DNA of 64,000 nt, from NCBI GenBank assembly GCA_018302765.1, contig JAGVZG010000004.1:1-64000 (forward strand), read 5' to 3'. Both the position numbers and the translations under genes were made by a program. A model generated the notes under the pieces. That model made no database searches and had not been told where the DNA came from. It worked only from the letters and a program-made list of their open reading frames with translations. Positions within the stretch are counted from its first letter, which is position 1; each line of letters opens with the position of its first letter. This document shows, piece after piece, positions 1 to 64,000 of this stretch. This DNA comes from Candidatus Woesearchaeota archaeon (GTDB lineage Archaea > Nanobdellota > Nanobdellia > SCGC-AAA011-G17 > GW2011-AR18).

Positions 1-89
1 TCATGTGTTGAGTCCAGTGCTTCAATTGCATCTTCTTTAAATACATTTAGAATTAAAATTAATCTCCTCTTTATTTCGTCTTTTTGCAT
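1..89 (-). CDS. partial hypothetical protein (N-terminus MQKDEIKRRLILILNVFKEDAIEALDSTH, runs off window)
   Basis: ATG at 89 on minus strand with an open frame to the window edge, directly downstream of the pilin gene. Confidence 0.4.
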   Translation of the reverse strand, partial: MQKDEIKRRLILILNVFKEDAIEALDSTH

Positions 90-120
90 TAAATTTTTAT
101 GTAATTTTGAGAATATAAAT

Positions 121-651
121 TTATTTATTTGTTTCAGAAATACTTACTTTGACAACATTGTTTTGGTCTAGGCCATCATTTCTTATTACCATGTCTGTAA
201 TTCCAACTAATGTACTTGGCTTTGTTGCCGACCTAGTTATATTAGCCAGATTTGTATAGTTTGTATATATCTGAATATTATAATTATTTTTAACGTTTGC
301 ATTTTCTGTTAATATTGTCAGCTTTCCCTCAAAAACAGGAATTCCTATATCACTTATAATAACCTTTGAATTATTATACTGCCAAATAATCAAAGAATCT
401 TTATTATCTATTCTAATAAAACCTTTTTTTATATTAACTGTCAGTACTCTTTGGCTGCCTGGTCCTTCTCTAACAACTTCCCTTATATTCTGATCTAATT
501 CGTGCATTACTTGTTTTGTCTGTATTATTACATTTTTATCTCTTAATTTATTAATTACTGGCAGACCAGCAGCAAGCAATATAGAAATTACAACAATACC
601 TAATCCAAAATATAAAACAGCACTAACCCATATATCCCCTTTTTTATTCAT
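121..651 (-). CDS. archaeal type IV pilin-like protein (class III signal peptide)
   Basis: MNKKG|DIWVSAVLYFGLGIVVISILLAAG: basic residues, Gly cleavage site, then hydrophobic helix. Confidence 0.75.
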   Translation of the reverse strand: MNKKGDIWVSAVLYFGLGIVVISILLAAGLPVINKLRDKNVIIQTKQVMHELDQNIREVVREGPGSQRVLTVNIKKGFIRIDNKDSLIIWQYNNSKVIISDIGIPVFEGKLTILTENANVKNNYNIQIYTNYTNLANITRSATKPSTLVGITDMVIRNDGLDQNNVVKVSISETNK

Positions 652-852
652 GAAATTTAAGTTCTTTTATAGTTAATTAATTTTACTAAATATTTTTTAT
701 TTAGTAACTGTTAAAATTATTTATTTCTAAATAGAATTTACCCTCTTTTAATAATAACCTATAAACTTTATTGTCTTATATTATAAATTTAGTTACTACT
801 TATTAGATACAATAAAAGAAAGCTTTAAATAATTACTGTTAATTAAAGAAAT

Positions 853-1548
853 ATGGCTGATGAAATAACAGTTGGAAGTTTTGATAATCTAGTTAAACGT
901 ATGAACCATCCAGAAAGGCCAAATAGGGATTTTAACGGTCTTGACATTATAACAAATGTTTCTAGTGCTTGTGGAAGGCAAAGCAGTGGTCTTGATGCCA
1001 GACTAATCAAAAGAAATGAAGGAGTAGAAATAATTGCTAATAATGAACTCCCTTATTCCCAAGCTAGGTATTCATGGGGCAGTGAAACAGAAAGGAAAAA
1101 ACCTGGCAAGTTTGTTGATTGTGAACGTGATGTTGAAGTTTCTCCAAAAGGCTATAAATATGACAGAGTGATAACTGCAAGTTTGTTTTTATCTGATAAA
1201 TTTTTAAAAGAATTGTGTCTTTATCATATTAATAGTAGCGTTGACCCTTCAGACGATGAAGGATCTCGTGTATATAGTTATCATATGAAAGGACCAGTTT
1301 TGTGGCAGGCTAATTTAAGAGGCTATAGAATGGGTGCAAGAGACTTTTTAGCTGTTATTCTTCCAACAAATAAATTATACAACCCTGTTAAACTTTATAG
1401 ATATAGAAGTGGAGATTCTGAATTGATTGAAAAGGGAATGTATATACCAGAAGAACACGCAATTCAATGGGAAGATATTTCTGAGCTTAAAGAATTGTTA
1501 AGAGAAGTTAGACACTTATCAAGACCTACAAAAGGGGATGGCATCTAG
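853..1548 (+). CDS. hypothetical protein
   Basis: 231-aa ORF, TATA-like TTTAAATA upstream, no recognised motif. Confidence 0.7.
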   Translation: MADEITVGSFDNLVKRMNHPERPNRDFNGLDIITNVSSACGRQSSGLDARLIKRNEGVEIIANNELPYSQARYSWGSETERKKPGKFVDCERDVEVSPKGYKYDRVITASLFLSDKFLKELCLYHINSSVDPSDDEGSRVYSYHMKGPVLWQANLRGYRMGARDFLAVILPTNKLYNPVKLYRYRSGDSELIEKGMYIPEEHAIQWEDISELKELLREVRHLSRPTKGDGI

Positions 1549-1693
1549 TTTTTACCTAGAAGAAAATCAGCGTACGATGGGAAGGAGATTTAGCGTTACG
1601 GAAAGAGAAATTAATACAATTAGAACTATGGCTACAAAAACACAAGACATGGCTGTTGGTACTAGCGTTAGTAAACCATATGGGCGTCGTTGA
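1538..1693 (+). CDS. small hypothetical protein, 51 aa (not in ORF track)
   Basis: MASSFYLEENQRTMGRRFSVTEREINTIRTMATKTQDMAVGTSVSKPYGRR; overlaps the upstream stop and is preceded by AAAGGGG. Confidence 0.35.
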   Translation: MASSFYLEENQRTMGRRFSVTEREINTIRTMATKTQDMAVGTSVSKPYGRR

Positions 1694-1773
1694 CATTAAG
1701 TAATATTTTTAATTTATTTTTTCAAATATTAAGAAAATATAAAAAAGAAGAAAAAAGGCTATAACCTTTTTAA

Positions 1774-2301
1774 TTAAAATGTTACTAATTCAGGCGTATC
1801 ACAGGCTTTTGTATTCCCTTCTATTGTAAATATTGGGTAAACCTCAACTTTTGATACTTTAGTTAAATCAACATCACCTGGAGCAACATTTATTGTATAT
1901 GTCTGAGGAACTGGGAATTCCAATGCTGCCTTGCCTGAAGTTGAAGTAAAGTTGCCGTTAGTAAGTGCATAACCTGCATACTTTTTAATTTTTCCTACTG
2001 CGTCATAAACTATAAAATTAAAATCATCTATAGTTTTGTCTTGATTTTGATTTCTCATAGTAATACTTACTTTAAAAAGTGTTGGATTTACTTTTTTCTC
2101 AGTTATTTCCAACTTTAATCCTGTTGTACATGCCAAACTAAACTGTGAAGCTGTTTCTGTCTGACTGACTGTAGTCTTAAACAGCTTTGTGCCCCATGTT
2201 ATTACTAATGCTGCCAAAACTATTGTAAATCCTATTATAAGAACAGTTGCTATTAAAGGACTTATTCCTTTTTTATTTTTCCTATTAAGCATATTCATCA
2301 A
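1774..2301 (-). CDS. archaeal type IV pilin / archaellin-like protein
   Basis: KKG|ISPLIATVLIIGFTIVLAALV class III signal peptide; two Cys in the globular part. Confidence 0.88.
   Translation of the reverse strand: MMNMLNRKNKKGISPLIATVLIIGFTIVLAALVITWGTKLFKTTVSQTETASQFSLACTTGLKLEITEKKVNPTLFKVSITMRNQNQDKTIDDFNFIVYDAVGKIKKYAGYALTNGNFTSTSGKAALEFPVPQTYTINVAPGDVDLTKVSKVEVYPIFTIEGNTKACDTPELVTF
2239..2271. repeat. 33-bp exact direct repeat, copy 1 (copy 2 at 2729-2761), encoding the pilin KGISPLIATVL segment
   Basis: aagaacagttgctattaaaggacttattccttt occurs identically at 2239-2271 and 2729-2761. Confidence 0.9.
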
Positions 2302-2308
2302 CCTCCAT

Positions 2309-2785
2309 TTATGATTTTAATACTTCTATTTTTTTATCTTTACAAACTAAGAATTTTGCCTTGCCTTGAGATGTTTCCTTTACAATTCCAGGATAAATTT
2401 CAATCCTATCTGGGCAAGAATCTGCTTTTATTTTATTGATGCTCTGCTCTGCAGGTTTTGTTGGATTTAATGTCGGAGGGAAACTTTTTCCTTCTTCACC
2501 GTTGTAAAATACAAACATAAATCCTTCTACTTTTATATTTCCATTATTTGTAACAGTAATATCAGCATAATCCTCGCCATTTTCTGAACCACAAGTAAAT
2601 TCTGCACCAATGTCCAAAGAAGTCTCTTCTTGAGCACCACAATCAGTTGATTTTTCAATTGTGCCAAGAGTAATGCCTCTTATCAAGGCAAATACGATCA
2701 AAAAGACACCTATTGTTGCACCAATCAGAAGAACAGTTGCTATTAAAGGACTTATTCCTTTCTTAGCCATCAACCTCTTTTGCAT
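2309..2785 (-). CDS. archaeal type IV pilin / archaellin-like protein
   Basis: KKG|ISPLIATVLLIGATIGVFLIV class III signal peptide; four Cys. Confidence 0.88.
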   Translation of the reverse strand: MQKRLMAKKGISPLIATVLLIGATIGVFLIVFALIRGITLGTIEKSTDCGAQEETSLDIGAEFTCGSENGEDYADITVTNNGNIKVEGFMFVFYNGEEGKSFPPTLNPTKPAEQSINKIKADSCPDRIEIYPGIVKETSQGKAKFLVCKDKKIEVLKS

Positions 2786-2829
2786 AAATTTTCATAGATT
2801 AACTTATTTAAAAGCATATCGATTTATTT

Positions 2830-3417
2830 TTAACAATTTGCAGTATTTTTAATGTCTAAGCAGATTTGTTTATAGTTAAGAACAAGCTGTCTAGTTATAC
2901 ATTTCACAGATTGATTTTTTTCTGGATCTTTTATTACTGGTATAATTTTTAATTCAGGGTTTTGATTGTTTGTATTTATTTGTATGTTAATATTATATTT
3001 GTTGTCTTTTCCTGGCTTTAGAACTGAAGGTTTAAGATTTTCATCGTAAATTAAAGAAGGCCTAGATTCCAAACCTGGAGCATTTATTATAAACTGATGA
3101 ATTGAGAAAGCACCGCGATTAATCAAAGTAATTGGTGCAAATAGTGATACTCCTGGAACAATGATTGGGTTTCCCGTTATTGGATCGTGGTCAAAACCTG
3201 CCTTGCCTTGTTCATAAATACCTAACTTTTCAGGATCAGTAATCATGTAACCAAGACTTACTGATTCACAATAAATACTTTCTTCAGTTAATTTTTCTGG
3301 ATTAAACTCCTTAGTTTTTTTTATTACGTAATTAGAAACAACAGCAGCCATGCTTATTGTAAGGGCAAGCAAAAGAACTGCTGCTAATAATGGACTTATA
3401 CCTCTTTTATTTTTCAT
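2830..3417 (-). CDS. archaeal type IV pilin / archaellin-like protein
   Basis: KRG|ISPLLAAVLLLALTISMAAVV class III signal peptide. Confidence 0.85.
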   Translation of the reverse strand: MKNKRGISPLLAAVLLLALTISMAAVVSNYVIKKTKEFNPEKLTEESIYCESVSLGYMITDPEKLGIYEQGKAGFDHDPITGNPIIVPGVSLFAPITLINRGAFSIHQFIINAPGLESRPSLIYDENLKPSVLKPGKDNKYNINIQINTNNQNPELKIIPVIKDPEKNQSVKCITRQLVLNYKQICLDIKNTANC

Positions 3418-3453
3418 TGGTAAAAATAAGAACTCTTTATGTTTTAAAACTTT

Positions 3454-3612
3454 CTAAAAATCCAAGTTTGATTCTCTAAGAATTTGTTCAGCATCTGGCT
3501 CTTTTTCAACAGTGCCAACGCCACCGCAGTTCCCGCATCTTGGAGGCGGGTCTGTTCTTCCAGTTCTTGGAGAGTACTTAAATCTGCAACTTCTGCATAA
3601 AAACGTAACCAT
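3454..3612 (-). CDS. small zinc-ribbon protein, 52 aa (not in ORF track)
   Basis: MVTFLCRSCRFKYSPRTGRTDPPPRCGNCGGVGTVEKEPDAEQILRESNLDF: two CxxC pairs. Confidence 0.75.
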   Translation of the reverse strand: MVTFLCRSCRFKYSPRTGRTDPPPRCGNCGGVGTVEKEPDAEQILRESNLDF

Positions 3613-3733
3613 AAAGATTTAGAGTGATTTCTATTTATAAATCTTATTATGATTTAACTCTTATTTTTAAAATATATGTATTTCAGGAATAAACCTACAT
3701 AAAATTTTTATATGGTGGATTTTAATTTATTAT

Positions 3734-4258
3734 ATGAACAATAAAAAGATAGGTTTTACATTATTAATCATTGGCGTTTTGTTGTTTATTGTGTTATTAT
3801 CTTATAATTATAAATTAAACCAGCAAGCTTCAGCTTATGGCTGCAATCCAAACTCACAATGCATGAATATATCTTCTTTGCTTTCTTTAACAAATATATT
3901 TATAGGAATAATTTTTTCTTTAGTTAGCCTTGGCTTTTATATTTTATTCTTTAACAAGGATGAAGAGATAATATTAAGAAGATTAGATGAAAATAAAAAA
4001 CAACTTACTAAAGAACAAAAATTCGAAATAATGTTAAAGGCCTTGACAGCTGAAGAGAGGCAACTGATGCAGATTATAAGAGAACAGGAGGGAATAACAC
4101 AGTCTACTTTGAGAATTAAAACAGATTTTTCTAAAACAAAGTTAAGTTTTGTATTAGCAGACTTGGAAAAGAAGGGTTTGATTAAGAAAGAGATTTCTGG
4201 CAAAACCAACAAACTCTATATAAAAGAAGGAATTTTAAGCCTATCTAAACATATCTGA
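3734..4258 (+). CDS. membrane-anchored winged-helix (MarR-like) transcriptional regulator
   Basis: Two N-terminal TM helices around CNPNSQC; C-terminal wHTH (EGITQSTLRIKTDFSKTKLSFVLADLEKKGLIKKE). Confidence 0.75.
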   Translation: MNNKKIGFTLLIIGVLLFIVLLSYNYKLNQQASAYGCNPNSQCMNISSLLSLTNIFIGIIFSLVSLGFYILFFNKDEEIILRRLDENKKQLTKEQKFEIMLKALTAEERQLMQIIREQEGITQSTLRIKTDFSKTKLSFVLADLEKKGLIKKEISGKTNKLYIKEGILSLSKHI

Positions 4259-4350
4259 AGGAAAAAACTATTATTCTTATGTTGAAAAGCCGAAATTATG
4301 CCATTGTTTTGAAGGTTAAATATATATAATTTTAGTTTACTAAATATAAG

Positions 4351-5334
4351 ATGAAAGCAATATACTTGATATTTGTTTTACTTATTTTATCTTCTGTAGC
4401 TATACATGCCCATGATACTGGAGAGGAGCATGCGGAGCTGCCTGATAATATAATAAAGCAAATAGAATATCAGAAAAGCTTGGCTTTGGGAGTTACATTT
4501 TTAATAGCTTTGTTAGCTGGATTATTAACATTTACATCGCCATGCAGTTTTGCTATTTTGCCAATATATTTTTCATTTGTTTTTAAAAAAAGACATAATG
4601 CTCTGTTGTTCACTTCCTCATTTATATTTGGCCTAACTATAGCATTTGCACTGTTTGGCTTTATTGCTGGGATTGTTGGAGATTACTTTAATGACTACAA
4701 ATTATATTTTGCTTCTATATCTGGAATATTTATTTCTATTTTTGGAATTATGATGATCCTTAATAAAGGATTTAGCATATTTACACCAAAAATATCTGAA
4801 GGAAAAAATAGTATATTTAGTTTTGTTTTATTTGGATTTTTATTTGGAGCTGGGTGGAGCCCTTGCGTAGGTCCAATACTTGGATCTATATTTTTCCTGG
4901 CTGCTAATTCCGGAACTCTACTGAAAAGCACATTACTATTAATAACTTATTCTGCCGGAATATCCATACCTTTGCTATTATTTTCTTATATTTCAGACCG
5001 TACAAAATTATCAGATTTTTTAAACAATATTAAGCAAGTGAAATTTAAACTGCTTGGAAATGTTTTTATTACAAACTGGTACGGCATTGTCGGAGGCTTA
5101 CTGACTTTTATTATGGGTATTTTAATTATGAAGTACAATGGCACAAGTTATGTTGAATATATCATAAGTTATACTACTGGCTGGGCAATGTTTGCTTTTG
5201 TTGGATTTAATAACAGACTAAGAGATATTAATTTACCAAATGGTTTGAGCAATATCTTAGGAATATTAACTGCTTTGATTATTTTTGCTTTAATTACAGC
5301 AATTATATTTAATGCATTAAAAAAGAAAGAATAA
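4351..5334 (+). CDS. ccdA: CcdA/DsbD-family transmembrane thiol-disulfide electron transporter
   Basis: Paired motifs FTSPCSFAILP and GWSPCVGPILG in a polytopic membrane protein; His-containing N-terminus (HAHDTGEEH). Confidence 0.88.
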   Translation: MKAIYLIFVLLILSSVAIHAHDTGEEHAELPDNIIKQIEYQKSLALGVTFLIALLAGLLTFTSPCSFAILPIYFSFVFKKRHNALLFTSSFIFGLTIAFALFGFIAGIVGDYFNDYKLYFASISGIFISIFGIMMILNKGFSIFTPKISEGKNSIFSFVLFGFLFGAGWSPCVGPILGSIFFLAANSGTLLKSTLLLITYSAGISIPLLLFSYISDRTKLSDFLNNIKQVKFKLLGNVFITNWYGIVGGLLTFIMGILIMKYNGTSYVEYIISYTTGWAMFAFVGFNNRLRDINLPNGLSNILGILTALIIFALITAIIFNALKKKE

Positions 5335-5447
5335 CACGAGATAAACATAAATAAACATAAATTCTCCTTTATTTAATAAGAAAAGGAAAATTTAAGCAAC
5401 CGTTTTAACAGTTAAGTATTTATATAAATTGTACATTCAAAAACAAC

Positions 5448-6143
5448 ATGGCAAAAAAAGAAGAAAAAACATTTACAAATTTGCTAATTATAGGTGTTGT
5501 GCTATTAGTTCTAGTAGCTTCTGCCAATGCTTACATGCTTTCATCTTTGTCTGATAATTTAGGCGGATCTAGGGGCAAAGGACTAATTTATAGCAAAGAT
5601 ATTTCAAAAATAGATTTATCATCAATAAAGTCAACAGGCCAGTCTTTAGCAGTTTTATTTCCATTGGACAAAATAAAAACACAGCAAGATGCAATCAGCC
5701 TATTAATCCCTACGGGCACTCCTGAATATGGTGATGCTTTGGGAGTAAGTTTTGATGATCCTGTAGGCTCATTAGACAAACTGTCAAGACAAATTTATCC
5801 GCAAATAAAAGCTGAGCTAAAAAGTAATCCAGAATTATGGAAAAGATACATAAATCTTGCAACAAAGCCAGTAGGAATATCATGCGAGTTTTGCTGTGGT
5901 GTTGGACCTATTGGCATAAGCAGCAACGGAGAATTGAGATGTGGCTGCTCTCACAATCCTGCAGTTCAAGCAATATCAATGTGGCTAATTAAGAATACTG
6001 ATTATTCAGATGCAGAAATAGTCAGGGAAGTTATGATGTGGAAATCTTTATGGTTCCCGAAAAATATGATAGAATTAGGCACGAAATTATCTGGAGGGGA
6101 TGTTGATTTAAACAGTCTTCCAGGAATGGTAGGCGGATGCTAA
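5448..6143 (+). CDS. membrane-anchored Cys-rich protein (CEFCC...CGCSH) ending in LPGMVGGC
   Basis: N-terminal TM helix; SCEFCCG and RCGCSH motifs; C-terminal MVGGC. Confidence 0.8.
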   Translation: MAKKEEKTFTNLLIIGVVLLVLVASANAYMLSSLSDNLGGSRGKGLIYSKDISKIDLSSIKSTGQSLAVLFPLDKIKTQQDAISLLIPTGTPEYGDALGVSFDDPVGSLDKLSRQIYPQIKAELKSNPELWKRYINLATKPVGISCEFCCGVGPIGISSNGELRCGCSHNPAVQAISMWLIKNTDYSDAEIVREVMMWKSLWFPKNMIELGTKLSGGDVDLNSLPGMVGGC

Positions 6144-6146
6144 TTA

Positions 6147-6152
6147 GGAGGT
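6147..6152 (+). promoter_or_regulatory. Shine-Dalgarno site GGAGGT for the 70-aa ORF
   Basis: GGAGGT 4 nt upstream of ATG 6157. Confidence 0.7.
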
Positions 6153-6156
6153 AAAA

Positions 6157-6369
6157 ATGAATAAAAATATGATTTTGGTTTTGGTTTTGGTTGTTTTAGT
6201 TGTTGTGTCTGTTATTCAGGCAGTGCAGCTGACTGGATTAAAATCAAACATAGAAGAAGGTTCATTAAAGCTTGGTTCAGGCAGCAAAACTCCACAAGTA
6301 ACTACAACAAATACACAGACAAGCTCTGGCAATTTACAAGACCTGCCCTCAATGGTTGGAGGCTGTTAA
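6157..6369 (+). CDS. small membrane-anchored peptide ending in LPSMVGGC
   Basis: TM helix, Ser/Thr-rich linker, C-terminus shared with the upstream protein; strong SD. Confidence 0.82.
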   Translation: MNKNMILVLVLVVLVVVSVIQAVQLTGLKSNIEEGSLKLGSGSKTPQVTTTNTQTSSGNLQDLPSMVGGC

Positions 6370-6390
6370 TTTTTTCTTTTTTGATTAAAA

Positions 6391-7536
6391 ATGGCCAGTT
6401 CAAAATTTTTTAAGAAATTAAATAGTTTTAATTATGAACCAGTTGTTCATATATTAGGAATAATAATTGTAGTGCTTTTTATAATAAACTTATTTTTCAT
6501 AACGTCGTTAACATCTTCATTAAAACAAAAAGTATCAGAAGCAAATGAAGCTGCAAGGCCTGCTAAATTAGATTTAATAATAATTAATGCGCCTAGCTGC
6601 GATAAGTGCTTTGATATTAAAAGTATAGTTGCCAATATAAAATCTGGAAATGTAAATATAACTAGTGAAGAAGTATTAAATTTTAAGGATGCTTTTCTAG
6701 TTGCATCCGAATACATTTCAAAATATGATATTGAAAAATTACCTACTGTTATAGTTAAAGGAGAATTAAACAAAACTAAACTGCATGAAACACTGATAAG
6801 CGTTGGCGATGCTTATGTATTTACAAAACAAACTGCGCCTTATTTTAATATAGGCTCTAATAGCATTAAAGGATTTGTTACTGTTACTATAGTAAATGCA
6901 GATGGCTGTTCAGAGTGTGCTGATATTGGCATTGCATTAGATCAGATAAATACTGGAGGCATTGTAATACAAGATATAATTAACTTAAGCGAAAAAGAAA
7001 GCAAAGAATTAACAGACAAATACAAAATTAAAAAACTTCCAAGCTTAATACTCTCAAGCGATGCCTCAGAATATTCATTGATAAAACAAAGCTGGAATTC
7101 AGTAGGAAGTGAGGAAGATGATGGCAGCTTTGTATTAAGAAATTTCCTACCTCCTTACAAGAATTTAGAAACTGGTAAGATAGATGGATTAGTGTCTTTG
7201 ACTTATGTGGTGGATTCTTCATGCAGTGAATGCTACAATGTATCAGTACATAAGAATATAATTAACAGCTATGGTTTAAAAATTGCAGGTGAAAAGACAT
7301 TAGATGTTAATACTCCTGAAGGCCTTGAATATACTAAATTAAATGGCATAAACTTAGTTCCAACTGCAGTATTGTCAAGTGATGCAAAATTATACAGTGC
7401 TTTCTACAGAGTATTTACCCAGGTTTCAAATGAGAGCAATGGAAATCTTGTATTTACTTCAGTAGAATTAATGGGTACTTACAAGGATTTACAAAGTGGA
7501 GAAGTAATTACACCTAAACAACAGGAAGTTCAATAA
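6391..7536 (+). CDS. membrane-anchored protein with three tandem thioredoxin-like CxxC modules
   Basis: SCDKC, GCSEC and SCSEC, each followed by a cis-Pro-like KLPT/KLPS/LVPT segment; N-terminal TM helix. Confidence 0.75.
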   Translation: MASSKFFKKLNSFNYEPVVHILGIIIVVLFIINLFFITSLTSSLKQKVSEANEAARPAKLDLIIINAPSCDKCFDIKSIVANIKSGNVNITSEEVLNFKDAFLVASEYISKYDIEKLPTVIVKGELNKTKLHETLISVGDAYVFTKQTAPYFNIGSNSIKGFVTVTIVNADGCSECADIGIALDQINTGGIVIQDIINLSEKESKELTDKYKIKKLPSLILSSDASEYSLIKQSWNSVGSEEDDGSFVLRNFLPPYKNLETGKIDGLVSLTYVVDSSCSECYNVSVHKNIINSYGLKIAGEKTLDVNTPEGLEYTKLNGINLVPTAVLSSDAKLYSAFYRVFTQVSNESNGNLVFTSVELMGTYKDLQSGEVITPKQQEVQ

Positions 7537-8138
7537 TGGAAGAAAACCAAGATATTTCCAAGTATGAAAAAAAGCAATTAAAAAAACAGGAAAAAGAAGA
7601 ACAAAGAAGACAAGTTGATGAATCCAGAAAATCTAGTGAAACAAAGAAAAAAGTCAAAAAATATATTATTATTTCTATAATTGTGTTATTAATTTTAATT
7701 GGCGGATATTATTTAATAATAAAACCAATAAATGATTTTAAGCCTTTTTATTCTGGCTTTTATCATTGGCATGCAAATTTTGAGGTTTCTGTTTGCGGTA
7801 AACCAGTAGATGTAAAATGCAAAGGAACAATGTGCGGGCCAATGAATTTGCACCATCATAATGATAATATTATACATATGGAAGGAAATAGCCTTGCAAA
7901 GAAAGAAGATATTGCGATAGGAAAATTCTTTGAGGGTATTGGGGTAACTTTTTCAGAAACACAATTAATGGGTAAAAACAATGGAGATTTATGTGATGAT
8001 AAACAAGGATCTGTTAAACTTTATATTAATGGAAAAGAAAACTATGAATTTAGAAATTATGTTCCAAAGGTATGCGATGCACAAGCAGTTAGTGATATAA
8101 AACAAAGATGTGACAATATAGAATTAAAGTTTGAGTAA
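7536..8138 (+). CDS. membrane-anchored His/Cys-rich putative metal-binding or redox protein
   Basis: Charged N-terminus, one TM helix, HWHANF...CG...HHHNDNIIHME, six Cys; start overlaps the upstream stop. Confidence 0.7.
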   Translation: MEENQDISKYEKKQLKKQEKEEQRRQVDESRKSSETKKKVKKYIIISIIVLLILIGGYYLIIKPINDFKPFYSGFYHWHANFEVSVCGKPVDVKCKGTMCGPMNLHHHNDNIIHMEGNSLAKKEDIAIGKFFEGIGVTFSETQLMGKNNGDLCDDKQGSVKLYINGKENYEFRNYVPKVCDAQAVSDIKQRCDNIELKFE

Positions 8139-8145
8139 ATTTTTA

Positions 8146-8595
8146 TTAACTAAGAACTTTGTATCCACATTCATTATCTCTAAGTTGACGATAGACTTCA
8201 TCTATTTTAGAACCCAATTCATATTTAATATTAGGATCGTTTGCTTTAAGTCTAGCTTTAAATGAATCTGTAAATTCTATTAATTCTGGACCAACACAAA
8301 CTATATCATAAGGACTAAAAACAATTCCAAATGGTCTATAGCCTTTTACAAAATTAGGATTAAAACCAGGAGCTTTCCCAAGAGCTATACTATCCATAAC
8401 TACACAAGCCCTTATCCTGGGATTAGATATGTCTTCTATTTTTGTGACTAAATCTGGAATTCTTATTTCTGCATTAGAATCAAAACTTCCAAAAAAAAGT
8501 TTTGGTGTTGAAATTCTATCTTTGATAGCAAATAATCCTGTTTCTGAATCTCTTTCATAAATTCCATGTTTTGTTCTAAATATTGCTTCTAACAT
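8146..8595 (-). CDS. hypothetical protein
   Basis: 149-aa ORF, no recognised motif. Confidence 0.65.
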   Translation of the reverse strand: MLEAIFRTKHGIYERDSETGLFAIKDRISTPKLFFGSFDSNAEIRIPDLVTKIEDISNPRIRACVVMDSIALGKAPGFNPNFVKGYRPFGIVFSPYDIVCVGPELIEFTDSFKARLKANDPNIKYELGSKIDEVYRQLRDNECGYKVLS

Positions 8596-8601
8596 TTTTA
8601 A

Positions 8602-9390
8602 TCAATCCTTAAGTAATTTATCTAAACTAATTCTCATTTTTTGCGCGACTAATTCTGGATCAGTTGCTACGCCAATGATAGTAGTATCTTCGCTATCTAG
8701 ATGGTCTAAGCCATCTATATCAGAACCTGTCATAACATCATCATACTGGGGATCAAAGTCCAAAACCACACCAACAGAGTCAAAACCCAATAGGTGAAAT
8801 CCTTTGTATAATGGAGGAGATAATCCTAGAACATCTTTTTCAAACTTTCCTCTTGCAGATCTTTCAACACTGCGTATATAAAGATCAGCAAGTTTAGTGT
8901 CATATTCAGCTAAAAATTGCAAAAATTCTCTTCTAACTTTTGGTAGAGCATATATATCAGACTGCAATGTTCTTGCTTGACTAGCTGTTAATTTAAAACC
9001 ATAAAATCTTTTATATTGTTGTGAGTTTATTGGTAAACACCCATATTTATTAAGTTTTGTTTCTAGTTTTAATTTATATATTAAAGGATGTCCTATAACA
9101 AATTTAACATCTTCTCCATCAGGATTTGGAATTACTGCTGCATTAGTAAGAATGAATTCATTTCTAGCATCTTCTTTATCTCCTTTACTTCCAGTTCTTC
9201 CTAATCTTAATTCCATTAATTCTTTAGGATGTATTGGAAATCTTGGAACATCAATTCTTCTTCCTGTTTTAGGATCTCTTCCTGTAAGAAGTCTTTGCAT
9301 TTGAGTATAAACAGCTCCTTTAAAATATTCGTATTGCCTAACTTCAGTTAGAGTTTGAATTTCTATAGTTGAATATTGTGAATCTGTCAT
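8602..9390 (-). CDS. hypothetical protein
   Basis: 262-aa ORF, no recognised motif. Confidence 0.7.
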   Translation of the reverse strand: MTDSQYSTIEIQTLTEVRQYEYFKGAVYTQMQRLLTGRDPKTGRRIDVPRFPIHPKELMELRLGRTGSKGDKEDARNEFILTNAAVIPNPDGEDVKFVIGHPLIYKLKLETKLNKYGCLPINSQQYKRFYGFKLTASQARTLQSDIYALPKVRREFLQFLAEYDTKLADLYIRSVERSARGKFEKDVLGLSPPLYKGFHLLGFDSVGVVLDFDPQYDDVMTGSDIDGLDHLDSEDTTIIGVATDPELVAQKMRISLDKLLKD

Positions 9391-9541
9391 TATTTATGCC
9401 ATAAACTATAACAACAAAGGATTTATAAACTTTTTTATTTTAATTACTTATTGGTGGTTAAATAAATAAAAAACCTTTTTTTGTAGATATTTTCAAAAAT
9501 GAATACAAAAATATTTAAACAGAGATTAATTTTATTAGTTA

Positions 9542-9997
9542 ATGACAAAAAAGACTGTGTCAAAAGATACTCCTTTAGCTGAAATTACATTAAGAAGATA
9601 TGAAAAACCTTCAACTGAAATATCAAAAAGAGATGCTATAAAAAAGCTATGCTTGTCTATAGGCTTGCTTCAGCCAGGAGATTCCAGAGATATAATTGTT
9701 GATATATTTCATGTTTTAATAAATTCAAAAGATACTTTGGATTCTGAAGAAATACAAAAAAGAGTAATTGAATACAGAAAAGCAAACAATCTTGCTTTGC
9801 ATGGCATAGCACAATCCAATATAAGAAGGCAGTTGAGAAGACTAAGAGAATTATTCTTAGTTGAGAAAATAAAAAACACTTACAGAATTTCTGAAAATGA
9901 GAACCTGCATAATATATTTGAGGAAAAGATAAAAAAATTTTATATTCCAACAATAATCAACAGAGTTGAAGAATATTTTAAGATTCTTGACAGATAA
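9542..9997 (+). CDS. conserved archaeal protein with winged-helix-like C-terminal half
   Basis: AQSNIRRQLRRLRELFLVEKIKNTYRI resembles a wHTH recognition helix plus wing. Confidence 0.6.
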   Translation: MTKKTVSKDTPLAEITLRRYEKPSTEISKRDAIKKLCLSIGLLQPGDSRDIIVDIFHVLINSKDTLDSEEIQKRVIEYRKANNLALHGIAQSNIRRQLRRLRELFLVEKIKNTYRISENENLHNIFEEKIKKFYIPTIINRVEEYFKILDR

Positions 9998-10012
9998 GTT
10001 TTTATAGTTCTA

Positions 10013-10498
10013 GTGACTAAAAAATATATGAAAAAATATGTATTTCTAGTTTTATTGGTTTTAATTTTACCTGTTGCTGTATTTGCACATGGGGAAGATG
10101 GTTTTGAAGATACAAAACAACTTATTGCATCAGGAGTTAGCTGTGATGAACTAAGTGATGAACAATTAGAATCTATTGGTGATTTTTTCATGGAACAAAT
10201 GCATCCTGGAGAGCAACATGAGATAATGGACGAAGCAATGGGTGGAGAAGGATCTGAATCATTAAAACAAACACATATAAGAATCACAAATATGATGTAT
10301 TGTAATAATATGAGAGGAGGTATGATGAATATGGCATTTGGTATGATGGGAAGTGGCAGTGGTATGATGTATGGCGGAAGTCCTACATTAATGTGGCTAT
10401 GGTCATTTTTAGGAGTTTTATTCTTTTTAGGACTAACTTTACTAGTATGGGTGCTTGTTGTAAAACTCTGGAAAGATATAACTAGAAAAAAAGGTTAA
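10013..10498 (+). CDS. exported Met/His-rich membrane protein (putative Cu/metal binding)
   Basis: Signal peptide ending AHG; MEQMHPGEQHEIMDEAMGG; GGMMNMAFGMMGSGSGMMYGG; C-terminal TM helix. Confidence 0.65.
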   Translation: MTKKYMKKYVFLVLLVLILPVAVFAHGEDGFEDTKQLIASGVSCDELSDEQLESIGDFFMEQMHPGEQHEIMDEAMGGEGSESLKQTHIRITNMMYCNNMRGGMMNMAFGMMGSGSGMMYGGSPTLMWLWSFLGVLFFLGLTLLVWVLVVKLWKDITRKKG

Positions 10499-11499
10499 AT
10501 TTTTACAACATTTATTCTTTTTTTATTAATAAAATTGTTAATGTTTTCTATTGTAGTATCAATTATTCTTAATAATGCTTCTTTACTATTAAATGCATTA
10601 TGTGGAGTAACAATAACATTTTTTTCTTGTAATAGTAGATGATTTTCTAAAAATAATTTCCAGTCACATTCTTTTATGAATTTTTTGTGAAGCAATTGTT
10701 TTTCTTCTTTTATATAACATTCACCTTCTAAAACATCCAAACCAGCCCCTGCTAAAATTCCATGGTCTAATGCATAAACTAAGGCTTTGGTTTCTACTAT
10801 ACCACCTCTTGCAGTATTGATTAAATAAGCACCTTTCTTAATTAATTTAATATTTTTCATACTGATCATGTGTTCTGTTTCTTTATTTAGCGGACAATGT
10901 AGAGATATAATATCTGAATTTTTAAGTAAGTTCTCCAGAGAAACGTACCTAAAGCTAAATTTCCTTGCTAATTCTGAATCTTTTATTTTGGCATAAGCTA
11001 TAATTTTCATTTCAAAGCCTTTTGCCATTCTGATAACATGCTGCCCTATATGTCCAGGACCTATTATTCCTAGAGTTTTACCTTTTACATCAAAGCCTCT
11101 TAATCCTTTAATGTTAAAATTATTTTGCTTAACTCTTTCTACACTATCAATTAATTTCCTGCTTAAAGCTAATATTAAAGCAAATGTGTGTTCAGCCACT
11201 GTATTCTCGCCATAGTAAGGAACATTAGAAACTATAATATTTCTTTTTTTGCATTCATTTAAGTCTATATGATCAAATCCAGTACTCATTGTGCATATTA
11301 ATTTTAGATTTGGCAAATTGTCTAAAATTTCCTTATTTATCTTAGAATAAATGAAAATGCAAACTGTATCACAATCTTTAATTTTATTTATATTTCTATT
11401 TGTAAGTTCATTGTTAAAAAATAAAAGCTTATGTTTCTTTAATTTGTCTTTGATGTATTCCTCTTCCCATTTTTCTATTTCAAAGAATGCAATTTTCAT
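10495..11499 (-). CDS. D-isomer-specific 2-hydroxyacid dehydrogenase (D-lactate dehydrogenase-like)
   Basis: STGFDHID, GIIGPGHIG (NAD binding), LINTARGGIV, GLDVLEGE, TPHNAF. Confidence 0.92.
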   Translation of the reverse strand: MKIAFFEIEKWEEEYIKDKLKKHKLLFFNNELTNRNINKIKDCDTVCIFIYSKINKEILDNLPNLKLICTMSTGFDHIDLNECKKRNIIVSNVPYYGENTVAEHTFALILALSRKLIDSVERVKQNNFNIKGLRGFDVKGKTLGIIGPGHIGQHVIRMAKGFEMKIIAYAKIKDSELARKFSFRYVSLENLLKNSDIISLHCPLNKETEHMISMKNIKLIKKGAYLINTARGGIVETKALVYALDHGILAGAGLDVLEGECYIKEEKQLLHKKFIKECDWKLFLENHLLLQEKNVIVTPHNAFNSKEALLRIIDTTIENINNFINKKRINVVKI

Positions 11500-11538
11500 C
11501 TCTTTTCATTGATTAATTAATATCTTTCTATTTATAAA

Positions 11539-12363
11539 TTAAGCTGCTGCTTCCAATTCATTTCTAGTTTCTCTATTTAGTAAATCTAATTGTGCCATTA
11601 TCTGCTGCATTTCCCTCTCTAAACTTCCAATTTCATTTTCACTGTCAAATAAGTAAGTTGCTATATTTAGTAATTCTTTAATATCGTTCCCAGAAGTAAT
11701 TATTTCTTTTTCTTTTTTTGCCTGACTTAACTGACTTTTACCCCATAACTTTTTAGTTGCACCTAATCTTGAAATTATTTTCTCTATGATATCTAATTCT
11801 CTTTTAACAAGGCTTAATTTATTTCCTAGCGATAATTGTAATTTTTCCTGCATTGCTATGGTTTGTTGAGCATTTATTCTTTCATGCTCATCTGCTGATC
11901 TTTCAATTTTGGTTTTCTCATTTTTAATCAGTTCATTTGATTTATTAATTTCCTCTACTATTATTCCAGGTTCTGCTTTTAATTTTTCAGTATGCTGTTT
12001 TACAACATTTATTTCTTGTTCTATCAATTGTATTATTTTACTTATGACTTCATTTATCTTAGACTTTGAATCTTGGTCTGCACCTTTGGTTATTTTTTCA
12101 GCAAGATGTAAATTCTCTTTTATTAAAGCAAATTTTATCTTTGTTACATTTATCTCTTGTTCCATAAGTTCACTATTTTCTGCATCAAGTGCTGCTTCTG
12201 CTTCCTCTTCTCTTTCCATACTCTTAATTTCTTCTTCCTCTCCCCTATGTCTAAATCTTCCTGATGCCCATTCTATAATTTTTGACAAAACATACAGAAC
12301 AATAATTGCTATAGCTATTAAATACGCAATAGAAAATGCAGTTCCTTCAAGTCCAAGAACCAT
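11539..12363 (-). CDS. membrane-anchored coiled-coil hypothetical protein
   Basis: N-terminal TM helix followed by a long Glu/Lys-rich helical region. Confidence 0.7.
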   Translation of the reverse strand: MVLGLEGTAFSIAYLIAIAIIVLYVLSKIIEWASGRFRHRGEEEEIKSMEREEEAEAALDAENSELMEQEINVTKIKFALIKENLHLAEKITKGADQDSKSKINEVISKIIQLIEQEINVVKQHTEKLKAEPGIIVEEINKSNELIKNEKTKIERSADEHERINAQQTIAMQEKLQLSLGNKLSLVKRELDIIEKIISRLGATKKLWGKSQLSQAKKEKEIITSGNDIKELLNIATYLFDSENEIGSLEREMQQIMAQLDLLNRETRNELEAAA

Positions 12364-12429
12364 AGTTATTTTTTGTTAAAATGTGTATAAAATACTTTCT
12401 ATATACTTAAAATAATATTATTAGATATT

Positions 12430-13563
12430 TTAGCCTTTATGGTAAATCCTGTAAATCTTTCCTGCATTATCATCTGAAACCAATAAACTGTCCCTAAAAT
12501 TAATTATGTCTACTGGCCTTCCCTTGACTGTTAATAAAGACAACCAACCTGTTGCAAAATCTTTTACTTCTTTTGTCTCTAAATTAATATTAACTATTTT
12601 GTAACCTGTAGGAACATCTTTATTCCATGAACCATGATATGCTACAAACATATTTTCTTTGTATTCTTTAGGGAAACCATTTCCTGTATATATTGCAAGA
12701 CCTAAAGGAGCTGAATGAGCTTCTAAGTCTATAAAAGAATGTTCTGTATCCAAGCATGAGTCTCTAATGTAAGTATTTTTGTCAAATTCCTTGTCATGAA
12801 CTTGCTTTCCGTAACAATAAGGCCAGCCATAGTCTTTTCCTTCTTTTATGGTATTTATTTCATCAGGAGGAATATTATTTCCAAGACCATCTCTCCCATT
12901 TTCTGTTGCGTATATTTTGTTTTTGTATTTGATAAAACCAACTGAGTTTCTCAGACCTGATGCAAATGTTGTGCAGTTAGTACCATCCAGACTACATTTT
13001 TGGATTGTTGCCCTTAGCTTATCACCTTCTGTGCATACATTACAGCTTGATCCTATAGAAATAAACATAGAATCATTGAAAACTTTTATTGTTCTTGTCC
13101 AGTGTGATCCTGCTGGAAGTTTTACTAACTCTTGCAGTGTTTCTAATTTAGCTAAATTATTTTCACTCTTTACCCTTATTACTTTGTCTTCTTCTGCTAT
13201 GTAAATCCAATCTTCATAAAAATCAATTCCATGCGGATTATTCAAGTTCTCGATAAATACTTTTGTATTTTCAACTTTAGAATCTTTATTTTTGTCTTCT
13301 AAAGCAAATACTTTACCCTGACTTGGAACTGTAACAAGAACAGTATCATCTTTCATAACCATCATTCTTGGTCCTGGATTTGGACCTGGCGTTGACACTA
13401 AAGAACCACCTAAATTATCTGCAAATATCTCTATGTGAAACCCTTGCGGCAGTTCAATAAAACCCAATGAATTCTCTTTTATAGATGGCCTTACTGTAAA
13501 TTTAGTTATTCCATACCATATAATTAATACTAGAATTAATAAGATTAATATCTTTTTTAGCAT
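12430..13563 (-). CDS. PQQ-dependent sugar dehydrogenase (glucose/sorbosone dehydrogenase family), exported
   Basis: HWTRTI, GSSCNVC, GLRNSVG, ENGRD, DYGWPYC, HSAPLG, HGSWN, GRPVD, SDD motifs; N-terminal anchor. Confidence 0.9.
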   Translation of the reverse strand: MLKKILILLILVLIIWYGITKFTVRPSIKENSLGFIELPQGFHIEIFADNLGGSLVSTPGPNPGPRMMVMKDDTVLVTVPSQGKVFALEDKNKDSKVENTKVFIENLNNPHGIDFYEDWIYIAEEDKVIRVKSENNLAKLETLQELVKLPAGSHWTRTIKVFNDSMFISIGSSCNVCTEGDKLRATIQKCSLDGTNCTTFASGLRNSVGFIKYKNKIYATENGRDGLGNNIPPDEINTIKEGKDYGWPYCYGKQVHDKEFDKNTYIRDSCLDTEHSFIDLEAHSAPLGLAIYTGNGFPKEYKENMFVAYHGSWNKDVPTGYKIVNINLETKEVKDFATGWLSLLTVKGRPVDIINFRDSLLVSDDNAGKIYRIYHKG

Positions 13564-13613
13564 GAAGTATTTTTATTTCTTGAATATTTAAAGTTAATTA
13601 AAAAAGAAAAAAA

Positions 13614-13856
13614 TTAAAGTTTATTGTAAATTAAAGTAAATAAACTTCCTATTACAGCACCGAAAACAAATGCAACCAATATGCCAACAACCCAAGCGCC
13701 AAAGTTAAAACCTGTTGATGTATATTGCATTGTCATAAAATGCGCCCACTGCCAGTATTTCATGTAACTAGATACTACAAGTGAACCTACACCATGCAGT
13801 ACTGCAAATAAAATACCAAAAGACAAAGCAACTTTTTTTGTATTTAATTCTACCAT
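13614..13856 (-). CDS. small two-TM membrane protein (DUF5676-like)
   Basis: 80 aa, two hydrophobic segments with conserved-looking His residues, ends IYNKL. Confidence 0.55.
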   Translation of the reverse strand: MVELNTKKVALSFGILFAVLHGVGSLVVSSYMKYWQWAHFMTMQYTSTGFNFGAWVVGILVAFVFGAVIGSLFTLIYNKL

Positions 13857-14026
13857 AATATCACCTCTATTTTTTATTGCAATATATACTTATATAGTTT
13901 TCTAGCACTTTATGAATTTGTGAATTTCTATTCTTAAAGGAAAAAACTATAACTAAAATTTTCAAATTTACTATAAAATTTTCCGAATTTAATATTATTT
14001 AATTGAGAAATTTAAGTTTTTTTATA

Positions 14027-14491
14027 TTAATTTTCTATTTTTACTACTTTTATTTTAAAAGTTAGATCTTTTCCAGCTAATGGATGATTAAAATCTAGAG
14101 AAATGTTATCAGAAACTTCAGTTACTAATGCCGGTATCTGCCTGCCTTCTACATTAACTAGAACAACCATTCCTTTTTTCAATTCTGCATCTCTTTCTTG
14201 GTCTTTTGGGAAAGTTTTTATTAATTCCTGTTTTCTTTCGCCATAGGCGTCATCACTTTTTATTTTGACAGTTTTTTCCTGACCTTCTTCCATGCCTATT
14301 AAAGCAGCTTCAAATCCTTTAATCAACATTCCTTGGCCCACAGTTATATGCAAAGGTTCGTAATTTCTTTGCTCTTGAAAAGTTTCTTCTTTCTTTGCTA
14401 CGTCTGCTTTAGAAGTATCGAATAATTTACCATCTTCTGTTCTTCCTTCGTAATCAACATCTACTATAGAACCATTGCTTACATTTTTCAT
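14027..14491 (-). CDS. slyD: FKBP-type peptidyl-prolyl cis-trans isomerase (SlyD-like, no His tail)
   Basis: VDYEG..GKLFDTS, GQGMLIKGFE, DAYGE, DFNHPLAGKDLTFKIKV. Confidence 0.93.
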   Translation of the reverse strand: MKNVSNGSIVDVDYEGRTEDGKLFDTSKADVAKKEETFQEQRNYEPLHITVGQGMLIKGFEAALIGMEEGQEKTVKIKSDDAYGERKQELIKTFPKDQERDAELKKGMVVLVNVEGRQIPALVTEVSDNISLDFNHPLAGKDLTFKIKVVKIEN

Positions 14492-14627
14492 TATTTTTGA
14501 GTTTTTTTAGTAATATATAAGATTTACTTTCTTTTTTGTATTATTCTAAAACTAGCCAAAATATTTATAAAGTAATTGTAAATCCAAACTATATCCGTGA
14601 TTACTACTTTTATTGTAGGAGGATGTA

Positions 14628-15305
14628 ATGGAAAAGCAAGAAGTATTAAAATCTATAAAAGAATTAAGAGAAAAATCACCTAAAAAGAATTTCTCACAAT
14701 CTGTTGATTTAGTAATAAATCTACAAAATTTAGATTTGAAAAAACCAGAACATAAAGTTGATTTATATTTACAGCTCCCACATCCTAGAGGCAAAAAATT
14801 AAAATTGTGTGCTTTTGTTGATGCACAATTAGCTCAAAAAGCCAAAGGGGTATTTGACAATGTTGTAACAAAAGATGAATTTGCAAAGTGGATTAATAAT
14901 AAAAAAGAACAAAAAAAATTGGCTAATTCTAATGATTTTTTTGTGGCACAAGTTGAAATAATGGCACAAGTTGCAGTTACTTTTGGTAAAGTTCTTGGTG
15001 CACGAGGCAAAATGCCAAATCCTAAAGCAGGATGTGTAGTTCCTGGTAGTATTTCAAACCTGGAACCAATTGCAAACAAACTGCAGAATACTGTAAAATT
15101 ACAAACCAAAAATGAAACTTCAGTTAAGACATCTATTGGTATTGAATCAATGAAGGATGAAGATTTAGCAGATAATGTCTTAGCAGTTTATAATACTTTA
15201 TTATCAAAACTTCCACAAGAAAAAAATAATATCAAATATACTGCAATTAAATTTACAATGGGTCCAATAATAAAAATAGGAGAACAAGTTAAACAGAAAA
15301 AATGA
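14628..15305 (+). CDS. rpl1: 50S ribosomal protein uL1
   Basis: FSQSVDLVINL, GKVLGARGKMPNP, KFTMGP; SD GGAGG upstream. Confidence 0.96.
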   Translation: MEKQEVLKSIKELREKSPKKNFSQSVDLVINLQNLDLKKPEHKVDLYLQLPHPRGKKLKLCAFVDAQLAQKAKGVFDNVVTKDEFAKWINNKKEQKKLANSNDFFVAQVEIMAQVAVTFGKVLGARGKMPNPKAGCVVPGSISNLEPIANKLQNTVKLQTKNETSVKTSIGIESMKDEDLADNVLAVYNTLLSKLPQEKNNIKYTAIKFTMGPIIKIGEQVKQKK

Positions 15306-16384
15306 ATAGCCATAAACCCCATATTTCACAATATAAGAAAAATGAAGTAAATAGGGTAAAAAATCTTCTTCAAAAATACAAAATTATAGCTATAGCGGAT
15401 ATGACAAATATGCCTTCTGTTCAGCTGCAAAAATTAAGAAGCAGTATTAAAGATTCAGTTTTAATAACAATGTCAAAAGCAAGACTAATAAAAATTGTTT
15501 TTGATGAGCTAAAAGACAAGATAAATGGTTTGGGTGAATTGAGAAATCACATAAGAGGTATGCCTGCTTTATTATTAACTAATGACAGCCCTTTCAAACT
15601 AGCCAGGGTTTTAAAGAAATCAAAGAGTTCTGCTCCTGCTAAAGGCGGGCAAAATGCTCCTAATGATATTATAGTTCCTGCCGGACCTACGCCATTTCCA
15701 CCAGGTCCAATTATGGGCGAACTTGGCCAGATTGGTATTAAAGCTGGAGTTGTTGAAGGCAAGGTTGCTGTAAAGGAAGATACTGTTGTTGTCAAAGAAG
15801 GTGAATTAATAACACAACAACTAGCTAATATTCTGACAAGATTAGGAATAGAACCAATGGAGATTGGAATTAATTTATTAGCTGCACTGGAAAATGGAAT
15901 CATATTTACTAAAGATATATTAAATATTGATGAACAAGGTTATCTAAACAATATTAAATTTGCTGCTAAGAGTGCATTTAATTTATCATTTAACATTGCT
16001 TATCCAACAAAGAACAATATTGTGTTATTGATTAAAAAATCATTTCTTGACAGCAATAGCCTTGCAGATTCCAGAAAGATATTAACTAGTGAAAATGTTA
16101 AGAAAGAGGTTGCAAAAGCAAATATTGAGATGGAATCTCTAAAAAGCAAACTTAATTTACCTGAAGAGTTTTTCAAACATGATAATAAAGAAGAAAAAAG
16201 AAGTAAAGATCTAGATATTAACAAGGATGAAGAAGTAGCTCAGGCAGTTTTGAAAAGACTGCAAGATGAGAAACTTGCTAAAAGCCATGATTTGCCAATT
16301 AAAGACAAGAACTTTGAGCTGGAAGAAAAGATGGCTAAAGATGTCTTGAAAAAAGTTCAAGATGAAAAAATGAAGAAGAAATAA
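15302..16384 (+). CDS. rpl10: 50S ribosomal protein uL10 (acidic stalk P0) with atypical C-terminal tail
   Basis: [23 protein letters not shown]; start overlaps the rpl1 stop. Confidence 0.95.
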
Positions 16385-16404
16385 TACTAATGGAGGTAAA
16401 CAAA

Positions 16405-16716
16405 ATGGAATATATATATGCTGCGATGCTATTACATAGCGCTAAACAAAATGTAAATGAAGCAAATGTTAAAAAAGTCTTAGAAGCTGTTGGTGTAAAA
16501 CCTGAAGACGGAAGGGTTAAAGCTTTAGTTGCTGCTTTAGATGGGGTTGATATTGATGCAGCCATAAAAGAAGCAGCTGTTCCTATGATGGCAGCGCCTG
16601 TTGCTGCACCTGCTGGCGGAAGTGCTCCTAGTGGTGGACATGCACCTGCTGCTAAGAAGGAAGAAAAGAAATCTGAAGAAGAAGCTGCTGTTGGACTAGC
16701 TGGTTTATTCGGCTAA
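16405..16716 (+). CDS. rpl12: 50S ribosomal protein P1/aL12
   Basis: [11 protein letters not shown]...[13 protein letters not shown]; SD GGAGGT at 16392-16397 supports start 16405. Confidence 0.96.
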
Positions 16717-16717
16717 A

Positions 16718-16740
16718 TCTTTTTCTTTTTTTAATTTTTT
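16718..16740 (+). terminator. oligo-T archaeal terminator after the rpl1-rpl10-rpl12 operon
   Basis: T-rich tract directly after the stop codon. Confidence 0.55.
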
Positions 16741-16743
16741 AAA

Positions 16744-17178
16744 TTACTTTAATTCTAATTTTTCATAATAAGTTTTTGTAAACTCAATATATTTTTGCAT
16801 AATTGATTCATCTTCAAGTAATTTTTCACGCCAGTGAGTGCTTATTACTATATCTCTTCCTTCATTAGAATTAGTTGATATACTTATGAAATGCTCATCC
16901 TGCGGAAGCATGATGCAGATATTGCCTTTTCCAGTTCCCTAGAGCGTATCTGTTTTTAATATTAAAACTGAATGTTTCAATCCTGCTAATTTCTCATTTG
17001 CAATACCTCTTATTTCCTCAAATGTAGGCATTGGTTTTATTGGAAATCTTCTTGATATAAAAATTGTTCGTTAGAGCCGTACCTGTATATTAAAAATTTT
17101 GCTGCTTCAATATTATTTTTATCTGTAGAAAATCTATGATAAGATTCTATTAATTTTTTGATAAAATGCTTTTGACAT
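16744..17178 (-). pseudogene. degraded ORF (two frameshifts and one in-frame TAG), product unknown
   Basis: Pieces MSKAF / IKKLIESYHRFSTDKNNIEAAKFLIYRYG / ISRRFPIKPMPTFEEIRG...TL*GTGKGNICI...YEKLELK join into about 140 aa. Confidence 0.45.
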
Positions 17179-17269
17179 AGCTACTTATTTTTTTCTTAAT
17201 ATAAATAATTTGTTGTTATAGGAAATAATCATCCAATAGACTTAAAAATAAAGAATTTTTCCTAATTTT

Positions 17270-18136
17270 ATGTCAAATGTAACTTTAGAGAATTATAAAA
17301 AAGTTCAGGCAGATATTTCTCAATTTAAAACAAGATTGAATGAGATAAATGAAAAGAAAGAGTACTGGTTCAAGAAAAAAGAGGATCTTAAGAAAGAACT
17401 AAATGAGTTGATTCAGAAAATAAAAGAAATAAAAGCAGAGAAAGACAGAAAGAATGTTGAACTGCAACAACTTAAGGAACAAAGAGACAAATACAATTAT
17501 GAAGTACAAAGGTTAATTAAAAATATAAGAAATCTTAATGAAGAAAAATCTAATGCTTTCAAGAAATATAACATTAAGGTTGATCCTACAAAGATTCAAC
17601 AGAAAATTAATGAGCTGGAAAAAAAAGTAGAAATAGAAACAAATTTTGATAAAGAAAAAAAATTAATGGAAGAAATAAAGAAATTAAAAAAGGCTTATGA
17701 AGAAACAACTGAAGTAAGACAAATAGCTGAAAAAGCATACCATCTTGAAAAGGAAATAAGGGAATCAAAGAAAAAGGCTGATGAATTTCATAGAAAAATA
17801 CAGGAAATAACAAAAGATACTGGTTATGAAGTATTTATGGAACTTTCTAAAAAAATAACAGAATTAAAGAAAGAACAAGAAGATGCTTTCCAGAGGTTTA
17901 TAGATCATAAAAATGAATATTCCAATACTAATAATGATGTAAAAAATAAAATGGAAGAATTCCAGGTTCTCAGGCTTTTGTTTAGTAAGGATAAAGAGGC
18001 TAAAAAGATAGAAAAGGAAGAAAAGGAAAAGAGCTTTATTAAAGATAAAATAAAAGCTGTGGAAGAAAAGTTAAAAATTAAAAAGAAATTAACTACTGAA
18101 GACATAATTGCTTTGCAAGGTTCTGGAACAGAATAA
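17270..18136 (+). CDS. archaeal coiled-coil protein (COG1340-like)
   Basis: Continuous heptad K/E helix ending KKKLTTEDIIALQ, typical of this family. Confidence 0.7.
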   Translation: MSNVTLENYKKVQADISQFKTRLNEINEKKEYWFKKKEDLKKELNELIQKIKEIKAEKDRKNVELQQLKEQRDKYNYEVQRLIKNIRNLNEEKSNAFKKYNIKVDPTKIQQKINELEKKVEIETNFDKEKKLMEEIKKLKKAYEETTEVRQIAEKAYHLEKEIRESKKKADEFHRKIQEITKDTGYEVFMELSKKITELKKEQEDAFQRFIDHKNEYSNTNNDVKNKMEEFQVLRLLFSKDKEAKKIEKEEKEKSFIKDKIKAVEEKLKIKKKLTTEDIIALQGSGTE

Positions 18137-18207
18137 TTTTTGTGATTAGGTATGCAGCAAGTAAAATTAGTATAAAACATTATAAATTGAAAATTTATTT
18201 GAATTTT

Positions 18208-18810
18208 ATGCAAACGTTTAAAATAGATGAAAAGGAATATTCTCTAAGTGATTTACTTAGCAGAAAAAGTGAAAAATTGGTTAGATTTGAGACTATTGAG
18301 TTTTTAGATAATATTTGGGAAACAGTTTCAGATAATGATAAATCACTATTAAATCAAGAACAAGGTTTAATTGAAAAAATTCTTGTACCTTGATTTTTCA
18401 ATGAAACTACAAGACATAATGCTTATTTTAATGATGCATTTTATTTAACAAATAGATTTGGAATTCAAGATTATTATAAAAGAAAAGCTGGAGTTGTTGC
18501 TTTATGGAATAGAAGACATAAATATTTTAGATGGATTACTCACCATGATTTTGATAATTCTAAATTGTTAAATTCTATGGGATTAATATCTAGATCTGAT
18601 GCAGAAGGTTTTGGAAAAAATCAAGGAAATTATGTTTTTATGCCTAGTAAAATTTATAGCGCTTTAATAAGAAATTTGGGATTAACACAAGAAGAATTAT
18701 GTTCTGCACACTTGATATGCCAATCAGTTTGTGAAAAAGAAAGAACAAATAACAAAAATTCTGGTATGTATGATGGTTTGCCTGTTGCTGATTATCCTAT
18801 TTATTTTTAG
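18208..18810 (+). pseudogene. about 200-aa hypothetical ORF interrupted by one in-frame TGA at 18391-18393
   Basis: Track ORFs 18142-18393 and 18565-18810 are in the same frame, and the DNA between them is open (FFNETTRHNAYFND...). Confidence 0.65.
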
Positions 18811-19303
18811 TTAGTTTGTATAGTGTTTTAAGATCATCGTAAAATGGTACACTATTAATATTATAAATTTTTATAAGTATTATCCAGACTAATGCAACAT
18901 AAACTCCTGACAAAAATTTCCAGAAGAACATATGTATAATATTGAACCAAACCAATCCATGGTTAATAGCCAGGTAAATAACAAGCACAATTCTAATTAC
19001 ATTCATTGCAAATATCATTGCAAAACCATAAACAACCATTTTTATTCTTGTTTTTAGCATTATATCTTTTGTAAACAAGCACAAACCCCAAAAGAAATAA
19101 TACGCGTAAGGAATTATGCACGCATCCACAAATTCAAATTTTAGATCTTTAATTGAAAGTATATTGCCTTCTATTATTGGATTATAAACATATAGCATTA
19201 TATAAGAAAAATAAATAGTTATTTGTGTAAATAGCAATGAAAATACAGCTGGAGGCAAAAAGCACAAGACAAACCTAATTAAAAAATTATGAGGATATTT
19301 CAT
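18797..19303 (-). CDS. archaeosortase/exosortase-family transpeptidase (pacearchaeosortase-like)
   Basis: Polytopic protein with putative Cys-Arg-His triad: FVDAC, MNVIRI, IHMFFW. Confidence 0.78.
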   Translation of the reverse strand: MKYPHNFLIRFVLCFLPPAVFSLLFTQITIYFSYIMLYVYNPIIEGNILSIKDLKFEFVDACIIPYAYYFFWGLCLFTKDIMLKTRIKMVVYGFAMIFAMNVIRIVLVIYLAINHGLVWFNIIHMFFWKFLSGVYVALVWIILIKIYNINSVPFYDDLKTLYKLTKNK

Positions 19304-19374
19304 TATAAATAACTACTTATCTAAATATAAAATTGTTTCGCTATATTTTTATACTGAAAAATGATTGAAATTTT

Positions 19375-19980
19375 ATGATAGTTGAATACCTAGCCAATAT
19401 GATTCTTAGTGCAGTATCTTTTTTTGGATATTTTGGTGTTTTTATATTAATGGCTATGGAAAGTATGATATTTCCAATACCTAGTGAGGTTGTAATGCCC
19501 TTTGCTGGTTTTTTAATTTACAGCGGCAAATTTACTTTTTTAGGAGTCTTAATTGCAAGCTCTCTTGGATCATTATTCGGATCTTTAATATCTTATTATA
19601 TGGGAAAATATCTTGGCAGACCTATAGTTATTAAATACGGAAAATATTTTTTATTAAATAAACACCACCTTGAATTAACAGAAAGATTTTTTGCCATATT
19701 TGGAGAAAGAGCAGTTTTAGTCAGCAGATTTATTCCTGTAGTAAGGCATATTATTTCTATACCAGCAGGCATAGCAGAAATGAAATTAAAAAAATTTAGT
19801 ATTTATACATTAATTGGTGCAACTATTTGGAATATGGTTTTGGCATTTCTTGGATTTAAACTTGGTGAAAACTGGGACATGATACATAGTTTATCAACAG
19901 AACTTGACTTTGCAATAATTTTGATTTTGGTTTTTACTATATTATATTTTATAATAAAAAGATTAAGAAATAAAAGATGA
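19375..19980 (+). CDS. dedA: DedA family membrane protein
   Basis: ESMIFPIPSEVVMPFAG, SRFIPVVRHIISIPAG. Confidence 0.93.
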   Translation: MIVEYLANMILSAVSFFGYFGVFILMAMESMIFPIPSEVVMPFAGFLIYSGKFTFLGVLIASSLGSLFGSLISYYMGKYLGRPIVIKYGKYFLLNKHHLELTERFFAIFGERAVLVSRFIPVVRHIISIPAGIAEMKLKKFSIYTLIGATIWNMVLAFLGFKLGENWDMIHSLSTELDFAIILILVFTILYFIIKRLRNKR

Positions 19981-20516
19981 AAAAAGGATTTATTATAGGA
20001 ATTGGATTATTTTTATTAATAATTAGTATATTGTTTGACAAGCAGATTGTCAACTTTGTTGTAAGTCATCGTATAAATTCATTAAATAGTATCATACATT
20101 TTATTTCATTCATGGGAAGTGCATTTTCTGTAATTGTTCTAACAACGGTACTTTTTGTATCTGACAAAGAAAGTAGAAAATACATTCCAGTTTTATGGCT
20201 AACGCTGGTTCTGGTTTTAGGTCTTGTTACTATTTTAAAATATTTAGTTGCTAGACCAAGACCACTTGTTCCTGTTTTAGAAATTAATAACAACCATGCT
20301 TTTCCTAGCGGACATGCTGCAGCTGTTTTTGCACCCTTAGTTTTGATAGACAAATTATTTCCAAAAATAAAATGGTTATGGCTTGCTATTGGAATTTTGA
20401 TTTTATTTTCAAGAATGTACTTAGGTGCTCATTTCATGTCTGACGTTATTAGCGGTGCTTTGATAGGTTACATATCAGGAATTTTAATATTAAGAGTTAC
20501 AAAGATTAACTTTTGA
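19977..20516 (+). CDS. PAP2-family lipid (polyprenyl) phosphate phosphatase
   Basis: KYLVARPRP, AFPSGH, SRMYLGAHFMSD; ATGA overlap with dedA. Confidence 0.93.
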   Translation: MKKGFIIGIGLFLLIISILFDKQIVNFVVSHRINSLNSIIHFISFMGSAFSVIVLTTVLFVSDKESRKYIPVLWLTLVLVLGLVTILKYLVARPRPLVPVLEINNNHAFPSGHAAAVFAPLVLIDKLFPKIKWLWLAIGILILFSRMYLGAHFMSDVISGALIGYISGILILRVTKINF

Positions 20517-20518
20517 AA

Positions 20519-21655
20519 ATGGTGTTAAATATAACTTTTACAAAAATAGGAAAATTAAGGAAAGAAGTCTCCAAGTTAATAAGAATTAAATATTTTTTAT
20601 CTTATTTAAAACTAAAAGATATTGAGCTATATCAACATAATGACTTACTTAATAACCAATTTTATTATTTAATTAAAATTTTAAAAGAATTAGAGAATAT
20701 AAACTGGAATTTATTCAGCAGAGATAATCTAATTAAATTGAAAAATGATATTGCATTTATAAATTTTGACGATTCTTTGAGATTGGAAGATTTATCTGAA
20801 TTCTCGCAAAATATACTTGAACTAAAATTTTTACTTGAAGAAATCTATGAAGCAAGAAATAATTCAGATAGTATTAAAATAAATCAATTGATTAGACAAG
20901 GAGTCAATGTTAATTTTTTAAATTTGAAAATTATGAAAATTCTTCAAATTTTAAAATCTGCTTTTGGTGAAATAAGTCCAAGAAATCACTTACTTGGGGG
21001 GTTTTCTGGATATGCTTCTAAGAAATTATTTTTTGGAAAGAAATTTTTAGTTGGTACTGCTTTAGCTGGGTTTCTTACAGGTACTCCAAATATCTTAGAA
21101 GCAAGTCAATTACCTGCTGCAGCAATGTCAACTAAATCTGGTTCTATACAAGGAAAATTTGAAAGAACTTATAGATGGAATAAACAAATATCTGCGGCTG
21201 AAGCTAGATACGGTATAGAAAGAGGCATACTTGCTGGTCTAATAATGAGAGAAAGTGAAGGCGATCCTTTAAAATTAAATTCAAGAGATGATGGAGGGGT
21301 TGGTCTAATGATGTTTCAACCTGGAACTGCAAGGACAATGGGTCTTAAAGTATACGGAAGTTCTAGAGCAACTGGAGTTGATAGAAATCATGGAAGAGAA
21401 TTAAGATCTCTAGTAAACAAATATAAATTTAATCTCGGTACTTTAGCTAGACTTGATGAACGTTTTGACATTGTAAAGTGCATTGATGCTGGCGCTAGAT
21501 ATTTGAGAGTTTTGTATAACAAATATGGTTCTTGGGATACAGCTTTATCTGCTTATAATAGGGGAACTCCTGCTCGCTTTGCTAGATTTACTACTCATGT
21601 AAGGGCTGTAAGAAAATATCAAAATTATTATTTAAGAAATATTAGAAGATGGTAA
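20519..21655 (+). CDS. protein with C-terminal lytic transglycosylase (SLT/GH23) domain
   Basis: ILAGLIMRES (putative catalytic Glu), GVGLMMFQPGTA, IDAGARYL, ALSAYNRG; internal hydrophobic segment FLVGTALAGFLTG. Track uses TTG at 20513. Confidence 0.85.
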   Translation: MVLNITFTKIGKLRKEVSKLIRIKYFLSYLKLKDIELYQHNDLLNNQFYYLIKILKELENINWNLFSRDNLIKLKNDIAFINFDDSLRLEDLSEFSQNILELKFLLEEIYEARNNSDSIKINQLIRQGVNVNFLNLKIMKILQILKSAFGEISPRNHLLGGFSGYASKKLFFGKKFLVGTALAGFLTGTPNILEASQLPAAAMSTKSGSIQGKFERTYRWNKQISAAEARYGIERGILAGLIMRESEGDPLKLNSRDDGGVGLMMFQPGTARTMGLKVYGSSRATGVDRNHGRELRSLVNKYKFNLGTLARLDERFDIVKCIDAGARYLRVLYNKYGSWDTALSAYNRGTPARFARFTTHVRAVRKYQNYYLRNIRRW

Positions 21656-21789
21656 TTTTGTTTTATTAGATGTAATAATAATTGTAAAATTATTCTTATA
21701 AATTCAATTTATTTTTGTAAAATCAGCTTCCAAAACATTTAAATAAGAGTTATGACTCAACAATAGCAACAATTTGGGAGGCAGAAGTA

Positions 21790-23448
21790 ATGAAAAAACT
21801 TATTTTGGTATTATTATTTATGTTAGTTCTATCTTTCAATGTTTATGCTGCAGGTAACTTAAATATGAATATTGTTTCTGTAAGTTCCTCAGTTTCACCT
21901 GGTGGTAATATTAGATTAGACGTTAATCTAACAAATATAGGAGTCAATCCTTTAGATCCTATAAAAGTTACAACAACAGATCCTAGAGATTCTGCTGGTA
22001 ATGTTTTAGATGTAAATAACGTTGTTTTAGAAAATGCAAATTCAGGACTTGGTCCATTAGGAGCAATGGGCTCCAGGGTAGTAAGTTTATCAATACAATT
22101 ACCACAAGGACAACCAGGCACTTACACAGCAACCCTAACTGTAGACTTTGATGGAGTAAGCACAGATTCTAAAACTTATAGCTTTAATTTGCTATCACCT
22201 CTTAGCGTAAAGTTTAACAACGCTGAACTAAACTCATTATCTGTTAACTTAGAAAGTGGCGAGGATGAAAATGAATTAAGTTTATTGCTAACAAATATAG
22301 GTAACGTTCCATTAACTAATTTAAGAGCACTTGCAATATTTCCTGATTTAGAAGACAATGATGACGACACTGTAGATATATCAAATCCAACACCTATTAG
22401 TTCTTTATTACCTGGACAATCTGCAACTATAAGATTTTTATTTGATGTTGATTCTGGTTTTGATGAATCTGTACTAGATGGTGTTATAAAGATTGAATCT
22501 ACTGAATTCAGAGCAAAGGAATATAACCTTAAGTTGAACGTAAAACCTCTATCTTGCCAACTAAATTCAAAAAGTGACAAGATAGGATTGAATATAAACA
22601 AGCCAGACGACAATGATGATTTTGAATCAGGCGACGTAGTTAATGTTGATTTAGAAGTTGAAAACAAGGATAATGATGATATGGATGTAAAGATTGAAGC
22701 ATTGTTATACAATACTGACAAAGATAAAAAATTAGACAGTTATGTTATTTCAAAGAACATTAATGATGATGACACTGAGGTATTTAAGTTTAAATTAAAT
22801 TTTGATGACGTTAAAGATGACGATGTCAAATTATATGTAAAAGCATATAATGACGATGATGATTTAATGTGCAAAAGCGATGATGTTAATTTAGACGTTA
22901 GTGTTCCAGATCATAAAGTTACTATAAATAATCCAACATTATCTCCTGCAATTGTTGCATGTGGCGACAGAGTTGTTGGAAATGCATTGCTGAAGAACGT
23001 TGGTGATAATGATGAAAATGTTGTTTTAGACGTATTTAATACCCAACTTGGATTAAGTCTGAATTCTCAATCCTTTGAACTAAAAGAAGATGAAGATGAA
23101 AATACAAGAGCCTTAGATTTTGCATTTAATACTCCAGAAAATGCAAAAGATGGTTCATATCCAGTAACCTTAAGAGTTAGATATGGTGGACAAGAAACAA
23201 ATTCACAAGTGACATTAGTTTTACAGGGTTGTTCTGCTGCAACACAAGTACAGAAAAGCACTAGTGTACAAAGTTCAACAGATGATAATTTAGTATTTAC
23301 AGGCTCTGGAGTTTATACAGAAAAAGGACTTTTTGACAAATTCAATAAGTCAGAATTTGGAGTTCCTACTTCAGTATGGCTACTAGTTGATTTATTGTTA
23401 GTTGTATTGATTATAGGCTGCCTTGTCTGGTTATTCAGAACCAGATAG
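21790..23448 (+). CDS. putative S-layer / cell-surface glycoprotein
   Basis: Signal peptide, repeated beta-sandwich-like segments, Asp-rich motifs, Ser/Thr linker, C-terminal TM helix followed by RTR. Confidence 0.72.
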   Translation: MKKLILVLLFMLVLSFNVYAAGNLNMNIVSVSSSVSPGGNIRLDVNLTNIGVNPLDPIKVTTTDPRDSAGNVLDVNNVVLENANSGLGPLGAMGSRVVSLSIQLPQGQPGTYTATLTVDFDGVSTDSKTYSFNLLSPLSVKFNNAELNSLSVNLESGEDENELSLLLTNIGNVPLTNLRALAIFPDLEDNDDDTVDISNPTPISSLLPGQSATIRFLFDVDSGFDESVLDGVIKIESTEFRAKEYNLKLNVKPLSCQLNSKSDKIGLNINKPDDNDDFESGDVVNVDLEVENKDNDDMDVKIEALLYNTDKDKKLDSYVISKNINDDDTEVFKFKLNFDDVKDDDVKLYVKAYNDDDDLMCKSDDVNLDVSVPDHKVTINNPTLSPAIVACGDRVVGNALLKNVGDNDENVVLDVFNTQLGLSLNSQSFELKEDEDENTRALDFAFNTPENAKDGSYPVTLRVRYGGQETNSQVTLVLQGCSAATQVQKSTSVQSSTDDNLVFTGSGVYTEKGLFDKFNKSEFGVPTSVWLLVDLLLVVLIIGCLVWLFRTR

Positions 23449-23479
23449 ATTTTTATTTTAGTTTATTATTTTTCTTTTT

Positions 23480-23779
23480 ATGAGTTTTAATGAAAAAGTC
23501 TGGGATTTATGCAAGGAAATACCTAGAGGAAGAGTCAGTACTTATAAAATTCTAGCTGAGAAACTTGGAACAAAAGCTTACAGGGCTGTTGGAAATGCAC
23601 TAAACAAAAATCCTTATTCTCCTATTGTTCCCTGCCATAATATTGTAGATTCCCAAGGACATTTGCATGGCTTTGCCAATGGTTTAAAGGTCAAAAGAAT
23701 ATTATTAGAGAATGAAGGTATAAAGATTAAAAATTGTAAAATTGTTGATTTTGAGAATGTAATTTACAGATTTAAATAA
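23480..23779 (+). CDS. ogt: methylated-DNA-protein-cysteine methyltransferase (Ogt-like, C-terminal domain only)
   Basis: IPRGRVSTY, YRAVGNALNKNP, PCHNIV (canonical PCHRV), LLENEG. Confidence 0.85.
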   Translation: MSFNEKVWDLCKEIPRGRVSTYKILAEKLGTKAYRAVGNALNKNPYSPIVPCHNIVDSQGHLHGFANGLKVKRILLENEGIKIKNCKIVDFENVIYRFK

Positions 23780-23818
23780 TATCATTAATTATTTATAATT
23801 AATTAACATAGTTTAATT

Positions 23819-24299
23819 ATGAAAAAAGAAAAAGCGGTTTTTGCTGCAGGTTGTTTCTGGGGCGTACAAGAGGCATTTGACAAAGTTGATTGTGTATTAA
23901 ATACTGTTGTTAGGTATACTGGCGGACTTAAAGAGTATAAAAATCCTAGTTATGAACTAGTCTGCTCTGGAAAAACAAAACATGCAGAAGCAATACAAAT
24001 TGAATTTGATCCTGAAAAATTTAGTTATGAAAAGTTGTTGGGAATTTTTTGGAATGGTCATAATCCAACCACATTAAACAGACAAGGCCTTGACATAGGA
24101 AGTCAATACAGGTCTGCTATTTTTTACCTAAATGAGAAACAGAAAAAATTAGCTTTGAATTCTAAAGAAGAATATGAGGAAAAAATTAGGTAAGAAAATT
24201 GTCACTGAAGTTGTTAGGGCTAAAGAATTTTACCCTGCTGAAGAATATCATCAAAAATATTATAAAAAACACTCTATACTTTGTCATTTAAGAATATGA
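23819..24299 (+). pseudogene. msrA: peptide-methionine (S)-S-oxide reductase MsrA, split by a +1 frameshift in an A6 run (24180-24185)
   Basis: AGCFWG and YRSAIFY in the first frame (stop 24191-24193); FYPAEEYHQKYY in the next frame, ending TGA 24297-24299. Confidence 0.88.
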
Positions 24300-24682
24300 A
24301 AATCCCTAAAACAGAAAATGAATGGAAGAAGAAACTGACTAGGGAAAGATATCATGTTATGAGAGAAAAAGGGACTGAAATTCCATTTACAGGAAAATTA
24401 TTGCGTAATAAAGATAAAAGAGATTATACGTGTGGGGCTTGTGGCACTAAATTATTTTCTTCTGATACTAAATTTGATTCTGGAACTGGATGGCCAAGTT
24501 TTAGTGATGCTAATAAAAAAAACATTGAACTTAAGGAAGACAACAGCTATGGAATGCATAGAATTGAAGTTATCTGTAAAAAATGCAAGTCTCATTTAGG
24601 ACATTTATTTGACGATGGGCCTGGACCAACTGGAAAAAGATACTGCATTAATTCTTGTACTTTAAAATTCAAGAAAAAATAA
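24296..24682 (+). CDS. msrB: peptide-methionine (R)-S-oxide reductase MsrB
   Basis: GTEIPF, CGAC, DSGTGWPSF, CKKC, HLGHLF, RYCINS; ATGA overlap with the frameshifted msrA end. Confidence 0.95.
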   Translation: MKIPKTENEWKKKLTRERYHVMREKGTEIPFTGKLLRNKDKRDYTCGACGTKLFSSDTKFDSGTGWPSFSDANKKNIELKEDNSYGMHRIEVICKKCKSHLGHLFDDGPGPTGKRYCINSCTLKFKKK

Positions 24683-24684
24683 AA

Positions 24685-25656
24685 TTACCCTCCTGTAAGA
24701 TATAAATGTCTTGAAATAGGATCTAAACTTGCCAACCATGACCCTGGTCCAGTAAATGCTTCATGTAAAACCTCTCTTGATGAAACTTTTTCTTTTGGAG
24801 CATTTCTAATAAGAAAATCTAAAGAATCTCCAGGATTATAAATTTCAGGAAGCTCATAAAAATTAACAAATGCTTCTCTTCTAAAAACCCTTGCATTACT
24901 TGTACCTAATAATTTAACATCATATCCTTCTACTTTAAGCATTGCTCCCTCTTTTAATCCTACAACAGTATATGGAAAATGATGATGAAATTCCATTATT
25001 CTGTCAAGATGAGATTCTCCCTGATGATCAAGTAAAGCTACAACTTCAGGAGAAATTTCCATAATTCTTGCACGTTGTCCATCTGTTACTTCAACCCTTT
25101 CCAAGTAATGAGGTTTAATATTAAATGGAACAAATTGCAAGGCATCTAAATCTGAATTTGGTTTTGAATTATCATTAGAAGTACATATATTCATCCCAGC
25201 AACAACTGTACCTGCACTAACTCCAAGATAAGGTACACCTTGAGATATTCTTTCTCTCAGAGCCCCAATTGCCCCAGTACAATCTAATGTTCTTAACAAA
25301 TCATAAGTATTTCCTCCGCCCACATAAAAACCTTCAGCTTCTCTTATAGCCTCAATAACACTATCTGCATATTGAATATTCTTTAATTCAAATCCCATCT
25401 GTCTAAAACGAGCTTGCAGTAATTCAGTATATGTATTTCTTCTTTCTTCTGAACTAGGAATACTCAATTCTCCACCACTAGCCTTCAGCTTTTCGATAAT
25501 AACACGATCTACAGCGTTTGGTTCAGCATAAGGAATAAATAAAATATTTTTAACACCATCAAAATGCTCCTTTACTTGATTTTCACAATAACCAAGAAAA
25601 ACTTTAGGCTGGTCTCTTGTTTTTGAATTACTCACCAACAACAAATTTCTTGCCAT
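24685..25656 (-). CDS. pepE: dipeptidase E (peptidase S51)
   Basis: LFIPYA, GGGNTY, GVSAG (nucleophile Ser), NIKPHY, GE(S)H; likely start MARNLLLVSNS. Confidence 0.88.
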   Translation of the reverse strand: MARNLLLVSNSKTRDQPKVFLGYCENQVKEHFDGVKNILFIPYAEPNAVDRVIIEKLKASGGELSIPSSEERRNTYTELLQARFRQMGFELKNIQYADSVIEAIREAEGFYVGGGNTYDLLRTLDCTGAIGALRERISQGVPYLGVSAGTVVAGMNICTSNDNSKPNSDLDALQFVPFNIKPHYLERVEVTDGQRARIMEISPEVVALLDHQGESHLDRIMEFHHHFPYTVVGLKEGAMLKVEGYDVKLLGTSNARVFRREAFVNFYELPEIYNPGDSLDFLIRNAPKEKVSSREVLHEAFTGPGSWLASLDPISRHLYLTGG

Positions 25657-25811
25657 AATTTTAAGTTTTGTAAAAAAGTATATAAAACTTCCCTTTTTAG
25701 TTACTAAACAATAGTTATTCAAGTATTTCTACTATCTTTACCATTGCTAGTGTTCTCCTTCGCTTCCATTTATATTATTTAGTGCACTAGGGCTTTAGAC
25801 ATGACTATGAC

Positions 25812-25952
25812 AGCGCGGGGAGGGAAATTCGTAAACTTTTTTGTTAAGGAAGTTTAGTTCGAACCCCCAATCTGTTGCTGTCTTCTTTATTATAGCTATT
25901 AGTTCATAATAGCAAACTGCAGGCAACTGCCTTGCCGTTGGGCCACCCGCGC
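25812..25952 (-). tRNA. tRNA-Cys(GCA) with two introns (37/38 at 25880-25916; 59/60 at 25826-25857)
   Basis: Acceptor GCGCGGG/CCCGCGC, U73, anticodon stem GTTGC/GCAAC, anticodon GCA at 25918-25920; T-loop BHB helix TTCG/CGAA; 72-nt mature cloverleaf. Confidence 0.88.
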
Positions 25953-25974
25953 GCAAAGAAACAAACCACATTAT

Positions 25975-25982
25975 TATTTAAA
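25975..25982 (-). promoter_or_regulatory. TATA box of tRNA-Cys
   Basis: TTTAAATA 23-30 nt upstream of the tRNA 5' end. Confidence 0.6.
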
Positions 25983-26122
25983 TAGATTTTCTTTAAGAAA
26001 TTATACCAATTAATAACAAAAGTTACAAAATATTTCAGTTTTTTTTCCAGTTGGCAAATGCGTAATTTTTTCAAAAAAACACCAACAGATTTAAATATAA
26101 CTTATTAAAATATATGTAGATT

Positions 26123-26737
26123 ATGCATAAACATAGTAAAAAAGAGGAAGTGTATAATTTTTTGCTTGAAATTGGCAAAGAGATAGCAAAAAGAAAGCTG
26201 GGTGCACTATTTATTATTGCCCCTGAAGGTAATTTTAAAGGTATTTATGAATTATTATATCCTCAAGTTATAGAAAGCCATAAAATATTTGAAAGAGGAT
26301 CAAAAGAATTAATATTAAAACTAGCTGAGCTTGACGGCGCTTTCTTGGTTCATGATGACGGAACTTTGGAAGCATTTGGTGCAAGAATACTTAAGTCAAA
26401 AGCACTCCCTGGCTATGGAACAAAGCATGCCGCAGCGACTGGAATTACGGGTTACATTAGGAATTCCACTGCAATATTAGTCAGCGAAGAAAACCAGTGG
26501 ATTAAAATTTTTAAAAACGGAAAAATAGTTTTGGAAATGGACTCTTCTAAAACACCTCCTTCAGTAATGCATAAAGTTGTTACATTTTTAACAGACAATG
26601 ACACTGCTTTACTAGCAACTGCAGGGGCTTCTGCTGCAATTATGGGTGTTATTCCTGTAGTTATAGTTTCTGGAACTTATTTAGCAATAAAAACTGCTTC
26701 TGGAATAATAAAGAAGAGCTTAAAACATAACCATTAA
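26123..26737 (+). CDS. diadenylate cyclase (DisA_N/DAC domain) with C-terminal hydrophobic segment
   Basis: GALFII, LDGAFLV, GTKHAAA (variant of RHR motif), VSEE. Confidence 0.8.
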   Translation: MHKHSKKEEVYNFLLEIGKEIAKRKLGALFIIAPEGNFKGIYELLYPQVIESHKIFERGSKELILKLAELDGAFLVHDDGTLEAFGARILKSKALPGYGTKHAAATGITGYIRNSTAILVSEENQWIKIFKNGKIVLEMDSSKTPPSVMHKVVTFLTDNDTALLATAGASAAIMGVIPVVIVSGTYLAIKTASGIIKKSLKHNH

Positions 26738-26836
26738 TTTGTTTTCTTTGATTTTATGTGAATAGATAGTACGTTGATTTATAACACCACTGTATAATAG
26801 TAATATTTATAAATCATATATTTGTTCCAGCTAACT

Positions 26837-27709
26837 ATGTCAAGAGTAAAGAAAGTAGGATTGCACTTCGATATGGAAATGCTTAGAGTAGCATCTGATA
26901 TTGAAACGAGTGCAAAAACTTTAGAAGATTTGTGTACGGAATTAAAAAAACAAACTCAACCGCTTAAAAGAGCTAGAAAAACTCTTGTGGATGCATTCAA
27001 TGTATTTGATGATATTGATTACAGTTTAAGTGACAGTTTAGGCAACTGTATGTTTGGGAATATTATAATTGAAAATTATGATTTAGTTAAAAAAACAGTA
27101 TTGAAAGGCATAAATAATTATTTAGGGGTAATTGATGCTTTTAATAGTCCACCTTTTAATGGAAAAATTGAACATGTAAACTTTGACAACGAGCATAGCG
27201 ACGCTAGAGATATGCGTACTGCTTTAAAAGCACATGACTTACTTGGCATTGTTTTAGGAACTTTCATAGAAACAAAATTAAATGTTCCACAATTAGTTGG
27301 TTTGCTGTATAATGAAATTGCTGCTTATAATAAATATCTAAGAGACCGTTTTGTTAAATCTAATGAAACTCCAAAATTGCAAACAGCAAGGATTTTAGTT
27401 GTTGGTGAAGAAGAACAAAGGGCAAAATATACTAAGATTAAATTAATGGATGGCAATCCTGTACTTACAGAAGTTATGTTAAGTATAATGGAAAAATTGC
27501 CTGAATACAAAGAACGTACAGTTAGAGAAAAAGGAAGAAATAAAAAACTGAGAGAGGTAAGTAATTTTGGTGTTAGTGACTCAGTAGATCATATTATTGC
27601 TTTCTCTAGTCCGAAAATATTAGAATATATAAAAGATCCGAAAAAATTCTTTGCAGAAGTAGCTTCTGGCCTAAGAATTTACTATGACGTTGTTGTGCCA
27701 ATACTATAG
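26837..27709 (+). CDS. hypothetical protein (possibly the N-terminal part of the downstream AAA ATPase)
   Basis: About 290-aa ORF; the ATPase frame is open across its stop codon. Confidence 0.65.
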   Translation: MSRVKKVGLHFDMEMLRVASDIETSAKTLEDLCTELKKQTQPLKRARKTLVDAFNVFDDIDYSLSDSLGNCMFGNIIIENYDLVKKTVLKGINNYLGVIDAFNSPPFNGKIEHVNFDNEHSDARDMRTALKAHDLLGIVLGTFIETKLNVPQLVGLLYNEIAAYNKYLRDRFVKSNETPKLQTARILVVGEEEQRAKYTKIKLMDGNPVLTEVMLSIMEKLPEYKERTVREKGRNKKLREVSNFGVSDSVDHIIAFSSPKILEYIKDPKKFFAEVASGLRIYYDVVVPIL

Positions 27710-27735
27710 AACCTAAATGCAGAGAATTACCTATA

Positions 27736-29193
27736 ATGTCTTTGTTAGAAATGGATAACAAAATGGAAGAAGCTTTAACTCATGATAACAAAATTGTTTT
27801 TAGAAATCTTAAAAGGATTGAAGATACTGACTTTGATAGTATTATTCAGAATCCTGATGATATTTTTCCTGAAAATAGGCGTGAAAGAGAATTCTTTGAA
27901 TTAAGAAGTGAATTGCTTAGAACTTTATACGAAACATTAAACAGGCTAACAAAAATAGAAGGAGACAATGCTATAGAAGAAAAAGAAAGAATTGCTAAAG
28001 AAACAGTTCTTAGAGGAGTAGAGTTAAGAGCAGACATTCATGAAGTGCTTACGCCTAGTGCAACAAGGAAATTAAGACAAGACAGAAGAGATGAAAATGA
28101 GTATTATGAAGGCGTTCAAGGCGCTATTGGTATGTTTGGTTTTGAAAGAAAACCTACGCCCCATGTCAAATTAGAAGAAGTTATTGGCAGTAGTTTTGAT
28201 AGAGCTAAGAATCATTTAATGGAAATCGTAGAAACTGGTGTTTATAGCCGTATTATGACTCTAAGCGCTCCTGGTCGCAAGGTGAGAAGTAATATTCTTT
28301 TAATAGGTCCTTATGGTTGCGGTAAAACAGAACTTGCTAGGGCAATTTGCGCAGATAAAAGAGTCATAGGAGCTAGTGTAAGTGTAGCAAGCACATTAAC
28401 AGCTTACTTACATGAATCTGTAAACAATGTAAAAAGAATCTACGACGCTGCTAAGAAATTATATGTAGAAGGAAGAGAAGATAAACCTGTAGTTTTAGTT
28501 CTTGATGAATTTGATGGCTGGTTTGCTAGAGGAGAAAGTGGATCTTTAGTAACAACAGATATGCATCAAATAGAAAACATTTTACTTGAAGTTTTGGACG
28601 GCATGGGTGACTATAATGGAATTATTACTATGGCAATGACAAATAAGCCAACATTAATTACTGGTGGAATATTAAGAAGATTCAGATATGTTGATGTTGT
28701 TGGTCAATTAATTACTCAAGAAAGAGCTGATTTACTTAGAATGTATTTAGAAAAAAGCTTGCCAGTTGATAGCGAAGTAAAAGAAAGTGATTATAAGATA
28801 TGGGCTGAAAAATTAGAATATGCACCTGGTGATGTAGTAAGAAAGGTTGTTGATGAAATTCATTTTAAGTTATTACCTGAATATTTGAAGACTATGCCTA
28901 GAGAAGCTAAATTAGTTGAAAGGGTTTTGGACAAAAGAGAAAAAAGAGCTGGAGTTTTAAGTGATAAGGATATTGCTTACGTTAAAAATAAATTGGCTGA
29001 CTATAGATCTATTAGTGCATTAGAAATAAGCAGAGCTGTTGATGATTTGTTACTGCAACCACCAATAAGAAAACAGATTGAAACTGCAAAAGTTGTTTAC
29101 AGAGAAGCTGGAGAAATACTTGAGGAAATTAGTGGCGCTGGAACAAATCCCTTAGGAATAAAGAGAGAGAAAATATTTTTAATTTTAGATTAA
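27736..29193 (+). CDS. AAA+ family ATPase
   Basis: Walker A GPYGCGKT, Walker B VLVLDEFD, sensor MTNKP, Arg finger ILRRF. Confidence 0.9.
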   Translation: MSLLEMDNKMEEALTHDNKIVFRNLKRIEDTDFDSIIQNPDDIFPENRREREFFELRSELLRTLYETLNRLTKIEGDNAIEEKERIAKETVLRGVELRADIHEVLTPSATRKLRQDRRDENEYYEGVQGAIGMFGFERKPTPHVKLEEVIGSSFDRAKNHLMEIVETGVYSRIMTLSAPGRKVRSNILLIGPYGCGKTELARAICADKRVIGASVSVASTLTAYLHESVNNVKRIYDAAKKLYVEGREDKPVVLVLDEFDGWFARGESGSLVTTDMHQIENILLEVLDGMGDYNGIITMAMTNKPTLITGGILRRFRYVDVVGQLITQERADLLRMYLEKSLPVDSEVKESDYKIWAEKLEYAPGDVVRKVVDEIHFKLLPEYLKTMPREAKLVERVLDKREKRAGVLSDKDIAYVKNKLADYRSISALEISRAVDDLLLQPPIRKQIETAKVVYREAGEILEEISGAGTNPLGIKREKIFLILD

Positions 29194-29276
29194 TAAACTA
29201 CAATTTTAAATGCCAAACAAATTTAGTTTTATTACATATCAAATGTTAACTTATTGTACCTAAATACAAAAATTAA

Positions 29277-29443
29277 TGGCGGGCCCGACGAGAATTTCAT
29301 GAACGTTTCTTTCAAATAAAAGTTCTTTTGAACTCGCGACCCTCTGCTAGCTTCCATATAGCTAGAAGGCAGATGCGCTATTAGCCCACCTTCTTTCGTG
29401 AACATTTCTTCCTAAGAAAGGTTCCAGGCTGCGCTACGGGCCC
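29277..29443 (-). tRNA. tRNA-Arg(UCU) with three introns (19/20 at 29382-29423; 37/38 at 29349-29362; 59/60 at 29294-29326), CCA encoded
   Basis: Acceptor GGGCCCG/CGGGCCC, D-stem GCGC/GCGC, anticodon stem TCTGC/GCAGA, anticodon TCT at 29364-29366, T-stem GCGAG/CTCGT; BHB-like motif at each junction; 78-nt mature tRNA. Confidence 0.88.
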
Positions 29444-29467
29444 ATAAATAAAAAACTATGAGCTTCC

Positions 29468-29475
29468 TATTTAAA
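29468..29475 (-). promoter_or_regulatory. TATA box of tRNA-Arg
   Basis: TTTAAATA 25-32 nt upstream of the tRNA 5' end. Confidence 0.6.
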
Positions 29476-29521
29476 GTTTACTAACAACAATATTTATATT
29501 TAACTTAAATTTCTTTAATAG

Positions 29522-30676
29522 ATGCTTAAAACTCCAAAAATATTTATGCCATTTAAAGGCATTTATTACCTTACATTTATTGTTCTTATAAGTTCTATAG
29601 CGACCTCAATGCTAATGCCTATATTTCCTTTATACATAAAAAGTTTTGTCTCAAGCAATGCATTGGTTGGATATGTAAGTGCATTTGTAGGTGTTTTACT
29701 AGTAGTTTACAGTTTTTTGATTCCAAAGTTGTTTATAAAAATTAAAAAATTAACTTTAGTCAAAGTTGGATTTTTAGGCCTAGCTATCACTCAAATAATA
29801 TTTACAGTTTTAGTTAATATAAAACAATTTCTTATATTAGAAATTATAAGAACATTCTTTTTACTATCTACGTATCTTGCAATTGGCTTATTTGTCAGAG
29901 AATATAGTTCCAGATCTACAATGGGCAAAGCTGAAGGACAATATTTTACAATTTCTAATTTTGGCTGGTTAATAGGCCCTTTGTTAGGCGGTTTATTAGC
30001 AACTGCATATTCATTTGATATTGTGTTTATATTTTCTGCTGTTCCACAGTTACTTTTAGCTATAATTTTATTTTTTATTCCATTAAAAGAAGGGCCAACA
30101 CATGACAATCATAAAATTAATTTATTTGATTATTTAAAACATAAAGATCTATTAGTATTATATTTGCTATCATTCGGTTTATTCGCGTGGTGGAATATTA
30201 TTTATACATATCTCCCTCTTTATGCAAATGCTTCAGGGTTTTCTCCAAATACAATAGGCTTTGCGATGTTTTTATCAGCTATTCCATTAATATTACTTGA
30301 GATTCCAATTGGAAAACTAGCAGATGGCCATGGATTTAGAAAATATATATTTACTGGCTTTATAATAATTGCAGTAATAACTCTATTCAGCAATTTAATA
30401 AGTCCTTTCTATAAAATTATGTTAATCAGCCTTGCAACTATTGGTGCAGCATTTATAGAACCTTTATTGGAAACTTATTTCTTCAAGCACTTAAGAAGCA
30501 AAGAAGATGAACATAAATTTTATCCAATATACAAAAGTTCTTCACATTTAAGTAATATAATAGCACCATTAATTTATTCTACAATACTTATTTATTTTGA
30601 TTTTAAAGGATTGTTTATATTTGTCCCTATATTTATGTTATTTTTTGCATTTATAGCTTTAAAATTAAAAAGATGA
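29522..30676 (+). CDS. MFS transporter
   Basis: About 12 TM helices; GWLIGPLLGG and IGKLADGHG motifs. Confidence 0.88.
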   Translation: MLKTPKIFMPFKGIYYLTFIVLISSIATSMLMPIFPLYIKSFVSSNALVGYVSAFVGVLLVVYSFLIPKLFIKIKKLTLVKVGFLGLAITQIIFTVLVNIKQFLILEIIRTFFLLSTYLAIGLFVREYSSRSTMGKAEGQYFTISNFGWLIGPLLGGLLATAYSFDIVFIFSAVPQLLLAIILFFIPLKEGPTHDNHKINLFDYLKHKDLLVLYLLSFGLFAWWNIIYTYLPLYANASGFSPNTIGFAMFLSAIPLILLEIPIGKLADGHGFRKYIFTGFIIIAVITLFSNLISPFYKIMLISLATIGAAFIEPLLETYFFKHLRSKEDEHKFYPIYKSSSHLSNIIAPLIYSTILIYFDFKGLFIFVPIFMLFFAFIALKLKR

Positions 30677-31251
30677 AATTTGTAATAGAACACTTAACAG
30701 AAAAGCTTTATGACTGGTGCTTAATAGAATATAGACATATTTCGAGAATTGTTGGCAAGAAAAATCTGATTTTTACCAATGTCAAGAATCCTGCAGATAT
30801 TAAAAAACTCAAAAATTTGGGAGAAGTAAAAAGAGAAAGTGCTTTAAAATTAAACTTAAAAAATGCTTGTTTATTAGACCCTAAAGCAAAAGACACCCTG
30901 AAAGTTAATGAGGCAAAGAATTTTGATTATTTTATATTTGGAGGAATTTTAGGAGACTTTCCAGAACAAGGAAGAACTAATAAATATCTGACTTCTAAAT
31001 TAAGAAGTGTTGAAGTAAGAAATTTAACAGAAAAACAAATGTCTACAGACACAGCAGTTTTAGTTACAAAAATTATAAGCAAAGGAACTGGCTTAAATGA
31101 CATAAAATTCATTGACAATCCTTCTATTGTTCTTAAAAAAGGCAGGCTTCAGGAAGAGGCTAATCTGCCTTATAGGTATGTTTCTGAGAACGGCAAGCCC
31201 ATAATAAGCAAAGAGTTGTTAATGTATTTAAAGAATAAAAAAGACTTATAA
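30673..31251 (+). CDS. SPOUT-class SAM-dependent methyltransferase (Sfm1/COG2428-like)
   Basis: VIEHL..W..EY, LLDP, FIFGGILGD, QMSTDTAV, LPYRY. Confidence 0.85.
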   Translation: MKFVIEHLTEKLYDWCLIEYRHISRIVGKKNLIFTNVKNPADIKKLKNLGEVKRESALKLNLKNACLLDPKAKDTLKVNEAKNFDYFIFGGILGDFPEQGRTNKYLTSKLRSVEVRNLTEKQMSTDTAVLVTKIISKGTGLNDIKFIDNPSIVLKKGRLQEEANLPYRYVSENGKPIISKELLMYLKNKKDL

Positions 31252-31285
31252 GAATATTTATAGATTTTTCGTTATTTTATTTTAT

Positions 31286-31675
31286 ATGGAACCTAAATCA
31301 CTTGGAAAATTTTCAGCATTTGCTGGACTGTTTTTGGGTATGTGCAATTCTGGTATCAACTTAGAGTTTTATATGCAGCAACGTGAATTACATAGTTATC
31401 TAAACCGACATGGAGGTTATGATAGAATTTGTGAAAGAATGAAAGAGTCTAGAAAACAAAGAAATGAAATCGACTTAAAATTGGAAGACAAAGCTGGCGT
31501 AACAAATGAATATGTTATTAATTACAAAGTTGATCCTGAACTAATAAGGGGTGTCTATGCTATAGATGATTATCAAAATATTAGAGATGCTGCAAATGGA
31601 TATACTTTATTTTTCTGTCTTGTTGGTTTGCTTGGACTTGGCTTTATTTATTATGAAGAGAAAAATAATTATTAA
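31286..31675 (+). CDS. hypothetical membrane protein
   Basis: 129 aa with N- and C-terminal hydrophobic segments. Confidence 0.6.
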   Translation: MEPKSLGKFSAFAGLFLGMCNSGINLEFYMQQRELHSYLNRHGGYDRICERMKESRKQRNEIDLKLEDKAGVTNEYVINYKVDPELIRGVYAIDDYQNIRDAANGYTLFFCLVGLLGLGFIYYEEKNNY

Positions 31676-31699
31676 GTTTATTATTTTTTAATATGAATT

Positions 31700-32098
31700 T
31701 TATTCCAAGTATTTTACTAAACTTATTACTACTGTAGGTTTTCCTCTTCTTATTAATATTTCACACGTTGTATATTTAAGAGCTCTACTTGGTCTAAAAG
31801 GATTTGCATGATAATATAATTTTGCTTCAGTAATAGTATATGGCAAAATTATTGGTTGTATTGTAATTTCAGCCAGACTAAACAATAACTCTTTTTCTCT
31901 TCTGCCATCTAAACTACTTAATTCAACTAGTAAAGCTTCTAAATTTTTGTAATCTGTAAATTCGCGTCTTTCTTTACTTTGATATAACAATCTAAATATC
32001 TCCTTAAATCTGTCATTAAAAATATCAGTTTGATCTACTAAATCTGGATCAACTTCTAATATTATTTTAGACATTAATTTTTCATTTATAAAATTCAT
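31700..32098 (-). CDS. hypothetical protein
   Basis: 132-aa ORF. Confidence 0.55.
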   Translation of the reverse strand: MNFINEKLMSKIILEVDPDLVDQTDIFNDRFKEIFRLLYQSKERREFTDYKNLEALLVELSSLDGRREKELLFSLAEITIQPIILPYTITEAKLYYHANPFRPSRALKYTTCEILIRRGKPTVVISLVKYLE

Positions 32099-32170
32099 AT
32101 TTAAGAATTTATATAGTGCAAAAGTTTAATGGAACAATAGATTTAAATTCTATATATTTACATAATTTTT

Positions 32171-32899
32171 ATGGAAAATAAGGTATTAGTTCTAGCAAGC
32201 GCTATTATAATTATATTTGTCTTAGGCATTGTGCTAGGAATTTCTATAAATTCTAAACAAAAAATTGTAAATGAAGCAAACAGAACAATAAATGGTTTGA
32301 TGTATAAAGAAATATCTATTGTAGGCTTAGACGATAAAGGCAGAGGTGTGTCTGCAATAGTTGCTGTTGAAGTAAAACCTGGCAGCGGATTAGTTTTGGT
32401 TAATATAAATGATGTATTGGCAGATTACTTAACTCAATTTAGTGCAAGAACTGCTTCTAAGGTTGCCTCTAATTTTACTGGAATAGCCCTTTCATCATTG
32501 GATGTTGTATATAGAATAAAAGCCAATGCTTCCACTATAGAAGGATCTTCTGCTGGAGCTGCCATGACTTTAGCAACTATTGCTGCACTGGCAAATAAAA
32601 CAATAAATCAGTCTGTTTTTATCACAGGAACAGTAGATGAAAATGGAACCATAGGTATTGTAAGTGGAATAAGTGAAAAGGCAAAGGCAGCAAAGGAGCG
32701 TAAAGCATCGTTATTCTTGATACCTTCAGCAAGCTATGCAGTTGGCTATGACAAGGTTAAAAAATGCAAACCTTTAGAAAATTTAAATTATTGTGAGGTA
32801 GCTTATGTTCCAAGAAAATCTGAACTAAGCGAATTACTTAAACTAGACATAAAACAAGTTAAGAACATAACACAAGCAGCAAATTATGCAATAATATGA
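32171..32899 (+). CDS. membrane-anchored S16 (Lon proteolytic domain) serine protease without ATPase domain
   Basis: IEGSSAGAA (Ser), ITGTVDENGTIGIVSGISEKAKAA (Lys dyad); N-terminal TM helix. Confidence 0.88.
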   Translation: MENKVLVLASAIIIIFVLGIVLGISINSKQKIVNEANRTINGLMYKEISIVGLDDKGRGVSAIVAVEVKPGSGLVLVNINDVLADYLTQFSARTASKVASNFTGIALSSLDVVYRIKANASTIEGSSAGAAMTLATIAALANKTINQSVFITGTVDENGTIGIVSGISEKAKAAKERKASLFLIPSASYAVGYDKVKKCKPLENLNYCEVAYVPRKSELSELLKLDIKQVKNITQAANYAII

Positions 32900-33477
32900 A
32901 AAACAAAACAAATTACAGACAGAGTATATTTTTTTTATTTGTTATTATAGTAGTATTGCTAAATATCTTTATTTTATACATAAATTACAAGACAAGCAGA
33001 TCACTGGGAGAAAGATCTGATTCTGAAGAATTATTAAATTATACCTTGCCTGAACTGAATTTATCAAATGATCCTTTCTCTTTGGAAGGATTTAAGAAAG
33101 TCAAAATTAATTTAACAGATAAATTACTTGTTATACAAGTTAACTGCAGCGCTATAGGTTTAGCTGTACATGAAGTTCAATTATATTCTATAAAACAAGG
33201 TTTAGAAAAAGCTATAGACCTCAGACCAACAGTGCATGATACTATGCTTGATATTCTTAATAATTTTAATATAAGCTTATTTATGGTTAAGATAACTGAT
33301 GCAAGAGATGATTTGTATTTTGCAAATATTTATCTAAAGAATGGAAATAATGTGTTAAATATAGATGCAAAACCAAGCGATGCTATAGCTCTTGCAGTAA
33401 GGTTTGGTGCACCAATTTATATTAAAGACAGCATTATAAATAATTACGGTCAGAATGTATGTACAGAAAAGCAATAG
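32896..33477 (+). CDS. bifunctional nuclease family protein (DUF151/BFN) with N-terminal TM helix
   Basis: RPTVHD, YFANIYL, IDAKPSDAIALAVR..APIYI; ATGA overlap. Confidence 0.85.
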   Translation: MKNKTNYRQSIFFLFVIIVVLLNIFILYINYKTSRSLGERSDSEELLNYTLPELNLSNDPFSLEGFKKVKINLTDKLLVIQVNCSAIGLAVHEVQLYSIKQGLEKAIDLRPTVHDTMLDILNNFNISLFMVKITDARDDLYFANIYLKNGNNVLNIDAKPSDAIALAVRFGAPIYIKDSIINNYGQNVCTEKQ

Positions 33478-33766
33478 ACATTATCAGTTGCTAGATGTTA
33501 TTGGATTTGCAGATATTATTCCTGATAGTGGATTAGTTTCTAAAGTTATTTCTGCTTTGGCTGATGAATTAGAAATGAAAACAATTGGAAGAGTCAGAAT
33601 TTCTGAAGATAAAAATGGAAGTTATTATATGCAATTAATAAGAGAAAGTCACATGTTTGTTTATGTCAGTAATAATGGACTAATTATATTTTCAATACTT
33701 TCCTGCAGATATTTTGATCAAAGAAAAACTACTGCTTATGTTAAATCCGGATTAAAAATTAGATAG
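33455..33766 (+). CDS. S-adenosylmethionine decarboxylase-like proenzyme (divergent, SpeD/SpeH fold)
   Basis: LIRESHMFVY resembles the E|SH pyruvoyl self-cleavage motif; downstream SC as in FTC. Confidence 0.5.
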   Translation: MYVQKSNRHYQLLDVIGFADIIPDSGLVSKVISALADELEMKTIGRVRISEDKNGSYYMQLIRESHMFVYVSNNGLIIFSILSCRYFDQRKTTAYVKSGLKIR

Positions 33767-33768
33767 TG

Positions 33769-34125
33769 TTAAACTGTTATCTTGCTTGGCTCAAACCTTT
33801 TCACATTTTTTATTATTAAATCACAGAGCTTTTCTATTTCTCTTCCTGTTTCATCATCACCAAACCATTCCTGTTCTTTTATATCTCTTTTAATTTCATT
33901 TACAAGATAAACTTCTAAATTTTTTTGATGGTTTTTTAACATTTCTCTTCTTTTTTCTGTAGGTATATTTCTTGCTATGAAAGGCGTTTTTAGATCATAC
34001 ACCCATCTATCTAATATTTGAGTGTACCTCTCTTTTACTCTTGGAGTCATAGATGTTTTTTTAATCAGAAATATCAATTCTTTTAGTAGTTCAATAGTAG
34101 TTGCTAAAACAGCCTCATTTCCCAT
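33769..34125 (-). CDS. hypothetical protein
   Basis: 118-aa ORF. Confidence 0.65.
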   Translation of the reverse strand: MGNEAVLATTIELLKELIFLIKKTSMTPRVKERYTQILDRWVYDLKTPFIARNIPTEKRREMLKNHQKNLEVYLVNEIKRDIKEQEWFGDDETGREIEKLCDLIIKNVKRFEPSKITV

Positions 34126-34284
34126 ACTATCAAAACATGATTATTTATTTTTAAACCTTTCCTTTCACAAATGATTGTATAAGTTAGTTAGATATTTCTC
34201 CTTAGTTTATGATTTTGGTTTCTCTTCTAACTTAAAATAGCCTGTGGATAATTTTATAAATTATTTGTATTTATATTCTATAAA

Positions 34285-34805
34285 ATGGTTTTAGATATAC
34301 TTCAATTAGAACGTGCAAGAGCTGTTAATAGTATGCTGGGCGGTAGAAGAACTCAAGCAAACTATATGACTCCAGAGAACAGGCATTTTCTAGAGACTCT
34401 GTAATTGTATTAGAGCTTGGTGAAAGAGTTTTAGAATTTGACTCTGGACGAATATTTTATGGCAATACAAAATGGAGTTTACACTCTTATGGAGCATTTC
34501 AAAATAATCAACTACAAGATGCTGCAGAATATTTATTAAGTCATCATTTACCTCCACCAAGTATTCGAGATTCTGTCAATAGAATTATTGCTGATTTAAA
34601 TGGCTCTGGAATTGATAGATCAAGAATCTCAGTTGTCTATCCCAAAGGAAGACCAGACCAGCCCAAATTAAGAAACTTGGACATTCCTAGTAGAGAAATT
34701 AGACTTAGTGCGCTTGACCCTTGCACTATAAATTGTTTTGAAGATAATAAAAGCCAAGGTTTAACGGACTGCCAAGGAGCAGTTATGTACTTACGTGATT
34801 TATGA
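34285..34805 (+). pseudogene. frameshifted hypothetical ORF, about 172 aa (not in ORF track)
   Basis: MVLDILQLERARAVNSMLGGR in one frame, then KNSSKLYDSREQAFSRDSVIVLELGE...GAVMYLRDL (about 150 open codons) in the -1 frame. Confidence 0.6.
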
Positions 34806-34819
34806 CATAGTTATTTTAG

Positions 34820-36037
34820 TTAGATTTTTAAAATATATTCAGCAGCAGTTCTATATTTCCCACCACCATATTTTGAAGATTTAATTTTTTCTATAATTCC
34901 TTCTTTTTCAAATCTTTTAAGCCAATTTGTAGATGTTCCTAAATTTTTATAATTCATCTTCATTTTTAGTTCTATAGAATTTATTTTACCATTGGATTTA
35001 CATAATTCTATTATTGTTTCCCTAATTTTTAATGGCTCTTTATATCTTTGAAATCCATTGCACATTTGAGTGAATTTTTCATCTTTATCCTGCGATGGGA
35101 TTTTTATTAAATTTCTAAGTTTTATTAGATTATTCCTTTTTGTTATATTAATTTGCCATCTTGTCCTTATTTTACCCTTCTCTGTAGGATAAACTCCTAA
35201 ATTATAAGTTTTATATTTGATGCCCAATATATTTAATATTTTCAGTTCTGATTCAAATAAATTAAATTTTTGATTAAAAATTTCAGATTTAATTTTATTA
35301 GGTAATTTTCCTAACGGAATCTCCTCGCTAATACTTGATTTGAATAAATTGGTGACATCAAACGACCTCCTCCATATTATTGACCTTCTATATTTTTCTG
35401 GTTCATACTTCACTTCTCCTTCATCTGCTATTGTCTGTTCAATCCAACCCAACATATTTTCTGTGCCATTAAAAATAAAATCTGGAAGTTCTATATTATT
35501 ATCCGCCTTTGATCCCTTTTTTTTCATTATAATAAAAACAATATCTCTCATGATTGAAGTAAATTCTAAAAATTTCTTATCTTTATAATCTCTAAATGGA
35601 ATTTCTTTTATATTTCCTCCAAAACAAGTTAAATAATCTTTAATAATAGATCCCCTCAATGTTTTATCAAAATTATCATACATCAATCTGCCATAACTAT
35701 TTTTATTTTCCTTTGTTAAACATCCATCGTTCATTATTCCAGCGATAAATCTAGCAAATGCCCTGCCTTTAATATTAATTGGCAATATTGGGTTGTGAAG
35801 GCCTTTACTATTAGACCCGCCGATCCAGACAATATTTCTTTCAACAAGATCTAAATCCAAATTTAATAAATTTACTATATTTTTTATTGTCTTTATTCTT
35901 ATTTTTTGATTTTTGATTTTTCTAAATTGACGATTTAATAAATTTTTATCTTTTAGATTTTCAATAATATTATTTTTAAAATCTTCTTTTAGCAATATAT
36001 AATTTCTATTTTCCGGAAGCTCCCAAAAATGGATCAT
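34820..36037 (-). CDS. free-standing LAGLIDADG-like homing endonuclease-fold protein with C-terminal wHTH
   Basis: Two LAGLIDADG-like helices, FIAGIMNDGC and IEQTIADEGE, about 100 aa apart; C-terminal TSTNWLKRFEKEGII. Confidence 0.6.
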   Translation of the reverse strand: MIHFWELPENRNYILLKEDFKNNIIENLKDKNLLNRQFRKIKNQKIRIKTIKNIVNLLNLDLDLVERNIVWIGGSNSKGLHNPILPINIKGRAFARFIAGIMNDGCLTKENKNSYGRLMYDNFDKTLRGSIIKDYLTCFGGNIKEIPFRDYKDKKFLEFTSIMRDIVFIIMKKKGSKADNNIELPDFIFNGTENMLGWIEQTIADEGEVKYEPEKYRRSIIWRRSFDVTNLFKSSISEEIPLGKLPNKIKSEIFNQKFNLFESELKILNILGIKYKTYNLGVYPTEKGKIRTRWQINITKRNNLIKLRNLIKIPSQDKDEKFTQMCNGFQRYKEPLKIRETIIELCKSNGKINSIELKMKMNYKNLGTSTNWLKRFEKEGIIEKIKSSKYGGGKYRTAAEYILKI

Positions 36038-36131
36038 TTTTATATTTAGTTTTTATTATTTATAAATGTGTGCGTTGCGTTAATGCAAATTTTTCAATAA
36101 CTTTAAAAAAGATTAGTTTTCTCTAATTAAA

Positions 36132-39002
36132 ATGCTTAATTTAAAACAAATAGAATCTAAATGGCAGAAGGCTTGGGAAGAAAATAAGATCTTTGAAGCT
36201 AAACCTGGGAAAAATAAAAAATTCTTCTTCACAACACCTTATCCTTATATTTCTGGAAGTTTGCATGTAGGCCATGGTAGGGCAGTAACTGAAAGCGATA
36301 TCCTTTGCAGATATAAAAGAATGGTCGGTTTTAATGTTTTGTTTCCTATGGCTTTTCATATATCTGGTACACCTGTTCTAGGCATTTCTTCTGCCATAAA
36401 AAGTAATGATAAAGAAAAAATAGTTTTATATGAAAACTATGTATCCGCCTACGAGAAAGATAAAACTAAAATAAAGCAAATAGTCAGGTCTTTTGAAGAT
36501 CCCAATAAAATTGTAGAATTCTTTATTCCTAAGATGATTGAAGAATATAAACAACTGGGATTAAGTGTAGATTGGAGTAGAAGTTTTACATCTGGTGATT
36601 TAGAACATCAGTCCATGGTTGAATGGCAATTTAATAAATATAAAGAATTTGGTTACCTTACAAGAGGGAAGCATCCCGTTTTATATTCTCCTCAAGATGA
36701 AAGTGCAATGGGTGAAGATGACATTCAAGATGCTGATTCTAACCCTGTAGAGAAACAAGAATTTACCTTATTGAAATTCAAATTGAAAAATAAATTTTTA
36801 GTTGCAGCAACTTTACGTCCTGAAACAATTTTTGGTCAAACAAACTTATGGATAAATCCACTCATAAAGTATCATGAAATAAAAGTTGGGAACGAAATCT
36901 GGATTTTAAGTGAAAATAGTATTGAAAAACTAACTTATCAAAAAGATAATGTAAAAAATTTAGGAGAAACTAAAGAAAAGCTTATCGGAGAATATGTAAA
37001 AGCCCCAGGTATTAATAAAGAAATAATTATTTTACCTTCTAGTTTTGTAGATCCTGATGTTGGAACCGGTATTGTAACAAGTGTTCCTAGTGATGCACCA
37101 CATGATTATATTGCCTTAAAAGAACTTCAAAATAATGTACAAGAAATTAAAAAATATAAATTGGATTCAAGCGTTATAAACTCTTTAAAAATAATCCCGA
37201 TTATTAATACTAAAAAATATGGTGATAAAGCTGGAATGAAGATAGCAGAAGAAAATAATATATCAAAACAAGATGATCCTAAACTTGAGGCACTTACCCA
37301 AGAAATTTATAAAGAAGGATTTCATAATGGAGTCCTATTAAATAATTGTGGAAAATATTCTAATATGAAAGTAACTGAAGCTAAAGAGTTGATGAAAAAA
37401 GAATTAATTGAAAATAAAGAAGCAGATATAATGTTAGAAACATCCAGAAAAGCGTTTTCTAGAAGCGGCGGCAAGATAATTGTTGCTATAATGGATAATC
37501 AATGGTTTTTAGATTTTAATACTGATAAGTGGAAAGATAAGGCTTATTCTTGTTTGTCTAAAATAGAATTATCTCCAGAGTCCACTAGGAAATTATTTGA
37601 AGATGTTTTTGCATGGTTAGACAAAAGACCTTGTGCTAGAAAAAGAGGACTTGGTACAAAACTGCCTTTTGATAAATACTGGATGATAGAATCCTTATCT
37701 GATTCTACTATTTACATGACATTGTATACTATCAATAATATTATAAGAAGGAATAATTTAGATAAAGAGAACCTTAAAAATGAATTCTTTGATTATGTCT
37801 ATCTTGGAAAAGGAAAGATCAATGATGTCGCTAAAATAACCAATGTAAAAGAAGATATACTAAAAGAATTAAGGGATAGTTTCGAATATTGGATGCCAAA
37901 TGATCAAAGACATACATTTATTTTACATCTTTCAAATCACTTATCATTTATGATATTTGCTTTTGCAGCAATTTTCCCAGAGAGGTATTGGCCAAAGAAG
38001 ATAAGTTTTCATGGACTTGTAGTAAGTGAAGGTGAAAAAATGAGTAAAAGTAAAGGAAATATTATTACATTGCTCCATGTAAAAGATAATTATGGTGCCG
38101 ATGTTTTTAGATTATATCTTACTCACTCCACTACAATACAAGGAACATTCGATTGGAATGAGACAGAAGCCCAAAATGCAAAGAAAACGGTTGAAAGAGT
38201 CTACTCTGAATGTATGGAAGCAATAGATAATATGACCAAGGGTGGAGAAGTTAAGCCTATATTTGCACATAAATTCAATAAGATTATAAAAAATGCAACT
38301 GATAAAATAGAACAAATGAAATTAAGGGAATTCAATAATTTTGTTGTTTATGATATGCTAAACTTAATAAGATCTGCAAAAGCTAGTCTAAATAAAAATG
38401 AACTTAGTATATTTAATAATTATATCATTGAAAAATGGATTAAATTAACATCACCAGTTATGCCACATACTGCTGAAGAATTATGGAGTAAATTAGGAAA
38501 TAAAAATTTTATTAGTTTGGAGATCTGGCCTAAATTTGATGCTGAAAAAATCGACGAATCTCTTGAATATGCAGAATCATTTACTGATAATTTATTAGCA
38601 GACGTTAGATATTTAAATAATATATTAAAGATAGATAAGATTAACAAAATAATATTTATTGTTAGCCCTGTATGGAGATATAAACTTTATAGAGATTTCA
38701 ATGAAATAATTGTTAACACTGTTGAAGGGGGTTTTTCTTCTATTATGAAAGAAATAATGAGGCTTTTATTACCTAAATATAAAGAACATACTCAAGAAAT
38801 TTCTAAACTATTGCCTAAGTTAATTGAGAAAAGACCTGAAATTGTATTAAATAAAGAGAAAGAAATTCAAATATTGCAAGAAATTAAAAAAAATATTGAA
38901 AAGGAATTTAATTGTAAAGTTGTTGTTGAAGACGGAGATAAATTTAAGCATGAAAAATCTAAGTTTGCTCTACCTGGAAAACCTGCTATTCTATTAGAAT
39001 AA
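36132..39002 (+). CDS. leuS: leucine--tRNA ligase (archaeal type)
   Basis: PYPYISGSLHVGH (HIGH), ATLRPET, GTGIVTSVPSDAPHD editing domain, KMSKS. Confidence 0.96.
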   Translation: MLNLKQIESKWQKAWEENKIFEAKPGKNKKFFFTTPYPYISGSLHVGHGRAVTESDILCRYKRMVGFNVLFPMAFHISGTPVLGISSAIKSNDKEKIVLYENYVSAYEKDKTKIKQIVRSFEDPNKIVEFFIPKMIEEYKQLGLSVDWSRSFTSGDLEHQSMVEWQFNKYKEFGYLTRGKHPVLYSPQDESAMGEDDIQDADSNPVEKQEFTLLKFKLKNKFLVAATLRPETIFGQTNLWINPLIKYHEIKVGNEIWILSENSIEKLTYQKDNVKNLGETKEKLIGEYVKAPGINKEIIILPSSFVDPDVGTGIVTSVPSDAPHDYIALKELQNNVQEIKKYKLDSSVINSLKIIPIINTKKYGDKAGMKIAEENNISKQDDPKLEALTQEIYKEGFHNGVLLNNCGKYSNMKVTEAKELMKKELIENKEADIMLETSRKAFSRSGGKIIVAIMDNQWFLDFNTDKWKDKAYSCLSKIELSPESTRKLFEDVFAWLDKRPCARKRGLGTKLPFDKYWMIESLSDSTIYMTLYTINNIIRRNNLDKENLKNEFFDYVYLGKGKINDVAKITNVKEDILKELRDSFEYWMPNDQRHTFILHLSNHLSFMIFAFAAIFPERYWPKKISFHGLVVSEGEKMSKSKGNIITLLHVKDNYGADVFRLYLTHSTTIQGTFDWNETEAQNAKKTVERVYSECMEAIDNMTKGGEVKPIFAHKFNKIIKNATDKIEQMKLREFNNFVVYDMLNLIRSAKASLNKNELSIFNNYIIEKWIKLTSPVMPHTAEELWSKLGNKNFISLEIWPKFDAEKIDESLEYAESFTDNLLADVRYLNNILKIDKINKIIFIVSPVWRYKLYRDFNEIIVNTVEGGFSSIMKEIMRLLLPKYKEHTQEISKLLPKLIEKRPEIVLNKEKEIQILQEIKKNIEKEFNCKVVVEDGDKFKHEKSKFALPGKPAILLE

Positions 39003-39558
39003 AGTTTATCTGAATAAAGAAGGCTATCTCAGGTCCTTTTAATATTAGCTCTTCACTGTTTAATCCCTTAAGTTCATGCGGAAATACTAACCATTTGTCT
39101 GTCTCATGTATATAAAAATCAGGAGCACGATCTGTTTGATTTCTAGTTGGCTTGTAATAAACTGTAGCTATTTTTAATTCTCTTGGCATATTGGCTCTCA
39201 TTCTTGTTTTCATAGCATCTAAAACGGCTTTTATGCTTAATCCAGTATCATAAACATCATCGACAATTAATAATTTATTATCCAAATTTGCATTTCTTTC
39301 AATGTATTCCAAACCATGCACCCTAATGCTTTTTCTTTTTTCATCTATTCCATCATAAGCAGAAGTTCTTATCGGTATATGGTCTGTTTTAACATTGTGG
39401 TAATCTAGAAATTCCTGAACTGCACTTCCTATAGGTGTGCCGCCTCTCCACAAAGCTACTATAAAATCTGGCCTGAATTCTGAATCTAATATTTTACGAG
39501 CTAATTTATAAGAATCAATTAATAATTGATCAGCGGTTATATATTGCTTTTCTACCAT
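38986..39558 (-). CDS. type I phosphoribosyltransferase (hypoxanthine/xanthine-guanine PRT-like)
   Basis: ALWRGG, PRPP-binding LLIVDDVYDTGLS, WLVFPHE. Confidence 0.85.
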   Translation of the reverse strand: MVEKQYITADQLLIDSYKLARKILDSEFRPDFIVALWRGGTPIGSAVQEFLDYHNVKTDHIPIRTSAYDGIDEKRKSIRVHGLEYIERNANLDNKLLIVDDVYDTGLSIKAVLDAMKTRMRANMPRELKIATVYYKPTRNQTDRAPDFYIHETDKWLVFPHELKGLNSEELILKGPEIAFFIQINFILIE

Positions 39559-39728
39559 AGGAAGTTACAAAACTGTTAATTTATAAATTTTTATATGATA
39601 AATTCTATAATTTGGAAAACTTTTCAGAAAACCAGGTAAATATTCTTTAATAATTAATATTTCTACCAATAGTTAGAACTACATTTAAATTAGCTAAAAT
39701 TATAAACTTTTCTTTGTTTATTGTATTT

Positions 39729-40088
39729 ATGGCATTGAATGACTTACTTCAAAGAACAAAATCTGGGTTTTATGAAATTTTATTTAGAGGATCTACTGCC
39801 TTTCCTTATTCAAATGACTTAATGCATATTGGAATTATTGGAACTGTTCCATTTTTATTTAGTAAATATGGGGCTCAATTCCTAGGAAATTATGTTCCAT
39901 TTTTAAAAAATAATTCAGATTTAATTGGTTTTGGCTGCGCTGTTGCTTCTGAATTAATATGGCAACTTTACTTAGAACCAAAATCGCCTTATGATCATCC
40001 AGAGGATAAAAATAGCGATTTTAAAGGTGTTCTTGAAACTGCAGTAGGTGCAGGTTTGGCTTATCTTGTAACTAAGCTGCTTAGATAA
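39729..40088 (+). CDS. hypothetical membrane protein
   Basis: About 119 aa with hydrophobic segments; track uses TTG at 39714. Confidence 0.6.
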   Translation: MALNDLLQRTKSGFYEILFRGSTAFPYSNDLMHIGIIGTVPFLFSKYGAQFLGNYVPFLKNNSDLIGFGCAVASELIWQLYLEPKSPYDHPEDKNSDFKGVLETAVGAGLAYLVTKLLR

Positions 40089-41286
40089 AGCTAGTTAATT
40101 TTACTTGTTTATTCAATTTGTCCAATAACTTACTTTCTTTTAGCTGCATATTTATATCATATTTTAATTTTTTAAAAATTAATTCTCTAGCAAAATCAAG
40201 CATTTCTTTTTTACTGCTGAATTCATATTTTTCTGAGCTTAGGGCTTTTTTAACTGCCTGCCTTACAACAAAAACTCCTAAAGGAACTAAATACTCAGAA
40301 GTTACGTATCTTAATAACAAACAGCTAGCTTGTTTTTTTAGTTTTTTTAACTCCTCTAATAGGCTTAACCTTGCAGCGTAATAACCTCCAACAGTATTTT
40401 CTGCATAATCCTTTCTTCCGTAATAATCTTCATAATCTGTAGTTGTATAAACAGCATCATCTGGCTTGGCTAAATTTTCTGGAATTGCAGTCTCAAATAA
40501 TTCATAAGACCATACATCTGGAAACATAATAATTAAATAGTGGTTTCCAAAATAATTTCCAAAATATAATTTATAGTTTTCAAGTGAACTGTTGTTTTTT
40601 ATTTCTTTTATGTTGTCTTTACCTATTGCATTATCTGTTGCTGTGATTGACCATCTTGTAGGAACTAACTTTCTATTATACTTTATTCCCATGATACCTA
40701 TGCTTAATAATTGACTTAATTGGTACTCAGAAATTCCTTTTTCTCTCAAATATCTTATAGCATCAACTGCCTTTAGATCCGTATCATAAAAAACCTTTTC
40801 AATTTTTGGCTCTAATTTTATGTTATCTATTGACCTTATTTTATTTGCTTCTCCGCCAGGGCCAAAAGGAAGATGAACATTATCAATGCTTAACTTGGGC
40901 CTTAGTTTTTTCTTTAATTCAACTTCTATAGTTGTGGTTTTAGAACTCATTGCTATTTCCTGAGCTAATTCTAAGAACTTATTATTTTTTCTGACATCAA
41001 ATATTCCGGATTTTTTCCTTGCATTAATTAGGTTTGCTCTTAACTCAACAATTTTTCTTATATCATAATTATTTTCATACCAATAATATGGATTGTCATA
41101 TTTCCAAGCTTCTTCTTTATTATCTAAAGGACTTAGAACTCCAACATTTGCTTTTTTGTTATTGATAAATTTACTTCCAACAAATACTGTTGGGGGAGTA
41201 TTGCCCAGAAATTCCTTATCTACAAGGTCAATTGCCTTAATTTTTATATCTTTAATCCAAGGACTTTTATTTTTTAATATTATCAT
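40081..41286 (-). CDS. nreA: Nre-family DNA repair protein with C-terminal PIP box
   Basis: PPTVFVG, RKLVPTRWSITATD, GGYYAARL, GVFVVRQ; C-terminal QVKLTSFI (PCNA-binding). Confidence 0.9.
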   Translation of the reverse strand: MIILKNKSPWIKDIKIKAIDLVDKEFLGNTPPTVFVGSKFINNKKANVGVLSPLDNKEEAWKYDNPYYWYENNYDIRKIVELRANLINARKKSGIFDVRKNNKFLELAQEIAMSSKTTTIEVELKKKLRPKLSIDNVHLPFGPGGEANKIRSIDNIKLEPKIEKVFYDTDLKAVDAIRYLREKGISEYQLSQLLSIGIMGIKYNRKLVPTRWSITATDNAIGKDNIKEIKNNSSLENYKLYFGNYFGNHYLIIMFPDVWSYELFETAIPENLAKPDDAVYTTTDYEDYYGRKDYAENTVGGYYAARLSLLEELKKLKKQASCLLLRYVTSEYLVPLGVFVVRQAVKKALSSEKYEFSSKKEMLDFARELIFKKLKYDINMQLKESKLLDKLNKQVKLTSFI

Positions 41287-41409
41287 ACAACATTAAAAAC
41301 CCAAGAGTTTAAATATTTTTATATGAATATCAAGACAACAAGATAATATTATCATTCCTTTTGAAACCAAACTTGTCATAAAAATTACAGAAAGCTGTAA
41401 TTTATATAA

Positions 41410-42570
41410 TTATTCAGCTCTAGACTTTCTTGCTTCTTTAATTAATCTTTCATAAAATTCTGTTTTGCTGTCCATTAATCTTTTATGCGAACGAGATTTG
41501 CATTCTTCTAAAACATAACCAACAAGAATTGGAAATATTGGGCTATATTCCCCCCAAATTTGTATTAATCCTGGACTATTAGCATCTACATATTTCTCCC
41601 ATGATACAGCTTCACCAAGAGTAGCGCCTGACAATCCACCATCTTTTTCAACAGCAGTACTTATTTGTATACCTACATCTGCGCCTTCAAATTCTACTTC
41701 CAACAATTGGTTTAACATTGGTGCTAGAGTCTGTATCCAGTTTTTAGGCCCTCCGCCACCTAATTCCAAGAATGCTGTTTTTTCGCTTGCATATTCAATA
41801 GCTGCTCCTTCTAGTAAACTTCTATTTGGACATATTCTAACACTTGAATTTAAGCGTAAAAAACGTGATGCATTTACCATCCCTATTGAATGGTCTGATT
41901 CTGAATCAAGGAAAACAGGAACACCATATTGCGCTGATGCAGCCAGCCAAGAATTTTCAGGGTATGGTGCATTAGCTAAGATATATTTACCCCATTCATA
42001 ACAATAATCAGCGCTAGATATTTCTCTATCTTGCAACGTTCCTGCAAATTCGTCAAAAATTCTATCTTGTCTTATCAATGTTTCTTCTAGGCTTACAAAT
42101 AAATCGTAAATTCTAACAACGCCATGTTTGCGTAGCTCATTATCATTAACTTTTGAACTACCTTGCACAACAGGTAAATCCCAAGCAAAATGGCCATCAT
42201 GATAAACTTGCGCACCTGTAGAGCAAATTGCATCAATTGAACCATGTTTTATTAAATCTATAAAATAACCGCCAATACCACCAACAGGTCCTGCACCTGC
42301 AACGCCCAGCCATGTTGTGAAACCTTCATTATGTATTTTCTCTAAAGTCCTGGCAGCTCTTGCAATATTTCTAGCTTCAAAGCACGTTGCTTCATATAAA
42401 TCAATAATGTTTTTAATATTTGTACCCAGAATCCAATGTACTGGTTTTATTTTACTACCTTGCATATAAGAGCTATTTGTGCCTTGTGAAAAAGAATCGT
42501 TCATAGTTTTTTCTTTAATTTTTTTATATAAAAGATTTTCTTTGCTAGAATAGTTATTTTTATAATACAA
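41410..42570 (-). CDS. dhs: deoxyhypusine synthase family protein
   Basis: STGAQVYHD, GGGGPKNW, DGGLSGATLGEAVSWEK; start may be at 42504. Confidence 0.88.
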   Translation of the reverse strand: MYYKNNYSSKENLLYKKIKEKTMNDSFSQGTNSSYMQGSKIKPVHWILGTNIKNIIDLYEATCFEARNIARAARTLEKIHNEGFTTWLGVAGAGPVGGIGGYFIDLIKHGSIDAICSTGAQVYHDGHFAWDLPVVQGSSKVNDNELRKHGVVRIYDLFVSLEETLIRQDRIFDEFAGTLQDREISSADYCYEWGKYILANAPYPENSWLAASAQYGVPVFLDSESDHSIGMVNASRFLRLNSSVRICPNRSLLEGAAIEYASEKTAFLELGGGGPKNWIQTLAPMLNQLLEVEFEGADVGIQISTAVEKDGGLSGATLGEAVSWEKYVDANSPGLIQIWGEYSPIFPILVGYVLEECKSRSHKRLMDSKTEFYERLIKEARKSRAE

Positions 42571-42814
42571 AATTATATAAGTATAAATATATGTATTTTT
42601 TATATGCAGTTTACAATAAAATCAGGTGTTGTTTTAGGAGTTGCTTCATTTCAGTTAATTGACAAAAGAAAATTAAAATTTGAGGTTTTTCCAGGGAAGA
42701 AAGGCTATGACGTTAGTGGTTTTACTAGTAATGCGATGATTTACTAAAGATAAATAATAACTTTGTAATAATGTTTATAGTAAAGGATATATACTAAAAT
42801 ATTACACAAATCAT

Positions 42815-44242
42815 ATGATAAACTATAATGATTTAGGCCTTAAAATAGGTCTAGAAATTCATCAACAGCTCGACACTGGAAAATTATTTTGTAGATGTCC
42901 TTGCATTATAAAAGATGAAAAACCAGATTTTGAGGTTAAAAGAAATCTAAGAGTTTCTGCCTCTGAATTAGGAGAGTTTGATCCTGCTGCCTTATACGAA
43001 TTAAAAAAAGGTAAATATTTTGTTTATCAAGGGTATAATAATATAAATTGCTTAGTTGAATTAGACGAATTGCCTCCTGAAGAATTAAATAAAGAAGCAT
43101 TGAACATTGCTTTGCAGGTTGCCTTATTATTGAATGCTAAACCTGTAGATGTTGTTCAGTTTATGAGAAAAATTGTAATTGATGGAAGCAATGTTTCTGG
43201 CTTTCAAAGAACTGCTTTAATTGCTATTAATGGCTATATTGAAACTTCTGAAAGTAGGATTTCAATTCCTACAATATGCTTGGAAGAAGAAGCAGCCAAG
43301 AAAGTTGAAGATGCAGAAAAATACAGGGTTTACAATATTTCCAGAATGGGAATTCCTTTAATTGAGATTGCTACTGGCCCTGAAATAAAAAGTCCAGAAG
43401 GAGCTAAAGAAACTGCTGAGAAAATTGGAATGGTTTTAAGATCTGTTAAAGGAATTAAACGTGGGCTTGGAAGTATAAGGCAAGACATCAATTTAAGTAT
43501 AAAGAATACTGCTAGGGTTGAAATAAAAGGCTTTCAAGATTTGAGAAGTATTCCTAATGTTGTTGAATTTGAAATTAATAGAAGATTGATTGTATTAAAT
43601 GAAGGGGAAAAATTAGAAGGTGAAGTTAGGAAAGCTGAACCTGATTTTACTACTTCATTTTTAAGACCAATGCCCGGAGCTGATAGAATGTATCCTGAAA
43701 CTGATGTTCCTTTAGTCTATATAACTAAAGACATATTAAAGAAAATAGAATTACCTAAATTGCTAGACGAGAAAGTTGATGACTTAGAAAAAATTTATGG
43801 TTTACAGCCAGAAATTGCCAGAGAAATTATAAAGCAAAATATCAGTTTTGACCATTTTGTAAGTCAATACAGAAATTTAGATCCTAGTTTTATTTCTAGA
43901 GTTTTGGTTGAAGTCCCAAAAGAAATAAAATCTAGATTAAAATTAGATTCAGATAAATTAACAGAAGATAGTTTTCATGCTGTTCTAGAATTTATTAATG
44001 AAGGAAAAATTAACAAAGAAGCTGCTATTGATGTTTTAGCTGATTTAATTAGAAGTGGAAAAATAAATTTAGATAAATATGAAACTATTTCTGATGAAGA
44101 ACTTGAAATAGAAGTTAGAAAAATAATTGATTCTAATAAAGGAGTTTCATTTGGTGGTTTGATGGGTGATGTTATGGAAAAATTTAAAGGAAAAGTTGAC
44201 GGGAAAAAAGTTGCTGAATTGATTAAGAAGTATATGGAATAA
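42815..44242 (+). CDS. gatE: Glu-tRNA(Gln) amidotransferase subunit E (lacks AspRS-like insertion domain)
   Basis: GLEIHQQLDTGKLFC, RKIVIDGSNVSGFQRT, RGLGSIRQD, RPMPGADRMYPETD. Confidence 0.95.
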   Translation: MINYNDLGLKIGLEIHQQLDTGKLFCRCPCIIKDEKPDFEVKRNLRVSASELGEFDPAALYELKKGKYFVYQGYNNINCLVELDELPPEELNKEALNIALQVALLLNAKPVDVVQFMRKIVIDGSNVSGFQRTALIAINGYIETSESRISIPTICLEEEAAKKVEDAEKYRVYNISRMGIPLIEIATGPEIKSPEGAKETAEKIGMVLRSVKGIKRGLGSIRQDINLSIKNTARVEIKGFQDLRSIPNVVEFEINRRLIVLNEGEKLEGEVRKAEPDFTTSFLRPMPGADRMYPETDVPLVYITKDILKKIELPKLLDEKVDDLEKIYGLQPEIAREIIKQNISFDHFVSQYRNLDPSFISRVLVEVPKEIKSRLKLDSDKLTEDSFHAVLEFINEGKINKEAAIDVLADLIRSGKINLDKYETISDEELEIEVRKIIDSNKGVSFGGLMGDVMEKFKGKVDGKKVAELIKKYME

Positions 44243-45205
44243 TTATTCTTCAGGAAAGTAAATATATTTGTATATTTTTTTAGCTTTGTAATATTTGTAT
44301 GTTCTAAGTATCCCAGGAAATTTTATTTTTATTTCTTTTATTAAATTATAAAATGCATCGTAACCTTGAAGTTCTGCATCAAATTCAAAATCTGAACTGC
44401 CTATAGTTCTATCTTCAAATATAATATTTGGGTGGTTTTTTGCAAATTGCTGTAACTGTTTTAATTTTGTAATATCTTCTATATCTAGATCTATCTTATA
44501 ATATTCATAGTTTAATTTTGTATAATCGATTAATGCCTTGTAACTTAGGATTACTTTTTTCTTTTCTAGTTGCTTTATTCTATAGATTAATGCCATAGAA
44601 CTTAAATTTAATTTTTTTGATAATTCTATTAAAGAAAATTTAGCATTTTTGGAAATTTCTTTTAAAATTTTAATATCTAGTTCATCAATTTCTGTCTTTT
44701 GTGATTTTCCTATTATAATTCCTGAATGGTCTCTTAATTTTTCTTCAACTAGGTAATTTTTAAGATATTGTATATATTCTATAAAAATTGCAACATTGTG
44801 GGAATGCATATATTTTTTATATTTTTCCTGGAAATTTATTAAAATATTATTAAATTCTTCTAAAGATTTAACTAGAAAACCTAAAGCTAAATCCCAATCT
44901 CCTTCTGTTTTGTAAACTGTAAATATTGATTTTGAATTTACTAAATGGTTTATTATTTCTTCTTCTAATTCCAGTGTTGTATTTTGAAATTTGACATAGT
45001 ATCTTAATAAAATGTACCCTAACTTTGAATAATCAATTACAGTGTAATATCCTTGTATTATTTTATTATCTTCTAGTTGCTTGATTCTATAAGCTACTGT
45101 ATCTTTTTTTAGCTTTAATATTTTAGATATTTCATTAATACTTCTTCTTGAATTTTTATCTATCTCAAACATTATCTTTTTGTCTATTTCGTCCATTTTT
45201 TGCAT
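44243..45205 (-). CDS. tandem Lrp/AsnC-family transcriptional regulator
   Basis: Two HTH_AsnC repeats (MDEIDKKI...; IDELDIKIL...), each followed by a RAM-like domain. Confidence 0.85.
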   Translation of the reverse strand: MQKMDEIDKKIMFEIDKNSRRSINEISKILKLKKDTVAYRIKQLEDNKIIQGYYTVIDYSKLGYILLRYYVKFQNTTLELEEEIINHLVNSKSIFTVYKTEGDWDLALGFLVKSLEEFNNILINFQEKYKKYMHSHNVAIFIEYIQYLKNYLVEEKLRDHSGIIIGKSQKTEIDELDIKILKEISKNAKFSLIELSKKLNLSSMALIYRIKQLEKKKVILSYKALIDYTKLNYEYYKIDLDIEDITKLKQLQQFAKNHPNIIFEDRTIGSSDFEFDAELQGYDAFYNLIKEIKIKFPGILRTYKYYKAKKIYKYIYFPEE

Positions 45206-45329
45206 ATTTTTAATTAAAATACTAATTAATATATAAATCTTTTTATTTTGATTAAAATTTTAATAATAAATTTAATATAACTGTTAAACTACCATATATT
45301 ACTATAAAGTAGCAATTATTGAGGGAAAA

Positions 45330-45803
45330 ATGAAACTGTACAAAATTATACCAATGTTGATTGGGACTTTTGTTGGCTGTAGTTCAACTAGTCCACAAGA
45401 CTTAGCTAATTTAGTTAGAGAAAATGGACAAAATTTTGTATTGGATGGGAAAAAATTAGAATGGACTCATCAAATGAGAAAGACATTAAAAGATAGAACT
45501 GAAATTGATGTAAGCTTATGGGACAGAAAAGATGAAAAGTGTTCTAGACAAAAAATAAATGTAATACCCAGTTATGAATCTAAAGAAAGACATTTACCAA
45601 TTGGGTATGAAGTAGTTGATTGGGGTTGTGACGGTATGAATTCTGATAGTGATGACTTTAGAATTTACTTAGGCAATGATAGGTGGCATCATGTTAGTGC
45701 TCAAAAAATGACTATTGATGAAACTTTTGATAATGTTCCTAGAGTGGGAATGAAAGAAATGTATCAGGAATTGGTAGATCAAATTTATAAGGAATTAAAA
45801 TGA
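45330..45803 (+). CDS. hypothetical exported protein, possible lipoprotein
   Basis: Short signal peptide ending FVG|C. Confidence 0.55.
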   Translation: MKLYKIIPMLIGTFVGCSSTSPQDLANLVRENGQNFVLDGKKLEWTHQMRKTLKDRTEIDVSLWDRKDEKCSRQKINVIPSYESKERHLPIGYEVVDWGCDGMNSDSDDFRIYLGNDRWHHVSAQKMTIDETFDNVPRVGMKEMYQELVDQIYKELK

Positions 45804-46228
45804 GAGCTTTAATACTTCATGCAAATAAATTTGCAACAAAGGTTGTAAAAAAATCAAATAAACCTGGAAACATAGTATCGGAGAAAGTAAATGAATTTGA
45901 GAATGAAATGGATGAATGTATTGTTGCATTTTTTACTGTAGAAAAACCAGACTCTGAAAACGAAATTGAAAAATTATATAATGAAATTATTAAAGCCAGC
46001 AATGAAACTGATACTAAAAATATTATGATATCCCCTTTTGTACACTTATCAAATAATATCGCTGAACCTAAAAAAGCTATCCAATTTTATGAAAATATTA
46101 TGAGTAAATTCAAAAATACAAATTACATTGTTAATTCTTCGCCTTTTGGCTATCATAAAAGTTTGCTATTAGATATTAAGGGACACCCGACTTCCTTTAG
46201 GTATAGAGAATTTAATAATGATCGATAA
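45800..46228 (+). CDS. free-standing archaeal ThrRS editing domain (Ser-tRNA(Thr) hydrolase-like)
   Basis: MRALILHA, FFTVEKPD, SPFVHLS, SPFGYHK..DIKGHP. Confidence 0.82.
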   Translation: MRALILHANKFATKVVKKSNKPGNIVSEKVNEFENEMDECIVAFFTVEKPDSENEIEKLYNEIIKASNETDTKNIMISPFVHLSNNIAEPKKAIQFYENIMSKFKNTNYIVNSSPFGYHKSLLLDIKGHPTSFRYREFNNDR

Positions 46229-46465
46229 TTATTCTTCTCCAAATACACATTTTATCTTGTAAACTTTTCTTATTCTATGCAATGGAATTTCTACTTCTTT
46301 ATTATCTAATTCTAAAACTATTGAGAATTTATTTAGTTCTTTTATGTCAGTAAATTTTATTTCCTGCAATTCTTCTTTAAACCTGTCTTTGTAATAAATT
46401 ATAAATTTTTCTTTGTCTTTTTCTTTCCATTTAATCTTATTTAATAATTCAAATATTGCTTGCAT
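46229..46465 (-). CDS. DUF504/MJ1316-family RNA-binding protein
   Basis: LLNKIKW, IYYKDR, IPLHRIRKV. Confidence 0.78.
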   Translation of the reverse strand: MQAIFELLNKIKWKEKDKEKFIIYYKDRFKEELQEIKFTDIKELNKFSIVLELDNKEVEIPLHRIRKVYKIKCVFGEE

Positions 46466-47758
46466 TTAGATAAATTCTTCTTCGTAAGTAATTCTTTTAG
46501 ATATTTCTCCTCTAAAATCTTGACTAATTAAATCTTTAATTTGATTTCTTTTGTAATTACTTAATAGCCAAGCTAATTTTATAAAAGTAGTTTCTGGAAG
46601 CATATCGCTGTAGTTTCCCAATATTCCTATTTCTTGTAATCTTCTTCCTGTGTCATAAACATTCATGTTAACCCTTCCAAAAATGCATTGCGTTGACATT
46701 ATAACTGGAATCTTTTTAGACAATTTTTTTAATTCTTTGTAAATTAACTCATTTTCTTTTGTATGATTATCTATTTTATTTATAGCCAAATGCCCTAAAC
46801 CTACCCCTTCTATAATCAAACCATTAAATTTAGAAAACATTCTTATTTCCTCTTTTAATAGATTTGGATGTGCTTTTAATAAACCTATTTTTAATTTTTC
46901 ATTAAACAATTTTAATTTTAGTTTCTCTTTATGCTCTTTTTTATGATATTCTTGCAAAAATTCTAATTTACCTTCTTTGTTTACTTTTGCTATTAGAGAA
47001 GAGTTTACTGCTTTGAATGCATCTCTTCTTGAGCTATGAAATTTCCTGGTTTTACAAGCAGGTAAGATATTACAAAATTCATCTTTGCTTTTCTCATGAA
47101 TACATATTGCCACTTCATTAAAATTTGTTCTAGTAATAAATTGGGCTGCACATATTAAATTCATAGCTGCGTCTGTACTGGGACGATCACTGCTTCTTTG
47201 CGCTCCCACTAATATTACTGGCTTGTTTAGGTTTTCTAGAGCAAATGACAAAGCAGCACTTGTGAATGCCAGTGTGTCTGTACCATGAGTTATAATTATT
47301 CCATCAACACCACTTTTCAATTCTTTTTCTATTTCTTTAGCAATTAAATTATAGTGAATAAATCTCATATCTTCTGAGAACATATTTCCTATTAACCTTG
47401 ATCTTATATTTGCTATATCTTTTAATTCTGGAAATAAATTTATTATTTCATTTGGACTAAAACTTGGAGATACGGCTCCTGTTTTGTAGCTCACACGCGA
47501 AGCAACTGTGCCTCCAGTGTGTAATATTATAATTGTTTTCAGGTTTTTATTGAATTTAACTTCTTCTTGTTGACTAAATTTGTTCTCAATCTTTTGTTTT
47601 AGTTCTCTTACGTAAAGAATATTCTTCTTATCCAAACTAACGTTATAGCCTGAATCTAATTTTAGACTTAATATTTTACTGTCTTTAGCCTGCATAATTA
47701 TTCCTTTTAGAACATCACCATTTTTTATTTTTACTTCAACATAAGATCCTGGCTTCAT
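46466..47758 (-). CDS. gatD: Glu-tRNA(Gln) amidotransferase subunit D
   Basis: KLDSGYN, HTGGTVASRV, HGTDT, GAQRSSDRPS, HSSRRDAF, GLGH. Confidence 0.96.
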   Translation of the reverse strand: MKPGSYVEVKIKNGDVLKGIIMQAKDSKILSLKLDSGYNVSLDKKNILYVRELKQKIENKFSQQEEVKFNKNLKTIIILHTGGTVASRVSYKTGAVSPSFSPNEIINLFPELKDIANIRSRLIGNMFSEDMRFIHYNLIAKEIEKELKSGVDGIIITHGTDTLAFTSAALSFALENLNKPVILVGAQRSSDRPSTDAAMNLICAAQFITRTNFNEVAICIHEKSKDEFCNILPACKTRKFHSSRRDAFKAVNSSLIAKVNKEGKLEFLQEYHKKEHKEKLKLKLFNEKLKIGLLKAHPNLLKEEIRMFSKFNGLIIEGVGLGHLAINKIDNHTKENELIYKELKKLSKKIPVIMSTQCIFGRVNMNVYDTGRRLQEIGILGNYSDMLPETTFIKLAWLLSNYKRNQIKDLISQDFRGEISKRITYEEEFI

Positions 47759-47760
47759 AA

Positions 47761-48489
47761 TTAGTTTATTTTCTCATTTAGTTTATTAATCTTTTTATTG
47801 ACATGTTCCATTATTTTTGGTTTTTCATAGAACAAAGCTGCTTTAATATGCCTAGGAATTTTCTTTTCTAATTCTTTTGCTTCTTTTACAGCTGTTTTAA
47901 TTTCTTTTTCTGCTTCTTTGGCTATTGTTTTGGTTTTTTTTATTATATTTTTTGCTCCTTTTTCAGTCTCTTTGATAACTTCTTCTGCTTCTTTTCTTGT
48001 ATCTTTATCTCCTACCTTAGAAAGTCTCAAGCTCCTAGCTATTGGTCTTAAGAACTTTGCTAATTTTTCAGACCTTCCTGCTTCTTTTGCAATTGCTTCA
48101 CCTTCTTTAATTGATTCTGCTACTTGTTTTTCTACTTCTATCCCTACATGTGCTACTTTTTGGACACTGGTTACGCTTTCACTAACTCCAAACAATCCTA
48201 CTATGCCTTCAAGAAACCTAAATACTAAAAAAAATGGAAATATTGCTATTATATCAAGCCAAGATGCTCTAAGAAATTTTGGAAAGTTTCTTATTCTTAC
48301 ATACTTAAATATTAAGTCAATAACAAATACAAAAATTATAAACCAGTCTATAATTTCTATTGCCAGACTATATTTAGCAACAAAATTGTGAAAAGCAAAC
48401 TCTCCTACTATAATAAATATAAGAACTAAAAGAAGAAAAGGTATGATTTTATCAACAAACACTTCTATTTTATGCAGCCAAGGTTTCAT
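47761..48489 (-). CDS. ion-transport (voltage-sensor-like) membrane protein without pore domain
   Basis: IIDWFIIFVFVIDLIFKY and FLRASWLDIIAIFP match Ion_trans S2/S3; Arg-rich LRPIARSLRL; C-terminal coiled coil. Confidence 0.6.
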   Translation of the reverse strand: MKPWLHKIEVFVDKIIPFLLLVLIFIIVGEFAFHNFVAKYSLAIEIIDWFIIFVFVIDLIFKYVRIRNFPKFLRASWLDIIAIFPFFLVFRFLEGIVGLFGVSESVTSVQKVAHVGIEVEKQVAESIKEGEAIAKEAGRSEKLAKFLRPIARSLRLSKVGDKDTRKEAEEVIKETEKGAKNIIKKTKTIAKEAEKEIKTAVKEAKELEKKIPRHIKAALFYEKPKIMEHVNKKINKLNEKIN

Positions 48490-48694
48490 AAAAAAATAAT
48501 TTTTGTTTAATATTTAAAGTTTTTTAGTGTCTTTTAATTTTTTGGTAATTAAGAATTCTTTATTTATATAAAAATTAGTTCAGTCTAAAATAGCTATAAT
48601 ATCTAAAAAGTATATATTATATATGAAAAATGTTTATATAGAACTTCTTGTAGTATATAATAAATATAATTAAAGTTCAATTTCGTTGGTTTTA

Positions 48695-48797
48695 TTGGGC
48701 AATAAAACCTTGGGCATGAAATGAACTTTCTTGGGCAAATTTGTTTGTACTTAGTTATACTAGTTGTACGTTTCTAGTAAAAGTCTTAACTTGGGCA
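48695..48797 (+). promoter_or_regulatory. four direct TTGGGCA repeats upstream of ftsZ
   Basis: TTGGGCA at 48695, 48710, 48731 and 48791 in an AT-rich 418-bp intergenic region. Confidence 0.55.
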
Positions 48798-48907
48798 AGT
48801 CAAAACTTTTTCTAAAGAGTATGTAACATCACATAAATAAATAGTTTATTGTGGTAGAGTATATACTTCATAATAAAAAACAAAAAGGAGAACGGGGGTA
48901 AAAAGAA

Positions 48908-49996
48908 ATGGAATTTATTATACAGAATGCATTGCAGAATGTGGAATCTACAATAGATCCAGACGTGCAAATAGGAAGAGCTAGTATTAAAGTTATTGGT
49001 GTTGGCGGTGGTGGAAGCAATATGACTACCTGGTTATATAAAAAAGGAGTCAGGGGTGCTGAAGTTGTTGCTATGAATACTGACAAACAGCATTTAGATA
49101 TGATGAGTGCTGATAAAAAAATCCTAATAGGAAGAGACTTAACAAGAGGTTTAGGAGCTGGAGGCTATGCTAATGTTGGTATGGAAGCTGCAAAAGAACA
49201 ACTTCCAGAAGTTAAAGATTCTCTTAAAGGAGCAGACATGGTATTTGTTTGCGCTGGTATGGGTGGAGGAACTGGTACTGGAGCAGCACCAGTAGTTGCA
49301 CAAGCAGCTCGTGATGTTGGAGCTATTGTTATAGGTACAGTAACTAGCCCATTCTCAATTGAAAGAGCAAGAGTTGATAAAGCTGAATTTGGGTTGCAGC
49401 AATTAAGAGCAGTTTCAGATACTGTAATTGTAATTGACAATAACAGACTAGTACAAATTGCAGGAAATTTACCTGTACAACAAGCTTTTGCTGTAGCAAA
49501 TGAACTAGTTGCTACAATGATTAAAGGGATTGTTGAAATAATTGCAGTACCTAGTCTTGTTAATTTAGACTACGCAGATGTAAAAGCAATAATGACAAAT
49601 GGTGGCGTATCTGTTGTTGGCGTAGGTGAAAGTGATGGCGAGAGAAGAGTAGAAGAAGCAACAAAAAGGGCTTTAACAAATCCACTATTAGATGTAAGTT
49701 ACAAAGGCGCTACAGGTGCTCTAATTCATGTAACTGGTGGACCTGATATGACTCTTGATGAAGTAAACAGAGTAGGTGAGTTAGTTACAGAAACTCTAGA
49801 TCCTGATGCAAATTGCATTTGGGGAGCAAGAGTTGAAGACTCTATGAAAGGCAAAATAAGAGTTATGTCAATCATTACAGGCGTTCAAAGTCCATATGTC
49901 TTGGGTAAAACTCTTAGTTCAACACAAAGCTTTGAGAAATCTAAGACAATGAGCAGAGAATTAGGAATTGACGTAGTGCATGGAAAACGTTATTAA
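48908..49996 (+). CDS. ftsZ: cell division protein FtsZ (FtsZ2-like)
   Basis: GVGGGG, GGGTGTG tubulin signature, PSLVNLDYAD T7 loop; SD GGGGGT upstream. Confidence 0.96.
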   Translation: MEFIIQNALQNVESTIDPDVQIGRASIKVIGVGGGGSNMTTWLYKKGVRGAEVVAMNTDKQHLDMMSADKKILIGRDLTRGLGAGGYANVGMEAAKEQLPEVKDSLKGADMVFVCAGMGGGTGTGAAPVVAQAARDVGAIVIGTVTSPFSIERARVDKAEFGLQQLRAVSDTVIVIDNNRLVQIAGNLPVQQAFAVANELVATMIKGIVEIIAVPSLVNLDYADVKAIMTNGGVSVVGVGESDGERRVEEATKRALTNPLLDVSYKGATGALIHVTGGPDMTLDEVNRVGELVTETLDPDANCIWGARVEDSMKGKIRVMSIITGVQSPYVLGKTLSSTQSFEKSKTMSRELGIDVVHGKRY

Positions 49997-50066
49997 ATAA
50001 ATTATGCTTTAGGGCCTAAATGTAGAACTTCTTTTTTCTACCCCCTGCCCTAGAGACCCTCTATAA

Positions 50067-50107
50067 GGCTAAAGTCTGGTTCCCCTGGACTTTAGTCCTT
50101 TTTTTAT
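50067..50107 (+). terminator. stem-loop plus T-tract between converging ftsZ and hypothetical gene
   Basis: 11-bp stem GGCTAAAGTCT/GGACTTTAGTC (2 G-U pairs), 9-nt loop, followed by a T run. Confidence 0.55.
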
Positions 50108-50176
50108 TTTTATTAAGAAAAATAATCTATTACAACTGTGTTTTATATGTCCAATAAATATTATCTAGAAAATAAA

Positions 50177-50902
50177 TTAAGAAACTATACTTTTTTCTCT
50201 TTTTTTATTATCGTATAATAAATTTCTTACTTTGTCTGCATTTCTTATAGGGCTATTACCATGAAATAATATATTAACTTCTCTTGCCAATAAATTTAGG
50301 TTTACTTGACCTCTATGATTTCCACTTTGATATTTAAATTTACTTTCTTCTAATGCTCGATATATAAATCTCTTTTCATCATCTGAATATGGGGTGCGTC
50401 CTCTTGCTATTTGTGCCCTGCGCCCTGCTTCAATATGCCCATCATGAGTCATACCATGAATGCCTTTTCCCTTTTCAAAAGCTCTACGTCCACCTATAGA
50501 ACCACCAAGTGCAGAACGCTCCAACATTTGTTCAATAGTAAGAGAAAATATTCCACGCCCTTCACTATATAAATTTTCACCTATAGCTGAGCCATTCCTA
50601 GACTTATGCTTTAAACATAACTCCCTTAGTTCATCTTCTTCAATTAAGCCACTATATTCTGCAGTAATAATACCTTCATAACCTCTTAGAGCGTACTTAA
50701 TAGCTTGCATAGCTATCCCATCATTAACACCATATTTAGAATTTAAATCATACATATCTACTATTTCTCTAAGAAAACGCCCTTCTCTATAAGAACCTGC
50801 TATTTCAGGATGTTCTGCTTGAAGCCTTTTACCAAGATCAGCTGACATCTTAATAGCTGTCATCTGTTTTCTTACTTTGTCAGGATCTCTTAACTCATTC
50901 AT
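50177..50902 (-). CDS. hypothetical protein with Gly/Arg-rich repeats
   Basis: 241-aa ORF; GG..GG repeats (SALGGSIGGRR). Confidence 0.7.
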   Translation of the reverse strand: MNELRDPDKVRKQMTAIKMSADLGKRLQAEHPEIAGSYREGRFLREIVDMYDLNSKYGVNDGIAMQAIKYALRGYEGIITAEYSGLIEEDELRELCLKHKSRNGSAIGENLYSEGRGIFSLTIEQMLERSALGGSIGGRRAFEKGKGIHGMTHDGHIEAGRRAQIARGRTPYSDDEKRFIYRALEESKFKYQSGNHRGQVNLNLLAREVNILFHGNSPIRNADKVRNLLYDNKKREKSIVS

Positions 50903-50932
50903 ATAAATAATATTAAAGAAAATTTTAAAAAC

Positions 50933-51547
50933 TTATTTTTTATGCTTTTCTACAATATTAGTTATGTGTTTCTTAATAATATCAGCTGCTGGGATTATTT
51001 TTCCTCTTTCTTTGTCTTCTTTTTGTCCATATTTCTCAAAAAAAATAACAGTTTCCAGAGGCTCTCTTCTGGATTTTTCTTCATACGACTCAGGATAACC
51101 TATAGCAAAGACAGCCTGAGGTCTTGCAATTTCTTCTATGCTTAAAATTTCTCTTAGTTTTGTTTCATCAAATGCTCCAATCCAAGTTGTGCCTAGTCCA
51201 AGTTCATGCGCTTTTAGCAACATATTTTGAATTGCAGCAGAACAATTTTGTACTGCATAAAGAGCCTCGCCTCTAGCGCCAAACATTCTTTTTATTTTTG
51301 TTACTTCACTGCAAACAACAATTAACATCGGAGCTTTTAACATCCAGTATTGTTCATCACATATCTTTGCTATCTTTTCCCTTGTTTCTTTATTTCTTAT
51401 AATTATAAATCTCCAATTTTGGACATTGCCAGAAGACGGAGCTTGAATTGCTGCTTCCAGACACTCTGAAATTATATACCATGGAACATTTAAACTCTTG
51501 AATTTTCTGACACTTTTTCTTTCTTTTATTACTTGGTCTAATTCCAT
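50933..51547 (-). CDS. nitroreductase family protein
   Basis: ERKSVRKF, APSSGNVQNWRF, AIQNMLLKAHELGLGTTWIG. Confidence 0.93.
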   Translation of the reverse strand: MELDQVIKERKSVRKFKSLNVPWYIISECLEAAIQAPSSGNVQNWRFIIIRNKETREKIAKICDEQYWMLKAPMLIVVCSEVTKIKRMFGARGEALYAVQNCSAAIQNMLLKAHELGLGTTWIGAFDETKLREILSIEEIARPQAVFAIGYPESYEEKSRREPLETVIFFEKYGQKEDKERGKIIPAADIIKKHITNIVEKHKK

Positions 51548-51637
51548 TAGATATTATTGTTTCATTGTAGTATATAAATATTTTTTATGCACTGTTAAAT
51601 CAATACTATTTTAAATATCATAAACTTAAGCGAGATT

Positions 51638-52852
51638 ATGAATATTTTTAAAAAAGATGAATTAAAGTTACTCTGGCCAATTTATATTAGTATTTTATTT
51701 GGCAGCATACTTTTTTTATACCCTATTTTTTATGTCCTATACTTCAGAGAAATTGGTTTTAGTTTGACACAAATAGGTTTTTTAGCTTCTGCCTTTTTTA
51801 TTGCAAATATATTATTCGAGATTCCTACAGGAGTTATAGCTGATTTATTTGGAAGAAAATTTTCAGTAATTACTGGGTACATTTTAGCAGGAATAGCAAT
51901 GACTTTAATAATGTTCTCAAATAATTTTTATATTATTTTAGCCTTATTTTTTTTAAGGGGAATATTTAGAACTTTAACTTCTGGTGCTGATGAAGCCTGG
52001 ATAGTTGATTTTTTAAGGCATAAAAAGAGAAAAGATCTTATTCATGAATACTATACTAAACAGCACAGTTTTATGAGTTTTGGAATGGTTTTATCAGGTA
52101 TTATTGGTTCTTTTTTAGTGGGAATTTACGGCCTTTGGCTTATATTTCCTATTACTGGAATTACAATGATCTTGTCTGCGATTATAACAATTTTTCAATC
52201 TGAATACTTTGTTGTTAGAAAAACTAAAATAAAAAATAAAATAAAAGAGTTAATTAATCATGCAAATAAATCTATAAGCTATTTAAGAAATAATAATCCA
52301 TTATTATTGTTGTTTTATGCTGGAATTTTAACTACTATAGCCCTTACATTTACTAATGAACTAACTTGGTATCCTTTACTTCAAAATCTTGGATTTAAAA
52401 CTATATGGTTTGGTTATTTAATTTCTGCCAGTTTTATAATTGAAATTATACTGCCTTATTTCATAAAACCAATAGTCAAATTATTTGGTGGATATAAAAA
52501 TTATCTAATAATTGTAATCAGTTTTCAAGCAATACTTATTTTATCTGTGCTGTTTGCTAAAAATATGGTTCTAGTTATAATTTTGTATTCAATAATAATG
52601 CCACTATATAGTTTGTGGGGGATTGCAAGTTCAGTATTATTTCAGCATATAGTAAAAACAAAAATCAGAGCAACAATAGGTTCAGTTTTTAATATGTCCA
52701 CTTCTGCAATGAGTATTATAATCTATCCTGTTGTAGGTTTTTTAAGTGATAAAATAGGACCAAGTACAACTATATTTATTTCGGGAATTATACTTATACC
52801 TGTTATATTTTTGTATATAAATATTAAAAGCAAGAATATTCCTAAATTATAA
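51638..52852 (+). CDS. MFS transporter
   Basis: FEIPTGVIADLFGRK, SGADEAW; about 12 TM helices. Confidence 0.9.
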   Translation: MNIFKKDELKLLWPIYISILFGSILFLYPIFYVLYFREIGFSLTQIGFLASAFFIANILFEIPTGVIADLFGRKFSVITGYILAGIAMTLIMFSNNFYIILALFFLRGIFRTLTSGADEAWIVDFLRHKKRKDLIHEYYTKQHSFMSFGMVLSGIIGSFLVGIYGLWLIFPITGITMILSAIITIFQSEYFVVRKTKIKNKIKELINHANKSISYLRNNNPLLLLFYAGILTTIALTFTNELTWYPLLQNLGFKTIWFGYLISASFIIEIILPYFIKPIVKLFGGYKNYLIIVISFQAILILSVLFAKNMVLVIILYSIIMPLYSLWGIASSVLFQHIVKTKIRATIGSVFNMSTSAMSIIIYPVVGFLSDKIGPSTTIFISGIILIPVIFLYINIKSKNIPKL

Positions 52853-52927
52853 TAGAAGCTAACCTTGATTTCCTGTGCAGATTTTTAATCAAAACCTTTT
52901 TATCTTATTAATTAATATTAAAGTTGT

Positions 52928-54706
52928 ATGGATTATATTAAACTTACTGATTATTATCAACAATTAGAAAAAACTTCTAAAAGACTAGAAAAAACTTACA
53001 TAATAAGTCAATTATTAAAAGAAGTTAAGAAAGAAGATAATCCAGAATACATTATAAATTTAATAAGGGGAAGGGTCTTTCCTACATGGGAACAGAGAAA
53101 AATTGGAGTTTCTGATAAAATAATAATTAAAGCACTGGCAACATCTACTGGTATTTCTAAAGATAAGATTGAAAAGATGTTTGCGAAGATTGGAGATTTA
53201 GGTGATGTTGCTCAGGAAATAACAAAGAACAAGAAACAGACAACATTGCATACTAAAAAACTTACTTGCGAATTAGTTTATAAAAAAATAAGAGACTTAG
53301 CAGAACTAGAAGGTGAAGGTACAGTAAATAAGAAAGTTGGATTAATGTCTGAATTATTAACTTCTGCTTCTCCTATGGAAGCAAGATTTGTAGTTAGAAC
53401 AATTTTGGAGCAGCTAAGAATTGGAGCTGCAGAGGGAACTTTAAGAGATGCAATAGTCTGGTGTTTCTTTGGAGATAAATTAAAAATTAAATACAATAAA
53501 GAGAAAAATGAAATAGAATTATCTGATGAAACTAAAAAAGAATATGATATTTTCTTAGAGAAAGTTCAGCATGCTTATGATTTAACAAATGATTTTGCAG
53601 AGATTTTTAGAATTATTAAAGAAGAAGGAATTACTGGATTAGATAAAATAACTTTGAAAGCTGGAAAACCAATAAATGTAATGTTATTTCAGAAAGTTAA
53701 AGATCTTAAAGAAGCATTTGAAGTTGTTGGAACTCCTTTAGCCTTGGAATATAAAATTGATGGCTTTAGGCTCCAAATACATTGCAATAACGGAAAAATT
53801 ACTCTGTATACAAGAAGATTAGAGAATGTTACAAAGCAATTTCCAGATGTTGTAGATGCTGCAAAACAAGGAATAAAATCAGAAAATTATATTATAGATA
53901 CAGAAGTCATAGGAATAGATACAAAAACAAAAAAATGGCTTCCTTTTCAAAATATTTCTCAAAGAATTAAAAGAAAGTATAATATAGAAAGAACAGTTAA
54001 GGAAATACCTGTTATGGTAAATGTTTTTGATATAATTTCTTACAACAATGAAAGTTTGCTTGATGCACCTTTTCATAGAAGAAGACATATAATAGAAAAA
54101 ATTGTTAAAATTATACCTGACAAAATACAACCAATAAAGCAGATAGTAACAGACAAAGAAGATGTTGCTGAAAAGTTTTACAAAGAATCTTTATCTTTGG
54201 GAAATGAAGGTATAATGGCAAAAAATTTAGAAAGTATTTACAAGCCAGGATCTAGAGTTGGTTATGGAGTAAAGATAAAACCTATACTTGAAACTCTAGA
54301 TTTGGTTATTGTAAAAGCAGAATATGGAGAAGGCAAGAGAGCTGGCTGGCTGAGTTCATATACTGTTGCATGCTGGGACAAAAAGAAAGAAAAATTAATT
54401 GAAGTCGGAAAGGTCAGTACAGGATTAAAAGAAAAAGAGGAACAAGGCACAACTTTTGAAGAGCTGACTAAATTGCTGAAACCATTGATTGAAAAACAGG
54501 AAGGCAAAGAGGTTATTGTGAAGCCAAAAATAATTATTGAAGTTGCTTACGAAGAGATACAGAAAAGTCCTGAATACACTTCTGGTTTTGCATTGAGATT
54601 TCCAAGAGTAATGAGGTTGCGTGTAGGTGACAAACCTATAAAGGAAGTTAATACTATTGAAGACTTAGAAAAAATTTACGATGAGCAGAGATCAAGAGAC
54701 AAATAA
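52928..54706 (+). CDS. lig: ATP-dependent DNA ligase
   Basis: EYKIDG (motif I), VFDI, EGIMAK, YKPGSR, ALRFPR. Confidence 0.96.
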   Translation: MDYIKLTDYYQQLEKTSKRLEKTYIISQLLKEVKKEDNPEYIINLIRGRVFPTWEQRKIGVSDKIIIKALATSTGISKDKIEKMFAKIGDLGDVAQEITKNKKQTTLHTKKLTCELVYKKIRDLAELEGEGTVNKKVGLMSELLTSASPMEARFVVRTILEQLRIGAAEGTLRDAIVWCFFGDKLKIKYNKEKNEIELSDETKKEYDIFLEKVQHAYDLTNDFAEIFRIIKEEGITGLDKITLKAGKPINVMLFQKVKDLKEAFEVVGTPLALEYKIDGFRLQIHCNNGKITLYTRRLENVTKQFPDVVDAAKQGIKSENYIIDTEVIGIDTKTKKWLPFQNISQRIKRKYNIERTVKEIPVMVNVFDIISYNNESLLDAPFHRRRHIIEKIVKIIPDKIQPIKQIVTDKEDVAEKFYKESLSLGNEGIMAKNLESIYKPGSRVGYGVKIKPILETLDLVIVKAEYGEGKRAGWLSSYTVACWDKKKEKLIEVGKVSTGLKEKEEQGTTFEELTKLLKPLIEKQEGKEVIVKPKIIIEVAYEEIQKSPEYTSGFALRFPRVMRLRVGDKPIKEVNTIEDLEKIYDEQRSRDK

Positions 54707-54832
54707 ATTCACTAAATTACCATAAATTAGTTATATTCAGTCAGTAATAAAAACATTTAAATACCAGTTTATTACTACTAATACAAAAAGACACCATTTA
54801 AAAAAGTTGGGTGACAAAGGAGGGGGCTATTA

Positions 54833-55654
54833 ATGATTGTCAAAGAAGAAATTTTAAGCAAATTAAGAGGATATTTTAATCTAAATTTATATGAGGTCCG
54901 TATATGGACAGCGCTTCTTTCTCGTGGTGTTTCTACTGCAGGCGAACTTAGTGATATAGGACATGTACCAAGAAGCAGAGCATACGACGTTCTTGAAAGC
55001 CTGGAGAAAAAAGGTTTTGTTATTATGAAATTAGGCAAACCAATAAAATATATTGCTGTAGAACCTGGTGAAGTTGTTGAAAGAGTTAAAAAGAACATTC
55101 AAGTTGAAGCTGATCAATCAGTTCAGAGGCTAAAAGAATTGAATAATAATGATGTCTTAAAAGAACTGGAAACTTTACATAAAACAGGAATAGAATTTAT
55201 AGACTCAACAGACTTATCTGGCGCTATAAGAGGAAAGCATAACTTATATACTCATTTGGAGTTAATGGTTAAAGGGGCGGAAAAGTCTGTAACTATAGCG
55301 ACAACGTCCAAGGGACTTGTTAGAAAAGTAGAAGCCTTAAAACCTGTTTTACAGAAGCTTGCCAAGAAAGGAGTAAATGTTAGAATTGCAGCACCTTTGA
55401 CTAAAGATTGCCAGAATGCAGTAAAGGATTTAAAGGGCATTGCAGACGTGAGAGACTCTGGAAAATTAGCAGCAAGATTCTGCGTTGTAGATGGGAAAGA
55501 TTTATTATTTATGGTAATGCATGATGAAGAAGTTCACCCAACTTATGATGTTGGCGTTTGGGTAACAACACCTTTCTTCGCAGGCGCATTAGAAAATATT
55601 TTTGATTTGGCATGGAAAGACTTTGAACCTGCAACTAAGAAGTTCAAAGAATAA
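54833..55654 (+). CDS. TrmB-family transcriptional regulator
   Basis: LNLYEVRIW, VPRSRAYDVLESLEKKGF, KPIKY; C-terminal PLD-like domain; SD GGAGGGGG. Confidence 0.92.
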   Translation: MIVKEEILSKLRGYFNLNLYEVRIWTALLSRGVSTAGELSDIGHVPRSRAYDVLESLEKKGFVIMKLGKPIKYIAVEPGEVVERVKKNIQVEADQSVQRLKELNNNDVLKELETLHKTGIEFIDSTDLSGAIRGKHNLYTHLELMVKGAEKSVTIATTSKGLVRKVEALKPVLQKLAKKGVNVRIAAPLTKDCQNAVKDLKGIADVRDSGKLAARFCVVDGKDLLFMVMHDEEVHPTYDVGVWVTTPFFAGALENIFDLAWKDFEPATKKFKE

Positions 55655-55879
55655 ATCTTTTCTTTATTTTTTTAAATTTTATTTAGTTCTATAATTAAGA
55701 TATTAATTTTTTGATCCTAAAGAATTTCTTAATACTGTGATGTAGCTCAGTTTAAAATAAATACAACAGATGACTGTTCTGAAACAAGCAAAGAACATAA
55801 CTATTTTGCTTACACTTATTGTAAAGAAAAAAACATTTTATTCTCTTTAGTATGAAGTTTCACAATGATAAATAAAAAA

Positions 55880-56326
55880 TCATAACTTTCTTTTTTTCGG
55901 TCTTCCAAAGAAAGCTCTTTCAAATGGAGACATTGGATCGTTTTCTATTTCTCTTCTCTCTTTTTCTACTGCTTGTCGATGATAATATTCTTTTTTCCCT
56001 CTTGCCCAACCTTTAGCTTTAGCTGCTTCATTTTCTTCTATTTCTCTTAATTCTTTACCTCTTACATTTCTTTCTTCTACTCTTTCTCTTTCTAATTTTT
56101 GTTTGTGACGTAAATATTTTTCATGTTTTATTCTTTCTTCTCTGGCTCTTGCTTCTTCTGGAGTTAGATTAAGCCTATAATAAATATAAGTTAATAATGC
56201 AACAAATAAAGCTATGTAAAACATAATAGATGCAATATTTCCTTTAATAATAAGAGCAATAATGAATAATAAAGCTGTTAAAATCACCCCACTAATAATA
56301 AATACATCTCTTCTCCTTATCTTCAC
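55880..56326 (-). CDS. hypothetical membrane protein
   Basis: Two N-terminal TM helices and a charged coiled-coil tail. Confidence 0.65.
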   Translation of the reverse strand: MKIRRRDVFIISGVILTALLFIIALIIKGNIASIMFYIALFVALLTYIYYRLNLTPEEARAREERIKHEKYLRHKQKLERERVEERNVRGKELREIEENEAAKAKGWARGKKEYYHRQAVEKERREIENDPMSPFERAFFGRPKKRKL

Positions 56327-56415
56327 TTCACTTAAAAGTAAACATTAGTTTTAATATATAAACATTTTTAAAACTTGGCAGAAACATTTATATAACAATT
56401 ATGGTATATATTTTT

Positions 56416-56982
56416 ATGAAAAGAAAGAGCATTATTATTGCAATAAGCTTTTTTTTGGCTATATTGTTCCTATCTACTATTGGCAGCATTTATACAGGTT
56501 ATGCTACTTTAGATCAAAGTAGATTGACATTAAAATACTATCCTTATCCATTTGTAAAAAATAATGTTCCAAATGATGTTTACGTTGTTATCCCTTATGA
56601 TTATAGATACAATGAGTTTAAAGTAGCGGTGGATATAGCAGAATCACTTAAAGGAAATAATCTTGTTGCTCCTTCAATAGTTACAGACAAAGAAGTTCCT
56701 GAAGGAAATCATAATTTTATTTTGATAGGAAATCCCTGCAACAACAACTTAATTGCAAATGAATTAGCAACATTAGATTGCAGTCTTGATTTGAAAAAAG
56801 GCCAGGCCTTAATTACAATACTTAATCATCAGAGAACTAGTACAATTGTACTTTCTAGTTATAATAGTGAAGACTTAGAAAAGGCTGCAATAGTTTTAAC
56901 AAACTATAAATTTTATCCTTTTATGAAAAACAAGATCGTTGTTAGCGGAGATGTAGGAAATTTAGTCCTTGATTATTATTAA
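56416..56982 (+). CDS. S-layer C-terminal-domain-like surface protein
   Basis: TM helix then TGY; ILIGNPCNN..AN motif typical of archaeal S-layer C-terminal domains. Confidence 0.6.
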   Translation: MKRKSIIIAISFFLAILFLSTIGSIYTGYATLDQSRLTLKYYPYPFVKNNVPNDVYVVIPYDYRYNEFKVAVDIAESLKGNNLVAPSIVTDKEVPEGNHNFILIGNPCNNNLIANELATLDCSLDLKKGQALITILNHQRTSTIVLSSYNSEDLEKAAIVLTNYKFYPFMKNKIVVSGDVGNLVLDYY

Positions 56983-57769
56983 ATTTTATTTATTGATTTT
57001 ATTAGATTTCTTATAAATTTAGATCTTAACTTCTCTTTTATGTCTGGAATAGATAAATAAGGGCAAAAATCTTCTATTTCCATTAGTAATAATTTATTAT
57101 CTTTAGTTCTGCAAGCATCAATTCTTTGTATTCCATACTTTAATTTATTCCATTTTATAAAATTTTCAGCAAATTCTCTGTCCTGTTTTTTTACTTTATG
57201 ATGCCTTAAATCCCACCTATTTTTCTTATCTTTTTCATATAGTTCATATTGAAATTTACCATCTATGAAATAAAAAGAAGTTTCGTATTTAAAATTAATA
57301 TAAGGTTGTATAATATAATTCTGCAATTTTGTTTTTAATAGCTGCTTTTTACTTAATTTTTTTACCCCTATTGAACCACCACCGTATATTGGTTTTATTA
57401 TGTAATATTTAGTTTCTGGAATTTTACATAAATCTTTTATTTTATCTACTGAAGGAATAACTCGAAAACCTTTCTTGTATAAATCTAATAAATAATATTT
57501 ACCTTTCATATCTGCTAAACCTGAAGGATGATTGTAAATTTTTTTATTTTTTCTTTTAAAACGAGACAATATTTTATTCCATTTTTTTAAGTATTTTTCT
57601 AATGGCCATATATTTCTTACTAAAACAATATCTGCATTATCTTCAAACTTTTTACATTCCAGTGGGTGAGATATCATAACTCCAAAATATTTGCTTAAAT
57701 AATTACTAATGATATATCTTCATCTGCTTGATCTTCAAAAGTGTTACTTAGAAGCAATATATTTCTCAT
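56979..57769 (-). pseudogene. ATP-grasp (RimK/glutathione synthase-like) protein with a probable N-terminal frameshift; intact portion 56979-57677
   Basis: IKPIYGGGS, IIQPY, RIDAC, LMEIE; upstream MRNILLLSNTFEDQADEDI (ATG 57769) is out of frame with ISNYLSKYFGVMISHP. Confidence 0.65.
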
Positions 57770-57799
57770 AGAATTTTTTAAATCTCTTAATTTAAAAAT

Positions 57800-58948
57800 T
57801 TATTGTATTACAACTAACTTAATTTTTTTATCTTCTATTCTACTTTCAATCAATTCTGATCTTATCTCTTTATACAATTTAGTCATTTTTACACTTCTTT
57901 GTTTTATTATTTGTGTTGGAAGCTGCTTCAATTTACTTGCTAAAGTTCTTGGCCTAGAGGCAAACTTGCTTATATTTATTACTTCAAATTCTAATCTTTT
58001 AACTAGGTCAATTGTTTGCTGAAAGTCTTCTTCTGTTTCTGTTGGATATCCTACAATTATATCAGTACTTATTGTAATTCCTGGAATATTTTCCCTAAAT
58101 TTTTTTACTATTTCAATAAATTCTTCTATTTTATAATTTCTTTTCATTTCTTTTAATATTTTATTTGAACCAGACTGAACTGGAAAATGAACAAACTTCA
58201 TAATTTTTGGTGATTTATAAACCTCAATTAGTTCATCAACATATTTTCTGACATGTTCCGGATTTCCCATCCCAACTCTTACTTGAAATTCTCCTTTAAT
58301 TTCATCAATTTCTTTGAGTAAATCAACTATACTATAACCTAAATCAAAACCATAACAAGCATTATCTGTGCTGGTTAGATTTATTCTCTTGTATCCTAAT
58401 TTTAAATATTTCTTAACTTCTTCAATAATTTTTTCTTTAGGATATGAAATCAAATTACCTTTAGCAAATTTTGTTGCGCAAAAACTGCAAAAAGACCTAC
58501 AACCTTCAGCAAGCTGAACGGATGCTATTTTTGTATCTTGATTTAATTTAGGAAGGCCTAATTTTATTTCCTTTCTTTTATTTGTTAATATAACCTGTTC
58601 ATTAGCTAAAACCTTGTTTATTGCTTCTGGTATTTCTGTTATGTTTTGTGTACTTACTAAAGCAATGCCTTCTTTCATGTAGTTTTTTAATTTGTCTTTT
58701 TCAGCAACAGGCATGCAACCAGTTATTACTAACTTTTTGTCTTTATAGTTATCTTTTATATATTCAATTTGGCTGAATATCTTATTTACTGTGACATTTT
58801 TTACAGCGCATGAATTTATTACTACTACATCAGATTCTTCTACATCATTAACAATAGAATGCCCTGATTCTACAAGCAAACCTGCAATAATTGCTCCATT
58901 GTCATAGTTTGCAGTACAACCGTAATTATCTAGGTAAATTGTTGCCAT
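57800..58948 (-). CDS. MiaB-like radical SAM tRNA methylthiotransferase (e-MtaB type), no TRAM domain
   Basis: YGCTAN, NSCAVK, VITGC (UPF0004 cluster); EGCRSFCSFC (radical SAM); PVQSGS, TDIIVGYPTE. Confidence 0.88.
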   Translation of the reverse strand: MATIYLDNYGCTANYDNGAIIAGLLVESGHSIVNDVEESDVVVINSCAVKNVTVNKIFSQIEYIKDNYKDKKLVITGCMPVAEKDKLKNYMKEGIALVSTQNITEIPEAINKVLANEQVILTNKRKEIKLGLPKLNQDTKIASVQLAEGCRSFCSFCATKFAKGNLISYPKEKIIEEVKKYLKLGYKRINLTSTDNACYGFDLGYSIVDLLKEIDEIKGEFQVRVGMGNPEHVRKYVDELIEVYKSPKIMKFVHFPVQSGSNKILKEMKRNYKIEEFIEIVKKFRENIPGITISTDIIVGYPTETEEDFQQTIDLVKRLEFEVINISKFASRPRTLASKLKQLPTQIIKQRSVKMTKLYKEIRSELIESRIEDKKIKLVVIQ

Positions 58949-59052
58949 TGTTGTAAAATAATAGACAGATATTTAAAATTTCTGTTATGTTTGTTTCAAA
59001 TGGATATTAAACTATATAAAAATTTAAATAAAACAATTTGCTTTACTAAATT

Positions 59053-59547
59053 ATGGCAGAAGAAATAGAAGTTCGAGGAACTTACAAAGAAATAGCTGGT
59101 CGTATTAATGGTCTTAATCCAACATATAATCATTTAGAAGTAACTTTAATAGATCTAGAACAAAGTAGAATAATTGAAGAAAGTGAATCTGGATTTATCT
59201 ATTCAGAAGTTACTGAAAACTATGAACGTTTTAGTACTGGTTTTGATCAAAATCTAAAACCATTTCCACATACAAAAGTTACTGTTTGTGGGAGTGGTGC
59301 TTACCCTATTGGCAAACCATGGAGACCTCTTACTATTAAAATTTATGTGGATGGACATTCTCACATGAATGACTCAAGAAGAAAGGATTGGCCAAAATAT
59401 TTTGATGAAATAAAAAATAGAATAGCTGATCTAGTTAGTATTGGTTATGTAATAAAAATTTTTGAAGCTCTTAGAAATCAAAAAGATGACTTTCCAGGAG
59501 ATGTTGATGCAGATGAAATTTTAAAAGGCTATGCCAATGAAAAATAA
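59053..59547 (+). CDS. hypothetical protein
   Basis: 164-aa ORF. Confidence 0.65.
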   Translation: MAEEIEVRGTYKEIAGRINGLNPTYNHLEVTLIDLEQSRIIEESESGFIYSEVTENYERFSTGFDQNLKPFPHTKVTVCGSGAYPIGKPWRPLTIKIYVDGHSHMNDSRRKDWPKYFDEIKNRIADLVSIGYVIKIFEALRNQKDDFPGDVDADEILKGYANEK

Positions 59548-59548
59548 T

Positions 59549-60631
59549 TTACAGTTTTCTTTGAACTTTTTTTAACCAGCCTTCAGGCGCTTTTTCTTCT
59601 CCTATCTGAATTGCTGTAAATAAATTATACATTTTTCTTGTTATTGGACCAGCTTCTCCATTGCCAACAATTAATTCTTTGCCATCATCAAAAACATAAG
59701 TTCCTACTGGTGAAACAACTGCTGCAGTTCCTAAACCGCCTGCCTCTGTTACAAAACCATTATTTATTCCTTTGATAAATTCATCTAAGTAAATTGTTTC
59801 TTGTTTAACTTTGCATCCAAGTCTAGAAGCTAATTCTATTATTGATGTGGATGTTACAGATTTTAAAATTGTATCTGTAAACTTAGGGATTATTATTTCA
59901 CGGTCTTTTGTAACATGAAAGTGATTCATTGCACCTGCTTCTTCTATAGTCTTGTTATTAACATCTGTATATAGAACTTGTTTAGCACCAAATGAAGCTG
60001 CTTTAACTGCTGCTCTTAGACTAGCAGCATAATTGCCTCCTGTTTTTGCATTTCCAATACCACCTGGAGCTGCTCTGTGAAACTGTTTTGTTATCAATAA
60101 TTTAATTGGATGAAAACCTTGAGGATAATAAGAACCACTTGGCGAAATTATAACACAATAAGTATAAGTGTTGCTTGGCTTAACACCCAAGCAGTCTTGC
60201 GTGCCGAACATAAATGGCCTAATATAAAATGAAGCATCTTTAACTTCTGGAAATAAATTTCTATCAATATCTACTAATGAATGTATTGCCTGTATTTGAT
60301 CTTCTATTGAAATTTTTGGCATACATAGTGCTTCTGCTGAATTATTAAAACGTTCAGCATGCTTATCTATTCTAAATGTATAAATTTCTCTATCTTTATG
60401 CTTGAATGCTTTTAAACCTTCGAAGATATTCTGGCCATAATGCAGACTTACAGCTCCTGGGAATAAATTTAGTTCTTGATATGGTATTATTCTTGCAGAA
60501 TGCCATTTTCCATCAGAATAGTCCATCAAGAACATATGATCTGTTCTTAATAATCCAAATCCCAAAGATTTATCAGAAACAAACTGCTCTTTTTTTCTTT
60601 GCGGTTTTAGTTCATATTTTATTTCCAGCAT
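59549..60631 (-). CDS. ilvE: branched-chain amino acid aminotransferase
   Basis: LHYGQNIFEGLKAF, YIRPF, AKTGGNYAAS (PLP Lys), EEAGAMN, GTAAVVSPV. Confidence 0.95.
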   Translation of the reverse strand: MLEIKYELKPQRKKEQFVSDKSLGFGLLRTDHMFLMDYSDGKWHSARIIPYQELNLFPGAVSLHYGQNIFEGLKAFKHKDREIYTFRIDKHAERFNNSAEALCMPKISIEDQIQAIHSLVDIDRNLFPEVKDASFYIRPFMFGTQDCLGVKPSNTYTYCVIISPSGSYYPQGFHPIKLLITKQFHRAAPGGIGNAKTGGNYAASLRAAVKAASFGAKQVLYTDVNNKTIEEAGAMNHFHVTKDREIIIPKFTDTILKSVTSTSIIELASRLGCKVKQETIYLDEFIKGINNGFVTEAGGLGTAAVVSPVGTYVFDDGKELIVGNGEAGPITRKMYNLFTAIQIGEEKAPEGWLKKVQRKL

Positions 60632-60680
60632 TAAAAATCCATGAGCTTTAATAATATAAAAATTTTCTGAATCTGAAATC

Positions 60681-60792
60681 TGCCCCGCGCGAGATTTGAA
60701 CTCGCGTCAGAGCCTTTCTCCTTTTGCTTAAGCTTTTTCTAAAGGCTTATTTCGAGAGGGCTCTATCCTTGACCGGGCTAGACGAGCGGGGC
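60681..60792 (-). tRNA. tRNA-Glu(CUC) with canonical 37/38 intron (60716-60752)
   Basis: Acceptor GCCCCGC/GCGGGGC, D-loop AGCCCGGTCAA, anticodon stem GAGCC/GGCTC, anticodon CTC at 60754-60756, BHB helix CTCT/GGAG; TATA TTTATAAA at 60817-60824. Confidence 0.92.
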
Positions 60793-60913
60793 TTAATAAA
60801 AAACAACTAGAATCTTTTTATAAAACTTCCTACATTTTTTATTCTTATTCTGTTATTATGGTAAATTATAGTAGTGGCAAAGATTTATATTTTGGATTTA
60901 ATTAAAATTTACT

Positions 60914-61474
60914 ATGAAAATTCTTGGAAAGAGAGTAATAGATAAGGATTTCAAAGAAATATTTACTTCTGAATTTTTTTCTGTAACTGGTGGATTGCTA
61001 GCAGGTATTTTTTTATTAGTCTTAGTTAATAAGCTTGAATTAATACCTGGCTTGTTTATATTATTGCCCGGATTTTTAGAGATGCATGGAAATATTTTTG
61101 GAAGCTTAGCTGCAAGGCTTGGTGCTTTATTACATACAAAACATATAAAACCTAAATTTGAACATAATAAAATATTGTATATAAATATATTTTCTTCCAT
61201 ATTATTATTGATAATTGTATCTTTATTTTTGGGAGTATTTTCTTATATTCTAAATAAAGTTTTGTTTGGAAATGATAATCCAATTCTTATCCTAATTGCA
61301 ATAATTGCTGCTTTTATAGCTTTGGTGATAGAATTACCTCTAACTATATTTACAACTTTTTGGTTTTTTAAAAATGGATATGATCCTGATGACATCATGG
61401 GGCCGTATATTACTACTATAGGAGATATAGTTAGTATATTTTCATTGTTGATTGTTATGCTGGTGGTGATATAA
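60914..61474 (+). CDS. MgtE integral-membrane-domain protein (divalent cation transporter, half 1)
   Basis: GNIFGSLAARL, DPDDIMGPYITTIGD. Confidence 0.88.
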   Translation: MKILGKRVIDKDFKEIFTSEFFSVTGGLLAGIFLLVLVNKLELIPGLFILLPGFLEMHGNIFGSLAARLGALLHTKHIKPKFEHNKILYINIFSSILLLIIVSLFLGVFSYILNKVLFGNDNPILILIAIIAAFIALVIELPLTIFTTFWFFKNGYDPDDIMGPYITTIGDIVSIFSLLIVMLVVI

Positions 61475-62026
61475 ATGTTCAGCATAAAAGAAATTTTCAA
61501 GGATTCAATTGGAGTTTTGTTGTTTGCTTCTGCACTTAGTTTAATTGCTGGCTTGTTTCTAAGAAATGTTGAAAATGACCTAATCATTGTTCTTCCTTTA
61601 ATCATTGTACTTCCAGCATTAAATGATATGATTGGAGATTTTGGAATTATAGTAACTTCAAGATTTACTACTGCTTTATATGAAAAGAAAGTAAACAACA
61701 TACACTCACATATAGTAAAACACCTATTTGGTGAAGTCATGCCTGTGGCTATATTTTGTGCGGCTTATATTTCTGTAGTGGCAATATTAATTGCACATTT
61801 TAGAGGTTTCAGTTTTGATAGTTCAATTTTAATAAAAATAATATTAATAACATTAATTACTACAATTAGCTTGGTCTTGTTTGTATTTTTAGTTTCTATA
61901 GTTGGTGGTCTTTATGTTTACAAAAAGAAAATGGATCCTGATGACGTGCTTATACCAATAACAACATCTATTGCAGATTTACTAAGCATAGGAGTATTTT
62001 CTTTGCTTGTTAGTATTTTATTTTAA
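61475..62026 (+). CDS. MgtE integral-membrane-domain protein (divalent cation transporter, half 2)
   Basis: GDFGIIVTSRFTT, DPDDVLIPITTSIAD. Confidence 0.85.
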   Translation: MFSIKEIFKDSIGVLLFASALSLIAGLFLRNVENDLIIVLPLIIVLPALNDMIGDFGIIVTSRFTTALYEKKVNNIHSHIVKHLFGEVMPVAIFCAAYISVVAILIAHFRGFSFDSSILIKIILITLITTISLVLFVFLVSIVGGLYVYKKKMDPDDVLIPITTSIADLLSIGVFSLLVSILF

Positions 62027-62625
62027 ACCATTCTTAAGTAATTATTAGCTGGCGCTAATTCACCTTCAAATGAATGTATATCATCTAAGTCAGCAAGAAA
62101 CTCAAAATCATTTAAAGCTTTTGCAACTTCTTCAGGCGTTGCATACTTATCTTTTGAACCTACAAAAGACCAGTCATATAATTCTGCTTTAATTAATCTT
62201 GTCTGTGTAATTATGTCTAATGTGTTGCTTGTGTCATAAAAAACATAAGGATATTTAGAATTTCTTTTTATTCTTAAACTTTTTATTGTTCTAGGAATTA
62301 GTATTGATGGTGTTCTGCATAATTCTGGACTTTTAATTTTTCCAGCTTTTATTTTGTGTGCAAGACTGTTTTCTCCAAAAGACCTGTCATCAATAATTAT
62401 TAATCTGGCACTATTGCATAACTCTTCAAGTTTGCTAATATTTTCTGTAGTAGGATCAAAGAAATCTAAAAATAATCCAGTAGTTCTAGCCATAGATTCA
62501 AAATAATTTAAGGGACGATTATAGTAGTTATTATTTTCTTTTCCAACTACAATTAGATAATTAAAATAATCAGTATTTAATTTATTTGCATATATTAATT
62601 TTAGTGTGGAACTTGTTGCGTTCAT
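62023..62625 (-). CDS. hypothetical protein
   Basis: 200-aa ORF. Confidence 0.6.
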   Translation of the reverse strand: MNATSSTLKLIYANKLNTDYFNYLIVVGKENNNYYNRPLNYFESMARTTGLFLDFFDPTTENISKLEELCNSARLIIIDDRSFGENSLAHKIKAGKIKSPELCRTPSILIPRTIKSLRIKRNSKYPYVFYDTSNTLDIITQTRLIKAELYDWSFVGSKDKYATPEEVAKALNDFEFLADLDDIHSFEGELAPANNYLRMV

Positions 62626-62638
62626 TTTATTTTTATAG

Positions 62639-62743
62639 CGGGCCCGACGGGATTCGAACCCGCGGCCATCTGATTAAGAGTCAGATGCTTTCGGCAATTT
62701 TGAATTTTATTCTGAAATTACTACCAAGCTGAGCTACGGGCCC
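62639..62743 (-). tRNA. tRNA-Lys(CUU) with non-canonical D-arm intron (22/23 at 62690-62720)
   Basis: Acceptor GGGCCCG/CGGGCCC, uninterrupted anticodon arm TCTGA-CT-CTT-AA-TCAGA; removing 31 nt restores the GCTC/GAGC D-stem; TATA TTTATAAC at 62767-62774. Confidence 0.92.
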
Positions 62744-62779
62744 ACATAAGCTTGAACATAAAATTAGTTATAAAGTTTT

Positions 62780-63346
62780 CTAAATTCTTTTTATTTGTAC
62801 AACCCCTCTAGAACTGACAGTGTATTTTCTGGGACTGTAACCAATTTCTATTCCTATGGCTAATGGTTCACCCAACATTTTTTCAGTTGTCATACCAGCA
62901 ATTATATTATAGAAAGGATTCACATAAATATCTTTAGCAAATATTTTCTTAGCTTTTTCAGATAAACTTAAAGCCTTTTCTTCATTTCTTCCGTCTAATT
63001 TTACTAGAAATTCACTTTCGTCATCATCTAATAAAAATAATAAAGCCCTTCGTTTAATTCCCCCAGGTATCTCATAATTTATTTCAGACTTTGGAATTTT
63101 AAATCTTTCATTACTTTTTAATTTCAATTCAAAATAATTTTCATATTCCCAAGGTCCTTGGTATACATTAATTCTTTTCCCTCTTAATTTTGCATAATCA
63201 AATATAGCAATTAATGCAGAATCTCGTCTCATTTCTACAAGATCTCTGCTTGAGTATCTTTCAGTTCTTATACCTATCTTATTCTCAAGATCGATTTTTT
63301 TACCATCTATGCTTACACAATGCGGAGCTACTTTTATTAAATGCAT
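62780..63346 (-). CDS. hypothetical protein
   Basis: About 188-aa ORF; track uses TTG at 63367. Confidence 0.6.
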   Translation of the reverse strand: MHLIKVAPHCVSIDGKKIDLENKIGIRTERYSSRDLVEMRRDSALIAIFDYAKLRGKRINVYQGPWEYENYFELKLKSNERFKIPKSEINYEIPGGIKRRALLFLLDDDESEFLVKLDGRNEEKALSLSEKAKKIFAKDIYVNPFYNIIAGMTTEKMLGEPLAIGIEIGYSPRKYTVSSRGVVQIKRI

Positions 63347-63410
63347 AATAAAAATATTAAAAAACACACTATTTAATATTTCTCATTAATTGTCTTATAT
63401 TATAAAAAAT

Positions 63411-64000
63411 CTATATTCCCCAACCAGGATTATTCTTTCTTTTTAACTCTGCTATTTCTTTTAGAATATTTACATCTTCATCTGTAATTAATTTCTTCAT
63501 TTTTTTATAAATTCTAAATTGTTCTTCTGTAAGATCTGAATACAAAATATCACCCTCTTTTACCTGCCTCCCAATTGTAATTCCTGGCATAGATATTGCT
63601 AATTGTTCTCCTCTTTTAGCCTCTGTTAATTTTTTGCCTTCATGCTGAAGTTCTTTAACTTCTGTTATTGATTTGTCATCTTTCATTAGATTTATTCCAT
63701 TTTTTAATACGCCAGATAGGACTTCTATCCCACAAACTGCAGGACTTGACTGCCTAAATATATAACCTTCAAGAATTTTTATTTTGCACGGCTTTGGGAC
63801 ATTTCCCATTAGTTTTTCCTCAATGGCCTTCTTTTCAGAATTGTACCACTCATCAAATTTATCAATTAAAGAATAAATTATATTATCTGTTATTGTCTTA
63901 ACCTCATTTGTTTCAGAAGCTCTTACATTAAATCCCAATATAATTTTATTTAACTGATCTAAGGATGAAAGTGCTTCAGCTATATCTTTTTTATTTATGT
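63411..64000 (-). CDS. infB: translation initiation factor aIF5B/IF-2, C-terminal part (runs off window)
   Basis: LGFNV, FRQSSPAVCGIEVLSG, GRQVKEGDILY; the frame stays open to the window edge. Confidence 0.92.
   Translation of the reverse strand, partial: INKKDIAEALSSLDQLNKIILGFNVRASETNEVKTITDNIIYSLIDKFDEWYNSEKKAIEEKLMGNVPKPCKIKILEGYIFRQSSPAVCGIEVLSGVLKNGINLMKDDKSITEVKELQHEGKKLTEAKRGEQLAISMPGITIGRQVKEGDILYSDLTEEQFRIYKKMKKLITDEDVNILKEIAELKRKNNPGWGI

What the first reader, a model, noticed from the sequence alone, without database searches (positions are those of the whole stretch)
5448..6369. Two adjacent membrane-anchored proteins share a C-terminal LPxMVGGC-stop tag conserved at the protein level
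Seen: the 231-aa protein ends L-N-S-LPGMVGGC* and the next 70-aa ORF ends L-Q-D-LPSMVGGC*; otherwise they look unrelated. All six shared degenerate codons differ at position 3 (CTT/CTG, CCA/CCC, GTA/GTT, GGC/GGA, GGA/GGC, TGC/TGT), so the match is not a recent DNA duplication. The 70-aa ORF has a perfect GGAGGT SD and is just a TM anchor, a flexible S/T linker and the tag. Inference: the tag is a swinging-arm terminal thiol that shuttles electrons or a metal ion (Cu/Hg-like) between partners, loosely like the C-terminal Cys tails of MerA and mammalian TrxR. Alternatively it is a conjugation or lipidation signal (GG-C). I know of no described family for this motif.
Basis: partly seen in the sequence, partly recalled or inferred. 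Interest (0 to 1): 0.85.

Follow-up and report, generated by a model that had tools for sequence, protein, structure and literature searches.

The report
Paired membrane proteins ending in MVGGC
Two neighbouring membrane-anchored proteins of a tiny (DPANN) archaeon do end in the same cysteine-tipped tail; the tail marks an undescribed gene pair that sits beside thiol-reducing genes in hundreds of related genomes and most likely acts as a flexible cysteine arm outside the cell.

Summary
Window 5448-6143 (231 aa, "BIG") ends LPGMVGGC and 6157-6369 (70 aa, "small") ends LPSMVGGC. None of the six shared degenerate codons is the same.

The tail is not chance. All 120 best homologues end in [M/Q]VGGC. 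71 of 80 related DPANN loci carry a small partner with the same tail just downstream. This 1-Mb genome holds a second, paralogous pair. No Pfam, NCBIfam, PDB or literature match exists for BIG or the motif.

The neighbours are CcdA (58 of 80 loci), a three-CxxC PDO-like thioredoxin protein (61 of 80), and often soft-metal genes (CopA 12 of 80).

New here:
- The Met/Gln variant of the tail agrees between the two proteins of a cassette (72 of 72 M/M; about 10 Q/Q lineages against 1 mixed), even in a genome that holds one cassette of each kind.
- Gene conversion is rare.
- The small protein is BIG's anchor plus tail, with exactly one Cys.
- A test for coevolution between the tail and BIG's Cys pocket was not significant.

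Best reading (about 0.5): tethered cysteine arms share one docking or metal site and are kept reduced by CcdA and TRX3, with Cu(I) as the likeliest cargo. This function is inferred, not shown.

This scan has met the same family on at least 17 other genomes, with the same reading.

The parts
3734..4258 (+). REG: two-TM membrane-bound winged-helix regulator with a Cys pair (G-C-N-P-x-x-x-C) in the outside loop. It is the likely sensor and regulator of the operon.
   Evidence: Pfam DUF7343 E 2e-9 and MarR E 1e-5. A paralogue heads the second cassette. Homologues lie in 14 of 80 related loci, and the loop motif is conserved.
4351..5334 (+). CcdA-type thiol-disulfide transporter (DsbD transmembrane domain), which brings reducing power out of the cytoplasm.
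   Evidence: Pfam DsbD_TM E 4.7e-13, 49.4 bits against a cut-off of 27.1. Homologues lie within +-8 kb of BIG in 58 of 80 loci.
5448..6143 (+). BIG: 231-aa protein with an N-terminal membrane anchor, an all-helical outside domain and the tail. It founds an undescribed family.
   Evidence: 629 homologues at E<=1e-3. 300 clusters at 50% identity in 1.84 billion proteins. No Pfam, NCBIfam or PDB match. AF2 model pLDDT 88.9.
5883..5954 (+). Cysteine/histidine cluster of BIG: C146-E-F-C149-C150-G ... C165-G-C167-S-H169.
   Evidence: All of these residues are invariant in 37 aligned homologues. BIG proteins hold exactly 6 Cys in 74 of 80 loci.
6099..6143 (+). Tail of BIG (residues 218-231, ...DVDLNSLPGMVGGC) and its stop codon.
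   Evidence: M227 V228 G229 G230 C231 are invariant. 120 of 120 homologues end in [M/Q]VGGC. The last 11 residues have low model confidence, mean pLDDT 64.
6147..6152 (+). GGAGGT ribosome-binding site of the small gene, inside the 13-nt spacer.
   Evidence: Read directly from the sequence. In related loci the BIG-to-small gap is 2 nt in about 20 of 72 pairs and under 100 nt in most.
6157..6369 (+). small: 70-aa protein made of the same kind of anchor, a Ser/Thr/Gly-rich linker and the same tail (...NLQDLPSMVGGC). The terminal Cys is its only Cys.
   Evidence: 71 of 80 loci have such an ORF (55-99 aa) downstream of BIG. There is exactly one Cys in 73 of 73. The linker is 24% Ser.
6391..7536 (+). 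TRX3: membrane-anchored protein with three thioredoxin-fold repeats, each with an invariant CxxC. It is the likely outside reductase fed by CcdA.
   Evidence: C70/C73, C173/C176 and C278/C281 are invariant or nearly so. The profile hits the archaeal protein disulfide oxidoreductases 1J08 and 1A8L at E 1.5e-7. Present in 61 of 80 loci.
7536..8138 (+). TM200: membrane-anchored beta-grasp domain with a His/Cys cluster (HWHA...CG...H-x-H...H-x-E). Its start overlaps the TRX3 stop. Role unknown.
   Evidence: AF2 pLDDT 91.6. Best fold matches are DUF4430 protein 3U7Z (Z 7.4, rmsd 2.8, 84 residues) and the transcobalamin beta domain (Z 7.2). No Pfam family. Present in about 30 of 80 loci.

Best explanation
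BIG and small form a membrane-tethered pair on the outer face of the cell membrane. Each presents one terminal cysteine at the end of the same flexible 14-residue tail.

The two tails work at one common site. That site is either BIG's own Cys5-His cluster or a site the two tails build together. The terminal thiol cycles between free thiol, a metal-bound state and a mixed disulfide. The small protein has a longer and freer tether and only one Cys, so it is the mobile partner. BIG is the docking station.

CcdA passes reducing power across the membrane to the three-CxxC protein TRX3, which returns oxidised tails and cluster to the thiol state. The likeliest cargo or stressor is Cu(I) or another soft metal. 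In effect the arms would be a tethered stand-in for a diffusible thiol or periplasmic metallochaperone in a cell with no closed periplasm.

Shown: the motif, its conservation, the pairing, the gene linkage, and the within-cassette matching of the tail variant. Inferred: outside topology, docking, redox cycling and metal binding.
For: Conservation of the terminal Cys and of the six-Cys pattern:
- The terminal Cys and MVGG are invariant over 120 homologues down to 48% identity.
- The Cys persists in nearly all full-length members of 300 clusters at 50% identity.
- The small protein has exactly one Cys in 73 of 73 cases. BIG has exactly six in 74 of 80.

Pairing and translational coupling:
- 71 of 80 loci hold the pair.
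- The gaps between the two genes are mostly 2-100 nt.

Thiol-redox linkage:
- TRX3 lies in 61 and CcdA in 58 of 80 loci.
- 35 of the 37 loci with at least 12 kb held carry a thiol-redox marker.
- TRX3 is PDO-like.

Soft-metal linkage:
- Within +-8 kb: CopA in 12, ArsR in 7, TRASH-like in 7, Met/His-rich in 5 and MerT-like in 5 of 80 loci.
- 19 of the 37 long loci carry a soft-metal marker.
- The paralogous small proteins carry Met/His motifs such as MMYEHHG.
- His is 9.5% of BIG's cytoplasmic N-termini against 1.6% overall.
- Several BIG homologues are fused to a multi-TM domain with an intramembrane GCPTCG motif and weak MerT likeness.

One shared site:
- The Met/Gln variant agrees between BIG and small in 72 of 72 M cassettes.
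- It also agrees in about 10 Q lineages against 1 mixed lineage.
- Genome G139 holds one Q/Q and one M/M cassette.
- M<->Q changed at least 18 times on the BIG tree.
- Gene conversion is rare: 2.72 of 6 codons are the same against 2.24 expected.
Against: No experiment or co-fold shows metal binding, a disulfide or docking.

The thiol-redox link is much tighter than the metal link: 35 against 19 of 37 long loci. In this genome CopA lies on another contig and no metal gene lies in the window's operon.

Gln in place of Met in about 10% of tails argues against Met being an obligatory Cu(I) ligand.

Coevolution of the tail with the residue between Cys167 and His169 looked strong in raw counts. After correction for phylogeny it was not significant, with median p of 0.69 and 0.25. 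Docking on BIG's cluster is therefore unproven.

The positive-inside rule is clear for BIG but ambiguous for the small protein.

One lineage (L126/L128) has a mixed Q/M pair.
Confidence: 0.5

Rival explanations
1. This is a pure thiol-disulfide relay with no metal cargo. The tails act as tethered monothiols that form mixed disulfides with oxidised surface proteins or with BIG's cluster. They pass electrons from CcdA/TRX3 to substrates, for envelope protein folding or repair.
For: CcdA and TRX3 are the tightest neighbours: 58 and 61 of 80 loci, and 35 of 37 long loci carry a redox marker. A further thioredoxin-like family (f145), sometimes with a monothiol WCKYT site, often sits between BIG and small. 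The window's own operon holds no metal gene. The best, though weak, fold match of BIG is the thiol oxidoreductase CcmH (Z 4.3).
Against: It does not explain the enrichment of CopA, TRASH, MerT-like and Met/His-rich genes. It does not explain the His-rich cytoplasmic N-termini or the Met/His motifs in paralogous small proteins. A single-Cys protein cannot by itself resolve a disulfide. The CcmH match is at noise level.
Confidence: 0.22
2. The role is structural. The two terminal cysteines form a disulfide with each other or with the odd fifth Cys of BIG's cluster. This simply locks BIG and small into a covalent surface complex, and the cluster is a structural zinc or disulfide knot. There is no carrier cycle.
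For: BIG has five cluster Cys, an odd number, plus one tail Cys. The small protein has one Cys. The matched tail variants and alike anchors fit a stable heterodimer.
Against: A dedicated CcdA/TRX3 reductive pathway next to the pair is hard to explain if the end state is an oxidised disulfide. The long, low-complexity and length-variable tether of the small protein (55-99 aa) suggests reach, not a fixed contact.
Confidence: 0.1
3. The tails are sulfur-carrier arms like SoxY. The terminal Cys would carry sulfane sulfur or thiosulfate as a persulfide or adduct between enzymes. CcdA and a thioredoxin would re-activate it, as SoxV and SoxS/W do for SoxY.
For: The form resembles the SoxY C-terminal GGCGG arm and its CcdA-type and thioredoxin helpers (own knowledge; the soxV/soxS/soxW/soxY linkage is described in PMC5748708). 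Rhodanese genes lie in 4 of 80 loci.
Against: This 100%-complete genome has no SoxY. No Pfam hit to SoxY or SoxZ was found. No sulfur-oxidising enzyme recurs in the 80 neighbourhoods. BIG is helical, not the beta-sandwich of SoxY.
Confidence: 0.07
4. The tail is a C-terminal sorting or lipidation signal. The terminal Cys would be lipidated, for example by the bacterial-type Lgt of these archaea, or otherwise conjugated. The protein would then be anchored at both ends or handed to a surface structure.
For: M-V-G-G-C fits the PROSITE lipobox pattern. A true Lgt (PF01790, E 9e-66) is in this genome. Lgt lies within +-8 kb of BIG in 11 of 80 loci, often right after ccdA.
Against: The motif follows a hydrophilic linker, not a membrane helix. 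Some homologues have D or E at position -1 (MVGDC, WVGEC), which a lipobox does not allow. The genome has about 9 ordinary N-terminal lipobox ORFs, so Lgt has its usual clients. Here Lgt lies on another contig. A genome-wide enzyme does not explain why the M/Q variant is matched per cassette in a genome holding both.
Confidence: 0.05

Closest known systems
SoxY carrier arm (C-terminal GGCGG) with its helpers SoxV (CcdA-type) and SoxS/SoxW (thioredoxins) of the bacterial Sox system
   Same: A single functional Cys sits at the tip of a flexible Gly-Gly C-terminal peptide outside the cytoplasm. It is encoded beside a CcdA-type membrane protein and thioredoxin-fold proteins that could re-reduce it.
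   Different: No sequence or fold relation was found: BIG is all-helical with no SoxY Pfam hit, and SoxY is absent from the genome. The chain ends at the Cys. The proteins are membrane-anchored. There are two arms per cassette. No Sox enzymes are present.
Scs (suppressor of copper sensitivity) and TlpA-Sco type systems: a DsbD/CcdA-fed thioredoxin-like protein that protects or prepares envelope cysteines under copper stress
   Same: A CcdA/DsbD-type transporter and an extracytoplasmic thioredoxin-fold protein are encoded together with copper genes. The logic is to keep outside cysteines reduced so they can bind or resist copper.
   Different: BIG, small and TM200 have no counterpart in these systems. 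TRX3 is a three-repeat PDO-like protein, not a DsbA or TlpA type. The comparison rests on my own knowledge of those systems and was not tested by sequence.
CcmH (PF03918, PDB 2HL7), thiol oxidoreductase of cytochrome c maturation System I
   Same: It is the best structural match of BIG's Cys-bearing region: Z 4.3, rmsd 3.2 A, 73 residues. Both are small helical domains with a CxxC in a loop, downstream of a DsbD/CcdA pathway.
   Different: The match is at noise level for helical models. There is no Pfam hit in 37 members. BIG has CxxCC plus CGCxH plus a tail, where CcmH has one LRCxxC.
MerP-MerT-MerA thiol relay for Hg(II), including the C-terminal Cys pair of MerA
   Same: Soft-metal ions are handed between cysteine pairs on mobile segments and an intramembrane Cys pair. 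MerT-like genes lie in 5 of 80 loci. BIG is fused to a multi-TM domain with an intramembrane GCPTCG motif in several cluster representatives.
   Different: The MerT likeness is below the family cut-offs (17-23 bits against 33-180). No MerA or MerP was seen in the neighbourhoods examined. The direction of transport is unknown.

Membership tests
SoxY (PF13501) | Sequence match to the SoxY family model | tested here: not met
   No Pfam hit for BIG or small at E<=0.1 or for 37 BIG homologues at E<=1. No SoxY anywhere in the 100%-complete genome.
SoxY (PF13501) | C-terminal Gly-Gly-Cys-Gly-Gly carrier peptide | tested here: not met
   The tail is M/Q-V-G-G-C and the chain ends at the Cys in 120 of 120 homologues. 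Only rare distant members add one Gly.
CcmH / NrfF / CycL (PF03918) | Sequence match to the family model with an LRCxxC motif | tested here: not met
   No Pfam hit in 37 members. The motif here is S-C-E-[FY]-C-C-G.
CcmH / NrfF / CycL (PF03918) | Three-helix-bundle fold with the CxxC in a loop | tested here: inconclusive
   2HL7 is the top VIA-align row but only at Z 4.3, rmsd 3.2 and 73 residues. Foldseek found nothing.
CopG / DUF411 (PF04214) | Sequence match to the family model (CxCC copper-cluster protein) | tested here: not met
   No Pfam hit.
Bacterial lipoprotein signal (lipobox, Lgt substrate) | [LVI..][ASTVIG][GAS]-C motif | tested here: met
   V-G-G-C fits the pattern (sequence). But some homologues have D or E at -1.
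Bacterial lipoprotein signal (lipobox, Lgt substrate) | The motif lies at the end of an N-terminal signal-peptide helix | tested here: not met
   The motif is the extreme C-terminus, after a hydrophilic linker 30-200 residues from the only membrane helix.
CcdA / DsbD transmembrane domain (PF02683), for ORF 4351-5334 | Match above Pfam's gathering score | tested here: met
   E 4.7e-13, 49.4 bits against a cut-off of 27.1.
Protein disulfide oxidoreductase (PDO) / thioredoxin fold, for ORF 6391-7536 | Thioredoxin-fold repeats with CxxC active sites | tested here: met
   Three CxxC motifs are invariant or nearly so, each followed by a conserved Pro. The profile hits 1J08 and 1A8L at E 1.5e-7 to 3e-7. 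Single-sequence Pfam hits are below the cut-offs. PDO itself has two repeats and is cytoplasmic, so this is a relative, not an orthologue.
MerT (PF02411), for the membrane domain fused to some BIG homologues | Match above the family cut-off with the TM1 Cys pair | tested here: inconclusive
   The best scores are 17.4 bits (Pfam cut-off 32.9) and 23.5 bits (NCBIfam MerTP cut-off 180) in one of four members. An intramembrane GCPTCG motif is present.

The most novel reading that the evidence does not exclude
BIG and small are a new class of extracytoplasmic carrier system. Two membrane-tethered peptide arms, each tipped by one cysteine, jointly form a single metal or disulfide site. They are recycled by CcdA and a PDO-like protein. 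This would be a tethered replacement for glutathione-like thiols and periplasmic metallochaperones in ultra-small cells that have no closed periplasm.
Probability: 0.3. Interest if true: 0.8.

Novelty: new variant of a known kind. Interest (0 to 1): 0.6.

Why it matters
DPANN archaea, and by earlier notes of this scan also CPR bacteria, are abundant, uncultured and poorly annotated. This gene pair is one of their most strictly conserved unannotated surface features: five residues stay invariant across proteins that are otherwise only about 30-50% identical.

If the arms carry copper or electrons, they would show how cells without a periplasm or known low-molecular-weight thiols protect surface cysteines and handle soft metals. 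They would also add a second natural example, after SoxY, of a C-terminal Gly-Gly-Cys swinging arm.

The family has a confident predicted fold with no solved relative, so it is a tractable target for structural and biochemical work.

Tried and rejected
**Family and fold searches for BIG**
- Pfam and NCBIfam scans of BIG and small found nothing.
- A Pfam scan of 37 BIG homologues found nothing.
- A profile search of PDB sequences found nothing at E<=10.
- Foldseek against the PDB found nothing.
- VIA-align gave only noise-level rows, with CcmH on top at Z 4.3.
- The ESM Atlas returned only unnamed clusters of the same family.
- Full-text searches for MVGGC, QVGGC, GMVGGC, CEFCCG and CEYCCG found no relevant paper.

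**Tail against pocket coevolution**
- Raw mutual information put the CGC-x-H residue first. Q tails have Ala there in 28 of 35 cases and never Ser or Lys.
- The independent-pairs test on the tree was not significant, with median p of 0.69 and 0.25. I do not claim it.

**Fusion partners**
- Pfam scans of the long BIG fusions found no known domain except one FKBP.
- The recurrent fused multi-TM domain has only sub-threshold MerT likeness.

**Lipidation by Lgt**
- I considered this because the tail fits the lipobox pattern and Lgt is a frequent neighbour. I rejected it as the main reading (see the rival explanations).

**Gene conversion**
- I tested this as the cause of the shared tail. Only a slight excess of identical codons was found, and one locus (L003) has identical DNA.

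**Uninformative or unavailable**
- The sigma-70 promoter and intrinsic-terminator scans were at shuffle level, and this is an archaeon.
- No tRNA gene lies in the window.
Pattern scans of genomes and metagenomes were used instead.
Full report
**1. The observation**

The window encodes, on the + strand, a 231-aa protein (5448-6143, here BIG) ending ...DVDLNSLPGMVGGC. Thirteen bases later, behind a GGAGGT at 6147-6152, it encodes a 70-aa protein (6157-6369, here small) ending ...NLQDLPSMVGGC.

In the whole 1.02-Mb genome only four of 2,269 ORFs of at least 40 aa end in GGC. All four end in MVGGC. They are the two in the window and a second pair on contig C26: L001 7470-8159 (229 aa) and 7192-7476 (94 aa). 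The second large protein is a 31%-identical paralogue of BIG, with the same CE[FY]CCG ... CGCxH motifs and the same ending.

**2. Conservation**

BIG has 629 homologues at E<=1e-3 among proteins of similar length. The best 120 (48-100% identity, named Woesearchaeota, Micrarchaeia or 'archaeon' where named) all end in [M/Q]VGGC: 117 with M and 3 with Q.

In an alignment of 37 homologues the invariant residues of the mature part include C146, E147, C149, C150, G151, C165, G166, C167, H169 and the last five residues.

An exhaustive profile search of 1.84 billion representatives found 300 clusters at 50% identity. Among the 150 returned, nearly every full-length member keeps the terminal Cys and the Gly at -2. 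Position -1 may be G, S, A, D or E, and position -4 is M or Q.

Nothing places BIG in a known family. The searches were:
- Pfam, NCBIfam and a PDB sequence profile.
- Foldseek and the ESM Atlas.
- Two full-text literature searches for the motifs, which found no relevant paper.

The AF2 model is confident (pLDDT 88.9). It shows an N-terminal helix, a low-confidence linker, an all-helical domain with the Cys motifs in a non-helical stretch, and a less confident tail. The only fold lead, CcmH (2HL7), scores Z 4.3, which is noise level for helical models.

**3. The pair and its neighbours**

Eighty related loci were fetched from species-representative genomes. All are DPANN-type MAGs by their titles: Woese-, Pace-, Micr-, Aenigmat- and Iainarchaeota and Nanoarchaeia. 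In 71 of them a 55-99-aa ORF ending LPxMVGGC lies just downstream of BIG on the same strand. The gap is 2 nt in about 20 of 72 pairs and under 100 nt in most.

The small proteins always have exactly one Cys, the last residue. BIG has exactly six in 74 of 80.

- BIG: (T/A)-S-(V/A)-L-x-(D/E)-L-P-G-M-V-G-G-C.
- small: P-(S/T)-(S/N)-(L/I)-(Q/K)-N-L-P-x-M-V-G-G-C.

The N-terminal anchors are also of one kind, with a polar (N/Q)-x-x-Q-(I/L) motif at the outer end of the helix. The window-alignment score is 19.4 for true pairs, 17.8 for shuffled pairs and 5.3 against reversed sequences. So the small protein is BIG's anchor plus BIG's tail, joined by a Ser-rich linker.

Clustering all neighbour ORFs within +-8 kb gave these counts out of 80 loci:

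| Neighbour | Loci of 80 |
|---|---|
| Three-CxxC protein of window 6391-7536 (TRX3) | 61 |
| CcdA | 58 |
| Membrane-anchored thioredoxin-like family (f145) | 26 |
| TM200 family of window 7536-8138 | about 30 |
| BlaI-type repressor | 18 |
| BlaR/M48-type protease | 17 |
| Two-TM winged-helix regulator of window 3734-4258 (REG) | 14 |
| CopA-type ATPase with HMA domain | 12 |
| DoxX | 11 |
| Bacterial-type Lgt | 11 |
| ArsR | 7 |
| TRASH-like Cys proteins | 7 |
| MerT-like proteins | 5 |
| Met/His-rich proteins | 5 |

Other points on the neighbours:
- TRX3's three CxxC motifs are invariant or nearly so. Its profile hits archaeal protein disulfide oxidoreductases at E 1.5e-7.
- TM200 folds confidently as a beta-grasp like DUF4430 (3U7Z, Z 7.4) and the transcobalamin beta domain. 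It has no named family.
- Of the 37 loci with at least 12 kb held, 35 carry a thiol-redox marker, 19 carry a soft-metal marker and 8 carry CopA.
- The redox link is therefore the core. The metal link is frequent and clearly enriched, but not obligatory.
- In this genome CopA lies on another contig (C22).

**4. Evidence on how the tails work**

(a) Matched variants. In 72 of 72 pairs where BIG has Met at -4, the small protein has Met too. A pattern scan of 401 genomes of the phylum found P-x-QVGGC-stop in four genomes, with zero hits for the reversed control. On inspection all four have Gln in both proteins of the cassette.

One of these genomes, G139, also holds a second cassette in which both tails have Met. 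A metagenome scan added the Q/Q pairs L100, L110/L144, L113, L127/L166, L159, L172 and L173, and one mixed lineage, L126/L128. On a tree of 305 BIG sequences the M/Q state changes at least 18 times.

The variant is thus matched per cassette, not per genome. This points to a partner inside the cassette: the other tail or BIG's own domain. It argues against a cell-wide processing enzyme.

(b) Not gene conversion. Across 54 pairs the two tails use the same codon at 2.72 of 6 comparable positions, against 2.24 expected from local codon usage. Only one locus (L003) has identical DNA. In the Q/Q cassettes the Gln, Ser and Gly codons differ between the two tails.

(c) Pocket test. Raw counts suggested that Q tails go with Ala between Cys167 and His169 (28 of 35, never Ser or Lys). 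The next best columns also lie around the Cys motifs. The phylogeny-aware paired test was not significant, with median p of 0.69 and 0.25. I report this as a trend only.

(d) Metal hints:
- Many BIG homologues have His-rich cytoplasmic N-termini: 9.5% His against 1.6% overall, and 23 of 193 have at least 4 His.
- The small proteins of the paralogous cassette type carry Met/His motifs (MMYEHHG here).
- Several cluster representatives, and L081, fuse BIG to a multi-TM domain of about 230 aa with an intramembrane GCPTCG. This domain also occurs as a separate gene near CopA/ArsR and has sub-threshold MerT likeness.

**5. Reading**

The best-supported mechanism is a pair of membrane-tethered cysteine arms working at one common site and kept reduced by CcdA and TRX3. 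A soft metal, most likely Cu(I), is the cargo or the stress they answer to. I put this at about 0.5.

| Rival | Odds | Main problem |
|---|---|---|
| Purely redox relay | 0.22 | Fits the tightest neighbours but not the metal hints |
| Purely structural covalent complex | 0.10 | A reductive pathway next to an oxidised end state |
| SoxY-like sulfur carrier | 0.07 | No Sox genes |
| Lipidation or sorting signal | 0.05 | See below |

The lipidation idea has something for it. The tail fits the lipobox pattern, and a true Lgt is present and often nearby. Against it:
- The motif is not at the end of a membrane helix.
- Some homologues have D or E at -1.
- The genome has about nine ordinary lipobox ORFs, so Lgt has its usual clients.
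- The per-cassette matching is left unexplained.

**6. Comparison with the known, and novelty**

The system works most like the SoxY arm with its SoxV/SoxS helpers, and like CcdA-fed copper-protection systems (Scs, TlpA-Sco). It is not a member of SoxY, CcmH or CopG by sequence. BIG, small and TM200 are undescribed families. I class it as a new variant of a known kind: an envelope thiol and soft-metal system with new parts and a new two-arm design.

**7. Relation to earlier work of this scan**

Look-ups made after I had formed my own reading show that the scan has met this tail on at least 17 other genomes. The conclusions were the same: an undescribed DPANN/CPR pair, a copper and/or thiol arm, with SoxY, CcmH, Scs or Mer as the nearest analogues. 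Those are unchecked AI notes.

I re-derived the core facts here and add the following:
- The per-cassette M/Q concordance, including a genome with both cassette types.
- The codon test against gene conversion.
- The negative phylogeny-corrected pocket test.
- The quantitative redox-against-metal neighbour counts.
- The MerT-like fusion.
- The tested and disfavoured Lgt idea.
- The fold of TM200.

**8. Limits**

All function is inferred from sequence, context and models. Taxon names come from record titles. No co-folding or metal-aware modelling was available.

Noticed in passing
G000:C26:41191-42158 (L001 7192-8159, - strand), outside the window: A second, paralogous MVGGC cassette in the same genome. 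It runs: two-TM winged-helix regulator (L001 8233-8721), a 229-aa BIG paralogue, a 94-aa small protein with a Met/His motif (MMYEHHG), then four unannotated genes. Those four are a 175-aa multi-TM protein with HCLLC, a 167-aa protein ending CCKE, a 133-aa protein with HLEGHH, and a 133-aa multi-TM protein with CHNVC. The four downstream genes recur near BIG in 4-11 of 80 other loci.
   Followed up: partly
G000:C12:30600-31310 (L082), outside the window: A bacterial-type prolipoprotein diacylglyceryl transferase (Lgt, PF01790, E 9e-66) in this archaeal genome, which also has about nine classic N-terminal lipobox ORFs. Lgt homologues lie within 8 kb of the MVGGC pair in 11 of 80 DPANN loci, usually with their own mini-ORF.
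   Followed up: partly
window 3734-4258 (+): A membrane-bound one-component regulator: two TM helices flank an outside loop with a conserved G-C-N-P-x-x-x-C motif, followed by a DUF7343/MarR-type winged helix. A paralogue heads the second cassette. It looks like a surface redox or metal sensor tied to DNA binding.
   Followed up: partly
window 7536-8138 (+): TM200: a membrane-anchored beta-grasp domain (like DUF4430 and the transcobalamin beta domain, Z 7.2-7.4) with a conserved HWHA...H-x-H...H-x-E cluster and no Pfam family. Two homologues are fused to DsbA-type thioredoxin domains.
   Followed up: partly
L007 2446-2850, L006 6232-6669, L020 4956-5378 and others (family f145): A membrane-anchored or lipoprotein thioredoxin-like family often lies between BIG and small. 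Some members have a normal WCPxC site. Others have a monothiol WCKYT site plus a conserved C-terminal T-G-C.
   Followed up: no
P0125, P0127, P0128, P0131, P0132, P0135, P0161; L081 3669-5027: BIG is fused at its N-terminus to a multi-TM domain of about 230 aa with an intramembrane GCPTCG motif. The same domain occurs as a separate gene near CopA/ArsR (for example L031 12446-12955, L020 2985-3434) and has only sub-threshold MerT likeness.
   Followed up: partly
L003 8001-8913: This is the only one of 54 pairs in which the last eight codons of BIG and small are identical at the DNA level (both LPEMVGGC). That suggests an occasional gene conversion between the two tails.
   Followed up: partly
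window 121-3612 (- strand): A run of archaeal type IV pilin-like genes (Pilin_N, weak, E 0.0012 for 2830-3417) and a 52-aa four-Cys zinc-ribbon ORF (3454-3612) lie just upstream of the operon. The same zinc-ribbon and pilin genes sit beside the cluster in L003 and L002.
   Followed up: no
L126 1520-2453 and L128 4833-5766: The single mixed cassette found: BIG ends SLPSQVGGC while its small partner ends SGTDMVGGC, which also lacks the L-P.
   Followed up: no

Follow-up and report, generated by a model that had tools for sequence, protein, structure and literature searches.

Two introns of one woesearchaeal tRNA-Arg gene are probably built around separate copies of a scattered, apparently mobile element

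How does a single tRNA gene come to carry two similar introns at two different positions? The question is raised by the tRNA-Arg(UCU) gene in the window analysed here, a stretch of 64,000 nucleotides from the genome of a tiny Candidatus Woesearchaeota archaeon from groundwater (G000 in the comparisons below), whose D-loop and T-loop introns were read in the initial annotation as the trace of a transposition within the gene. The answer that appears probable is a different one, namely that each of the two introns was built around a separate copy of one patchily scattered, apparently mobile element, denoted family A. In itself, the gene is an ordinary DPANN tRNA with several introns; its interest lies in the element family that it has sampled twice.

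In silico removal of the three introns of this gene (Table 1) leaves 75 nt that form a perfect cloverleaf with all stems paired, which is recognized by ARAGORN as tRNA-Arg(tct) and has the top cloverleaf score in a genome-wide search; the unspliced gene is detected neither by ARAGORN nor by the Rfam tRNA model. The splice sites were placed with the BHB rule (a 4-bp helix between two 3-nt bulges, with the cut after the second base of each bulge), first checked on the 37/38 intron of the same gene, which has a weak inner helix and is unrelated to family A. At the D-loop site, exon GCCU and intron GGGC form the 4-bp helix between the bulges GGA and UAA, the inner helix is ACCUU/AAGGU, and the outer helix is relaxed, with 1 bp followed by the D-stem. 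The minimum-energy fold of this intron gives the BHB geometry (z = -2.5), and the junction is fixed by intron-less relatives, which read AGCCTGGA(T/C)AGCGC. At the T-loop site, the central helix UUCA/UGAA with the bulges AAA and AUU is flanked by a 5-bp outer helix (GCGAG/CUCGU) and, after one bulged A, by a 4-bp inner helix (GAAC/GUUC). All three geometries recur when the complete precursor and the separate arms are folded to minimum energy, and the junctions of the spliced tRNA agree with the intron-less orthologues. The genome encodes one splicing endonuclease (a 247-aa ORF on contig C12, PF01974 match of 97.6 bits) and an RtcB ligase (contig C27, 565 bits) whose nearest relatives, at 84-90% identity, come from Candidatus Woesearchaeota groundwater genomes. 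With the splice motifs, the restored cloverleaf and the genes for both enzymes in place, the three segments can be classed as BHB introns whose excision is predicted. The putative promoter of the gene fits a AAAnCTTTATAAA-like motif that is present at the same spacing upstream of most of the 25 catalogued tRNA genes.

Table 1. Features of the tRNA-Arg(UCU) locus, other intron-containing tRNA genes of the window, and family B copies elsewhere in the genome (positions without a contig label are those of the window)
Feature	Location	Strand	Remarks
tRNA-Arg(UCU) gene	29277..29443	(-)	exons 29424-29443, 29363-29381, 29327-29348, 29280-29293; encoded CCA 29277-29279
Putative promoter of tRNA-Arg(UCU), GTAAAC TTTAAATA	29468..29481	(-)	TATA at -32 to -25
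D-loop intron, 42 nt, after G19	29382..29423	(-)	boundary shiftable by 1 nt with the same product
Near-consensus family A copy in D-loop intron	29389..29424	(-)	first base is exon G19
Site-specific 3' arm of D-loop intron, AAGGTGGGCTA	29382..29392	(-)	last 11 nt of the intron
Canonical 37/38 intron, 14 nt	29349..29362	(-)	CUUC/GAAG central helix, bulges UAG and CUA
T-loop intron, 33 nt, at 59/60	29294..29326	(-)	BHB
Diverged family A copy, short form, in T-loop intron	29295..29325	(-)	own tail, with CGAA changed to UGAA, pairs with the UUCA T-loop
tRNA-Cys(GCA)	25813-25952	(-)	37-nt 37/38 intron and 32-nt 59/60 intron
tRNA-Glu(CUC)	60682-60792	(-)	37-nt 37/38 intron with the second hairpin family
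tRNA-Lys(CUU)	62640-62743	(-)	31-nt intron in D arm (~21/22); only a gene fragment reaches the Rfam threshold
Family B tRNA examples	G000:C24:30069-30174, C27:24380-24498, C6:14705-14810, C5:38287-38437, C27:121090-121235, C6:26024-26130
Family B copy outside catalogued tRNAs	C22:32325-32357		antisense inside a 407-aa ORF
Family B copy outside catalogued tRNAs	C22:34143-34174		between convergent ORFs

Read in tRNA sense, positions 29394-29424 and 29295-29325 are identical in 25 of 31 positions without a gap, and both 31-mers are exactly those quoted originally. When the D-loop intron alone is shuffled with its dinucleotides preserved, 1 of 20,000 shuffles attains the local score of the pair (32); with both introns shuffled, none of 20,000 does. 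For comparison within the genome, introns were catalogued with a splice-aware finder that proceeds from acceptor-stem seeds through exhaustive BHB removal and ARAGORN to a combined cloverleaf and BHB score; minimum free energy, tried as the chooser of intron sets, gave wrong solutions, and the combined score was used instead. The resulting catalogue holds 25 confident tRNAs with 32 introns, and thus 496 intron pairs, and is incomplete because the seeds needed a perfect GC-rich acceptor stem, U8 and G53-TTC. Within it, the D-loop/T-loop pair ranks 4th-5th (the 99th percentile is 31), and the few other pairs that reach its score are not random AT-rich pairs but come from a second intron family. 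Similarity of this strength is uncommon among arbitrary AT-rich introns of this genome, and intron families that span different positions are a general feature of it. The proposed homology of the two introns is thus borne out by the shuffles, by the ranking of pairs and by a profile built from other genomes that finds both of them. A blastn-short search with the three Arg introns against the genome yields no further copies; a 14/14 match on contig C26 lies at the start of the ribosomal protein S15 gene and is due to chance.

The second intron family (family B) consists of a hairpin, AAGCTTTTAGAAAAAGCTT, with an A-rich spacer or tail followed by a site-specific end, and is found in 37/38 introns (Gly-CCC, Asp, two Glu, Thr-CGU) and in 59/60 introns (two Leu, Arg-UCG). 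The T-loop intron of tRNA-Arg(UCU) was considered as a possible member and rejected, as the family B profile (AAGCTTTTAGAAAAAGCTT type) matches neither of the two Arg introns.

The relatives of these two introns are found instead in other genomes. When 40 related genomes were searched with the whole gene, many matches per genome to the initial 34 nt of the D-loop intron, with identities of 88-97%, emerged in the order's other families. The unit defined by these copies, GAACCTTTCTT-NNN-AAGAAAYGTTC-ACGAAAGAA, comprises a hairpin of 11 bp that contains a single internal mismatch (NAACCTTTCTT, a loop of 3 nt, AAGAAANGTTN') and a single-stranded tail, ACGAAAGAA. Among 50 aligned copies, 89.6% of the hairpin cells are paired, compared to at most 65% in slid controls, and the closing pair 2-26 is GC in 31 sequences, UA in 15 and AU in three; such compensatory changes indicate that the hairpin is maintained. 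The 31-nt family A pattern, with up to three mismatches, has 67 matches in 21 of the 151 sampled genomes, which are incomplete metagenome-assembled genomes of the order (Woesearchaeota), whereas the reversed control pattern has a single match in the same set. These 21 genomes represent at least 10 families and carry up to 11 copies each; within the family to which the present genome belongs, the pattern is found only in this genome and in G008.

The settings of the element are diverse. As part of introns, family A is found in the D-loop (G008, G094 and G134), at 21/22 of tRNA-Lys (G036 and G023), at 37/38 (G029, G103 and G114) and, most commonly, at 59/60 (G002, five introns in G008, G114, G026, G012, G084 and others), in tRNAs for Arg, Ser, Lys, Thr, Glu, Leu and other amino acids. 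Five further copies lie immediately 3' of tRNA genes, at least 10 separate a BRE/TATA-like motif from a start codon, and some are arranged in tandem. The leader copies are often 0-25 nt downstream of the BRE/TATA-like motif, at varying distances from the TATA box and the start codon, and precede unrelated genes including gyrA and genes for a lipoprotein, a dehydrogenase and ribosomal proteins. In view of the similarity of the core to the local BRE/TATA consensus (12/17 with the gene's own promoter), a role as the promoter itself was considered, and rejected because leader copies have separate upstream TATA boxes at variable distance.

Several individual loci deserve mention. In G026, a 40-nt spacer between the end of a gyrB-like ORF (...LDI*) and the start of gyrA consists almost wholly of the element (L025, G026:C1:23118-23550). 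In L053 (G113:C86:4164-4894, ORF 78-620), a family A copy lies in frame in a 180-aa MTS-domain methyltransferase, right after NPPY, and is translated through as EPFLKRNVRERKNL without a stop; it could represent a tolerated insert of 14 residues or, alternatively, a BHB intron of the mRNA. In a second tRNA gene, apparently for Ser, family A is likewise represented twice, in the 37/38 intron and in the 59/60 intron (L059, G114:C6:115-845). Three copies in G147 (L049-L051) each follow a conserved motif of about 30 nt, GGACAC..GTTTCCATCTGCCTTYCYTC, and in G140 (L088) the same motif precedes a different hairpin of like style; the motif may represent a composite repeat or the 3' end of an RNA.

A profile built from 16 copies, all from other genomes, places the D-loop copy first in the 1.02-Mb genome (E = 3e-11), and this copy has no mismatches to the 31-nt family pattern. 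The T-loop copy is the second-best match to the same profile, with the next match at E = 1.1. Its layout, a hairpin directly followed by the tail, corresponds to the short 59/60 form of the family (a 31-nt example is present in G008) and is shared with 59/60 introns of G008, G114 and G002. The weak score (13 bits, E = 0.05), together with this context, suggests that the T-loop intron is a family A member. The two Arg introns are the only members found by the profile search in this genome.

The two introns differ in how the element is joined to the splice site. As originally noted, about 11 extra nucleotides, AAGGTGGGCTA, build the D-loop BHB: they provide the 3' strand of the inner helix (AAGGT with ACCTT), the exon-pairing GGGC (with GCCU) and the 3' bulge (TA+A). 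The AAGG of this arm is still within the element in many family A copies. The complete arm, AAGGT-GGGC-TA, recurs almost unchanged behind the element in a D-loop intron of a different tRNA in G008 (L006), the D-loop of which likewise reads AGCCUGG, so that GGGCTA is the D-loop arm in both genomes. In the long 59/60 forms of G002, G008 and G114, the full tail is kept and GGTT plus (A/T)TGAAAG forms a separate arm, (A/T)TGAAAG serving UUCA T-loops in all three. The suggestion that a core can acquire a new splice-site arm therefore stands at the level of the family, where one core is combined with different short 3' arms at different sites, but not in its original form of a T-loop copy refitted for the D-loop of this gene. 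In the pre-tRNA, the element would supply the inner helix of the splice motif and a short 3' segment the four bases that pair with the exon: in the D-loop, the GGGC of the added arm would pair with GCCU, and in the T-loop, the element's own tail, with CGAA mutated to UGAA, would pair with UUCA. A single splicing endonuclease and the RtcB ligase would then remove all three introns and yield a normal 75-nt tRNA.

The history of the gene was read from orthologues of tRNA-Arg(UCU) in 12 relatives. The 37/38 intron is identical in G001, of the same genus, and conserved in most orthologues, and both congeners, G001 and G002, have this intron without the D-loop and T-loop introns. The 59/60 intron is absent in all 12 orthologues examined, and an intron at the same D-loop site is found, among the 12, only in G005 and G021, which represent other genera of the same family. 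The T-loop and D-loop introns are accordingly lineage-specific in their presence, as in transposed intron families. The D-loop intron of G005 has similar ends and a different interior; given these same-site introns in G005 and G021, the D-loop intron may be older than the element copy that it now contains. An additional intron of about 31 nt at about position 27/28 of tRNA-Arg(UCU) is present in seven relatives (L002, L004, L005, L010, L011, L014 and L017), both congeners included, and is absent from the present genome; one intron has therefore been lost in this lineage, which carries two others.

Because the present genome has only two copies, the case for mobility comes from other genomes, and its main argument is provided by filled and empty sites. 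Within the genus, the element occupies the D-loop of Arg(UCU) in G000 and the T-loop of Ser(GGA) in G002, and in each genome the other site is empty. In the leader of an orthologous protein gene, the element separates a conserved TATA box from the ATG in G056 and G028, and the outgroup G075 has the promoter and the gene without the element. A search for an empty site corresponding to a G147 copy gave no clean case, the flanks being on different contigs or 10 kb apart in congeners. These observations are best accommodated by the probable reading stated at the outset, under which the D-loop copy would be young or newly arrived and the T-loop copy older or less constrained, and both introns would have been gained after the split from the two sampled congeners, or else lost in both.

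It is nonetheless conceivable, if unlikely, that the motif is an immobile, conserved functional cis-element, such as a leader hairpin, a protein-binding site or a part of the promoter, which is kept by selection and is tolerated or exploited by introns. The conservation of 88-100% across families could be a sign of selection on a function, and not of recent spread. Compensatory changes preserve the hairpin, the leader copies often stand just downstream of a BRE/TATA-like motif, and the element is in sense orientation in all tRNA-associated copies and in ~17/20 leader copies relative to the downstream ORF. Nor does a target duplication, a transposase or a reverse transcriptase track the element. 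No general target-site duplication is apparent, as 5/51 copies have at least 8/10 flank matches compared to 8% in the null from cross-copy controls. A Y1 transposase (PF01797) is present in one of five element-rich genomes and absent from G056, G028, G026 and G008 (76-98% complete), a reverse transcriptase is found in two of the five, and the richest genomes have neither enzyme. Against a cis-element speak the variable spacing to the TATA box and the start codon, the unrelated nature of the downstream genes, the restriction to 21/151 genomes with different loci within one genus, the existence of tandem copies, of one that is in frame within a methyltransferase gene and of intron copies at no fewer than four tRNA positions, and the outgroup that has the same promoter and gene without the element. 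Suggestive imperfect direct repeats of downstream sequence are seen only in L008 (G026:C2) and L054 (G113:C106), where they read ATGAGTGTCACTG / ATGAGTGTTCCTG (including the start codon) and AGTCCCGAT / AGTTCCGAT, respectively.

If the element is mobile, as we favour, the sense bias, the lack of target duplications and of a tracking enzyme, and the tail complementary to the T-loop fit an RNA-level route or transcription-linked insertion; the same features fit a conserved functional hairpin tolerated in introns almost as well. In the strongest version of the RNA-level route, which we regard as rather improbable, family A would be a mobile intron cassette that encodes no protein. Once excised, an intron would enter another transcript, be it at a tRNA loop, a tRNA trailer or an mRNA leader, through the endonuclease and ligase reactions run in reverse, and would subsequently be copied back into DNA. 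Such a cassette would explain the sense orientation, the tail, the missing target duplications and transposase, and the near-identical cores across families. Were this true, two such insertions would be recorded in the tRNA-Arg gene, and in one of them the intron would have gained an arm suited to a new site.

Direct transposition within the gene, as initially proposed, appears quite improbable in comparison. Under this scenario, the T-loop intron, or a 59/60 intron of a TTCG-loop tRNA of this genome, was copied into the D-loop and then gained the GGGCTA arm. The two copies are indeed only 57 nt apart in one gene and are the sole family members of the genome; the tail, CGAA-AG, is of the kind that an intron at position 59/60 of a UUCGAAU T-loop would require; family A introns are most often at this site; and elsewhere in the genome 59/60 introns have ACGAAAG or ACGAAAA as their ends. 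However, the identities do not support copying of the T-loop intron into the D-loop of the same gene. Over the same 31 nt, the D-loop copy matches the consensus in 29 positions and the T-loop copy in 27, compared to the 25 in which they match each other. The best match of the D-loop core is a 37/38 intron in G103, which belongs to a different family and is identical in 31/31 positions. Among 43 distinct foreign copies, 28 are closer to the D-loop copy than the T-loop copy is, and 14 are at least as close to the T-loop copy as the D-loop copy is. At all six positions where the two differ, one of them has the majority base of the family, so that they have no derived state in common; copying from the T-loop to the D-loop would require the D-loop copy to revert four T-specific changes to the consensus, and copying in the opposite direction would require two chance changes of the T-loop copy to the majority base. 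Elsewhere in the genome, no donor with this core was found. The related claim that the GTTC-A-CGAA end of the D-loop copy is a relic of a donor with a TTCG loop fares no better: GTTCACGAAAG is the conserved tail in every setting, including tRNA 3' ends, copies far from any T-loop and protein-gene leaders without a nearby UUCG, and is therefore no proof of descent from a TTCG-loop tRNA. Given that this tail is complementary to TTCG, the family as a whole may have begun as a 59/60 intron. The two Arg copies most plausibly represent independent members of a single family that appears to be mobile.

Finally, chance or convergence, whereby two AT-rich hairpin introns, one of which alone folds no better than shuffles (the T-loop intron, z = -0.5), became alike as both must form splice-site helices, is extremely improbable in view of the rarity of the score among shuffles, of the foreign profile that finds both introns, and of the shared GAAC/GTTC and CGAA segments, which play no part in the D-loop BHB, so that the match is not dictated by structure.

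For the acquisition of introns by archaeal tRNA genes, family A offers a concrete lead. It presents a tractable case, with a short core in different loops equipped with site-specific arms, filled and empty sites in one genus, and extragenic copies, which make both the retargeting of introns and the direction of traffic between introns and intergenic regions directly testable. Some context is available from other archaea. In Asgard archaea, no general arrival route for introns has been found (bioRxiv 10.64898/2026.10.13.758758, a 2026 preprint), and DPANN endonucleases with an extra loop and broadened specificity accompany more disrupted tRNA genes (Kaneta et al. 2018, PMC5829648), incomplete tRNA sets having been flagged for Woesearchaeota (PMC5829648). 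With its three introns in the D-loop, at 37/38 and at 59/60, its relaxed BHB and its invisibility to standard finders, tRNA-Arg(UCU) resembles the multi-intron tRNA genes of Thermoproteales and DPANN (Sugahara et al. 2008, via PMC4090602; PMC5829648); it does not differ from them in kind and adds one more example.

The element invites comparison with three known systems. Like bacterial REP/MITE-like repeats, family A is a short, palindromic, multi-copy unit with a patchy, intergenic or intercistronic distribution, and a dispersed palindrome is what is found here as well (two copies in this genome); unlike these repeats, it shows a strong sense bias, no general target duplication and no co-occurring cognate Y1 transposase, and its copies inside tRNA genes would be viable only because they are spliced out as introns. 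In Caldiarchaeum, a tRNA-Thr gene gained an intron via a 1.9-kb mobile insertion with a recombinase gene, through att-site recombination (Sugahara et al. 2012, PMC3293823). Both cases link recent gain of a tRNA intron to mobile DNA, at the strain level in Caldiarchaeum (PMC3293823), but the family A unit is only ~35-40 nt long and encodes no protein.

The closest parallel is provided by Thermoproteales, where intron families common to different tRNA genes and positions have been read as the result of transposition (Fujishima et al. 2010, via PMC4090602; bioRxiv 10.64898/2026.10.13.758758); the mechanism of this 'large-scale tRNA intron transposition' is given as unknown (PMC4090602). Lineage-specific gains and the limitation of sites by the BHB requirement are common to both systems (Fujishima et al. 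2010, via PMC4090602). A search of the open-access literature yielded no paper on tRNA intron families with extragenic copies, nor any on two members in a single gene. By comparison with the Thermoproteales families, family A is distinguished by its presence in DPANN (Woesearchaeota), by two members in one gene, by a core that is also found in leaders, tRNA trailers, operon spacers and a coding region, and by the near-identity of this core across families of the order. The present case adds the occurrence of two family members in one tRNA gene, together with the test of direct copying that their identities afford.
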